64,000 bases of DNA, taken from contig CM052816.1 in NCBI GenBank assembly GCA_028534125.1, forward strand, positions 44,952,001 through 45,016,000, given 5' to 3'. This document shows, piece by piece, positions 1-64,000 of this stretch. The position numbers were made by a program, and so were the translations under genes. Position 1 is the first letter of the stretch, and the number at the start of each line of letters is the position of its first letter. The DNA comes from Lama glama. Its lineage: Eukaryota. The notes under the pieces were generated by a model. The model did not search any database. It was not told the origin of the DNA and was given only the letters and a program-made list of their open reading frames with translations.

Positions 1-437
1 TTTCCATTGATACCTGCTGTCAAGAGCACGAAAACATCAGCATCAGAACATACTGAAGGGATGTCAATGGTTTGGAAGAAAATCCCAGAGATAGTTGGTA
101 GAGTGAACTTCTAAAAAATGCTCCATCATCAATACTCTCAATAGTAAAAAGGGTGAAACTGTGTAGACAAACTCAGACACTAATGACTTTCAGTCAAGAA
201 GTGGTTTAGAAGACTCAGAACTTTAAAAAGTTTTAGTTATACCTTAACTTATTGTGCTTTAATTTCCCTTTTATGTATTGACAAAGATTAAAATTACATC
301 TAACTGAGTCTAAATATTCTAAATGATAAGAAATATTTTTGCTATGGTATAATTGGCAGTGATTTTCTTTTTCTTGGTGATATAAAAAAAATGATACATC
401 TTATACTCAAAGGCACCCTACATTTGGTAAGATACAG
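1..437 (+). mobile_element. TcMar-Tc2 (Kanga/MER104-like) DNA transposon remnant, 3' part
   Basis: Bases ~52-145 give decayed pogo/Tc2-type transposase words (WKKIPEI..., then FKKCSIINTL after a frameshift). The end (gatacatcttatactcaaaggcaccctacatttggtaagatacag, ~393-437) resembles the recalled Tc2-family terminal repeat. Confidence 0.6.
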
Positions 438-471
438 ATGCTACCATTTCAAGGAAAATTGGCTGTTTTAG

Positions 472-592
472 CACAGGGAATACAGCCAAAATTTTATAAT
501 AACTATAATTGGAGTATAACTTTTAAAAATTGTGAATCACTATGTTATACACCTGAAGATTATATAATAATGTAAATTAACTATACCTCAAG
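472..592 (+). mobile_element. LINE-1 3' end fragment
   Basis: Typical L1 3' terminus: ...gaatcactatgttatacacctgaag...gtaaattaactatacctcaa. Confidence 0.75.
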
Positions 593-2569
593 AAGAGAAA
601 TGGAAAGAAAGGAAAATTAAGCTATTTTATTATTTTTAGAACACAATGTTGGGCTCCTTTTAATTGATGAATGTGTATTTGAGATTTGTAGTTAATAAAT
701 TGGGTTCCTTGTCTACCCAGTTATTCTAATATTTTCTAAAGTCTTCATCACATTTCTGCTACTATCACATTTTCCCCCCAGAATTGTATGGTTCACTCAT
801 GAGTTTTGATTCTCTCTCTTTCTTGATTACAGATAGAAATAACTAAATATGATGTTTTACAAACAGACATATACTTAACAGAACACAATATCCGTAATTT
901 CCTACTTATTTAAATCAATAAAAATTAAGCATATCTTAATATATTCACCCTTCTTCGGTAGTACTTCTGATTTCATGTTAATTTACCTAATCTTTTACTC
1001 CTAAATATAAATGGACAACCTAATAATCTTTTATTTCAGGAAAACCAATAGCAAAAAAGTGAAGGATCAAGTTGAATAAATGGGAAAACTGATCCATGAT
1101 AGAATAGAGATAACTCCAGAAAATTGTAACTGGTTTTTCAGAGGATTTGAGGTGGCTATTGTATCCACAGAGCAAGAATAAGCTGGTATGGGCAAAAGCA
1201 GCAATCATAGAACAAGAATCCTTGCAAAAATAAAAACCTGATCCAGGCACATATTTAGAAATTTCAGAATTTAAGTAAAAACAAAAGTTTACAGATTCCA
1301 GAGAAAAAGGGGGGAAAAAAAGATTACCTAAAGCAAGACTAATACTGGAGCTTCACTGTGTTAGTTCTTAGTTCTCAATGCTAAAAAGGAAAAAAAAATG
1401 CTTTAAGATTCTGAGAAAAAAATATTGATTTGAACCTAAAATCCTTTACAAAACTAATCAAAGAGCTAAGAGAATAGACTGAAGATAGACTCTTTTTCAG
1501 ATAAGCAAGGAGTCAACAAAATGAACTTCACTTGCAGTCTCTTTAAAGAAACTAAATTTCTAAAAAATTGGCAAACACTACAAGATACTGATCTACTACC
1601 TATTCTCTCCTCTATTACAGGAAACTTACTTTATTGAGGATACTAATACTGTAGCTAAAATTTGACAGACTCATGTATAGCTTTGAGGGCCATTGGGATG
1701 TAAATGGAAGTCACTTGGTGAGGCTTGTGAGAAGGTTCCTTAAATGTTGTACACCTGAAACTTTTAATTTTGTACATCAACTATACCTTGATTTTTTTAA
1801 AATAATATTTAGGGCTCTATATCCTCTTTTAAACTTGTATTCTGCAATTTTAATTTTTTTAATCTAGTGTTTATAAAGTAAAATTGCATTCTAGTTTTAC
1901 ATTGTATTCCCTTGATCTTAGTCAAACTGTAAATATTTTATATTTTCATGGTTTATTTCTATGAAATATCTATTCATGTGTTTTGTCCAGTTTTCTATTA
2001 GGTTCTTTTTCTTTTTTATTCTCATATTTTCTGAAAACTAATTTGGTCAGCTAAATATGTTTCAAAAACATTTATTTTTTGTAGTTTATCTTTTGATTTT
2101 ATAACGTCTTTTGACAAGGCAGTAATCTCATTTAATACAATTGAATATAGCAACTTAAAGAAGTCAAGGAACCTTCAACTTTGTCTTCTGGGTAATTTAG
2201 GTGTGCTCATCAAAGAATGAGTAGAGAATGCATTTTTAGCTTGATTAATAACTTTTAAATATTTAGACATGTTCTGTGGTCCTTCATGGTAAATGCTTAC
2301 CTCAGGCCCTGCACATGTGAGGAGTATGTTTGCTTCCAGGATGTACATTTGCTGCACTCCCAGCCTGCCTTTAGCTTCCACTCCCACTGTTCCTTGACCA
2401 GTTTTAATAGCTGGAAAAAAGCAACCTAGGCTTGAAGAAACTTACAAAGGAGAGTTCCACACAGAATAGCTCCAGCATGAACCTGATATTGTCTACATTT
2501 CCAAACACTGCATTTACCCTCTGTGGGATGCTTTCTATACAAGACTTCCCACCATTGCACATAAACAGA

Positions 2570-3145
2570 CACCCATCAGCCAGACCAATGCTTTTTAAAT
2601 ATAAAACTGATGATGCCAAGCTCTTGCTCAGAACCCTCCAATGGCTTCTCATCATATCAAATAAATAAAAAGTTTTTTCCATGGCCTTTAAACCCCACGT
2701 GATTTGTTCCCTGGTCAATTTCTGGCCTCTTAGTTGCAATTCTACTATTCTCCCCTCTACTCACTCCACTCCAGGATCCTGGCCTCTGTGCAAGTCCCCA
2801 AAAACACTATGTCTCTGCCGTGGGAACTTTGCACAGTACATTCCCTTTACCTGGAGTGCTTTTCCTCCTGATGGATCACTCCCTAGTTTCATTCCTGTTC
2901 AAGTGTATCTTTCTCATAAAGGCCTTCACTGATACTCTATCTGTATGTGCCCTACTGTGTATTTTATTTTTATAGAATTCATCACTACATCACATTGTAT
3001 TATATATTTATTTGTTCCTGTTTATTAACAATATGCCTTACTAAAACATCAGCTCTATGAAGACAGGTACTTTGTTTAGTTCATGTTTGTATCCCTAAAA
3101 CCCAGAACATGCCTTCATATAACTAAGTATTTAACAAATGTTTAT
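2570..3145 (+). mobile_element. L2 (L2a-like) 3' region
   Basis: L2 hallmarks: aaccctccaatggcttctca, ttccctttacctggagtgct, agctctatgaagacagg...gtatccc...aacaaatgttt. Confidence 0.75.
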
Positions 3146-4209
3146 TATAGAACACTTCACCCTCATACTTCGTGACAGGTGCCCACAGAAACATGACAGC
3201 AGATAAATGTGGGTCACCCTTTGTTATCTGCATCCATTGCCATGGGCACATCCACAGCTATGACAGTTGGACCCCAACCCTGGAAGCATTTTAACAATGG
3301 GAAAATCCTAATCTATGGCTGTGGGTTCAATATCTTGATATTGACAGGACCCTATTATTAGAGAATAAAGGATCTCTTTCTCTTGGTTTCATCAAATTCA
3401 GATTCAATAAAATATAAAGAATTTGCTTCTTGAGTTGGGATTGAGGGAGTAAAGAAACACCTTAAAAAGTACCTCTCGGAGAGGGATTGAAAATAGGCAT
3501 AAGGTCAGGGTCAGTAGATTTTACTTTTTACTTGGTACCATTATGTACTGTTTGAATTATTTTATCCATGTGCATAAACCCCTTTTGAAATTAAAAAATG
3601 GAAACTTTACAATAAAATAAAATATTTTAATATTTTCTGGAAAATGTATATTAAATTTTTTAAAAACTGCTTCTTCTCTCTCTCATTTCCCCCTTACATG
3701 TACAGTAGCATCTTCGATAACAAAAGGGCTCTAACTCTCCTGAAATACCAGGGTTCATTTTTAGTTCACTAAGTCTCTCAAGGAAGTTGAGACTTCTTCT
3801 TATCTATCTTTTTTTCTTCTCATTGCAAAATCAAATGATCTATTTACGTACTTGCTTCTGCTTTTAGACTATGCCTTCACAGATTATCTAACTAGAAAAC
3901 GCAAATATATCTTCATTGTTAATTACAATTTTTTTTGAACCAGTAATATATTCCAAGCACTTTGCATTTGCATGGAACAAAAGATTACAAGATTTACCAT
4001 TAAAGAAGGACCTCTACAAATTTACACTAGGTAATTAACCCAGAAGAAAACACAATGAGTTAATAGTGATTATAAAAACAGTCATCTCTTCATGTGAGAT
4101 ATTTTTTTCTAGGTTAAAAATTAACAAATACTAAGTATATAACTTCCAAGAAAAAGAATCAAATGTATACTTATTTTCATTCTTATTTTGTGTGTTACAA
4201 GCATAAAAC

Positions 4210-4590
4210 TATTTTATTTTATATTTTAATTGAAGTATAGTTGATTTATAATATTATATCAGCTCCAAGTTACAACAGAGTGATTCAATATTTTTACAGA
4301 TTATATTCCATTTAAAGTTATTACAAAAGAATAGATATATTTTCCTGTACTATACAATATGTCCTTGTTGCTTATTTATTTTATACACAGTAGTTTGTGT
4401 CTCCTATGTCTCCCCTCCCACTTTCCCCTCGTCTCACTGGTAACCACTAGTTTGTTCTCTATATCTGTGAGTCTGTTCTGTTACATATTTTATTTTATTT
4501 TTTAGATTCCACATATAAATGATAACAGAATATTTGTCTTTCTTTGTCTGACGTATTTCACTAGGCATAATACTCTCTAGCTCTACCCAC
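4210..4590 (-). mobile_element. LINE-1 3' end, antisense
   Basis: ttttaattgaagtatagttgatttataat ... tttagattccacatataaatga ... ctgacgtatttcactaggcataat is the reverse complement of an L1 3' UTR and ORF2 end. Confidence 0.85.
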
Positions 4591-5939
4591 AAGTGAGAGA
4601 TTTTTATCCTAATATTTCTAATAAATTTAATTTTTAAAGAACTTTACTGTTTTTGCAAGCCAGAGAAATATATGTATATAGGTATGTGTATGTGTATGTA
4701 GTATGAAAATAAATAGAAAGAAGATAGAAAAGATGCTCATAAAATTATTGACAGTGTTATCTCTCAAGAGGGGAATGGAGATGGGGAAATAATGAGAATC
4801 TCCACATTTTTCTGACTATAGGTCTCTATAGCTTGATTTTTTTAACAATGAGATATATTTATGCTTTGTGTAATGTGATCATGTGTATCAAAGACTAATT
4901 TTTAGACTGTTTTAGAGTAATTACAACTAACATTTCCAAAAAAACAAAACAAAAGAAATAATTTTAAGGCACTGAGAGCTTAGTATTTAAATACCATGGA
5001 AAATATTAATATTAATTTTTCTGTCTTTATGCCTAGATTTCTACATTGGTATAGACTATAAAGTGTGGTCACCCTTATTCCATTATAAGAGTAAATATAT
5101 TAAAACAAATCTGATTTCTATAACCTTATGATATTGTAATGTATAGCCACTTAAGGGACTATGATGGGGGAGAAGGAGGAAGTAATAAATAAGTTACAAA
5201 CATGTATTTTTGACATATTTCTAATGTATTCATGTATCAGGAAAAAAAGATGTATCTTATTTCCTAATTATCTCTTGTACCTTTCTAAATGGTAGACAAA
5301 TTTAAGGGAAATGATAAAAGTGCCTGATTGGTCATTACCTTCCAAATCCATGAGCCACTTCCTGAAACCTAACTGATGGGCTTTCATGTGGAACATTTCC
5401 CATCAGTAGTTGAAATTACATTTCGGAACCTCCAACATGTTTCAGAGTCTTAGGATGAATAATTAATGCAATTGCACTCACAGACCTTTGTAATGAGCAC
5501 ATATTTTATAAGTAAATAACTAATGTCCAATACCAAATGAATACCAATGCAACAGAGATTTCTGGGAAGTAGGCTTGGTGTTTTGTGTGAAGTCTAAAAC
5601 CGACACTGATAGGCCAATATTCACAAACTCCCTCCTTTATTAGTCGGTTTTTAGACCCATTTACTGAGTGTGTCAGTTTAATTCTCATACTGGCAAATGA
5701 ATGTTGTTTGTAGCTCATGAAAGAGAATGGAATTAGCTGTATCATTTAACCACAGGAAGTCGCAAATAATGTTAACTGATCAGCTGGCCATAAATTTATT
5801 CTATTTAACTGTTGAATAATGCATTTGGTACACTGCACCTGAAAGCAGTTTTCTTCTCCTTTCCCGTATTTGTGTCAGTCTTTTCTACTTTGTGAATCAT
5901 CTCTACATTCATAGAGGATATTACATGAATCAAAAGTTT

Positions 5940-6008
5940 GTGCATATGTATGTATATGTGTGCGTATGTATGTGTGTGTGTATATATATATACACATATA
6001 TATATATA
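5940..6008. repeat. (TA)n/(TG)n compound microsatellite
   Basis: Directly visible. Confidence 0.9.
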
Positions 6009-6489
6009 AATAAAATAGTTCACCCTCAAATGCCTACATGAGTTTGAAATATTTTTCCATTTAATTTAATATTTTCTTAAAAGCCAGACTTTATCAAATC
6101 TAATTTAAAGGCCCTGCAATTGCATTAAAGCACATAACTAAAAGAGTATTCGCGGAATTAACCATTTTGTCTAGTCAGTACCAAAGAAACCATACTTCCT
6201 GAATTACCTCTGTTTTTACAAGTTTTCCTCACCATCTACAGATTTTTTTTCAAGTGAAACTATTTCAAATGATGATAAGGTTGTTAAAATTTTTCCATTC
6301 ACTTAGAACACATAAATTATGCCTCATTTTGTACTTGCTTTGAGAGCCTCAAGTGAAGAGAGGGAACTTGTGACACAGTATTTTGTAACATTTTACAGAA
6401 AATACCCATGAAGCGTATTGGCCTAAGGCAAAGAAAGGCTATTGGTTAATGTGAAGAATCTACTCGGAGGACTAAAACATCTAGAAGCA

Positions 6490-6685
6490 GCATGTTGGAT
6501 TCACAGGGTCTGAGCTTGGTCCTGCACAGTTACTGGGAGAACATGGAGAAGGAACTTGACTTCTGTGTATCTGTTTCCTCATGTGGAAATAGGAATAATT
6601 ATTTCTCTCAGAGCTGTTCTTCAAATTAAACAGTGCATTTAAAGTGCATAACACACACAGTAAAGGCTCAATAAACATCAGTTCC
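6490..6685 (+). mobile_element. MIR SINE
   Basis: MIR core: ctgtttcctcatgtggaaataggaataat ... taaagtgc ... gtaaaggctcaataaa. Confidence 0.75.
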
Positions 6686-6829
6686 CTCCACACGCTCTCC
6701 CATTCCCTTGTTCAGTTACAAGTATCACATCTAAAACTCCCAGATATCATCTCTCACAAAGGATTGGTATGAATTCTACTGTGCAAGATCTGAATATTAA
6801 GGCAACCACGCTCAGGTCAGCCTGCTTCC

Positions 6830-7025
6830 CCCTTTAACTATACTTTCCTTTCATAGCATTTGTCACAACTGTAGTTAATGACTCTTAAAATGTAATTTCT
6901 GTCTCATCTAAGCTGTGACTCCATGAAGACCATGTCCATTTCTGTCTTCCTTCATTGCAACCTCAGAACTGAGCACAGGTACTAGCATTTAATTGGTGCT
7001 CACTAAATGAATGAATAAATGAATG
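6830..7025 (+). mobile_element. L2 3' end
   Basis: ctccatgaag...ctgagcacaggtactagca...gtgctcactaaatgaatgaataaatgaat tail. Confidence 0.7.
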
Positions 7026-8416
7026 CCCAAGTCTGTCTCTAAACTCCCTACGGTCAACTGCCTTTTACCCAAATCATGGCACATTTCATGATGAAATAGA
7101 CAATGAAAAATAGAATTTCCAAGACAAAAAAAAAAACCAACATGAATTTTTACCAATACATAATCAAAATCAAGTTCAGTATTTCCATGTGTTTCAGAGA
7201 GAATGCTTTTAAAGTGTTAAATGCATCACCTAACATTGTTGGTCACTTTCCAAAAAATATACTGATTCTACTTTAATTATTTTACAGCTATTCATGTGTG
7301 TAGGTTTTGCTCAAAAGATCAATTGGTAATGAGCTTACTATAAGAAGAACATAAACATCATTCTTTGATTTGTTGCTGAAGCTGTTATTTGCAAAGCCTC
7401 TGGCTGCTGAAGACTTTACTTTCAACTCAAGTTTTACCTAAAACCTTTACTAAAGGAGGGGAAAAAATTTATTAGCATTCCATTCTATGAGTTGTCTGCT
7501 GCTGCCATTATTTATATTAAATCAAATTTAATCCATTAAAAATAAATTGTTTCAAAAATGATGGTTGAAGATTCTCTCCCAAAAAAGCAGCAAACAAGTA
7601 AAATACTGACTTTCACAGACCACACAGCAATGTGAATTTTATTTTTAATGCATGTTAAGTGAATATTCTAAAACTGTGAAAGAAACGTGGCCACACTATA
7701 GAGCTGGGAAAGGACTGAACTCCTTGCAAACTTTGGATACATACAAAGGAGTAGCAATGGTGAAAACTGTTCAGTAAAGAGAATTCACAGTAGTTAGACT
7801 TGCCAAAAACAGAAGATTAATTTAGGGATGTGAATAGACACTGACAGGTTTAATTATAAACATTCCTATAAGGTTTTTATTAGGTCATTACAATGTGTCA
7901 GGCACTTTGCTAAGCACTTTAAGTAACTTTTTTTCCCCTTAATTCCTATTTTTTACAATGATCCTACAATGTAATAATAATTATGTTTATTCTGTAGATA
8001 AATAAATGGAATCCTTGTTAACAAGTAACAAGGACCTTAAATGTGTCTCTTTCCAAAATTTCTGGTTCTTAATGGCTATATCATACTCACTGTATAACTC
8101 GAAGGGTTAGACAACCCCAAAATGAGAAGCACTTCATTGGGATAACAATTTCAAAAGCACAAAGTTAAAAACGTCTGCTTACAAGTCAAGCAAATCTGTC
8201 ATTTAAAATCTGAGCACAGGGAATCTGAGCAGTCTTTGCAAATATCTCTGACATTGCTGCTTTCTGTGGTCCCACTAGAGTAACTCAACAACCATTGTAA
8301 GCATGTCAGCAAAGACTAGGAGATGTCCCTATAGTCCCAAGTTCTATGTGCATCTCCAAGGAGACAATCACCAGGACTTCTTTCTCCTAGAGTCAGAAGA
8401 GAGCTAAGGAAACATC

Positions 8417-8471
8417 ACACACACACACACACACTCACACACACACACACACACACACATACACACACACA
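8417..8471. repeat. (CA)n microsatellite
   Basis: Directly visible. Confidence 0.95.
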
Positions 8472-8809
8472 AATAGCTTCTCCTTAAAGTCCAAGGCAGA
8501 AACTTCAAATTTCTTGGCTTTCCAAAGGGACACAGCTAGCAAAAGTTATCAGAACCCATTGATCCATCAAACAACAAGAGAAAGTTTCTCTGGGGTACTA
8601 GCTACGTGAAATCCTTGGGCCAGCAGCACAATCCCTCTGGGCCCAGCTGTCCTGCAAGAGAGCTAGCCACATGAGGACATTAAATAGCTACCAGTTTCTG
8701 TAATGAGAGGACCGTCCTAGCACATTTAAAGTCTCAGAGCAGAGAATCTTCTTCCCAATAAATCGTACTTGGCCAATTCATCCCTTACTAGCTCAGGAGA
8801 GTGAGAAGT

Positions 8810-9430
8810 ATCTCTACTGATTGATAAAAGATAAAGAGCCAACATAAAAGTGGGCAAACTTAGGAAGCACATATCCAAACTGTGAACAAACAACTGAAAT
8901 AATATACGATCTCACTAACACTCAGTGAAATTGAAATTAAAACAAACCTAAGATACCAGACTCTTAAGAGTGAAACCCCACTTTGGGAAATATATCTGAC
9001 AATAATAAAAGCATTAGAACACAGGGATATATGTACAAAGATTTTTAAGTGTTAAAGGAAAACTGAAATCAGCTCGACTGTCATCCAGAAGAAGACGATG
9101 GAACATACTAGAGAGTGTGTTTATTTTGTGCACTATGCACCAGCCAGTAAAAAGAATGTTTTCTATTAATCTGAAGATCTACAAAAAAAAAGCAAAGTGT
9201 GGAACAACATGAACAGTAATATTTTCTTATTTAAAAACCCATTTATGTGTGTATGTGTTTGATACATTTTTATGGACATGTAGAGAGGTGGAGAATGTCA
9301 CACATTGCACTATTAACATGGTTGATTTCAGGGAAGCAAAAATAGAAAAATATGAGAAAATCATTCACTTTTCCTTTGCATCATTAGATTGTTCTATGAT
9401 ACCAGTAAGATATTATTTTGGAATTTTTTT
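8810..9430 (+). mobile_element. Old L1 (L1M-type) 3' fragments
   Basis: Decayed L1 ORF2-end words: ctcactaacactcagtgaaattgaaattaaaacaa, ccactttgggaaatatatct, atgtacaaagat. Confidence 0.5.
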
Positions 9431-11105
9431 TAACTAAAAGGAAAAAAAGTGTTACATAAAACTACTTTCAATATAGCACAGAGCTGACCTTATATGAATT
9501 TACATACTATTTTTTCAATGTTAAATATCCAAAGTGACTAGATTAATAGATATTAAATGCACCGCTACAATTTATTTCTATCAGGAAAATAAAAGATATT
9601 AATCATGTCCATCTACACATACTTTCTAGCCACCTACTTTACTGAATGAATGTTAAAGTTATTTTATGGTCATTATTTTATGGTCATTTTTAATCATCTC
9701 CACTTTTTAAAAAAATGAATATTTAAATGCCAACTAAACAAAGAGAAAACAAACCTAGTCTAAATTCAGAAGGTTTGTATCTTCTAAAATCTCTTAACTT
9801 GACTTTTTAGTTCCTTTAGGAGAAACTGAATTAAATGTTAAAATAAAGTGTCACTCCCATTCCCTTTTCTCCCAAAAGGTTTTCTATCTTCTCCTGAGCA
9901 CTATAAGAAAAACTACAGGGTTTCAGTTGTCGGAAAGAATTGTTGGATCAGTGTTAAGATTTGGAGATAAAACTGTTCCTAGTTTTTTGAAAAAGCTGAA
10001 ATAGGAGGACAGTCCTGGAGTATCAGACTCCTACTGGGGATATGGCAGTCAGAGAGGAACAATGGGCTCCTGACATAACACTCCCTCTGAGCTCTGGAGT
10101 GTTCAGATTTCCTGGGTTAAGGGAACTTGGAATACGAGCAAACATATGTAAGCATCCCAAGGAAATCTAGAATAAAAAGAAAGATAACCATTCAACATAT
10201 CTAATCGATTCTACTCTTCCACCATCTTCTATTTACTTTAACCCACTGACCCATGGGTTAAAGGAAACCACTCTCTCTCTCACTCTCAAGAAATTACTCC
10301 AAATTAAGCTTAAAAAAAAAAAAATCTGTTCCCTACAAAATGGATCCAAAAACACTTCGTTCTTTTCCACCCCGAATTATAGCTTACCACATATTTAAGC
10401 AAATTTTTGGTTCTTGATTTTTGTTTTTTCACTTCTGATAACTCCTCCATTTGATTGCCTCTGTACCCGTTTTGACTTTCTCTAATACTTAGGACCAGAA
10501 GCTGCACTCAAAGTTGAAATACTTCATAGACCACCAAATACCCCATATGACAAAATACATGTTAAATGTAGACAATTCCAGAACTTCAAACACACCATTA
10601 TCTTACAAAGGCTCAGTATGCTGCAGCTTTTCACACTGTTTTAACTTATCTTTGCATCATAATATGCATGTATTTCTGAAATATTTTTTTCACCTATCTG
10701 TGGTCCATTAGGGTGCTCCTCTACAACCAGGTGAATGTTATTTTTCATATTGTAAGTTCATAGAGAAGAAAAATATATATAGTATAATTCCCAAAATTAA
10801 TGAACAGTTCTTAAATAATCTAAGGAGATAAATATATACACACATATATTATTACATTTTTAAGAGTAAACGTACTAACATACTGTAAGTGTTACTATTT
10901 CTTTTTTTTTTAACTGTTACTATTTCTGTACTTGTATTTTATTACAACTGAATGACACAGGAATATCAATACTCTTAAGAAAGTCTTGTATCAAACAGCT
11001 TGTTTAGGCGATAGAAAGTAGATTATCCAATAATCATTTTGAGAAGGTTCTGATGGTTTTGAGATTCTTTTAAAAAGAAATTTGAACAACAGCAAACAGC
11101 TTAAA

Positions 11106-11106
11106 T

Positions 11107-11150
<44 letters not shown>

Positions 11151-11151
11151 G
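11106..11151. repeat. (CTA)n trinucleotide microsatellite
   Basis: Perfect ctactacta... run; it explains the poly-Val ORF at 10991-11194. Confidence 0.95.
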
Positions 11152-11989
11152 TAAATAAGCAGTTAAATGTGGCCTTTTCTCTGCAACTGAACAAACTGAG
11201 TCCAAATGTCTGCTCTAGAGAACACAGAAGACATTACTAGTAAATCTTTCTCACATAATGAGGACTTTGCATTATTATTACACATGCATTTACTAATTCA
11301 ACAAGCACTTACTAAACGTCTACCATATACTAGGCACTGTACTGTCAATAATGTGGGGTATGAAATCAGACTCATTAGCATTTAAATCTTGGTTCACTCA
11401 CTATTAGCCGTGTGATATCTGAAAGTTTCTCGCTATGCTTTAAAATGTACAGGACTCACTCTTTTAAATAAAATAGATATAATCATAACACTTAGCCCAA
11501 AAAACTATCGTTTGAGAGTTAAGCATTAAGTAATACAGTTGTCAGTATCTAGCAGTTAATAAGTGTTCGATAAATGTGAATTATTTTTATTATTATTATC
11601 ATTATTATTTCATTACTCCTATCTTGAGGATTTCCTGTTACACACAGTAAATGGTAGGAGAATAATGGAGAGGATAGAGAAGAAAATTCCATGTCAGGGA
11701 ACAAGTTATGCAGGGATAGGAGAGAACACAGTAAACCTTGGTATAAAAGAAAAGCAGATAACTGAATTTAATGTTTTTAAATTGCAGCCTTGGGGAAGAA
11801 AAATATTGTTGCCTTTTATTCTTGAGATGCTAACAAGGGAGCCATGTTAATTAGCAAAAGACGGTGTCTTATCTTTTTATCTCCAGGCATAGAACAGTTC
11901 CTGGCACATGGCTGATGCCTAAAAACATTAAGGAATAAACCCACAAATGAATACAAAATATATATTTGAACATAGAGCTCTTGAAGGTT

Positions 11990-12800
11990 TTCATGTATCA
12001 TGCGGACATAATCACATTTGCATTTTAGAAGTATAACTTGGTGGGCAGTGTCGAAATGAGCATTAATGATGAGAAACTGGAATTAGGAGAATAATAAAGT
12101 CATCACTAACTCAGGTAAAATGAGATGATGATCCACACCAAGGAAATACCAGTGGGCACAGAAATAAAAGACACCAATTAAAAGGATATCTAGAATGCTA
12201 GATAAAATTCTTTCATGTGGGCAATGAGAAAGAAAAGAGAACAGCAATGATCTCAACGTTTATAGGTTAGGTTATGGAGTATGTGGAGATTCGGGTCATT
12301 AAAATAGAAAGCAAGGATAGAGAGCAAATGTGGAAGGGCATAACGAGAAGAGAAATATAAATGGATACTGAGGTGTTACAAAATAAACTCCAAAGTCATA
12401 AGCTCGTAAATGATAGTGGAAGTTGTAGAAGAGAGTGGGATTATCCAGGCAGAGCACAAAGAGGATGAAGAAAGGAAAGGCCAAAACTGAACCAGGTAGA
12501 ACATCAACTATTACGGTGCTGGGTAATTAAAGACTATTCCATCAGAAGTTCCCTATGTGTTCACATTTCTCAAGAAGAAGATAAGACTAAGGAGATGATA
12601 AAGAAGGTGGTATCAGAAATGTAGAAGGTCTCCAAGCAAATGGACTTGGAAAATCATGGGGGCAGAGAAATTTTTGAAAAGATTGGGATGTGGGGGAGGG
12701 AGAGTATCAGCAATGTTAAATGCTGAGATGTCCACAGAAAGCAGACAGAAAATTTTTCCACTGGCCCAAACAGTAAATGCATAGGTAGTCCATGTGGGGC
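11990..12800 (-). mobile_element. L2 fragment, antisense
   Basis: Purine-rich antisense L2 pattern: atttgcattttagaag, ggagagtatcagcaatgttaaatgctg, gaaaatttttcca. Confidence 0.55.
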
Positions 12801-12829
12801 TTACTAGTTTCCACTCCTTCCAGCCTCCT

Positions 12830-13900
12830 TCCCACAGCCTTGTCAACAGAGTGACATTAGCAATCTTTTGCATTTTCGCCAAGCTTATGTGTGAGAAAAA
12901 TACCAACTCACTGTCGTTTTAATTTGAATTATTCTCAGTATGAATGACACTGAATATTTTTCTATTATTGAAGGCCATGTTGTACTTTTTTATAAATTGT
13001 TCATGTATTTTAGCCCCTTTTCTATAGGGTTTCTGGTTTTTTTCCTCTCAATTTTTCAATGTTCTTGATGTTTTGGCGATTTTAGATCTTTGACTTTGCT
13101 CATGATGTTATTTTTGATAGCAAAAAATCTTAATTTTTATACAGTCAAATTTATCAATATTTTTTAATTCACCATGATTTGGAATCATATTTAGAAAATC
13201 TTTCCCTAAACCCAGATTTTAGCAGGACGTGGTTATTTTCCCCCAGGTCCTACATGGGCTCATTTTTTACTTTTAGATATAATCCATTTTAAGTTTATTT
13301 TTGTTTATTGGTATAAGAAAAGGATATAATTTTATCTTTTCCAAATAACTATCCAGTTATCTCAATACCATTTATTAAGTAGTCTATCTTTTCTCCAGTG
13401 ACTTGACCCTTTTCGCCTACACTAAAATTCCATAGCTACTTGGGACTATTTCTGGATGTTTCAGACTATTCCAGTGGTCTGTCTACCTATCCATGCAGCA
13501 GGCCCACACCACTTTAACTACAGAGGATTTGTGGGGGATTTTAATACAGTGGAGCTAGTCCCTGTCATAGCTTTTCCTTTTGTGTCATCCTAGTTATTCT
13601 TGCATGTTATTTTCAACATGAACTTGGCTATCAACTTGTCTTACTCCACTAAATACATTTATTAGACTCATATTAAATCTATAAATTAACTTAGGGAGCA
13701 CTAACATTTTGATAATGTCGAGACATCTTACCCAAGAGGGAGGGATGTCTTTCAATTTGTTTACATCAGGAGTGTTATATCATTTGCCGCATGCAGATGT
13801 GGCCCATTTATTGTTAGGTTTATTTATAGGGAGCTTTCCTTTTTGTTGGTGGTGGTGTTGGAGTTTTCTCCAAATGAAAATTTTAAATTTTTAGCAGATA
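12830..13900 (-). mobile_element. Old L1 ORF2 fragments, antisense
   Basis: cagtcaaatttatcaat, atccagttatctcaataccatttatt, attaaatctataaattaacttagggag...acattttgataatg are antisense L1 ORF2 relics. Confidence 0.75.
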
Positions 13901-13963
13901 CGGGATTTCTGCTACATGGAACCTTTCATCACATCTCCTAACAAATTATTACTTGTGTATATA

Positions 13964-14182
13964 AGGGTATCTCAAGCTTGGCACTGCACTATTCACATTT
14001 TGGGCCTAATAATTCCTTGTTGTGGGGGCTGTCCTGCTCATTGTAAGGTACTTAGAAGGTCATAACCTCTACCCACGAGATGCCAGTGGCACTAACATCC
14101 CCAGGCATAACAACCCAAAAAGTCTTCAGACATCACCACATGGGGGAGGGGTTGAGAGTGCCATCGGTTAAGAAACACCATT
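13964..14182. mobile_element. MER20 (hAT-Charlie) non-autonomous DNA transposon
   Basis: cactattcacattttgggcctaataattccttgttgtgggggctgtcctg...cctctacccacgagatgccagt matches the recalled MER20 consensus; nested in the old L1. Confidence 0.85.
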
Positions 14183-16043
14183 GTATATGAAGTCTATTGG
14201 CTTTTGCACATGAATTATATATCTCACAATTCTGATTAATTGTTACAGTCTCTGCCTGTGTCCTGAAACATTAAAGAATTAAAGCAAGAGTGAGTCAGGA
14301 GTCCAAAATACGCCTAGTAAAATTAACATGGGAGAATGTGGCTCATACCTGCAGGCCTATGAGGATATCTAATGTTAAGCCTAGACTTATATATGACCCC
14401 CAGTCAAGTCACAGGTAGCAGAGGAAAACTACAGGCTTGTCCAAGTACAATAGGTTCTTCTCAATCCCTAGCAGAGGGAAGAAGCTTACAGCCAGGTTCT
14501 TTTCCAAGAGAAAGAGAAGAGGGAGATGCTGAGCATGAATACCTAGTTTCTCCTTTAAAACTATTCTAATAGATTGAAGGGAAATAGACAGGTGAAGAGC
14601 TCCCTCCTAAAGAAAAACTCAAGAGTAGGGCATGAATGTGCCTTTGAACACAAAGACCTCACTCAAAACCTTCCCCAGTAATGTTGAAGAATCACTAAAA
14701 GTATCTCATAGGTGCCTAGGAACAAGGTGACTTGTTTCTGAGCCACCATTTTTACCGCCTATGTCCTGGGTGAAAATGAGCAGGGTTTCATACTCATGTT
14801 AAGCCCAGACCCTCACAGCACCAAGGCTACCTTGCAATCTAGAGCTCAGTCAAAGAGAGAATAACTTTCTCCTCAAAAGCATGTCGCACTTTTTTCTTGG
14901 ATGCCCAATTACCCTAGCTTCTGCCCAAAGCATCACCACACCTTCATAACACGGCTCCTCCTTCAACTTCCCTTGGGGATCTGAACCAGTTCCATAGACC
15001 AGTCAGAGAAACAGTCTTCATCCCATCACCTCCAACGTCCTCACCAACTTGTTCTTTCCTCACCAAGAACCCATGAACAATAGTATTCCTTTGTCTCCTT
15101 TCAGTCGTCAATCTCGCCTCCAAAAGCCCTCATATTATCTTAGCTTTACAAATAGATGCCCCAAGGACTGCCAGTTCCACAAACAACCAGACTCTGAATC
15201 TTGTGATTCACAACAAGCACTTTCAAAGGTGTGCACTATTTACAACTTATTCTCAGTAATTCAACAACAGTTAGGAAGCATTTACTGCATGGCAGGCATT
15301 ATACCAGAACAAGTACTCCAGAGGTAAAGCCACACCCTTAGTTATGTCATGGCCCACAGGACTGGAAAGTTTGGGCTTAGTATATAAGACTATGTGCTTA
15401 CCCACAATCCTGGAAAGTGATGTCAGAACATCAGGCCACTTGACAATTCAGGGCCCTCGTTACACGTTCTACTTCCCCAAATTGTGAATTTCCGTACCTC
15501 ACTGTCTCAGCTCCAGACAGACCAAATCACAGGAATGACGTGGAATTCCAGATAGTGCCCCATCATCAGTTGCCTGAAAAGGTAAAACCAAGCTGCCAAT
15601 ATGAGTTTCTGCCTGTGAATGCCTCTGAGGGATTAAATAATATTGTTATTTCAAAAGACAGTTGTAATGATCCTCCCCTTCCCAAATCCATCACTTCTAG
15701 AAATCATTAGCTTGAAAGCACACACCAGAAGCTGTATCTGGTAGCTTAGAAATGATTTTGGTATTATTGCCTTAAAATATGTAACCTGACCATGTTTCTT
15801 CAATAATTTGAAACATGCATATACATGGCTAATGATGAAAAAAAAAACGTGAATTTACACAAAAGGAGAAAAAAAGCTATTCTGTAACTGAGCACAAATT
15901 TAGGCCCTGAGTTTCCGGCTGTCACAGAAATAAAAGGAAAGGTGATTTATCACTTATCTCCTGCTAACTTTGAGGAAATTTTCCTGTAAATATTTATGTT
16001 AATAATGTTCAGCTACATAAATATACTCAAAAAAGCTGTTCTA

Positions 16044-17118
16044 ATTTTAACACTGCATTAACATCACTAGACAGATCTTCCAGACAGAAAATAAACAAGG
16101 CAATAGAGAAATTAAATACTACAATAGAAAAACTAGATTTGGTGGATGTTTTCAGAGCATTACACCCCCAAAAAATAGAATATACATTCTTTTCAAGTGC
16201 ACATGGAACATTTTCCAGGATCGATCATGTACTCGGACACAAAAGAAACCTCAACAAATTTAAGAAGATAGAAATTATCTCAAGCATCTTTACTGACCAC
16301 AATGCCATGAAACTGGAAATCAACAACAGAGAAACAAAGGAGAAAAAAAGAAAAGCATGGAGATTAAACAATATGTTATTGAAAAAACAGTGTATAAATG
16401 AGGAAATCAAAGCTGACATTAAAAAATACCTTGAGACAAATGATAATGAAAGCACAACCACTCAAAANNNNNNNNNNNNNNNNNNNNNNNNNNNNNNNNN
16501 NNNNNNNNNNNNNNNNNNNNNNNNNNNNNNNNNNNNNNNNNNNNNNNNNNNNNNNNNNNNNNNNNNNNNNNNNNNNNNNNNNNNNNNNNNNNNNNNNNNN
16601 NNNNNNNNNNNNNNNNNNNNNNNNNNNNNNNNNNNNNNNNNNNNNNNNNNNNNNNNNNNNNNNNNNNNNNNNNNNNNNNNNNNNNNNNNNNNNNNNNNNN
16701 NNNNNNNNNNNNNNNNNNNNNNNNNNNNNNNNNNNNNNNNNNNNNNNNNNNNNNNNNNNNNNNNNNNNNNNNNNNNNNNNNNNNNNNNNNNNNNNNNNNN
16801 NNNNNNNNNNNNNNNNNNNNNNNNNNNNNNNNNNNNNNNNNNNNNNNNNNNNNNNNNNNNNNNNNNNNNNNNNNNNNNNNNNNNNNNNNNNNNNNNNNNN
16901 NNNNNNNNNNNNNNNNNNNNNNNNNNNNNNNNNNNNNNNNNNNNNNNNNNNNNNNNNNNNNNNNNNNATATACACAAAATGTTATGATAAATCACAGAGA
17001 AAAAAATGTGACAATGAGTGTGTATATGTTCATGAATGACTGAAAAATTGTGCTGAACACTGGAATTTGACACAACATTGTAAAATGATTATAATCAATA
17101 AAAAATGTTAAAGATATA
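16044..17118 (+). mobile_element. Young 5'-truncated LINE-1 spanning an assembly gap
   Basis: Intact ORF2 endonuclease peptide (EYTFFSSAHGTFSRIDHVLGHK...IFTDHNAMKLEIN...WRLNNMLL). L1 3' UTR and A tail follow the gap. Perfect 15-bp TSD aaaaaagctgttcta at 16029-16043 and 17119-17133. Confidence 0.95.
16468..16967. other. Assembly gap (500 N)
   Basis: Run of N. Confidence 1.
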
Positions 17119-17184
17119 AAAAAAGCTGTTCTACAAAAGATGCAGAAATATAGTTTATAACATCATTTCTTTAAATAATAAAAG

Positions 17185-17463
17185 GGCTGTAATCACAGCA
17201 AAGGTCAGGTAATGTGATCCCTGGCTTTAAAGATGGATAGGCCATGAGCCAAGGAATGCAGACAGGCTCTAGAATTTGAAAAAGAGAACAGATTCTCCCC
17301 TGGAGCCTCCAGAAGGAACCTAATCCTGCCAATAACTGAGTTTTAGCCCAGTGAAACCTATTTAGACTTCTGATTTCCAGAATTGTAGGATAATAAACTG
17401 GTGGGGTTTTTAAGCCACTGAATTTGTTGTAATTTGTTTGCAGAAGCCGTTAAAAAACTAATC
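17185..17463 (+). mobile_element. MaLR LTR (MLT1D-like), partial
   Basis: gccatgagccaaggaatgcag...acagattctcccctggagcctccagaaggaac...ttttagcccagtgaaacc...ttttaagccactgaatttg. Confidence 0.85.
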
Positions 17464-18374
17464 TAGAAACAAAGGAGAAAATACATGCAAAATGTTAGTG
17501 CAATACCTGACACTGAAGTACTCAATAAATGTTATTGTTAACATGACACTGATGGATGATAATGATGCATATTTTTGTTCTGATAATCATTTCCAGAAAA
17601 TTTGACTATTACATTAAATTGCATGGAATTGCCAATATTTGATCATTTTTGACTTATGAAAATGATTAGTTCATACAGTCCAACCTAACATTTCTAAGCC
17701 TACTGCTAATTCATAGGAATTTAAAAACAAAATTAAAAGAAGATGCCAGTCTCCTCAAAGTTTGTCTTAATATTACCTCATCAACTCCAACCATCTCATA
17801 AGATTGTCATAAAGATTCAGTGAGTTAATATATGTAAAGTAGTAATAAGAATACTAACAGTGAGACTGAATACATGTTAATTATTATTACGCTCTTTAAT
17901 GTAAGTTTAATGTAAGGGACTTCATTTGTTTTACTCACTGCTGTAACTTCTGCTTGAAAAATATCACATTTTAATATGTTGCTTATTAAAAAATTCAAAC
18001 CAAAAAAATCTCTATGCCGTTTCTTGTAGTGCCTGACCAATACGCTTTTTTGTTAGTATTGCTGTGCTTTAAAAAAAACTTTTTGTTGGATTAAAAACTG
18101 TCACCTGGGTCTCATTTTGTCTGTTTTTCTTTTGTATCATGATTTTTCTCCTTCTGTATCTTACACATCACATGTGTTTTTCATAGGGGTTTAAGAAAAA
18201 TTCTCTTCACAGATTGACTGATACAAGTAACAATGTCTTTTAGCAAAGGTATCTTCTTTCTGCCTCCTTCCTGGTTAAATGAAACACAAGCCCACATCTG
18301 CTTTGTTCATAGCAAACAGTATGGAACTGAACCAGAAATTTAAAGGTACCAAAAATACGGCGAAAGTGTTACTG

Positions 18375-18742
18375 CTCATGGCAGATACATGCACTCCCCC
18401 ACATTTCCTGCCCCCTTGTTATCAGGTAAAGCCAGGTGACCAGTGATGGCCCGTGGTCAATGGGAGGAAATGGTAAGTGCACCTTCTAGACCAAAGCATT
18501 TACAAGTCCACTTGAGACCCTTCAACTCTCAACCCTCATCCAAGAGGCATGTGTCCCAGCCCAGCTAGATGAAGCAGAGCTTTCCAGAGCCCACATTTCT
18601 GTGTGACCACGAGGAACAGAGCCCACACACTCGTAGCATACATTACACTAGTAGTGTAATCAAGAAAGAACTTTCACTTGCGGAAAGCCACTGATACTTT
18701 GAAATTGTTACCATAATTCAGCCTTTCTTACCTTAACCAATA
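18375..18742 (+). mobile_element. MaLR LTR (MLT1I/J-like)
   Basis: cacatttcctgcccccttg...ggtgaccagt...aagccactgatactttgaaattgttacc, an MLT1-type body and end. Confidence 0.6.
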
Positions 18743-19206
18743 AAAAGAAAAAAAAAGTATATTTAATAATTTAATGATCCTGATTATAGACTGATAAGTA
18801 ATTAGTCATCCTTACCCTTATAAAAACAGTTAGTTTCATAATAACCTCAAAGAAATTATTTTGGAGAGAAGATTGGGGATGTAATAAAATAGCAAGGGAA
18901 AAAAGTCTAAAGCATTGGCTATGATAAATGAAATAATAGCCATCAGAAATAGAGTTAGACAAAAATTGAGATTTATGCCACTGGTTCATAACACACATAG
19001 AAAGAAAAGCAATATTCCAGGTGTCATAATGCCAGAGAACAGACACCCTTGTTCAACATTAATGGATATTGTATGTTATTACATACTATTATTGCTTGTA
19101 TTAGAATTCTAGACAGATGTTCACCAGCTGACAACGTAACTCTTTGAGAATTTCAAATAGAGAGAGACCATCTGAGAGAGTAGATTGTGAAAATAGCATT
19201 CTACAT

Positions 19207-19400
19207 CAGTGGTTGTCAAACTTTAACATGAATAAGAATCACGTAAGGATCTGGTGGAAAATGCAGATTCCTGAGCTCTGCCCTCAGCTGTTAGTACACA
19301 CTATGTCTAAAAATTCCCCTCAACGGGCAGTTTTAGCAAACTTTCCAGGTGACTCTGATGCAAGTGGTCTATGTACCACACTATTGGGAAATAGTAACTG
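19207..19400. mobile_element. MER5 (hAT-Charlie)
   Basis: cagtggttgtcaaact...agaatcac...aaaatgcagattcctg...ccaggtgactctgatgca. Confidence 0.8.
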
Positions 19401-21532
19401 GTTACAACATAAATGTAAAACACCCTCCCCACACATACTCCAATGCTGGCCTTTCCCATTAAATTTGTCTCATCAGAGTTAATTTTATTATGTTGGAAAT
19501 ATTTTCTACCTTGACATAATGTATACACGTATATATGTTTTCTTACACTTACACTGATATTTACATAGTTATTCAACAGCTTGAACATTTATTTGCTTTC
19601 AATAATCAAATACATTTTTCTAACAAGGATGTATTTCTATAAGGATGTGTTACTTTAATTTTTACTGTTAGTGATGTCCTATCTTAAATTCTTATTACAT
19701 TTTCAATTAGACCAATCTAGGAGCATTGATATAAGGACTAAATGAGATATCGTAGGTATAGTCATTAGGAGAGTACTCAGAATGTAGCAAGCCTCAATAG
19801 TAATGTTTTTCACTAGAACACAAGTCTCATTGGAACAGTGACTGCCTGTGTATATTTATTGCTGTCATTTTTGCTCCAATACACAGAGGACACTTGATAA
19901 ATCTTTGTGGGTGGATAGATGGATGGATGAGCAGGACTATGAAAATTCCTGTTATTACCAACACTTACTTAGGTTTACACCATTAAAAAGCTCAATTTTT
20001 AGATGGTTTCACCACCTGTCTTTCCTTCATTGCCCTCCTCACCCTCATCCTCACATTTTCACCACCGGCAACCAAAATATACAGTCCTTCTGGTTTCTAA
20101 TTCTGGAAAGACAAGATTTCAGAGTTGCCTCCATCTGGAGTCCCCTGAAAGTAGAAAGACAAACACTTGGACCAAGACACTGCTCAGCAGCACAGGATCT
20201 GGGAAGCAAGGCTGAGAACTAGTGGGTCCAGGTGGGCAGCTTCAGGTATGCCAGGAATCCATGAAATCATGTGATCATGACATTCCAGCCATCTCTTGGA
20301 ACTTAAGGGTCTCTTGCAGTAACCAGGTAATTTGTAAACTTGGAGCTGGGACACCAAGATGCTCAGACCATGTACAGAGACAGCAAGGGGCTGTCACAAC
20401 CCAACCTGACAACAGCACATGTCAACAAGTATCTCTGCACCGATGAGGGCTAATCAAGTTGTGGGGAAGAGAAAACATTTGCTTAACTCTTTTTCAACTT
20501 TAAGATGGCAGGCAGCTGGATTTAAAAAGATTTTGGTGGAAAAAAAAAAACAAAGCCCTTCAAAAATCAAACGCCTGCTATCAAACACTGCAACACATTG
20601 TCCCGACAAAGAAATTTTAACTCGCAACACAAGTTACAACACATCTGCTAGTAATTATTACGATGATTTTAGTCCCTAATTTTGAATAATGGTTGTGTTC
20701 CTACCTTTTAAACCACCCAGACATACATTGCACATGACATTAATGTTACATTTGTTTCTCATTATATGCGTTTCTCATTAACAACTAATTAGTCTTGATT
20801 TTTTTCCCTTAAATTATGTAGTATTAAAAGAAATAGACCTTAAAAAATGTCAACAGCAGTCAGAGATAAGTCAATATTAAAGAAACAAACAGTGCTGGCC
20901 TATAGTTAACCTCCCAAGCAAGAGTAAAAATTGACCAAACTGCATGTTTAAATTAACCAAAAAAGAGTGGGAAAAAAACCAACATCTTGCACGGTATATT
21001 TTCTTTTGTGGAGGGAGAAAAAAGACTAGGTATGCTGCATTTTGGGGGAAACCGGCTTATACTCGATTTAAACCACCAACGTGTTTTTACCCCTCTTTTT
21101 TCTCACAGTTGTAGATCTGGAAAAGGTATGTTTTTTGAACAAAAAAAGAAAAAAACTGCTTTCAGTAAGTTACGCTATACTTAAAAAAATGTTTAAATAC
21201 TTAAAATATTACTGTTAAAATCTAAAACACCAACTGTCGAACTAAAAGCATTCTAATAAAGTTGAAGACAATTCTAAACAATATGCTGGTATGAACAAAT
21301 TGAAGGAAAAAAATTATTTTTTTCTTTGTTACAAATTCTAAAATGTTACGTCACCTGTTAGAAATAAAGATTATAATATTCATTCCATCATTAACTTCTA
21401 TACCTGACTGCACAGACATTTAAAATAGTAGCGTTTCCCATTGATGTTACGTCTACTCCACTAACAATTTTAAATAAGTCTGTAAATTGTTGCAATGATT
21501 TGACTAGAAGCAGAATACTTCCAGTTGCTTAC

Positions 21533-21640
21533 CCAGCCAGCAACGCTGCCTCGTGGGAGGTGATGCCGGGAGGTGCGCGGCTGCCTGCAGTGTGAGAAGG
21601 TAGAAGTTCAGCACGTCTGCTGGTCAAGAGCTCACGGTAA
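21533..21640 (-). other. Probable non-coding first exon of an unidentified minus-strand gene (5' boundary approximate)
   Basis: Local GC/CpG enrichment in AT-rich surroundings. Canonical donor TGG|gtaagc on the minus strand (cttac at 21528-21532). No ATG in the exon. Unique, repeat-free flanks. Confidence 0.6.
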
Positions 21641-22190
21641 AACCGCGCTGACGCTGACGTCTCAAAGACCCAACAGCTGAAACCACCTTAACAAGTATTA
21701 ACACTGCAACGGGCTTCATAAACTGTTACCACCTGGAACGGGGGGTTGGGTGAGCGAGGTGAGGCATGGGACAAAGAGACCGAATTAAAGAAGTCATTTC
21801 ACAGCTGAAGGGCACAGGGGCGACAATGGGAAATTAAAGAATACACATTTAGTGGGGCTTTGCGAATAACTGGTCTCTTTCGGGACATAGTCTTAACACA
21901 GAACACAGTTCAAACTGCTAGAGCTCTTTTACAGTTCCTCTTCCATTGAGTCTCAATTTGGAGTTAGGAAACGTTAAAGAGGTGCCCTTTTTAAAAATTT
22001 TTTTCTGTTGTCTCAAAAAATTTTGAAACTTCTTTCTTTAATAATGTTCTCTGGAATGTTTTATGAAAATGAGGGAAAAGGAGGAGGAGGAAGAGTGGGA
22101 GAGGGAAGGAGAGATGGACAAGAGGGAAGGGGAGGAGGAGGGCGAGTGGGGGGAGGAGCGGGGAGAGGAGAAGGAGGCGGGGCTTCAGCA
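21640..22190 (-). promoter_or_regulatory. Promoter region with tandem CRE-like sites, purine tract and GC box
   Basis: TGACG (21649-21653) and TGACGTCT (21655-21662). GGA-rich tract at ~22070-22185 ending in the GC box ggaggcgggg. Confidence 0.55.
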
Positions 22191-22254
22191 TTCAAAACTT
22201 GAGGCCGCTGAACTATAAAAGATAAAGTAGCCTTCATTCTAACCATGACCTAAA

Positions 22255-22425
22255 ACCCTTTTTGTCACACTATAATGTTCATGACAATCACCTGGAGATT
22301 TTGCTAAAACGAAACTTCTGATTCAGTAGGTCTGGAATGGAGCCTGGGAGTCCCTATTTCCAAAAAGTTCTTTGGTGACGCTAATGCCGCTGGGTCCGTG
22401 GACCGCGGTCTCAGGATCAATGACC
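22255..22425. mobile_element. MER5 (hAT-Charlie)
   Basis: caatcacctggagattttgctaaaac...ttctgattcagtaggtctggaatggagcctg...ggtccgtggacc. Confidence 0.8.
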
Positions 22426-24339
22426 TGAATACCTCTGCATATCAACAGAAGTTCCTACCAGATGTATCCATTCAAGCAAAAGTTGTAATTGGCCTGTTTT
22501 GCTCTAAGGTGTTTTGAGTAGACTTAACATTTGGCATAACTTTGTGACGTCTCCATTATTTCTCTTTTGGGTACTATTGGTCATATTCTCCATGTTTCCT
22601 AACTGCACTCCACAGGAACTATGGGCTATTTGATAACTGGTATTTAATTACTGGTTCCCTTATGTCCTGTATATCCTGCATATTGGTTATTTAACTACTG
22701 ATGAAACATTCAAAAATCTATCTCCTCCTAATGTAGAAGGAAGAAGTCAGTTGCAGGCTGACTGATCAGCTCGTCAGATGGCGGGCCCACTAACAAGCCA
22801 GCACCAGCCACACCTAAGAAAAGCTGGGTGCAAGGCGAGAGGTCTCCAGGACTGAGAACAGTGTATCCTTACATAGCAGAAATCAGGTTCTGCAGAAAGG
22901 GAAGTCTTGAAAAAAGGGAGGAGGAGTTAACCTGTACCTAGGTCTCAGATGTATTAGTTTCATCATGTTTGCTTGCACAATAGGAAAAAACTGTTTAATA
23001 ATAGTCATGAGAAGCATAACCTTATGAGAAGCCCTGTTCTCAGGTAATTCCAACGACTCAGAACTCTACGGAAGAAACTCCCCAAGAGGCAGGAGAGGAT
23101 GAAATTAGGAGGTAACAGTGAAATTTTGAGGAACTGTAGAAATGGGAAGAAACAAAGGCTAATTCCATCTGAATCCAAGTATCTAGTCTTTTCACTGGGA
23201 ATAAATATCAGTCCAAATAAAAGTTTCATCAGAAGTTGTAAAAACTAGCAACTGGTCATCTAAATCGGTTTCTCAATCAGTTACTTAGGTGTCATGTCAT
23301 AAAAAATGATGAGAAAGGTAAATTGGGGAAAATAAACTTGTTATTTTCAGCTTCTATATTGTTATCAAAGATTAATGAAAGATGCTAAGAAAGAAAGCTG
23401 GATATGATTACAGAAGAAACTATATTTAGAAGAGTGAATAAAATAAGGAAAAAGAAGCACTCACATCGTCGTGCTGGGAGCCTTCATGATGGAACTGTGC
23501 TGCCAGGGAACCAGAGAGGGGAAGAGCAGAGAAAGAATCTCAGGCAAAGGAAGGGAGTAAGGAGGAATTCACGTGTCAGAGCTGGGATGAAATATAATAA
23601 AACCATTAGGATAAAGGAAATGACTGTAAAACAATATTAGCATTCTGAAATATTAAAAAGTGAAATCAGAAGTCCAAATCCTGACTATTTTACCTGAAAT
23701 AAAATCTGCATATTAAGGCAAGGACTAAAAAAACGGGGGAGGAAAAAAACTAAATCTTCCTCCTTTTGAAAAATCTTCATCACGTAATTTAGGCAGTAAA
23801 CTTCTGTGACTTTTAACAAAACTAGGTATCTTTTAGTCAAATGGCATTCATAAAAGGTGCTGATCTACTTCTATGAAACTCACTGATACTGCAGAGTCAA
23901 AAGAGCATCTCACCAACACTGCATCACTCTGAAGATACACTGTTTTCATAAATGTGAATAGCAATCGTCGCAAGACACTGTCTTACGCTGCCTTCTTTTT
24001 ATTAAAATCACAATTTAAAATACCATCACAAACGGACAAGCCAAACTCTGGGTCTAAACTCTACCTACTTTTGAGTGCATGAATATATTTTAAAACCAAA
24101 ACTAATTTAAAATATTAACTCTAAATAGATACCAGGAGTTACTTTATTTTTCTGCAAGTAATGTAATGTTCTCCAAAAGGTAATGCAGTAAAATAAAAAA
24201 TATATTGAGAATAAAAGCATTCATTTTTTTAACCTTAAAATGTATGCCTTATTACTTCTTAATCCACTTTTTCTCTGAAGAACAGATGACTGGGGGTGCC
24301 GCGGGGGAGCACAGAGTAAGTCATTTAACTTTAGTCCTA

Positions 24340-24358
24340 CAGTGCCATCTAGTGGCGA
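24340..24358 (-). promoter_or_regulatory. CTCF binding motif
   Basis: The minus strand reads TCGCCACTAGATGGCACTG, a close match to the CTCF consensus core CCASYAGRKGGCRS, in unique CpG-bearing DNA. Confidence 0.75.
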
Positions 24359-24829
24359 CAAGTAGCAACACTCGCTAATCTATTCCAAGTACTTATAAAA
24401 ATACAAATTGCTGCTTTGAAAATGAGAGGTTATTTAAATGAGTATCTCCCCTTTCTGTGTAAGCGCACAAAGACCTTACCGAACTCTGTTTCTACCGCTC
24501 TGTGTTCTTTAAGAGACAATTTTATACTGCGTTTAGCGCCCTGTTACTGGCTTGTCCCTCTTGCCTGCATGAGAAAAAAAATACAAGATCAAGGCTGTGT
24601 TTGCTGTCTCACGTTCTTTACCCATATGTTATGAGTGTACAACACGGGTGACTCAAAACAAGTATTCAACATGTGGGCAAGTTTTTTTTAACATACACAC
24701 AAGCACAAAACCTGCCCAATAGCCATCTCATTTTGCTTTCTTCCTCCTCCTGAGCAAGAGAGCAAACCCACAGGTAGATGCCCTAGCCTGTCTCTTCCCA
24801 GTCTTCCTATCCATAGCTTCACCACATTG

Positions 24830-25060
24830 CAGACAGTATGAGCATGAAAAATAAAGGCAAATAGACCTGGATTTTATTTCTGTGTCTTAAAAAATATCTA
24901 TGTGACCAGGAAACATGGTTTAACCTCCGTAAGCTTCATCTTCTTCATTGAGGAAATGAAATCCTACCTCACAGGATTTTGAGATTAAATGACTCCGTAC
25001 ATGAAAAGCACCATAGAGTTTGGTCCATAGAAAGTGTTTAATATGTTTGGTAATTTGCTT
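24830..25060 (+). mobile_element. MIR SINE
   Basis: agacctggatt...tgtgacc...ttaacctcc...cctacctcacaggattttgagattaaatga. Confidence 0.7.
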
Positions 25061-26879
25061 TGGTAACTTTCTTCCACTAGATTCACAACCAGTCAAACAT
25101 GCTACCAATTCCCAAATATCCCAGGTATATTCCGAGTCCTGTGACCTGACTCAAGCTGTTCCCTTTGTTTGGAAGACCCTTTCTTCAAGATCTGATTTAA
25201 TCACATCCTCCTTCATGAAGACTTCCTTCAGACTGCTCTCTCCCAATTTCTCCTTTCTCTGGTTCCGAGCCATTACTGGGCTCTTGATATGATTCACTTT
25301 GTTTCCCTAATATTCACCCACCTCTCAACTGGATTTTAAACCACTTTAAGACAAGCATCCATAACCAGGGTACAATACTGACTAATTTCATATAGGGGCC
25401 ACTCAGTGGTCACTAGCTGTTCATAACCCTGACAATAGGTGGGTGGTGGAGAAATTCAAAGTGTGTGGCAGACTTCACTCCAAAAGCAAACCACAGACCT
25501 ATTTTATTTGATGAAAACAGGGTTTTCAAGTGTTTGAAAGTAAATAAAGAATAGGTGCTTTCAAGTCATTATTAGTGGCAACTTTTCTTGAAACTTCTTG
25601 TTTCCAAGTAAAGAGACCCTCTGGGGGCACCCCTCGCCTCTTGCCCCATTTTCTTCCCATGATTAAGAGTGATGGCCTTGATTGGTGGGTGGTGCATATT
25701 TACTAGAATCTATAAGGGAGGAAGAGCAGAGATTTTCTTTCCTACTGCTCTGAACCAGTGCAAAACCAGGCATGCAGGCAAATGGAACTCCTCTAAGCAC
25801 CTTGTTAAGTAGCATAAAGAGATTTTACTTCTAAATGACTGCCAGCAAGAAACTGGCTAAAACCCGACAGCCACAACTGCTCATTGTATTATAATGAGCA
25901 CTGAGGTTTAGCCCCCCACCCCCACACAGTTTTTCTGTGTACACTGGGGTAAGGACATGTGCAAAGGGGCCAAACATGACTAAGCATTCCTGAGACAAGA
26001 GCCGTTAATGAATCAAGAGACCACCTCCAAGCGAGGGTATAAGAGAAAGGGAAGACAAAAACCACCACTTTTCCTCCGTTGAATCAGCCCACCTCCGATT
26101 CTAAGGAGTGTAGTTTTCCCTTTTTAAAAAAAAAAAATCATTTAAAATATTTCCCTACACAACGCACCGCCTCCCGAATGTAAACTTGTCTTTCGAGTAT
26201 GACAAGAATCTGGGTCTTTACCTTTGGGGGTAACAACCTGACCTTCCGTCACTTCATATGCGTTATCCCGAGTTTATATCCAGTGGGTGAGGAGGCGGGT
26301 ATGGAGGAGATCAGTGGATCATTACGAAATCACTTTCCCCAAGAGCTTTATCAGGAAAAAAAAAAGCAACGTTTTTCAATGTTACCTGCCTAACCTGATA
26401 GGCATGTGTGGATCTCTCATCTCAACTCAGGCAGAGGAAAAGAGTATCAAATTAGCTTTTTTAAACCCTAACAAGTTGCCTCAGTAACTCTTTTATCTTA
26501 CATTTTATGTGTTCTCCCAAAGGCTTTTGAATAAAATATCACAATTTTAAGCAAAGATGGACTCTGAGCCTGCACTCTCATGACCCGGTCTCATTGGCCC
26601 ACCTAATCTCAGCCCTGGTCCCAATAAAACTTTATGAACCAAAACAGTCAGTCAATCCAGAAGGCATAGGTGGCTGATTTGATGTTTTTAAATATTGATT
26701 AAAACATTATTTATCTTGACTTCTGAATTGCTCATCTTATATTCTGCAGCTGAAGTGAGTGCCTAGTCCTGGCCCCTCTGAAGTATACCTTCTTCTCAGG
26801 GTGCTTCCTAGCAGTAGATAAGGCTCAATGAAACATGGGGCAGGACAGTCAAATCAGAGCGTCTCCACTCTCTGGCAGA

Positions 26880-27260
26880 AAGGCGGTGTTTTGCAAGTAG
26901 TTGGGCACAGGATGTAAGGAAGCCCAGAGTCCTTCCATAGAACTGGACTGCGGAAAGGAGTTCTCACTCTGCCGAGGTCGCTAAGTCTAGGAGGCAGGAC
27001 TGGGGCTACCAGCAGGCATCTTCTCCATTGTTTGAAAGGGCTTGTGTGTAGAACAAAGCCTATCAGAGACCAGCAGAGATAAAAGCTGGATAGAAAAAGA
27101 AAGTGAGTCCCGTGGTACTGAGATCCCTTCTAGGATCTGAGGTCCTGGTTCCTTCGGGCGTGTGAGCTATTCCAACTACAAAAACCATCACATTTCCTTT
27201 CTGCTCAAGGTAATTTGAATTGGATTTTTTTACATGTCCAAAAGAATCTTGAGCAATTTC
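26880..27260 (+). mobile_element. Old MaLR LTR (MLT1K/L-like)
   Basis: ctggggctaccagcaggcatctt...tgtgagc...catacatttcctttctgctcaaggtaatttgaattggatttt...aaaagaatcttga. Confidence 0.55.
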
Positions 27261-28500
27261 AGGATCTTAGCATTAAAGGTTTTTGAAGTCTATTATTATT
27301 TTCTCCAGAATTCTTTTGGCTGGTCTGACATTTAGAACCTTCAATTCCAGGATGGTAAATCTTCCCACATGGCGAGCTAAGTGTTGTCTTCTTACAAACA
27401 GAAGAATGTTTAATAACACAACATATTTCCTGTGGTCCAAGTCACCAACTGTTCCTTAATCTGTCTGATTTTAGGAGAGTCTGTGGAATACAAAAATGAC
27501 TACAAGGCATCTAGAATTCTTCCCCAAAATGTCCAGGAAGCTTAATAAGGCTAATAGCAAAGAAATTCTACTTTCAGTGAATCCTATTGAGAAAATTTGT
27601 CTTCATAAAATGTCAGATACCTCATCCGACTTTCTCCAGGGAAACTGGAGCTCAGAGTTAATGAGATTACAGAAACTCTTCATCTAAGGGTTCCTGGCCA
27701 CATCTGGGCTCTCTGAGTAGCTGATCCTTTGGGCGGGCCCCCACAGATGACAAAGCACTTAGCCTTGATTCATCATACAAGATAAAGCCTGATTTTTTTT
27801 CTTTTTACTTACCCTAAAAAAAGATTGCTTGTAATGATGCTTAATCATCTTAAGTAGCTAGAGATCTGTACACTTTTATTTTACAATGCTTAAGTTTTGT
27901 CTAAAGAGAGGGCATGGTTTTGTATTGCCACCCATAGAAGCCAGCAGAACGAAGTTCAGCGGGCTTACTTTGTACTTAGCTCTAAGCAAAGCCCTAGGGG
28001 GCTTCATAAGACACCAGGTCGCCCTCTGATGGCTCAAAGTGGGATGCCAATAAGGGTTTAAAGCAGAGGCTGGATGCATGGGACTCAGTCTAGAGAAGTT
28101 GTAAGTGAGGAAGGAGGGTTGCTGTGTATAGGTTATACCCTGCTGAGATGATGCTGTAATCTGGCCCTAAATTTCTTACCAATCTATGCATCCCAGCACC
28201 TTCCTAATTGCTCCACCTGGTGGGGAAAGTTGGGAGGCAGGGACGGCGCAGCTTTTGCAGTTTGTCCAGGAATAAGTGGGATATACTAGAGGAAGTCCAA
28301 GAGGATGACAGAGCCAGGGTCTGACGTTCCTGCTCTGAGCAGCACATCCAAAGCAAGGCGAGTAGAACCATGAAGCTTTCTGTCTGAGTGAGAACCACTC
28401 AGGATTCCAATTTTGAACGAAACAACAGAGAGCAGCAAATAACTTTGATCACAAAATGAATTTCTTTCTGATAATCAAATGAACTTGATAAATAAATCTT

Positions 28501-28908
28501 GTGTGGTAGAGAGAATAATACCCCTTCACACATATCCTAATTCCCAGAACCTATGAATATGGCAAATCACATGGCAGAGGGGCACTCAAGTTGCAGACGG
28601 AAGTTAAGTTTGCTAACCAACTGACCTTAAAATATGGACAGGCTCTACAATTTCAAAATTGTAGAATAGATAAACAAGATTACACTGTATAGCACAGGGA
28701 AATATACACAAAATGTTATGATAAATCACAGAGAAAAAAATGTGACAATGAGTGTGTATATGTCCATGAATGACTGAAAAATTGTGCTGAACAATGGAAT
28801 TTGACACAACATTGTAAAATGATTATAAATCAATAAAAAAATGTTAAAAAAATATGGACAGGCTCTACAATTATCCAGGTGAGTCCAATGTAATCACAAG
28901 GGTCCTTT
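28501..28908 (+). mobile_element. MLT1D-like LTR 5' part, interrupted by a young L1
   Basis: tgtggtagagagaataat...cctaattcccagaacctatgaatat...ctgaccttaaaat [L1] ttatccaggtgagtccaatgtaatcacaagggtcctt. Confidence 0.85.
28653..28848 (+). mobile_element. Young, severely 5'-truncated LINE-1 3' end
   Basis: Nearly identical to 16968-17117. Flanked by the direct repeat aaaatatggacaggctctacaatt at 28629-28652 and 28849-28872. Confidence 0.93.
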
Positions 28909-29484
28909 AGAATAGCCCTGGTGAACAAGAATCCTCTAGTTAAGCAGTCAAGGGAGAGAAAAGGGAAATAGTCTAGGCAAGCCTAGGTGCGGTCATTAAA
29001 AACTTACATCTAGAAAGTCTCAGCCACTGTGACATTTATTTACAAAAAGAAATTAGAAAAGCATAAGTATTTTGTACTTTGTGACAACTTCACAGTCATG
29101 CACCAGTTTTAGAAGGGCTTTTTCCTGTGTTAGAAAGAAACAGAGAGACAGAGAAAGAGAGAGAGAGATTGGATTCGCAATAGCTAAAATCTTACCCTAC
29201 TTTAATCAGTTTTTATGGTTAAGTTGACAAACTTATAAATCAAGGTCTTGTTTATACTGTTTATAGGGAAGGATAAGCATGTATTCAATGAAGTACAAAA
29301 TATATGCTGAATCTGAGTAGTAGAAATCTAAAGTATATGAACTTAACTTACAGAGCTGCATGTATATTTTTTTACACTAAGAGCCACTAATGTCTTCAAT
29401 AGGTGTATAGATTTAGGGAAGACACAAACATCATTACACTACATTATATTTAGCCTCTAGGAACAAAGGTTTTATCAACCTAGA

Positions 29485-30090
29485 AAATGTTTACAAAATT
29501 AAACACGCACCTATGCTACGGCCAGAAATTCCACACTAAAGTACATATCCAAGAGAAATGAAAACATATGGCCACACAAAGACTTGGGGTGACTCTACTC
29601 ATAATGGTGAATAACTGAAAACAGGGGTCCATCAACAGGTGACTCAATAAAGAAATTTCAATCATCATATTTAAGGTAATACTACTTGACAAAGAAATGA
29701 ACCACTGTTACTTGTAATGGTTGACTCTTAAAAACCGCTCAGTGAATATCCATATGAACAATTCCATTTATGTGTTCTAGAACAGCAAAACTAATCTGTC
29801 CTGAAAAAAATCAAAGCAGTAGGATGGGAATAGGGAATGACTGGGGAGGGGGGCAAGGAAACTTTCTGGGTGGCATGAAGTGGTTTGGGTTACAAAGGAG
29901 AATGCATTTACCAAGACTATCAAACTGTACACACATAAGACTTGAAAATCTCATTGTATATAAGTTTTACCTCAAAAAAATAAATAAATGCTAAATTCTA
30001 GTGTTCATTGTGTTGAAATGCTTAGGGGGAAAGGGTACTGATTGGTGTCTGCAACTTATTTTTTAAATGCTTCAAAAAATTAAGACAATG
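29485..30090 (+). mobile_element. Old L1 (L1MB/MC-like) 3' region
   Basis: aaattaaacacgcacctatgc...caagagaaatgaaaacatatggccacacaaagactt...attccatttatgtgttctagaacagcaaaactaatct...tttacctcaaaaaaa. Confidence 0.8.
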
Positions 30091-33000
30091 CATTACAAAC
30101 ATTTTCATGCCTTATCTATTCATTTTCGTAACAATGTCTTTTGATAAGCAACAAATTTTAGGTTTGATGAAGTCCCATTTATCAGGTTTTTTTCTTTATG
30201 GTTATACTTCTTGTCTGTGTTAACACTAATAAATTGTTGCCTGTTCTAAGCTCTCAAAAATATATATAATTATAGAATGGAATGATAAATGGATAGAAAG
30301 ATAGAATAGATATGTGATAACACAAATAGCAAAAAATAAGCTCAAAAGTATCTCAGTTTTAAAAAGCAACAATTAGTGGATATCAAGCATCCACAATTAA
30401 GTAGCCAATTAAAGAACCAATTTTTAGTTAGAATCTCAATATTCACCAATTCTGTTTGCCCTTGTGCTGCCACTTGATGGACCTGTGGCAGGTCTTGTAG
30501 TGGACACCAAGACTCACTACAAGAAGCTTTCTATGGCATTTTATTTGCTCAAACATTACCTTGTAATTCCATCTCCCAAGGCTCAAGAACAATAGGTCAC
30601 GAAGGGTGAAAATTCACTCAGGTAAAGCAGAACAAGAATTTATTGAACTAGATAGAACCATTTTCAAATTCTGAAGTTAGGATAGCCAAAGTCTCTGAGT
30701 TCCCAAGAACAAATTCTTAAAACAAAGGTCTGGCTCAAAAAGAATGAAGATGATCTTATCTCTTCAGTAAGGCTTAGAATTTCCCTCACAAATGCTAGCA
30801 GTCCTGAGCTGGGGGGAAGATAACTTTAAGGTCTCTTTTAGCACACGTATCTCAACATTTGAAAAAATGTTTGTTCTCAGCACACTATATAAAGTTTACC
30901 TATTTACAAGATCTTCATCACTTTTATTTTTCTTTCTTTTCACACAAATAAGGACTCCAGACTTTCTTGATGTTACCTTCTTTACGATTTATTTTGTTCC
31001 AGAGCTTAGGGGGAAACAATGGCTGTGTCATAAAGAATGCAAACACCGCACAATGAGCAAAGTAATTCAGGAATAGTCAGAATTTGTCCTTGAGTGTGCC
31101 CTTGCCCTGAAACACTTCTGCTCCTCCCGCGTAGAGCTGCTTGGAAATTGCTGGGCTTCTCTCTTTGCTAAGCCCAATCCCTTAATAATGTCCCATAAAT
31201 CGTCACAATTCTCAGAAGTCCTTTTGGAGGGAATTTAGACTAGGAAATTTTAAAACTTTCTTAGCAAAAGGAACCCAACTCTCCAATACAAAGAATTAGT
31301 CCAAAACTGAAGATCTGTCTTTACAACTCCTAAGATAAAACTCAGATAAAGATTAGAAATAGCATTGTTTCTTTGCTATCTGCTAGTTTGGAGAATTATT
31401 TATTCTGGCTTTTAAGGATTTATCCCAAGGGAATATAAAACTGAAAGTTAAAACAAAACGGAGTGGCAGATGTAACTTAGACAGCTCTTATTGTTGTTCT
31501 TCCATAGAGATGGCTAAAATTGAAGAAATGTCCTTGAATTCAACGAATTAGTCTCCTTCTATGAAACGGTCTGCTCAACAGACATATAATATTTCCCAGA
31601 GTCTTCTTTTAGTTTTGATTTATTCAAAATACCCTTTAGCCTTTGATATTCAAGAAAATGACACTGATACTGAAAGTTCCACGTAAATTATTAGAGGGGC
31701 AGAGAACTTAGCTTCCTACTAACCTTCCTTAGCCTTGAATCAGAAAATGTTCCAAATATAAAACCTTTCTCACTTTTAATCTATGAATTTAAGCAAGTGT
31801 GGAGACCTAACTGTAAATTAGTTGGATGCTGTCAGTGCCCCCATTTCCCTTGCAGTTTTGAACCCCAAATGACAGCCTTGCGCAATGAATTTTCCAGGAC
31901 CAATTTTGATGGATGTGAAACCTCCTTAATCGGTTTACAAGGTGAAGATCTCCTTTATTTGAGTGTGTGTATGAATGTTTGTATGTGTGGTGTGCAGAAG
32001 AGAAAGTGTTAGCCAAATAGACTGAGGACAGTTAGTCTTGTTACTTCATTTTTTCCCATACTCCCTCTTTTAACTATTTATAATTAACCAGCTCTGCAGG
32101 CAAATCTAAACTATCAAATGCCAAAAGATTTTGCTACAACTTACTATTCAAAAAGCATTTATTGAGCTCCTACTTTGTACCAGAGCCAGAAGAAACAGCT
32201 ATTTAAGATGTGTCTGTGGCTTTAAGATGCTTATGATCACAGTATATGATCAGCTGGTAGAGCAAAGAGAGGGACTTTATGGTATTTCCTCCTTGGCACT
32301 GAAATTCTTCATAATAAAAATAAATAGGAAAGCATTTTGGCAAGATGTCTCTAAATTCTGTTGTAAAGCTAAAATTCTGTGATCATATGAATTCATTATA
32401 CTTTTCTTAGATGTGTTAGACTTTTTGAAGTTGGAAGAAAAGTGAAAAGCCCAGTTTAATATGGTTAAAGTTAGTTTCCTGTACAGAAAACCAGGGAATT
32501 GAAGAATAAAAAAATCATCATCATCATCATCTCAATAGCTTTCTTCTAGCCACTGAGCCCACTTTCAGCCCTCCTTAATGACAAGTTCAAGTTGCTGATG
32601 GTTCATTCCACTACTTTATATTTCAGCTTGTATAATGTCTACTTCTCTTGCTACTCATTCAGTAATTCTGCTCTTTTTCCTTCAACCTTTGGCTTTTATA
32701 TATACTGGCTTTGGCAACCTTATGGAGTCTACTAGTTGATTTCTTTCTGTGAGTCTCTGTGCTTCCAAGGTGCTTTACCATCTGTGTGTCTCACTTTTGA
32801 ATGCCTTAAGAAGATCTAACCAGGACCAGTCTCCTACTTCCTGTAGAGAGCATCCTGTTTCCCAGGGTTCTTATGCCATGACCTGCCACACCACAGATCA
32901 CCGACCAGTATGGTGCTGCCTTCCTTCCTTTGATGTAGGTGCTAATCGTTGACCCAGTCACCTGTGCTCCCAAGCAAGATCTCCCCTGCCCAGGGTAAGG

Positions 33001-34037
33001 ACCTCCCTATGTCTGTGTTCTTCAGAAACAGGATATGGATTTAAGTGGCATTAAAACAAACACCTAATATATTTGGACAGCATACATTTTCTCAGGCTAT
33101 ACTAGACCATCGTCAACTTAGATCTCATGTGGTGTGTATATACACACATAAGGATGAAATTCAGAAAATTTGGCTGGGCTACCTGTAGAGCAAAGGCAAA
33201 ATAAGGTAGTCCTCACTTCTATACTAAGAACACTACCTCAAAAATTGCACACTTAAAAGCAGAAGTTAAAAGAAAGAAAATTTTAAAACTCACCTATAGC
33301 CTTTTCAAATTACGAGCCCAAAGTTTTTAACATAATAAAAATGCAGATGCAGTTTCTGATGAAAAATTCAAATTAAAAAAAAATAATAATCTACCCACAA
33401 AGATCAGAAACATTTATCAGTGGGGCTTATGTTTCTGATAAATATTTAAGTGTGTAAGGCAGAAACACTGAGAACAATAAATACTTTATAGCTGGCACTT
33501 TGTCAAACCTATAAGTGGCTCTGCCTTAGGATTTTACATCATCACTGAATTTACAGTCATTTGATAAGTGGAACAGGACAAGAATTACTTCTTTCTAAAT
33601 CTAAACCAGGTAATAAATCTAACATCAGGATTCTTCTTATTGTCTGTTATCATCTGATGACAATGCCTTTTACCTTCATTGTCTTGGCAGAAGTATGCTA
33701 TGTAAAATTATAATGTCATATCACTCATGGTGATTTAACACTATCCAGCCCATACCATTTTAATCAATCAAAATTGTCGCTTTTTAGTGTAATGATTTTG
33801 TGGTGAATTCCCTGTGTTTAATATGATATATGGTCCTATCTACCCATTGATTTACTATTCTCTTCCAAAGTCGAACAGCTCAGGAGGCTGTTCTGGCTTT
33901 TGGACATCTTTGGAATTAGCAAACAAGAATAATTTGTGCTAATAAAAATGCTAATTTCCACAGCACAATGAAAGCTGAAAAAAAATCTGAAGTGACAGTA
34001 GCTGCAGCTACTTTTAAGTTGAAATAAAAGATGGTTT

Positions 34038-34145
34038 CGTTTTTTGGTTTTTGGTTTATTTACTTGTCTATTTTTATTGAAGTAAAACTGGTTTACAATG
34101 TTGTGTTAATTTCTAGTGTACAGCATAGTGATTCCGTTAAATATA

Positions 34146-34202
<57 letters not shown>

Positions 34203-34285
34203 CTTTTCATATTCTTTTTCATTATAGGCTATTACAAGGTATTGTATATAATTCCCTGTGCTATATAGCAGGACCTTGTTGTTTA
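34038..34285 (-). mobile_element. LINE-1 3' end, antisense, with internal (TG)n(TA)n
   Basis: ttttattgaagtaaaactggtttacaatgttgtgtt...ttccctgtgctatatagcaggaccttgttgttt. TSD aaaagatggttt at 34026-34037 and 34286-34297. Confidence 0.9.
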
Positions 34286-34584
34286 AAAAGATGGTTTTCT
34301 GAATTAAAACCATAGAAGACCTAGAGCTTTTTCCTCTGTATCTACCTACGTTCAATACTATAATCAGGTACCTCAGTACATGATTTTTCCTTCAATACTA
34401 CGAAGAAAAATCGGGAACACACAAAGTATTCCCCTTTATTGAATTCAGGCATACGCTGTACAAATTTCTTTGTTCTTTGAAAAAAAATTGTAAGATAGTT
34501 TAAAGTGATCTCTTAAACATTTATAAATCTTTTCTGCTAGAGATAAGCAATAAAAAATCAACCTCAGTTCCCATTTCTCAACTA

Positions 34585-35030
34585 TATTATGCATTTAGAA
34601 TTGGCTCCACTGCAGTAACAACCAACCACAAAATCTCAGTGGCCAAGCACAAAAATTTTTGGCTCATGCTAAGTACTACAAATAGGTCCACAGATAGTCA
34701 TTTAGGGACTCAGTGGCTCAGGGATCCATGCTACGTACTCCACATAGGTCACTAGAGAGCCACTGAGGGAGTCCGGGGTGTGGGGGCTCTACTGTCTCAC
34801 AGCTGTACCATCTGGAGTATACAGCCTCCTGAGACACTGTAGAAGGGAAAGAAAGAGCTGCAGGTCCTGAGTCAGTGATTATACAACTAAATTATTAGTC
34901 TCTTGTGCTCATAGCCCATTGGGCAGAACTAGTTACATGGCTTTTCCCAACTGCAAAGTTGGGGGAAATCATAATCCTCCTATGTGCCTGGAAGAAGAAA
35001 ATAGGATATGGGTGAGCTCAAGAAGTCACA
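34585..35030 (-). mobile_element. Old MaLR LTR, antisense
   Basis: ctgcagtaacaaccaaccacaaaatctcagtggc...cccattgggcagaactagttacatggc...cccaactgcaaag...ataatcctcctatgtgcc. Confidence 0.7.
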
Positions 35031-35619
35031 AACTTACATGTTCTTAAAGAATAAAGATTTCCAAATTTATTACTGGCAACTCTCCTTGCAGAATCTTTAA
35101 AAAACATGTACTTCCTCTAGAATCTATACTGTTAAACACACTCAGAGAGAAATTTACCTATATGAGACCATATAAATTAAGATTAATAACTGATTCCATT
35201 ATTTAAGCTGCCACATATATTCAAATAAGAAGAAAGCAAATATTCTATTTATAGTTTAAGCTAATAAAAATACTTATCTGTAGAATTTTTTAAACCTTGC
35301 TCCAATTGGCAAAGTAATAAAAAATTAAAACAAAATTTTTCACTTTGACACTCAGTCATCCCATCTCTGGCTCACTTAGGCATAAACACAGAATTTAAGC
35401 ATAAAAATATTAATAAGAAATCTAAGACGCCAATATTTTTAATTTAACCTCAGCAGAACGAGTTGAGCTTCTTTCAACTTGTTAGTTTCCCTCCCCACTG
35501 TTACCACTCCCACCAGTCAGCAGGTGGTCACTGCAGTCCCCAGTGGGCACAATCAAGAGCCCCTGGGTTGAACTTCCCCAAGGCTCCCCCAGTGCTGATG
35601 GGGGAGAAGAATATGAGTT

Positions 35620-36122
35620 TCTTTATTCATTCAACAAATACTTATTGAATACCTGCTGTGCACCAGGCAATCCACCATACTCTGAGCAATAACGGAAATA
35701 AACAACCAAAAAAAAAAAAGAATTATTCTCTTGGACCTCACATACTAGTGAGAGAGGAGGGCAAACAAGATTAAGAGAAGCCATAGAATAAACAAACAAC
35801 AAATGAGGAGGATAATTCTATGTAATGATGAGTGCTATGAGGAAAACAAAGCCAAATAAAAGGATAGAGAAGGAGTAGTGTTTGCAGCTACTTTGGAGAA
35901 CATGGCCAGAAAAGGTCTCTGAGGAAAAGACATTTGATCTGAGAAGAGGAGGGTGTGAAGAAGCTAAGGAAGAAAAGAAAGGCAAAGATTGAAGAGGTAA
36001 AGCCAGGGTTGAAGGATACCCAAAGGTAAAGGTCTTAAGACAGGAAAAAGCTTGGCATAAGACAATAAAACTACCAGGGCCATGGGTAAGAAACAAGGAA
36101 ACTCGGTAGATGGGCCAAGTCA
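35620..36122 (-). mobile_element. L2 3' region, antisense
   Basis: ttattcattcaacaaatacttattgaatacctgctgtgcaccaggca...aggtctctgaggaaaagacatttgatctgaga. Confidence 0.8.
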
Positions 36123-36134
36123 AGACAGGATCAG

Positions 36135-36490
36135 AGTATCACTTATGTGTACAATCTAAAAAAATGACAAAAATGAATTTATTTACAAAATAGAAACAGA
36201 CTCATAGACATAGAAAACAAACTTACGGTTACCAGAGGAGAAAGGAGGGGAAGAGGGATAAATTGGGACTTCAGGATTTGCAAATATAAACTATACTACT
36301 ATATATAAAATAGAAAAAACAAGGTCTTACTGTGTCGCACAGAGAACTATAATCAATACCTTAATAATTTATAATGAAAAAGAACAGAGAAAAGAATATA
36401 TATATATGCATGTCTATAACTAAACCATTATGTGTTATACCAGAAACTAATACAACAATGTAAATCAACTATACTTCAATTTTGAAAAAT
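36135..36490 (+). mobile_element. LINE-1 3' end
   Basis: tatcacttatgtgtacaatctaaaaaaatgac...gaaacagactcatagacatagaaaacaaactt...gtaaatcaactatacttcaat. TSD agacaggatcag at 36123-36134 and 36491-36502. Confidence 0.92.
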
Positions 36491-37059
36491 AGACAGGATC
36501 AGGAGAAAATAAGATAACAGATTAACAGCAATTCAAGATAAGCCAGTAGTCATCAGAACCCCAAGCCATTAATGTGGTATACAACAGAAAATTTCATGTG
36601 GCAATTAACAGTTTAGTAGGGCTGCTAGGACAAAAGAGAGTGTTTTCCATCCAATTCTAAACAGTAACCCTGAAGATATTTAGGTAGTTGAAATTACTGA
36701 GTGGTCAGTATAAACTTGGAGGTTGTGAAGGAAAAGGGGTGAGGGGGAAAGTAAGAGACTGAGTCTGTCTTAAGAAATCAACAACTAAATAGAAAAAGCA
36801 GAAGATGTACTACTTGAGAACGAGTCAAGGACTTTTGAAAACAAAATATAACTAAGTGCAAATTAACATGAGACAAATTATGTCTCAAGTGCAGAGGAGA
36901 GAGTCAGAAACAAGTGAATTACTCAGGAAAGGAGGCAGTGAATTTTATTTAGAGTTTTGGAGTAGAGGCCATGTGAAAAATTTTCTTGTGGAATGCTATA
37001 AAAGTCTCAGAGCAAAGTATTCCACATGGAGGGAAAAGGAGTATGGAAGGTGTGAAAAA

Positions 37060-38770
37060 TGGTTATTGTTTTGCTTATCTGTCGTTGTATAACGAACCAT
37101 TATAAAATCTATTGGCTTAAGATTTTATAATCTCTCATGGTTCTATTGACTGAGCTCTGCTGGGTGGTACTTTTTGGGGGTCTCTTGTACAATTAAAGTA
37201 AGACAGTGGCTAAGACTCAGCCAGGCTGCTAATCCAAGATGGCAGCTGATGCTGGCTCTTAGAGAGAGCTCAGCTGGACCATTCAACTGGAGTGCCCACA
37301 AGTGGCCTCTCTGTGTCTCCTGGGTATCTCACAGTAGCAGCTAGTTTCTAAGAGAGAATGTCTAATAAGCAAGCATCACCAGAGAGCAAGGCAGAAGCTG
37401 TAAAGCTTCTTACCATCTAGCCTCACAAGTCCCATAACATCACTTCCACCGCATTCTGTTGGCCAACCAACTTACTAAGATCAGCCTAGATTCAAGGGGA
37501 AGGAAATTAAACATCACTCCTCAACATGAGTAGGAGCATGTATATATAAAAAGCAACAGAATTTATATGGGTAATCTTTTACTATCCATTACAATCTACC
37601 CTTTGGCCACCAAAAATCCATGCCCCTCCCACTCACTTTCTTAAGACTGTCAACATTCTCATCCCACTATAACATCAGGCTCAGGCTTGAGGGCCAAGAT
37701 CTTATCATTTACATAAGTTCCAAGTGAGGATATGCTGTTTCCTCAGGTTTTGCTTCTCAAGTATAGTTTCTATCAGTCTGAAGACCTGCTAACTAAAGAG
37801 ACAAGTTATCCGTCACATACACAACCCCACACAATAGCAAGTAGGCATAGGATAACTGAAATAGATAGTCCCTGTCACAAAGAGACAAAATGAGAAGGAC
37901 ACAGCAGGTCCACAGTAGTTCTGAAATCCATTTGGGCATGGGTAACCAGTTCCTTGATTATGGCATAGTCCTGTTCCCTGAGAATAATTCACTGGAGTTT
38001 GGGGGATCTTGGTTCTGCCTTCTAAGTCATCCTTCTTTACCCATGAGAATAATCATCCTTGTACTAAGTAGTTTTTTCAGCCTGCCTCCTGCAGGTTAAG
38101 GGAACAAAAACTTCTTTTCATTTTTACTATCTCCTCTCTATCATTCCAAGCTAATACTTCCTTTCAAAGCTTTATTGGCTTCCTGTATGTCAAATCATAA
38201 TCCATTTCATTCAACAAAAGTCACACTCCAATTTCTTTCCAAAAATTACTTGACCTACACACCAAGATCCCACTGGACAATGACCTGAGACTACTTAGAA
38301 GCCTTTTTATCTAGTTGAAAATATCTAAGAGTCACACTCTTAAGATTCCTCAGGGCCTCTATTTTCTAGTAGGAAAGATATACCAGAATATTCTTAGAAG
38401 TTCTATTAAGCACCCTTAAATTTTTCTCCAGTTATAACAAAGAGTCTCACAGGCATATTCTTGAGATCTTTATTTGTACCATCCTGGATTTGATCTTTCT
38501 CTGATGTCATCACTGACTTTGAGAACCTTTTGGTGAGAGATACTGAAAATGAAAAACAATTTTACATTTTTAACACAGAAAGTCCTGACTTCCTTATACT
38601 TCCTCTAATTTTGCTTAAAAACTGTTCCTTAAATTTCTCTAAATTCTATTCAAACCATTCCTTCTTGAGTTCCTATCTCGCCTCCTATTTTATCACAAGC
38701 AGTAAAAATACTATTTGGTAATGTCTAAATCTATGGAGCAATATTCATAAGTTCCTTAGGTACATGTATC
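37060..38770 (-). mobile_element. MaLR provirus remnant (MLT1H-like LTR ~37060-37593 plus internal sequence)
   Basis: LTR words caaggcagaagctgtaaagc...tctagcctcacaagtcccataacatcacttccaccgcattctgttggc, followed directly by atctaccctttggccacc, the typical MLT1 internal junction. Confidence 0.75.
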
Positions 38771-39199
38771 ACATTGTAATTGCTGCTGCTTCACTTGTGC
38801 CCCCCACCCCAAATTTCATTCACATTTCTCTTGCAGCAACTCTAACCCAGAATCAAACAGGAAAAAGGATAGGGAAACACAGACCAAGCTTAGCTGACAA
38901 AACAAAAACTATCACAGTTATAGATGCAGCAAAAGTTACGTTCCTCCTTTTCTTATAAGCTTATCCCTCTTTGTCTACAAACATTGCAGAAATGCTTAAA
39001 GAAAACAAGTAAAAGTTTCATATTCTATAACAAATTGCTTTTTTCCTTAACATGTCAATTTTTAGGAAGGCAGAACTATTAATTGTCACTGCATTATGTA
39101 GTCACTATCTCCTTGTGCCCCTGTAAAGCCCTGCCCTTCTCTCAGATTATCCCTCAGGTCTGATTGTCATCCAGTAAGGAAAAACTTCATCAGTTGCTG

Positions 39200-40260
39200 T
39201 TCTGCTTATATAATTGTAAGAGTTGTTTATAAATGAAATTTAATCAATACAAAAAAGCATAATAGGTCAGGCAAAAATCATTAGAAATTACATGACACTG
39301 CAACGACCACCATTAGTACTTTAGTGATCATTGCCTCATGGTTCTCTTTATGCATCTGTGCATATACACTCTTTTATGTTGACCAAGGTATTTGTCATTG
39401 TAAACAACTGTTATTTATTTACCTATTTACTAATTTATTTGCTTATGTGTTTGTTTTCCTTGTCTTCCCTCTACTTTTCTGTAAGCCATCACATCTTCAT
39501 TAAGGTAACCAGTGTTAGAAACCTACAATAGAGTTTTCTGTGGCTTTCACTGTGTGTATGTGGTGGAGGCAGGTGGGGATTGGCATGGTTTACCGTGGCT
39601 TATCTCTACTTTTTGAAAATCTCTTCAACTCAACTGGTAGAGAGGAGACAGTTAATAATTTACTTGAATGAATTCATAGTATATAAATTCTTACTCCTGT
39701 TGGAATTTGTATCTTGTATATAACAAAAGGAATGGAGCCTGTTTTCAATGTCACCAAAATGAATAACCAGTTGTATTAACAATATTTATTAAACAAAACC
39801 TATGTTCCCAGAAAATTGCCATATGGTAAATCCCTTGTATACTGGCTTAAATTCTCTATTTTATTCTTCATATATATATGAAATATATGTATATATTTCT
39901 GATACTATACAAATACCATATTATTTGTTAATAATGGATTAATGTCTTAATATATATTAAGACAAAGTTATTCTTACTCTATCTTTTCTTAATTTTTTGG
40001 CTGTGCTTCATGGTTCATTCTTTTACATTCAGATACTTAGTCTCATTTTATGTAATATATTTTTAAAATATTGAGATTCTACTTGAAGTTGCACAAATGT
40101 ATGTATTAATTTGGTATTATTGACATTTTATGTTATTGAGTCTTTCCATTCAAGAGCATGATGTCTTTCAGATTGGTTAATGGACTTCAATAGATATTGT
40201 ATTTTTCTTCATATAGGTATAGTTTCCTACTTTATAAGTTTACCTCTAACATTTCATAGT
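39200..40260 (-). mobile_element. Old L1 fragments, antisense
   Basis: aaccagttgtattaacaatatttattaa, tgtattaatttgg...ttgacattttatgttattgagtctttccattcaagagcatg. Confidence 0.6.
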
Positions 40261-41467
40261 TTTCCTAGAACAAATAAGCCTAACTAACTAAACTTGCTTT
40301 TTGGCTCCTTGGATAATTAGCATGGGCCACGACCAACTTCTCAGTCAGAATTATACCAGGGAGCTGAGCTAATTAGCTTCAACATTAACAAAGTCAAGAT
40401 CATAGGGCAATCCCAGTTGTAGACCAGTTACAACAGCCAGCCAGAAAAAGTAGGAGTGAACGACAGCAAATTCGTGGTCACTAACAGACAAGAAAAAAGC
40501 ATTCTATTTATTCCCTGATAAATGTTTGACTGGAATGTTTATAAGAAGTAACTTAAAATACACACCACACACATACATTGTTTCACAGTTAAATGGTTTA
40601 AAATAAAATGCAGACTAGAGGCAAGAGCAGGAAAACCCCAACTACAAATTACAAACCACCTTGTTTAAGCTTGACACAAACTGTCTCTTCAGCAAACTGC
40701 CTCTGCCTTAATTAGAAGTCACAAGTAACATCAGTAATGAAACAAACTGTTGGTTCTCCATCCTAGATATCAGCTTCATAACTTTTTAAAGTTTTATTTT
40801 TAAAAGTCCTAAACGCAATCATTTTCATTTGGAAGATTCTATCATCAAGAATTAACATAAATCTTTTGCAAGACAGTACAAACAGGAAGAACAGTACATG
40901 AATCTTACCATCTATTCTTTCTGGTAATTGGTCTGTAGCTCTAACTATTTGGTCCTAATTTCAAGACACATAGGAAGACAGATCAGTTGGTTAGCTGAAT
41001 AGTTTCAATCAAGATGTTTCTGTGTATCCCTAAATACCAAATTATCTTATAATTTCTACGACAGTATTTTAGGGTTGGGATGAACTTAAGAATTCTGTAT
41101 CCCAGACATTTAAGCTCTACTTGATTGTATTATGTATATTTCCAATAAACATGTCATCCAACAAAATTGAATTAAGATTTTGGTAAGCTAGACAGTGGCC
41201 CAGGGTGCCAGGCCATAACAGACACCAAAAATCCCTTAAGTAAATTAAAAACATGGCACCAGTCAACTGAGGTTTGACATATGATTACTTATGCAACAGT
41301 CAAATTATAAGCGAATCCTGTCCTCATTTAGTTCCTGGTTTTGAATATATGTATATCTGGAAAAATACATATTTACATTATTCATAATCTCTACTGCCTT
41401 TTATGGTGAATGGATCCTTTCACATGGAGGATATTTTAGTAGCTCTGTTTTAAAAAATCTCACAGTT

Positions 41468-41793
41468 TGGCAGTTGCTAAAGGTAGAGGGTGTGAGGTGG
41501 GCAAAATGAGTGAAGAGGATCAAAGAGTAAAAACTTCCATTCATAAAATAAGTAAGCCTAATAGTCTAATAATGCTGCACTGCATATTTGAAAGTGGCTA
41601 AGATAGTAGATTTTTAAAGTTCTTATTACCAAAAAAAGATTTTGTAACTATGTATGGTGATGGATGTTAACTAGACCTGTTGTGGTGTTTCTGCAATATA
41701 TACAAATACTGAATCATTATGTTGTACCCCTGAAGCTAATATAAGGTTATTTGTCAATTTTACCTCAATTATACCTCAAAAAAATAAAAAAAG
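41468..41793 (+). mobile_element. LINE-1 3' end (L1MA-type)
   Basis: gggcaaaatgagtgaagagg...ttgtaactatgtatggtgatggatgttaactagac...gaatcattatgttgtacccctgaag...tacctcaaaaaaataaaaaaa. Confidence 0.85.
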
Positions 41794-41917
41794 ACTGTCA
41801 GGTGGTTAAAAAAAAAATTTTTTGTCACTCATTTTAATGGGCTTTCTGATTCACTTGAGGAAAATGTTAATATTTACTAGTGATCATAATAAGGACACCA
41901 GTTAAGCAATGCTTCGA

Positions 41918-41995
41918 GGAAGGAAGGAAGGAAGGAAGGAAGGAAGGAAGGAAGGAAGGAAGGAAGAGGCAGAGAGAGAAAGAAAGAAAAGGAAA
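41918..41995. repeat. (GGAA)n microsatellite and purine tract
   Basis: Directly visible. Confidence 0.95.
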
Positions 41996-44859
41996 GAACA
42001 AAAGACACACCAAGTTTTTCTCTAAAGATTCCCATAACTTTCAGAACTGGCTTCATTGTCATGGTTTCAAATCCTCTTCCAATGCCGGTTACGCTTCCCT
42101 GATCTCAAAGCCCGAGCTCTGACTGATGAAGACAATAGTTCTCATCCATCCCACCAACAGAAACCACCACCCTTCCTCCTTCCTTTATACCATAGCTTTA
42201 AAACAGTTAAAAATTGTATTAACTTTCTTTGACAGCCTCATCATCCTGTTGCTTTATGAGTTATCTTTCTATAAGTAATCTTTTAATATTACCTTATTAC
42301 ATTCAAAGTTTGTGTCAAAGTACTTAATTAGAAAAACAGACATGACATCTTTCAGAATCTGTTAAATGAATCTATTTGATGACTTTGAGTACCTGCCAAA
42401 GTACTTTTTCCTCTAACCCAAAATACATGAATCAAACTCTCCTAATGTGAAATATATTTATTCTGCTTAAATTAAAATTTTCTCAAAAGAAGTGTTTTTA
42501 TACTTACCAATTTAATTAACATTTCCATGACGGTGAGAAGCATCTTTTATATCAATGTTTAATTCACACATCAGTAAGCACTAATGATAACTGTATTACC
42601 ATATCAACTTCTAGCAGTTAGTACGTCAGTAACAGGCATCATACAGTTAAACAGATAACTAGTATTCAAGACGACTGCACTAAAAATTATTATGGTAATT
42701 ACCAATGTCAAAAGGAAAGAGTTTTAATCAAATCAATTTCTTGGGCTCCTATATTTCCATTTAAAAATGGGTTTGAGAAATCACAGAGAAAGTCGCTGCT
42801 TTCAACATCAAACATAAGTCTAATTAGTGTCATTTTACTGCAATTAATAACTATTACACTCAGCATTCTTTAAATCGGCATAAATAATTTCTTGCTTTTC
42901 TTGCCTCACCTCACTCTTTGTCTGCTATATTACTTACTAATGTCTGGCAACAGAGTAGAGTGTTTATTTTGCTTGAAAAATATAATTGCCATCCCTACTG
43001 TCCTGGAAGTTTCCTGATGACTAAACAGAGTAGATATCTGAAGAGATTTCCAATTTCCTCTCTTGCTTATGTTGTGGCTTTTAACAGATTCTGAAAGATG
43101 TCATTGGTTTTGTATGACAGTATCTCATAGTGTAAGTTCAGACAAAATTTGTTTTCCATCAGTGCTCTATTTATTTGATAATATAAATTTCCTTTTGTCC
43201 CTCTATTGAAACTGGATTTTCAAAAACAAGTAGTTTCCTTTAAATGGTACTTCATAATTTTCTGGCTGAATTCTTCTTCCCTGGTATTTGCTAGATAATT
43301 ATTACTTGAGTGTTAAATCAATATGCACTCGTTCATTTAATTAATGAAGATGATAAAGAGGAATTCTTACTCATGCCCTGATACCTCCAAATAGTAGAAC
43401 AGTATAATAGTAAAATTGAAAGAGCAGTGGACCACAAATCAGAAGACTTGAACTGTACTGCCCCCATTGAGGTTACTAGCTATGGGATCATGTAAATGTT
43501 TCTTAAACTCTCTAAGCTTTTCTTTCCTTAATTACAAAATCATGATGAATGTGTCAGCTAAACTGGACGTAGCAAGTGGTAGAAAACACAGACTCAAGGA
43601 TAACTGAGAGATTTGAGGGCTATGCAAATTAAAGGATGATTGTGCTATTTACTTAGATAAAAAGGGTGGCAAGAAAATATTTAAGGGAAGAATTGAGGGT
43701 TTGTTTAATGGACTTGTTAAATTTGAACTACCTATAATATATCAAAGCAGAGATAACAAGACAGCAATGGGATATACAAGTCTAGAGTTCAAAAAATAAA
43801 TCTGAACTGAAGCTATAAAAAGCGTTATTCATGTAATATGGTAATAATAGTTACTTCCACTGCCTATGCACAAAACAATGTACTGAATGCTATAGGTAAG
43901 TTATTTATTCCTCAGGACAAACTTTTGAGTTTATAATGAGTATTATTACCATTATTATTGTTTTCTAATGGCTAATATAGTATCTGGTTATAAAAGCCAC
44001 CAAAACATTTTTTGAATGAATTTGCAGCTAATGAGTGAAATCAAGACTCAGAAAAGAAACTTAACCACAACTTAAAGTGAAAACAGTAATGGGACTAGGA
44101 TTCAAAATTAAATTTGTCTCTAAGTCCAAGTGGTTATTCTTACCCTTACTTATTCTTACTGAAGAGATTTTGTCAACTACAAGGCAACTTCACATTCATT
44201 AGTTTATTTAGTCATCACAATAACCACTTTAGGTAGGAGCAGATGAGAGACTGAGGCTCAGGGCAACAGAAGTGGCTTGACAATATTGTGCATCTTGTCA
44301 CGAGCCAGGACTTTCTACCACCCACAGCTAAGCATGACCACAGAAGTCGACCATGCAAAACACCCAAAACCAAAGATAACGACCACAGAGTACCTTCTAC
44401 ACAGGTCTTTTTGAAGACTGGTTCTCCTGCTTAGCAGACACCATAATCAACCAGACTTCAAAACATTGTATCACGCATAATGCGGCAAAACAGTCTTTTG
44501 CAATAATCATTGATATTTTCTCCAGCTTCCTTCAAGACTCAAAAGGATGAGAGATGTTGTCCTCTCCCCACTACCAGACAGCAAATGAACTCTGGACTCC
44601 TTAAGGGCTAAGGACTCTGTTGACAAAGGGGAAAGTTAACAGGGCTCCATTTCAAAAATCTTCTACTTATATCAGGCCATAAGGTCTGGAGAGGATGGTG
44701 AGTGGCCTTATTCAGGACAAGAGAATAGCCTCCCTGAACCTGGAAAAATGGAAGGTGTTTGGGTTGTGAGGGGTGGAGACCTCTCTTCTTTTGCACACAA
44801 TGCTCTGCATGAAGGGGAAGGTTTTGGGATGGGCCATGGGAGGTGAGTTGGTGGGCTCT

Positions 44860-45205
44860 TCACTCTGCCTAGAGTGCTTTCCCCCAAATACTCACATGTT
44901 TGTTTCCACACTTCACCCAGGCCTCCATTACATGTCATGAGCTTCTGGAAGCTTTGCCTGACAACGTGAAAATATCCACCTCCTTCACCTTCTCTTCCCT
45001 AATTTGCTTTCTATTTCTCTCGAATGCTAACCTCAGCCTGAAATGTGATAACATATGTATTGTACCTGTCTACTAATGTATTTATTCATGTAGAGGCTTA
45101 TTGTTCTTCTCTCCCACTAGAATCCCTTTGAAGGCAGGGATTTTGGTTTTTCAACCTTATATAACTAATACACAGTAGGGAATCAATAAATATTTATTAA
45201 ATAAT
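44860..45205 (+). mobile_element. L2 3' region
   Basis: ctctgcctagagtgctttcccc...ctcccactagaatccctttgaaggcagggatttt...cacagtagggaatcaataaatattt. Confidence 0.7.
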
Positions 45206-45279
45206 TAGTTCCCCATGTCCTTTTCAAGGATATGAAAGATGTAAATGTAATTTTTAGGGAATCCCCCCAAATTTATTTT

Positions 45280-46440
45280 AACTTTTTTAGACTTTCATAT
45301 TTTTATTAAATATTGTGTGTATATCAACAAATTTTAAAACATATATATTAGGTGAAAAGAATTTTAAAAACCACCACATATCACTAGTTAGCTTAAGAAA
45401 TGGAACATTTCGGTAACTGTGAAGCCCTCAATAAGCCCCTTTCCCACAGGGAATTATCATGAATTTCTGTATTTTTCATCTACTTGCTTTTCTTTATAAT
45501 TTGCATGTTTGTATCCCTTTAAAACCATTGTTGACTTCTGCCTGTCTTTAACTTTATGTAAATGAACCATATGCTGTATATTTTTCAACTTGTTTCTTTG
45601 GCTCAATATTATTTGAGAGAGAAACTCACCTGTTGCTTTCAGCCATGGTCCCTTCATTTTCACTTCATCATATCCCATGGTATGAAAAGCACAATACAGT
45701 TATCTTAGTGTTTTATTGCAGGATGTTCAAGTTGTTTCCAATTTTTTGTTACTACAGACAATGATGCTATAAAATTCTTGTACATGTCTCCTAGGTCACA
45801 GATTCAAGAGTTGCCCTAATCTATTTGCAATAGAGAAGAATTTGAAGGTCATAGGATATGTGTATACTGAATTTCACAGGCTATGCCACATGGTCTTCCA
45901 AAGTGGGTGTATCCAGAATTAGTATTCAGCAGGTACATACCAGTACAGCTTCACTAGTTTTTAAAATACCAAAATAATTCCACACTTAAGAAATAGCTGC
46001 TACCTTGAGTTCCTTGAGGGTTCACCTGCAGCTGATACGGTTATAGAGTGGCTAAATTATTCTGGTTTGCCTGGGACTGAGAGGGTTTTGGGAACACAGG
46101 ATGTTCAGTTTTAAACCAACAAAGTTCCCAGCAAACCAGGACAAGTTGGTCACTCTCCCTGGCCAGCCTCCCAGATGTCAGAGACCTTCCCACAATTCAG
46201 TAACTAAAGGGTCAGTTCCTGACCCAGTGGTTAAACATTGTGACTATTGCCTGTGGTTGTACCTGTTTATACTCCTATCAATGACTTGTTTCATTTCTCC
46301 CTGTCTTCAACATCATTTATTATAGTCCTGATTTTTAATTTTTACTATCTAGCAGTGGAAAATGTTATCTCATTATAATATTAACTTTCATTTTCCTAAG
46401 ATGATTGATCATGTTTCATAGGATAACTGGCTATTTATGT
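45280..46440 (-). mobile_element. Old L1 3' region, antisense
   Basis: aactttatgtaaatgaaccatatgctgtat...gttgtttccaattttttgttactacagacaatgatgctataaaattcttgtacatgtctcc...ttccaaagtgggtgta. Confidence 0.75.
46045..46157. mobile_element. MER94 (hAT-Blackjack)
   Basis: agagtggcta...ctggtttgcctgggactgag...cccagcaaaccaggacaagttggtcactct, with inverted ends. Confidence 0.75.
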
Positions 46441-47943
46441 GGCTTTATGGAAAATAAAGTCACTAACCCAGAGAAGGGCTGATAGGAGCAGACCAGGTAG
46501 AATGGCTGCAGACTAGTCAAAAATTTCATTTTCCAATAGTCTTTTAAAAGCTTTGGAAAGATTCCCTCTCCTAGCTTTACTTAGAGTGGGTGCCTTGCAC
46601 CTCCAAATTGGCCATCAAAGTTTGTACCTTGAACGTCTATCACAGTGGTAAAAACAAGTTAAATGGTAACCAAAAGCATTTCCCTGATGTTTTCAGGATG
46701 GATAGGCCACCTGAGCATCCTATGCCCTATTGAAAGAGAAGAGAGCAATAAAGTATGGCTAATATTGAATAGCCAAACTAAGGTGTATAATGAATACATA
46801 GATTTTATTTGACCTAGAAATATATCAATATGATACTTGCTTGCACCTTCATCTTGTGGGCCCTATTTATAGCCCCTACACTAGACTCCCCTAACCACCA
46901 AACTGAACAGAGTTCAATCTGCTCTAAAAGTTCAATCCATACAAATTATTACATGTCTAAAATCTGGACAATAATTAGCATAATGTTGAAAGGTAAAGCA
47001 AATCTAAAGGTAGTTAGAGACTTAAAATGAAGTGTCACACCTAGCCATCTCATCTTTTAAGATCTTTTTAGGATGTCCCAATTATGTCTTGGGAAAGGGT
47101 TGGGTCAATGAAGGTAACTGGGAAAGGCTCCACATAATTCCTGCATCAAATGTATTATTTCTTAAATCAGTGACATTTTCCTAGTTTAGAAAGCTTTTGT
47201 CCAGGGTCCATGGCTGATAGGAATAAATCATGATTTTAACCCTGATCAACAATATTTCTCTGGCTTTTACATTCAATCAAGTCATATATTTGTGATCTTT
47301 CTACAACTTTAGTGTATAATAAAGTCTTTCCCTGCTTTCATGATGTCCTGTTTAAAAGAAAAAGAATTTTTCTAGCAATGTTCCTGCTGCATTACTCATA
47401 AATACTTGGGTGTGTAGGTAGTGAGGGTAAAGGCAGTAGGGGAGCTGAAGTAAAAGAATGGCTCACAAAACCATTTAGAATAAGCTTACTTGGGTAACAT
47501 AACTTACGAGGTTCAGGAAATAACCATCCAATCCCAAAATATTCTCCTAACTCCTTGTTTAAATGCCAAAAATTTGATCATTACACACTAATTATTAGGC
47601 CCTAATACTTCTCAACAAGAGAACCCTACATATTTCTTTTTTTAAAAGCAACTATTTTTAGAACATGTGACTCAAAAATAATATAATGGATAAGAAAGAT
47701 GGGGGGAGTGGGGAAGCTGCATCATCCAACACAGAAATAAGTTCTTATAATTCTTAGAAGTGTTCCTTATACCCCTACTCAATTGGCTGAAGATGTATCA
47801 AGGAATCAAAGGCAAGACTTATCTTCTTTATAGCTCACCCTGATCAATAACTAATGAGTCATTTCCCCACCAGCCACTTTCCCCCTTGTCATAACTTGGT
47901 AATAGTCTTTCTCCACTATCGCATCTTAAGGTTCCCACTGGAG

Positions 47944-48537
47944 AATGTAGGCTGGTGCAGCCATTGTGGAAAAAAGTATGGAGATTCCTTAAAAAACTAA
48001 AAATAGACTTACCATATGATCCAGCAATCCCAATCCTGAGCACATCTGGAGGAAACTCTTAATTTGAAAAGTTACAAACACCCCAATGTTCATAGCAGCA
48101 CTACTTAAAATAGCTAAGACTTGGAAGTAACCTACACGTCTATCAACAGATGACTGGATAAAGATGTTGTGGTATATATATATATATATCTACTTAGCCA
48201 TAAAAAGGAGTAAAACAATGCCATTTGCAGCAATATGGATGGACCTGGAAATTGTCATACTAAGTGAAGTAAGCCAGAAAGAGAAAAAAATACCATATGA
48301 TATGACTTACACGAGGCATCTAAAAAAAAATGACACAAATGAACTTACTTACAAAACAGAAACAGACTCATAGACATAAAAAACAAACTTATGGTTACCA
48401 GGGGAGAAAAGGGGTGTCCGGGACTTGCAGATACTAATTACTATATATAAAATAGATAAACAAGATCCTACTGTATAGCACAGGGAACTATATTCAATAT
48501 CTTATAATAGCCTATAATGAAAAAGTATATGAAAAGG

Positions 48538-48616
<79 letters not shown>

Positions 48617-48742
48617 GTGTGTGTGTGTGTTAATTACATATATATACACACATGTATGTACAACTGAATCACTATGCTGTATACCAGAAACAAATTACAA
48701 CATTGTAGGTTGACTATACCTCAATTAGAAATAGGAAAAAAA
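47944..48742 (+). mobile_element. LINE-1 3' portion (ORF2 C-terminus and 3' UTR) with internal (TG)/(TA) microsatellite
   Basis: ORF2 C-terminal words (MPFAAIWMDLEIVILSEVSQKEK). TSD aag(g/a)ttcccactggag at 47928-47943 and 48743-48758 (15/16 identical). Confidence 0.93.
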
Positions 48743-49185
48743 AAGATTCCCACTGGAGCCCAGCCAGCTTCTGATCTCTCATTCCTCAAGCCACAGAGAT
48801 GGAGTATCTGGCTTGCATCTTTCTAGTTTATTGGAAACCTTATGCTGCTTCACTTACTAAATACTACAAAGATTTTTGTCTAGTGTTGTTATTTTTAAAT
48901 GTAAATAATATATCAACAGAAAATGAAACCTAAAGAACTAGATAAGTACTAGAAAACCACCTTTGCATTAAAACTTGAGTCACTATTCATGCCAAACATT
49001 TGGGGAACTCTAATGGCTAGTATGTAGATCATGTATTGTTCTGTAGTTTTATATGCAGCATCTTTTAATTTTAAGAGCTAAATTCAAAGTCACATAGAGC
49101 AGTAAGAAACATAAGGACGAGTGGCAAATCTCTACAAACGTTAATCATATAAACCTATTTCTAAAAAAGGAAATTCCTTTTCTCT

Positions 49186-49537
49186 GTAAATGGGCTGCAC
49201 ATAAATCTGCCCTGATATTTGAAGGTGGCACCTTTAGGAGGTAATTAGGTCATGATGAGGGTGAGGTCATGAAGGTGGTGCATCTCATGAGATAATTAAC
49301 CCTCTTAAGAGTAAGAACTGTGTGTCTCCAAGTGCACGCACCAAGGAGAGTCCACATGAGGATATAACGAGAGGACGGCCATCTGCAAACCAACAAGAGG
49401 GCTCTCACCAGCACCGAATCTGCTGGCAGTTTGATCTTGGATTTCCCAGCCTCCAGAACTATGAGAAATAAATGTTTGTTGTTTAAGCCACCCAGTCTAC
49501 TGTATTTTATTAAGGCAGTCCAAGCTGACTAAGACAA
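49186..49537 (+). mobile_element. MaLR LTR (MLT1A-like)
   Basis: ggccatctgcaaacc...ctctcaccagcaccgaatctgctggc...ttcccagcctccagaactatgagaaataaatgtttgttgtttaagccacccagtct...gactaagaca. Confidence 0.9.
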
Positions 49538-51169
49538 CATGTTATACAAAGGCAGGAGATTGCCAAATTATTAATAGCTATGATTATACACACAGAGACA
49601 CCTACACATAGACACATAAGAATGAAGGGAAGAGATAAATCAAGCAATTTGTATTTTTAAAAGCTGAAAGAATCAACAAAATCACATACACAGGCTAAAC
49701 ACTGAGGGAAAAATAAAAGATTTGGCATAAATCTAATCAGTCATATGAATAGAGAGAGGTTCAGGTCGGTTTAGGTAAACACTGGGTGGTTTTTGAGTGC
49801 AAAGTAAATAAGGGCACTGAGGTACTATACTAATCACATTTGTTCTAACATTGACCTTATAATAATTAAAAATTGATGCTTGCAACATAATACAGCTGTG
49901 CAATCATATTTAAAGCTAATCACTTCATAGAGAGAGGAAAGTTGTACAAAAAGGTCAAAAACACTTTAATTTCATGATAGTAAATTTACTCTTTATTCCC
50001 AAAGTGAAAATGTCTAATTTCTAAAAGAGCAAACCAATAATTACTTCTTATAAAGCTATTTTAGTCAATACTTAATTTCTCTATATTGATTAGTGTTTAG
50101 ACATTTTAAATGTACCCTACAGCAAGAATATGTGTTTACAGTACAATATTTGTAAGTATTACAGGTATCGATTGAAGACATGTCTCAAAAATGCCAAACT
50201 TAATAGTAATCATATAAAAAAGAGTGTGACTCTTTTAAAACTGGGATTTAATTTTTAAATATTTGAATACTAGTGTTCTTAAAGGTCTCTATCCTGATTG
50301 CTATTTCTGCCATTATATACTTCAAGGATGAGTGCTCAGTTATACTGTGCATTATAAATTCCTCCTCTTCCCAAAAGCAATAGAAAGAGATAATATAAAA
50401 ATGATCAACTCTACCACTCACAACTGGAGCAAAATGTTTTCTTTTTATTTTATGAACTTCTGATTGTAAAATAAAGACTGAGATATTATTTCCCCCTTAA
50501 CTTGCATTCTGTGTAACTTAGAGCTCTGTGCAATAAAACGAAATGATGCTTCATCAGGACGTTACTGGGAGTACCAAGGCAATTTACAAACTTTCTATCA
50601 TTAAGTCTGAGAACATCACTGTGAGGCAGGTATTAATATAACACTTCTCTCCTGAGGAGTTCGATGCACTTTACATAACTTTACTTTATTAACTCTTCCT
50701 CAAGCTGGGCCAAAAGGCTAAGATGTCTAACCATGTACCTTGTTCACAAGACAGATATAAAAATAGAAAAGATTCTAGATAGCCACATGTTTTTAATTTG
50801 CTTTTGCTTCGAATCTGAAATGGTGACTAAAGATAAGGCAATTGCGTCACTCAATAGATTTGGCTTTTGTTCACATTGATTTTAAACGGGTCTCAATTTC
50901 ATAAATTTGAAGTCAGAATTAAACATAAAAGACCATTAATTCCATTAATTTCTAAGTAGTAAGTGTTTCGGAAGATGGAAAATACATAAGCTTAACAATC
51001 AATTTTCCCCTTTATACGGTATGCTAAAAACTGCAAAAGCAGATTATGATCTGAGGGACAGACGTTGCAACATTTTTAAGTGAATCTATGCATTTCTTAG
51101 TGAGTGTGCAACTATGCACACATGGAGACACCCAGAAGGGAGATAAAAAGCAAATGACGTCGAAGTACT

Positions 51170-51372
51170 AATAATATCCAGTAGTGCTCCCCAAGTGTCA
51201 GCCACTATTTTAAAGAAACTACATGTATTAACTCATTTAATCTTCACAACAACTCTAAGATATGAGTAATATTATCCCCATTCTATAGATGAGAAAACTG
51301 AGGCTCAGAAAGCTGAGCTTGCCCGAGGTCACAATGCTACCAAATAGCAAAGCTGGAATATAACCCAGGAAA
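51170..51372 (-). mobile_element. MIR SINE, antisense
   Basis: tattaactcatttaatcttcacaacaactct...tatccccattctatagatgagaaaactgaggctcagaaag. Confidence 0.85.
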
Positions 51373-51579
51373 TTATTCTAGAGCCAGGTTCTTAGCCAGT
51401 TTTTTAGAAAGGAAGAGAAGCTGTCCCCAGATGACCCGATCACAGAGTTCCAAGTCCATAATCCTTTTCCACTTCTACTGCAACATTTTCCTACCTCAGA
51501 GTCAACCTCACAACCATAACAGAACAGCTGCTCAAGTCTGTGTATTGTACTTTCAAAACAGGACACCAGTATGTAGAAG

Positions 51580-51800
51580 ATGGTCACAGGGAGGCAGTAG
51601 AGTACAGGTAGGAGGACAGATGGAGGTGTCAAACAGACTTTAAGAGGCTGCCACTAGGCAGGCTACTTCTACCCATGCTTCATAAAATAGAGAAAATGGA
51701 ACTTACCACCAGTGCGGTAGTGAAAATTAAACAGGTTAATATTAGGGCTTAACACAGAGCCTCACACACAGTAAGCACTCAATAAGTGATTGTTATTATA
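51580..51800 (+). mobile_element. MIR SINE
   Basis: gtcaaacagac...gctgccact...aaaattaaacaggttaat...cacacagtaagcactcaataag. Confidence 0.65.
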
Positions 51801-54567
51801 GTAAGTTAATATAAAATTATTTGAGCCATTCTCCAAACTCTGAAATTCAGAATGAACAATGGATTTAGCATATCACAGTACTGGTGGCAAATTAAACTGA
51901 ATCAATTCTTTTTTCAAATATATGTTCTAGGAATTATCTTGTTTCATCCTCAGAACAAACTAGAGTTAAAGTGTAGTTATGCCCACTTTCAGATACTCAA
52001 GAAGCTTAAAGATTTTACCTGTCCACCATCCTGCCAATAATAATGAGATGATGAATCAGTTAACTAGATGTATTCCACAAAGCAGAATGAAAACCAGGAA
52101 GTGAAGAAATGATGTGAAAAATTCTTCTCTCTCAAAAAATTGGGGAACTGAAAAGTTCCTGGACTGAAGTTCATGTTGTTTAGCTTTTGCTATAATTAGA
52201 GTACAGCTACACCCAAAGAGAGGAGTTAGAACAGAGATAATAAAGAGGTGAAATACTGCCCCCAAATAATCCCCCACATCCAGCACATACCAGGTACTTC
52301 AGCCACTTCCATCAGAGCTGCCAAGGAAGATAGCAGGGGCTGAGCTTATGGTGGGAGCTTTCAGAGGGGACTGTGCTATGGGAGAAGCAGGCACTAACTC
52401 TGTACTCAGGGACTGGGGTTCCGGCCAGGCGGAGCTAAGACCACAGTACTGTGAAGCAGATTTGCCTCAAATTAGCCTTACCTGCATCCAAACATCCTGT
52501 AGGGGTCAGTTTCTGTTCTATTCAGAGAAATCTACAGAAAAAGAGAAAATACATTATATTGGTCTTTCACTGACCTCCTCCCTGAACCTTGACCTAATGC
52601 TATTCCCTAAACTGAAAATGTCTTCGTTATGCCAAACAAAAATACCTCCTGCTGAAGTAGGACATTATTTCCTCTTTCTTAATGAAAGTGAAAAGTTTTG
52701 TCATTTGCATAATATTCACTGCATACAGGAAGAAAATTGTTTATCATTCTCATTTAAAGAATATGATTTAGAATTGATTATAATCAATGCATACTTTATT
52801 CCCACAATGACTGAAGAAAAGCTCTAAGGGAAAGAATAGAATTCCTATTGCATTGGCCAACATACAAGCCAATATGGAGAATGTGGAAGATATAAAGTAA
52901 TCATACATAAAAAGAGACACAAGCTCAGTGATAGGGGTTCTGCTTACACAGGTATGGAAGTAAGTGGAAAACAATCGACCCACAAGTCAGCAAGAAATAT
53001 CACTGAAATATATTTATATTATCTCCAGAACATACTAGAATTTGTGTTCCATTATCAATTACCAGGCAGTACCCACTGTAACCATTTCTTCCACGTTTAG
53101 AATATACGACCTCTCTAGATAATTCATTCCAACTTTTAACAATTGTCATATAAAGGTAAGCCTTTTTAATCTAACTTCAATCACTCATAGGATATGACTG
53201 AAACACCCAGAATGATGCAAAGCACATACAACGTACTTCATAAACCTGCGTTTATGGGATGGTGGTTTTAGTCTATTTCCCTTTTCTCTGACCTTAGTGG
53301 AGACAGGGGAAATGCTTAGACAGAAACATTGGCCAAATGGTTAGAGATGAGAGCAAGCTGATAAGGGACAAGTGCGGAGTAGAACTGACAAAGAAAACAA
53401 CATGTAATGACTCACTGTGCCTGAGGACAGCGTGATCTATTTCGAAAAACAGCCAGTCACCAGCAAAACGTGAACTGTAAAACAAAACTTGCTAAAGCAT
53501 CTACTCAGAAAACCTACTGCTTCTCTGCTTTCCTACTCAAATTCATCTGAAAACTCCCAGATCAATCAATCTCTTTCTAACCTTGACCTCTCCAAGGGTT
53601 CCAGTCCCACTCATATAATTATACAATTGTCTTGAGTGGTAAGAGGGAATATTCTTTCTCCATGATTCACTCTGTCCTTTCTTCATGCCTTTATTGCTAG
53701 TTTGGAAAGCATCTTTAGTAAGGTCGAGTGAAAAGAACCATCATGGGTTGCCCTTGACATTTTATCATGGGAAGTAATTAATATTAACAAGGAAAAATGT
53801 TTACTTGTCTTGCAGATTCTCCAGTCTCTTGAATCCAACAACTTACAAAAAAGACCTGATGCTTTCTGTGCCAGAAGGATTTAAAGAACCCTGGTGGGGA
53901 GGGTATGGAATCCACAGAGAAAAGTAAGGTAAGTGATCTGGTTAACAGCAGGACACTCTGGTAATGGAATAGAACTGCCTGTTATCCCTTGCAATAAAAG
54001 ATCCAATAAAAGGGTTAAATCTGGATACCCAGAAAGCACCTCAAGCTTAAAATTTCTAAAATTAAACTTCCCCAAGAAACAGTTTTTGCTGACTTCCTTG
54101 TTTGTTAAGGGCACACTTGTTCTCTCCAGCTCCAACATGAGTCATCTTGCCTCATTACTCACCCACCCCCATCAGATCTAATTAAACACTAAGTTGGAAC
54201 AGTTTTTTCTTCAGCACTTTTTTGCAACTCTCTGCTGCTGTCTTTTCCCATTGTTTCAACTCTAATTTGGGTTTGACCTCACACTTGGTTCCCTAACTAT
54301 ATAGCCTCTTGACTCTTCCAAACAATCCATCTGGAGGGTCGCTTCAGCTTTGAGTTTGAACTCTGCCTTGATTGGGTCGCTATTTTTATCAGAAATATTT
54401 TGTAAATTACTAGGAACTCTGATGTCTTCTGAGTATACAAAGAATCTAAGGGAAAGATAAGCTCTCTTTAGAATTCCAAGTACTAAGAACTGATTGGTCT
54501 TAAAATAGCAACAGGTTGACCAATGCCTGGCATATAGTGACTGAATGTTGAATGAATGGACTAGAGC

Positions 54568-54568
<1 letters not shown>

Positions 54569-54599
<31 letters not shown>
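54569..54599. repeat. (TG)n microsatellite
   Basis: Directly visible. Confidence 0.95.
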
Positions 54600-54601
<2 letters not shown>

Positions 54602-57044
54602 TTTGTGACTTTTCCCTTGTCTGCTATTCTGAGATATCTGGAGCTACCCTAAACTACATGTCAGTCTTACCTTCTCCTATCTTTCTGGGCACCAGCCAAG
54701 CTGACTATAACCCTCCTCCCCATGACACTCCATTGCCCTAACTCCTGCATTTCCTTTCCCTAAAGGACAATCTCCCCGGCCCTGGCCCAATCAAACCACT
54801 TCCCCCAGTACACACACCCATGTTTTGGTATCATCTTAGATGTCCTCTACACCTTTAAGTTTCATTTCACTTTCCCACAGACCACCCCCCAATCAGAAGT
54901 TTTTCCTGCTCTCTCTTAAGAGCCTGTAGTTGCCTTGATTTTATAGGAAAACATATTGCTTTGTACTGTACTTGATGTTTTTATACAAGGATCATCTTTC
55001 CCCACCAAGCTCTCTGCTCTTATAAGGAAGGACTGTGTCTTATTTGTCTTCTTATGCCCCTCAGTGCCTGGCATGGTCCCTCCCCAGACTGAGTGTTCAG
55101 AAACTATTTTATGTGAAGAAATGTAGAAACAAAATGACTGTTTCAGATACACTGTTTTTAAAACAGTGCTTTTCAAGCTGTGGAATGCCCCCAAGTTCCC
55201 TGTGATGCCTGTTCAGATATTCTGACTCAAAAAATATGGTCTGACAACCAGGTGCATATATTTTTTAATGTTTTTAAATCTAAAACTCCATTAGTTTCCA
55301 TGGAAAAAGGTGTTGCCTATGCAATTCATAGTCTGAGAGTTGAAATAGATTCCATACTAAGCTATCATTCTTTAAAAAAAAAATTTTTTAACTGCACACT
55401 TCAACCCAGCAAAACAATTGATCTTCAATAATACTAATACACTGATGTTTGATAATAATAATAAACGCAGATATCATTTGGAGTTAAAACTTTATATTTT
55501 AAGGACCATTTATTGGGTCAAATAAATCAAGTAGGATAATATTTTAATTGGTAGTTTCTACTGCAAATATCATTCTAAGCAAAAAACAGTTCTAGAGTAT
55601 TTACTAGAATACATGATCAAAAAGCACACAAAAATAATAATCTACTCCCTTACAGAAAGGTTTTGGTTAGCAATAAAAATTCTGTTGACTTCCCAAAATC
55701 AATAAAAAAACAAAAAACAAAAAACTTGTATTTTAAAATTATACAGCAGCAGATAGAAGAAAGGAAAAAACAAAATGATTTTCCCTAATTTATAATAGAA
55801 CAAAGACTGACTTTACCTATTTGTACTCCTGCCCCATCTTGCTTTGCTGCAACCATTTCTCATCTGTGTCAAGTTGATTTTGTTCTTAATACTTTATTTT
55901 TATACATCACCTATAATAAATGTAATATTTTTATAATCAGTACAAAAAAGAAGGAACCCCTGCCACAGAGGCAGTCTTCTTTAGCCTCCTCACTAGGTCT
56001 TAGGGAAGACATTGTTCATGCAAGGAGATTAAGCAAACACAGAGAAAAATGGAACTTTTCCTTCCAAGAAGCCCATGAATTCAGAGAAAACTAATTTTTC
56101 TACAGAGTTTAGAGATGGACAATGTGAATTATATAAAATTATAAATTTTAACAATTTACATTTTATTATAAAATGTTATGACAACTAACTATACAACTAA
56201 TATGAACAAAGAATATTTTCCCTTTAAAGCACTAATTCTAGCTCTAGAAATATAGCCAAAATAAATAATCATGGACATAAAAAAATTTGTGTACAAAGAT
56301 TGAGTCATAATATTTAAATTTTTAATATTTTAAAGTAACTATAAACTAAATACCCAAAAGTAAGAGATTGGTAAAAACATAATATAATTCACTAATAAAT
56401 CAGAATAGCACGTAATCACTGAAAGTGATGCTGTAGAAATCTGTTCAATGAAGTAATAAAAAAGTTTTCAGAAACAGATTACAAAATACTACCCACAATG
56501 TTATAATAACACTTTACAAAACACATATAATCATGGAAAATAAACAATGGAAAGGAATTCACCAAAGTGTCAGTTATGGTCGTTTCTCACTTTGGGGGTT
56601 ATTGTTGATTTTTCATCTTGTTCTTAATACTTTATCTAGTTTATACATTACCTATAATAAATGTAATATTTTTATAATCAGTAAAAAAAAAAGTTTGGAC
56701 TGTAGTGATAGCTGGGTCACCTTGAGTGAGTCACTTAAGCTTATCCAACAACAGTTAGTCACTCCATGTAAAGAAGTGCGCCAATAATTGTACAAACTTT
56801 ACAAGGTTGGATAATAATTAAAATAAATGATATAAAAAATGTAACATCCTTAGCACCGGTACATAAGTAAATGGGAGTTTGAAAAGACCAGCTAAAGACG
56901 CTCTATTGGAATTTCAAGATTTCCTCTCTTCTTTTATTCTTCATCATTTTAACCATCAAGCCAAACTACCCTTGAGTTCAAACTCTCATAAATCAAATAA
57001 TTGTTTCATTATCTTGTGGAGGTTTGCTGAGCCGAAGAACATAA

Positions 57045-57172
57045 CTATGGCTGTGGCCCAAGTTGATATTTTCCACCAGCTGCATCACACGTTGGTGGTT
57101 TCAATAAATGGTCATAATGGTCAACAGGGGAAAGAAAAGAATTATCTTCCGAATCCACACTCTTTGGGAATT
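57045..57172 (-). CDS. Candidate terminal coding exon of an unidentified minus-strand gene (xFPKSVDSEDNSFLSPVDHYDHLLKPPTCDAAGGKYQLGPQP*)
   Basis: Minus-strand acceptor tgtgtttcctttgtag|AA at 57173/57172. One frame is open for 41 codons to TAG (57045-57047). AATAAA lies ~110 nt downstream (56933-56938). The sequence is unique and non-repeat. Confidence 0.5.
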
Positions 57173-57743
57173 CTACAAAGGAAACACATAATTACTAGAA
57201 TTTGGCTGGCATATTGAACCTGGTGCATTAAGAAAAGTCATGGGACTTCTAATGACAAAAAGTGGTCCAGACCTCAGGTTTGTATGTCATCAAATAAAAA
57301 TAAATCTTTTAAACAAAAGTACTCTAATGAAGCCATGTTTTACTTCTGGGATACTTTAGTCATTTTAACTGGAAAAATGTATTATGATTCTGCATACTTA
57401 TTATATTTTCATTTTTCTTGGATGTCTGTATTGCTGTTAATCAGGTAATAACCTGATTGAAAACATTCACAAGTTCAGAGATACACTTCTTCCTTTCTTC
57501 ATTCTTTCATCCAACAAATATTTACTGATCACTTAGTGTATGCCTTTTACTCTGTAGGTACTGAGGACACAAGGAAGATCTTGTCTCTTGGAGCGTAAAT
57601 AATAGTGGGAAAAAATTATTCAAATCAGTACACAAATAAATTTATAAATATAATGTAATTGATGCTACAAAAAGGAGGTAATGTAGTATCAGGTAAAGAA
57701 TTCAAAACATCAAACTTTTAAGATGCTGAGGGTTTTCTACCTT

Positions 57744-57792
57744 CTCTCTCTCTCTCTCTCTATCTCTATCTCTGTCTCTATCTCTATCTCTC
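57744..57792. repeat. (CT)n/(ATCTCT)n simple repeat
   Basis: Directly visible. Confidence 0.9.
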
Positions 57793-57856
57793 AGTGCCCA
57801 TCATGGCATATCCATTCCCATGCTTTAACTTAATAAGTTGAAAATGTTAAAGGTAC

Positions 57857-58247
57857 GTATTAGTTTTCTGGATGTGCCATAACAAAGCACCACAGACTGG
57901 TGGCTTAAACAACAGAATTTTTTCTCACACTTCCAGTGGCTGGAAATCCAAGTTCAGAGTGCCAGCAGAATTGGTTTCCTCTGAGGCTTCTCTCCTTGGA
58001 ATGCAGATGGCCGCCCTCCTGCTGCCTCTTGGCATGGTTTCCCCTATGCGCACCGCCCCTGTATCACCTCCTCTTCCTGCAAGGACACCAGTCATGCTGG
58101 ATTAGGGCTGCATCCTAAAGGCCTCATTTTAACTTAATCACCTCTTTGAAAACCTTACTTTCAAATACAGTTATATTCTGAGGCATGGGGGGATGGGATT
58201 TCAACATATAAATTTGGAGGGAGGGGGGACACAATTCAGCCCACAAC
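57857..58247 (-). mobile_element. Full-length solo MaLR LTR (MLT1B-like), antisense
   Basis: gtattagttttct...ccataacaaagcaccacagactggtggcttaaacaacagaa...aaggacaccagtcatgctggattagggc...gacacaattcagcccacaaca. Confidence 0.92.
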
Positions 58248-58599
58248 AGGGTGTTAGGAGGCAGAGCTGCCAGATACGGTTGTGCCAGTTATGCAATGCA
58301 CCCACATCAAAGTTATCATAAATGTATTTATTTTTTAATTGAAAATTTCCCAGCAGAAAGTTTTTTTAATTAAAATCTTTCTGGAGGAAGGTTTACCTGT
58401 TTCTGATTTTTTACAAAGGATCTTTGGGCTAGTAGTGTTGCTTTGAGGAAGGAAATCTTTCTAGATGGAGGGGGCCTCCCTACAGTAACTCTCCTGGCCT
58501 TGGTGTGCCCCTTCCTCCACACTCCTCCCATGAAGAATGACTGATTTTGAATGATTGATTTAGAAGAAACTCCATGAATGTCCTATGTCCACCCACATA

Positions 58600-58840
58600 A
58601 TAGAGGCAGTGTGAGGTAGAGTTAAACATGCAGCTTCTAGGATAGACCCCAGTCCTTAGACCCCAGTCCTACCACGGTGTGATTATAGGACTTACCTAAC
58701 GTGTTTGTTTAAGATGCCTCATCTCTAAAATAAAAATGATAAATGTACCTACTTTTTAGGGTCATTGCAGGAATTCAGTAAGTTGATACCTAGTCATAAA
58801 GTGCTTTGGATAAATAAACATACAATAAAAGGCTGCTGTT
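58600..58840 (+). mobile_element. MIR SINE
   Basis: agaggcagtgtgaggtagagtta...cctcatctctaaaataaaaatgataaatgtacctact. Confidence 0.7.
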
Positions 58841-59304
58841 ACTCCTGCATCATTTGGGGGTTGCCCCTCCAAATTCCTCCCCACAAGCTGAAGAGGAACA
58901 GATGGGGGCCACCTTGACGATGATTTAAATGTAATTCCAAGGGGCCTGTAACTATGTTCCACTACACATCAGGGCCAAGGAGAGCTCCCAGCATGGAGAA
59001 GATATTCTAGATTTGTTAAATGAATGAGTTTCCTAAAGGAATCAAGGCTAGACTATAGAATTCCAGTCTCCACTAGAGAGTTGGGGCTTTGATCTTGTTA
59101 AGTCTGTATATCCTCTGAACAGCCTAGTATGAGATCTTGTTTCTTGGAGGTACCAAAATATATATTAAGTTGCTATAAGGTTAAATAAACATAAAATATA
59201 TCAATTTAGTTTCTACAATTGTTCTTTTTCTGGATAATTTTTCCTTAAGAGATTAAAGCTCCTTGATTTACAAGAAGGGTTGCATGATTAAAAATGCCAG
59301 TCAT

Positions 59305-59447
59305 GGAGTTCTGGGGCTGGACGGTGGTGACAGTTACACAACAACATGAATGCACTTAATGCCACTTAACTGACAGAATTGTACCCTTAAAAATGATTAA
59401 AACTGTAAATTTTGTTATGTAGATTTTGTCACAGTTAAAAAAAAAAA
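59305..59447 (+). mobile_element. L1MB-type 3' end
   Basis: gttctggggctggacggtggtgacagttacacaacaacatgaatgcacttaatgccact...cttaaaaatgattaaaa followed by poly-A. Confidence 0.8.
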
Positions 59448-59858
59448 CTGTCCACTAGAGATCTATGGTAAGAAGAAAAGGAAGTTGTGCTACTGAAGCA
59501 CATGGTTGTTTTGAGAATTGAGTGAAATATTAGAGTGCCTGGAGCATGGCAAAAACTCCATAAAACTTAGTTCCCTTTTCCAGTAGTTCTAGATAACAAC
59601 TGCCCCTGATGGTGACAGGTCACCCAGAATGCCCCTTGGGGTTCCTATTACCAGACAAAAAGTTTCCTCTGAGGGGGGAAAATCTCTAACTCTTGTAGTG
59701 CTTCATGCCCTGCTCCTGCAGATGGTGGCGCTAACCCCTCTGGAAGAAACCCTACAGCTTGGTCTCTATTATAATCAATTCTAATCATAAATTACAAGGT
59801 ATCAAAGGAAATGCTTGAGACTATTAAAAGAAGACATGCCATCTACTATACATTTGGA

Positions 59859-60630
59859 TAGGCATCTGTAACATTTGTTTCAAAATCACATAGTTTTTTT
59901 TCAATTACAGCTCTAGTGAATTTATGTGCCTCATTATGAAGTAATTTCATAGGAGTTGAGGGATAGAAAGTAGTCATTAACTCTTTCTTCAGAGGAAAAC
60001 CACCATAACCTACAAAGAAAGAATGAAAGATGTAAATAAGAATTTCATATTTAATGCACAGCCCAGTATTTTATTTTAAAAGATATATTCCTATTCACCT
60101 ACTAATCAGTCTCCTTGAATTTGACTTTTTTTTTTAAATCAACCTATTCTTGACTGTCTGAGTTTAAATAAATCATGACATGATCCTGAGAACTTGGCAA
60201 GAACAGCAATGATTTTACATCTGGCATCACACACCAGCTGCGTGTTTGAAGGCATGAAAAGCTTTTCTATTTCTTTACCTTGCTTCATTAGTGAATATGT
60301 GGTGATGCATGCATTACCACGTGTGTGCAGTCTCTGCTCCCCATATGGAAAGTCATCTAGTAATGTCACAAAACCCATGCATCATTTGCTATGATGTTGA
60401 AATTTCAAAAATAATAAGATGATAGTCTTCAGAAATATTTTTGTCTACAAATGGACATATGTTTCTTACTGATAGAGCTATATGCTTAATATATATTGGT
60501 ACAACCTGTTGCAAAAGTCTAATGGAGAAATAACTTCAGCTGTCACAGTTGAACATATGTACAGTATGGTACCCATCTTCAAGTCATCATACAGCAAAAA
60601 ACAATAATTTCCTTGCCAAATCTATGTCCA
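59859..60630 (-). pseudogene. Decayed PIF/Harbinger (HARBI1-like) DDE transposase, two exons with an 89-nt intron
   Basis: Collinear motifs on the minus strand across frameshifts: HRF (60618-60626); LDF.ATG..YQ (~60496-60523); FP..GA.DCTHV (60318-60350); RNRKAFH (60254-60274); NTQLVCDA...LAKFSGSCHD (60172-60246); GD*LVG|intron 60098-60010 (gtgaat...tttctttgtag)|YGGFPLKKELMT...P..P....HNEAHKFTRAVIE (60007-59900); LK..RCL (59859-59885). Confidence 0.85.
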
Positions 60631-60792
60631 ACACATTTTCTACTTAGTTCTTGACAACTACACTACTTACTAGAAAAATATCTGTACTGTGAGCTTTATG
60701 GTTATCTAATTAAAGAAATCTCTACACTGTTCTCATCTCTTCACAAGTATTTGCCTGGTATTTGCATATTGTACGTTTAATGAACACCTCTT

Positions 60793-61319
60793 CTTATTAG
60801 CTATATGCTGTGTAACAAATTACCCCCAAATCATAATGGCTTAGAAGAATAACAACATCTTTATCTCAAGATTCCTGTGTGTCAGGAAACCAGAAGTGGT
60901 CTGGTTGGGCAGTGACAGCTCAGGATCTCTCACGAGGTTGCAGATGATATACCAGAGCTGCAGTCATCTTAAGATTGGACTGTGGCTGGAGGAACTGCTT
61001 CCAAGATGGCTCACTCATGTGACTGGCAAGTTGATGCTGACTCTTTTGGCAAGAGGTATCATCCCTTTAATGTGAAACTCTAGGAAGCTCCTTGAATGTC
61101 CTCATGACATGAGAGGTGGATTCCCCAATGATTGATCCAAGAGAGCAAGGCAGAAGAGGCACTGTCTTTGATGACCTACCCTGGGAAGTCACATGCCATC
61201 ACTTCTGCCATATTCTTATGGTCACATAAACCCATCCTGGCACAGATGGAAGGGGACTACACCATGGCTTCAATATTGGACGTGATATTTAAGGGCCATT
61301 TTGAAGGCTAGTTACCACA
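60793..61319 (-). mobile_element. Solo MaLR LTR (MLT1F/H-like), antisense
   Basis: gctgtgtaacaaattacccccaaa...cttccaagatggctcactcatgtgactggcaagttg...gaagtcacatgccatcacttctgccatattct...ttaccaca. 5-bp TSD ctctt at 60788-60792 and 61320-61324. Confidence 0.88.
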
Positions 61320-61889
61320 CTCTTATAGAAGCTTTATTTTCAAATATATAAGCTTCCATTGTACACACATTTTTATTTAGTTTAAATCTGATTTTGTACA
61401 TGTTCACTTTTCTGTCTTGGCTGAGCATTAAAATAGCAGCATAAAAGTAAAAATAGAGGTTCTCAACCATAATAATTTAATCAATCCAAAAGTTACAAGC
61501 ATATCCACATTTAACTGAAGAAAAAAAGGGTATCTGTTCTAACAGCAAAACTATTTGCAATCCACTGAAAGCACTTACCTAATAATTAAAACAAAAATCA
61601 CTTTGAGTCATTGATTAAAATTATTGATAAGGAAACTAATTATTTGCAGAGATTTTTGCTATTTCATCTTATTAAATATTCTAAGGTAATACCAATCATT
61701 TATCTCAAATCAAAGTATTTTTTAATTAAAAAAAAAGGTTCTGCCTATGACTGATCTTCTGAAACCTTTTTATTAAAGACACATTGAGGGAAGAGAATCA
61801 TCTTTTTGGGTTTTTAATCAATAAAACAGAAATATTAGTGCAGAACTTATCACTAAGCTATTTGCAAAATCTCTAACTTGGTCCCTAAC

Positions 61890-62230
61890 CTCATTCATTC
61901 AAGAAATATGTCTGAGTACATGTTGCTTTGAGATACTCCAGGGATACAAAGAAAACTAAGCCAAGGTCTTTGCTCTCAAGAAACTTGTATCTGGTTAGCC
62001 TGATAAGGCAATTTGACACATACTTTAATACTAAACATCCTGCAATCAGCTTCACAAGAGAAGAGAAAACTGCACTATGAGTTTGAAGAGAGAAATCAAT
62101 TCTACTTGACCAACAACACAAAGCATTAGGGAATACGGGCATTTGAGCTGACTTTTTCAGGATGAGTAGATTTTAACAGTGGGACATAATAGGGTGGTTA
62201 TTACAATGAAAGGAGAGCAAAATCAAAATG
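61890..62230 (-). mobile_element. L2 3' end, antisense
   Basis: tcattcattcaagaaatatgtctgagtac...ggtctttgctctcaagaaactt...atttgagctgac...ggatgagtaga. Confidence 0.7.
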
Positions 62231-62589
62231 TAAATACAAGGAAATCATGACATTACCAATATACATTAAGCCCTTCCCAAAGTAGGCACATCCTCCCATC
62301 ACCTCCATATTTCAAGGTGGGAGGACAGGGAGATTCTGCTCCTCAGATGATCACGAGCCCTTCCTCTTCCATCCTCCATCCAGGGCAACCTTGTCATTAC
62401 TTGTTACAGGCTTTTCGGTACGAATTTTCTGAGACTGGTTTTCCATGCCATTCCTTAAGTACTATAATTTACACCATAAACTTTCAATAAGTTCTTTTCT
62501 GATTTCTTTCCTGCTGTAATTAGTCAGTGAGGGTTTCTGTATAGGATTTAAATTTTAAACTATTCCAACATAGCTACTACATCAGGTTG

Positions 62590-64000
62590 CATTTTTCAAC
62601 ATGGCCACAAAAATGAAGTCCCAGCCCTAGCCACCCTCTGACGGTCACGACTAGATGAGAAATGCCTAACTAGGCCCAGTCCACCCTAGAACCACAGGAG
62701 GTGAGAATAAACAGACTGTGGTTGTTTTAAGACATTATGCCTTGGAGTGGTATGTTTCATAACAGTAGATAATTAAGAAGGATTCTGGCTCCAGGAACTG
62801 GGATGTTGTTGTCACAACAAAATCCTAGGATATATAGCATTGTCTGTGAGACCAGGTTGTGAGCAGAAAGTGGCAGAACACTGAGGGGACTGTTAGTGGA
62901 AAAGTAAAGAACCTCCAGGAAAGCATTAGTGGAACCTGAGGGCTCAAGCAAAGTAAGCAAATGTCACCAGAAGCAGAAGGAAAGGGTGCGCTTGTCACGA
63001 AGAGGCACAAAGCTGGGCAACGCTGTTGCCTGGGGTAAGGGGAAAAACGCGAAGTGTACCTAGTGAACTTGAAGATCTAGCTAAGGAGCTTTTCAGGCAG
63101 AATATTGAAGTCACCACCTGGCTTCTTCTCACTGCCAATGATAAAATGAAAAAGGAAAGAGATAAGCTAAAGAATTAACTGTTAAGATAGAGGCGCCAAG
63201 ACTTGCTGGGTTTGAAAATAAAACTAATTCTTATTCCCAGCCTCTCTAGATGGCAAATGATTCTAAAATTAAAAGTTGCTTCTGAGCAGAGATGAAATCC
63301 AGTGCACTATCAGGAAATCATGGTCTAAAAATGAAACTGAGGGCATGACTAAAATTCTTTGATAAGATTTTAGAAAGATCTAAAATGGTACCTCATAGCC
63401 CTTCTCAATCAGACAAAAGCTTTTTAAGGATCTTGAGAGCATGCTTTGCAGATCCTCTCAGTTAAATAATTGGGCCTTTAAAAATCTTAAGGATGTCATC
63501 CCACACTCACGTCACATAAACCCAAGGTATAGAAGGGCTTATCTTGAAGAAATAGAATGATAAAGTGATACATTTACACATACACAAACACAATGTTTTT
63601 AATAGAATTATTCTGGTGGAACCACTGCTGTCTTAGACAGACAAATACTAAATAAAAAGGACTTTTGAACTCCTACTATTTTACAGGCAGGAAGCAGACT
63701 AAGAAGGCTATTCATTTGCAAACTCAGGTTTTCTCACTGGGGGAAAAAAAAAGGATGACTCAGGGCAGAACCAAGAGCCCAGAAGGTGGAGAAAAGAGCC
63801 CAATAGGTGAACTGAGCCCTCATGTAGACTCCAGAAACAAGCTGTAAATCAGTGACTGTCCCTCTTGTTTTACCCTCAGGGCACTATCCCACAGTTGTAC
63901 ATTGGGATGTGGGTGAGAGAGACTCTGTCTCTTTAGTTCACGGGTCTTCAAACTGAAAGGAAGGGGACTCAAGGAGATGTACCCAAGGATACACATTCAA
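62590..64000 (+). mobile_element. MaLR LTR 3' part plus MLT1 internal sequence
   Basis: LTR end (gtgagaataaacagactgtggttgttttaag...aacagtagataattaagaa) followed by gattctggctccaggaactggg... internal sequence (atctagctaaggagcttttcaggcagaatattgaag). Confidence 0.8.

Follow-up and report, generated by a model that had tools for sequence, protein, structure and literature searches.

The 64-kb window analysed here is the whole stretch C1:44,952,001-45,016,000 of the 2.35-Gb assembly of Lama glama, and positions below are counted from its first letter. It carries a decayed PIF/Harbinger (DDE_Tnp_4) transposase gene on the minus strand at 60344-59853, with a weak trace reaching up to about 60600. 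The features are as follows (carets mark splice junctions):

60830 to 61340, no strand assigned: unrelated high-copy interspersed repeat, found by own-genome DNA search
60345 to 60630, minus strand: possible weak remnant of the N-terminal (helix-turn-helix) half, in several frames, with one colinear tblastn match
60099 to 60344, minus strand: exon-1 core remnant, SRDCTHV to TGA-LVG, from three-frame reading, HMM (41.9 bits) and alignments
60010 to 60098, minus strand: intron relic, 89 nt, GT..AG, donor G^GTGAAT, acceptor ttctttctttgtag^GT
59853 to 60009, minus strand: exon-2 remnant, (G)YGGFPLKKELMT..NEAHKFTRAVIE, ILKQM, YRCLSK, from tblastn and alignments

Structure of the remnant

Three-frame reading of the minus strand gave the exon-1 core motifs in the order SRDCTHV, RNRKAFHA, NTQLVCDA, AKFSGSCHD and TGA-LVG, with the first catalytic Asp kept within SRDCTHV (GAC, 60332-60330). 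The run from NTQLVCDA through AKFSGSCHD to TGA-LVG makes up the last 50 codons of the core and lies in a single frame, broken by two TGA stops (60141-60139 and 60108-60106), the latter replacing Trp before LVG. Counted from the sequences, it is equal in length to the stretch NCLMVCD..WLLG of HARBI1; local aligners put small gaps into it. After the 89-nt segment follow YGGFPL ... LMT, then NEAHKFTRAVIE, which retains the catalytic Glu (GAA, 59902-59900), and, beyond two frameshifts, ILKQM and YRCLSK. The position of the second Asp is occupied by Tyr (TAT, 60007-60005), one base from Asp. The residues thus run in the order D-(Tyr)-E, with 34 residues between the second position and the Glu compared with 35 in the family consensus, which is consistent with a decayed D-D-E triad. 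A frameshift-aware alignment to a sturgeon protein (P0036; 62/129 identical) placed three in-frame stops and four frameshifts over about 130 codons.

A first-pass annotation of this DNA, made from the letters, had reported Harbinger motifs on the minus strand in the expected order. The three-frame reading shows all the motifs listed there in that order, including the catalytic positions, and the change of the second Asp to Tyr and the spacing of 34 residues were both borne out by reading and by comparison with the consensus. Its N-terminal motifs (RF and F.ATG..Q, 60630-60345) fared less well, being absent from the strict frameshift-aware alignment to the family consensus. The trace in that region consists of one pairwise tblastn match, which puts residues 54-82 of the relative P0077 on 60600-60514 (E 0.038), and an alignment of P0048 that starts at about 60485, so that the assignment of 60345-60630 to the N-terminal half of the transposase is only suggestive. 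The C-terminal 75 or so residues of the transposase were not recognizable at the locus.

Homology to the family was examined in several ways. The Pfam model DDE_Tnp_4 (PF13359), a check that had been proposed at the outset, did find the fossil, matching one of five pieces, an 80-aa ORF, at 17.9 bits and reaching 23.6 bits (genome-wide E 0.048) when stops were read through, but both values lie below the curated Pfam cut-off of 24.8 bits. A sub-threshold score is to be expected because the fossil is broken and split over frames and an intron. For a closer comparison, 150 representatives related to HARBI1 exon 1 were sampled from 8265 proteins at E<=0.001, and a family HMM and consensus were built from the 78 full-length relatives among them. 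Against the six-frame, stop-masked window the HMM gave only two matches, both inside the fossil (35.3 and 6.1 bits), and on local frames it scored 41.9 and 12.6 bits. In tblastn against all 64 kb, the HARBI1 protein of the same genome had the fossil as its two top matches, colinear (E 0.001 and 0.19), with 42% identity over 43 aa in the exon-2 remnant at E 0.001; with composition correction it had no match at E<=1. The best single relative, P0077, gave a linked E of 1.8e-13 and was 44% identical to the exon-2 remnant over 41 aa (tblastn).

In the frameshift-aware protein alignment, also proposed in the first-pass annotation, genomic DNA scored 139 against the family consensus and the score rose to 240 once the intron was taken out, compared with a mean of 38.1 (sd 5.3, maximum 58) for 60 dinucleotide shuffles, which rules out chance resemblance. 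Alignment with cheap long jumps over-fitted, introducing spurious jumps, and a stiffer penalty was used for the strict alignment, in which 59/131 residues across 60344-59853 were identical to the consensus, with four frameshifts. The remnant has significant colinear homology, beyond chance, to bona fide members of PIF/Harbinger. The HMM, tblastn, shuffle and intron-removal results together uphold the initial identification of a fossil, intron-containing PIF/Harbinger transposase in a placental genome.

The flanks provided little of the remainder of an element. No terminal inverted repeats or target-site duplication were found at the window copy, and none of the 81 ORFs (>=38 aa, both strands) between 55.5 and 64 kb matched a Myb/SANT-like partner at E<=1; the same ORFs yielded a single DDE_Tnp_4 match. 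A Myb-like ORF may be decayed or may have been cut off by later insertions, and the element ends would be unrecognizable by pairwise search because the copies have each accumulated about 0.3 substitutions per site (half of the copy-to-copy K2P distance). The 60830-61340 repeat abuts the 5' side of the fossil, ending within about 150 bp of its weakest upstream trace; the 5' end of the element may have been severed or pushed aside by this repeat. Its own-genome search returned 381 first-look candidates, 40 of which were scored, giving 42 listed matches on many contigs (window included). It may be an LTR of the MaLR/MLT1 type. Its scored matches, at 68-90% identity, have diverged less than the Harbinger copies have among themselves, which implies that the Harbinger family is the older of the two.

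Sister copies and the shared intron

Besides the window copy, at least 8-13 further Harbinger fossils, just as broken, are scattered over the genome, the counts being lower bounds from the best first-look candidates, which alone were scored. The exon-1 piece as query recovered three other broken loci (C25, E 2.3e-7, 46% over 50 aa; C1:36.38 Mb; C4:34.41 Mb), and the exon-2 piece as protein query recovered no other copy in the genome. With the sturgeon protein P0036, the two HARBI1 exons and at least eight fossil loci were found at genome-wide E<0.05, the window copy among them (E 3.8e-5); a turtle protein (P0155) added at least four further fossil loci, and at least 13 fetched loci besides the window matched the family consensus at E<0.01. 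The question of copy number, raised along with the original identification, is therefore answered by many dispersed loci, and every copy examined was full of stops. When the 801-bp region and the 3' flank served as DNA queries, the window alone was returned, a result of little weight from a method that needs near-identical words. The sister fossils, which belong to this or to related Harbinger families, were as follows, with introns where described:

C25:22365243: L011/L017; intron of about 70 nt, donor GTAAGA, acceptor CTACAG (L011)
C1:36380861: L012/L020; intron of about 84 nt, exon 2 beginning DSRLFLV.., resembling DSSFFLR of HARBI1 (L012)
C4:34410814: L013/L018
C5:66283221: L016
C1:16640153: L021
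C37:16495208: L022
C5:46195881: L023
C14:51594426: L024; intron WIIG^GTTAGT ... TTTTTAG^GTGACAGT
Other sister fossils: L025, L037, L038, L039, L046
C692278: L026; intron acceptor TTTTCCTAG^GTGACCAT

The C-terminal part is longest in L012, which still has the ..ILHNI.. motif. Near-identical pairs of fossils were seen on small or unplaced contigs, namely L026 (C692278) with L027 (C139206), L028 with L029 (C927915), and L031 with L032 (C1027909); these pairs probably reflect assembly redundancy or recent segmental duplication and are not ancient insertions of their own.

Similarity among the copies at the DNA level was limited to the transposase core. The window copy matched L011 at 64% over 227 bp (E 3.8e-14) and L012 at 65% over 149 bp; further comparison gave 48% amino acid identity (30/63) and about 59% nucleotide identity to L011, and about 55% nucleotide identity to L012. 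Over the whole shared stretch of about 170 nt, K2P distances were 0.56-0.68 within the group of window, L011 and L012. The distance was 0.57 between L013 and L024, and 0.9-1.3 from these two to the first group, which makes at least two subfamilies or bursts.

The intron relic is AT-rich and splits the Gly codon of LLG^D in phase 1, with the splice context TTAGTAG^GTGAAT ... tttctttgtag^GTTATGG. Deleting its 89 nt raised the alignment score by 60-68 with 4/4 comparators, and 0/40 random 89-nt deletions reached 240 against the consensus. The HARBI1 gene of Lama glama has one coding intron (CTTG^GTAAGT ... CACAG^GTGACAGT), also of phase 1 and in the Gly of WLLG^DSS, so that the two introns interrupt the identical codon in the identical phase. 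They differ in length, 89 nt in the fossil against about 4.5 kb in HARBI1. A short intron, or its acceptor, is visible in five fossils (window copy, L011, L012, L024 and, by the acceptor alone, L026). Although tblastn reads through the acceptor of the window copy as 'FFVG', we take this to be a coincidence of the pyrimidine tract, since the sister copies share the intron structure. The fossils are dispersed on different contigs and have retained the intron; they therefore spread as DNA, in the manner of a cut-and-paste element, and not as retrocopies of mRNA.

A literature search, judged by titles and abstracts, found no treatment of an intron shared with Harbinger3_DR, and the available portions of Frith 2022 (PMC9004415), which described Harbinger fossils in human, do not mention the intron. 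A short intron in the fossil family at the exact site of the HARBI1 intron is mildly new, and so are the conserved, catalytically dead relatives in sauropsids and frogs described below.

Kinship with HARBI1, fish proteins and a sauropsid gene

In a maximum-likelihood tree (68 rows by 299 columns, the fossil rows 21-40% filled and on long branches), the window copy grouped as (window,(L011,L012)) with support of 81/82, next to the coelacanth protein and a clade of bird and turtle proteins, and L013 joined the bird/turtle clade weakly (79/49). Support for the fossil group is moderate (81/82), with short rows and long branches. HARBI1 formed its own clade (100/100) elsewhere in the tree, its sister being a teleost clade (97/77). 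Identities to the window copy were 53/123 for sturgeon, 49/123 for coelacanth, 48/122 for P0077, 43/122 for turtle and 43/123 (35%) for HARBI1. The motif AKF/Y-x-GSCHD is common to the fossils and the transposase-type relatives, and its counterpart in HARBI1 is TNWPGSLQD.

The window copy thus has its kin among coelacanth and sturgeon elements and not with HARBI1. Among intact proteins, the nearest relatives found were sturgeon XP_058878905.1 (P0036) and coelacanth P0154, 'putative nuclease HARBI1', both of them intact ORFs in fish genomes, whereas the window copy is broken. With HARBI1, which jawed vertebrates have as a domesticated Harbinger transposase, the fossil has in common the protein family, the motif order, and the codon and phase of the single coding intron. 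HARBI1 is, however, intact, single-copy and in a clade of its own, while the fossil is broken, multi-copy, 35% identical to it and carries the GSCHD motif. Lama glama has an intact HARBI1 on contig C36, which we presume to be nearly identical to the HARBI1 of placentals generally.

The bird and turtle proteins are of interest in their own right. About 370 aa long and recorded as 'putative nuclease HARBI1', they are not HARBI1 (P0155, P0162, P0164, P0171, P0179, P0206). They are well conserved (284/323 identical between turtle and emu), and form a clade with support of 99/97 that adjoins the mammalian fossils and the coelacanth protein. In 6/6 rows Gly stands in place of the first catalytic Asp and Arg or Lys in place of the Glu, and the second Asp is kept. 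A search with P0155 found no intact counterpart in the Lama glama genome. From its sequence, this gene has the appearance of a further domesticated transposase of Harbinger origin in sauropsids, one that is catalytically dead, and it may represent an undescribed second domestication. One of the bird records is named after the copper chaperone CCS, which hints at a neighboring gene.

Frogs of the genera Spea, Pelobates, Mixophyes and Pseudophryne have a HARBI1-like protein as well (P0156, P0166, P0189, P0197), filed as 'transcription termination factor 4, mitochondrial isoform X1', a name that hints at a fixed place beside MTERF4. In the Spea protein the first Asp is replaced by Gly and the second by Glu. 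The frog protein lies in a different clade of the tree and is possibly another domestication.

Two further observations concern superoxide dismutase sequences in the Lama glama genome. A multi-exon SOD1-like gene is present on C4, and at C9:8245534-8245935 a match to Sod_Cu (133.9 bits) that is full-length, in a single piece and has one TGA looks like a processed SOD1 pseudogene.

Origin and age of the fossil

The remnant is very probably a transposase gene copy that an ancient cut-and-paste DNA transposon of the PIF/Harbinger type left in a mammal ancestor in the Mesozoic or earlier, now dead and decaying neutrally. In this superfamily, a transposase acts with a Myb-like partner protein to mobilize the elements, and insertion produces a 3-bp target duplication. 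The living element would have encoded a DDE transposase with an RNase-H fold, from an mRNA spliced of one intron of about 70-90 nt in the Gly codon before the second catalytic Asp. The transposase and its Myb-like partner would have moved the element, which, as the superfamily generally does, presumably inserted with a 3-bp target duplication; one copy would have been deposited in the ancestor of mammals and inherited ever since. The window sequence gives no sign of a present function, having stops, frameshifts and a lost second Asp, and having no recognizable C-terminus, partner gene or ends.

At about 0.3 substitutions per site, the divergence of each copy corresponds roughly to 150-300 My at assumed rates of 1-2e-9 per site per year, as estimated from own-genome copies only. 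The first-pass annotation had argued that some 770 bp of readable coding sequence exceeds what neutral decay would leave. This argument is weak, as K2P distances of 0.56-0.68 amount to heavy decay, and decayed copies are still readable because the catalytic core is so conserved.

The divergence estimate bears on the timing of the insertions. It is conceivable, though we consider it unlikely, that the family entered or amplified in the synapsid or early-mammal line after the split from sauropsids, a late invasion that the first-pass annotation had named as its other option. The window copy, L011 and L012 do form a group of their own (81/82) with K2P distances of 0.56-0.68, and about 0.3 substitutions per site in each copy would translate into roughly 150-300 My under the assumed rates. 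The more distant pair L013/L024, however, indicates more than one subfamily or burst, and the 20 human PIF/Harbinger fossils in the available text of Frith 2022 (PMC9004415) were dated as pre-amniote or older.

A still less probable proposal, but one compatible with a transposon origin, is that part of the copy was exapted as a conserved non-coding element and stayed readable for that reason. The abstract of Frith 2022 (PMC9004415) states that many fossils were exapted, and section 10 of that paper that ancient repeats are concentrated in well-conserved regions; the window is also AT-rich. The copy-to-copy divergence, on the other hand, is that of old neutral repeats.

The first-pass annotation had favored a lost domesticated paralogue of HARBI1, that is, a unitary pseudogene of a second domesticated Harbinger transposase. 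On this view the locus could be an orthologue of the dead bird/turtle gene. This conserved sauropsid relative does exist (turtle versus emu, 284/323), it has the AKFPGSC motif in common with the fossils and adjoins them in the tree, and a topology forcing the window copy exclusively with the sauropsid clade, at a cost of 17.3 lnL, was not rejected (p-AU 0.098). This origin is nevertheless very improbable, and it falls to the copy-number check that the annotation itself had named. A domesticated gene would be a single orthologous locus, intact or with few disablements and selectively constrained in relatives, whereas the window copy has three stops and four frameshifts and is accompanied by at least a dozen equally broken, dispersed copies. 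Its closest relations are two of these, L011 and L012, and neither HARBI1 nor the sauropsid gene. The turtle protein is less similar to the window copy than is that of sturgeon (43/122 against 53/123), and the window copy retains the first Asp and the Glu, both lost in the sauropsid gene. Nor does the neighborhood favor orthology: CCS-like Sod_Cu exons lie on C36, not on C1, no fossil was found on C36, and the hint of a neighbor in birds comes from a record name only.

Descent from HARBI1 itself by a DNA-level duplication can practically be dismissed, in spite of the single coding intron at the identical codon and phase and the 50 codons from NTQLVCDA to LVG, as from NCLMVCD to WLLG, since HARBI1 is a poorer match than many Harbinger-type proteins (43/123; no composition-corrected tblastn match at E<=1), the window copy falls outside the 100/100 HARBI1 clade (joining it to HARBI1 costs 18.3 lnL, p-AU 0.042, a marginal rejection), and the intron is 89 nt against about 4.5 kb, other fossils also having a short one.

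The transposon reading, on which the locus is a dead element copy, makes it a very old but unremarkable fossil, such as has been described in human before. The RepeatMasker/Dfam entry AmnHarb1, which we take to be of class DNA/PIF-Harbinger in mammals, would presumably be the library family for such fossils; a full-text literature search for 'AmnHarb1' found none. In the parts of Frith 2022 (PMC9004415) that were available, two pre-tetrapod and 18 other pre-amniote protein fossils of PIF/Harbinger were reported in human, dated by cross-genome alignments, and 1/18 of the pre-amniote fossils had previously been found by RepeatMasker. The same parts of the paper assign the repeat UCON84 to PIF/Harbinger and give coelacanth Harbinger-3_LCh as the best-matching protein of one human fossil. 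Going by that text, the human fossils resemble the present one in being short, frameshifted and stop-ridden, in their small number, in their Harbinger homology, and in having a coelacanth Harbinger among the best matches; they differ in that the earlier study covered human and five other vertebrates, and the window copy is from Lama glama. An attempt to tie the window to the two human loci named there through neighboring genes gave no support: the metaxin-family gene found on C1, at 52.64 Mb, is 7.6 Mb away, there was no activin-receptor match on C1, and the comparison leans on presumed human coordinates.

Elsewhere, in the passages available, Harbinger transposons have until recently been called absent from mammalian genomes (PMC9392472, PMC9179366), and a Repbase review found no Harbinger repeats in human (PMC5753468). 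Other papers combine 'PIF-Harbinger' with RepeatMasker annotation of hg38. The window copy and its sisters confirm, in another placental genome, that Harbinger elements were once active in our ancestors.

A broader proposal, which we put forward tentatively and hold to be somewhat short of an even chance, is that a single Harbinger lineage of vertebrates unites the fossils of mammals, the proteins of coelacanth and sturgeon and the dead bird/turtle gene, and that its transposase gene had the phase-1 LLG^D intron of HARBI1. If so, the intron would be older than the domestication of HARBI1, and the transposase would have been tamed at least twice in vertebrates, as HARBI1 and a further time in sauropsids; frogs may have a third, separate domestication, beside MTERF4. 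Only dead copies of the transposon would then be left in mammals. The shared intron site links HARBI1, in its gene structure, with the transposons from which it descends.
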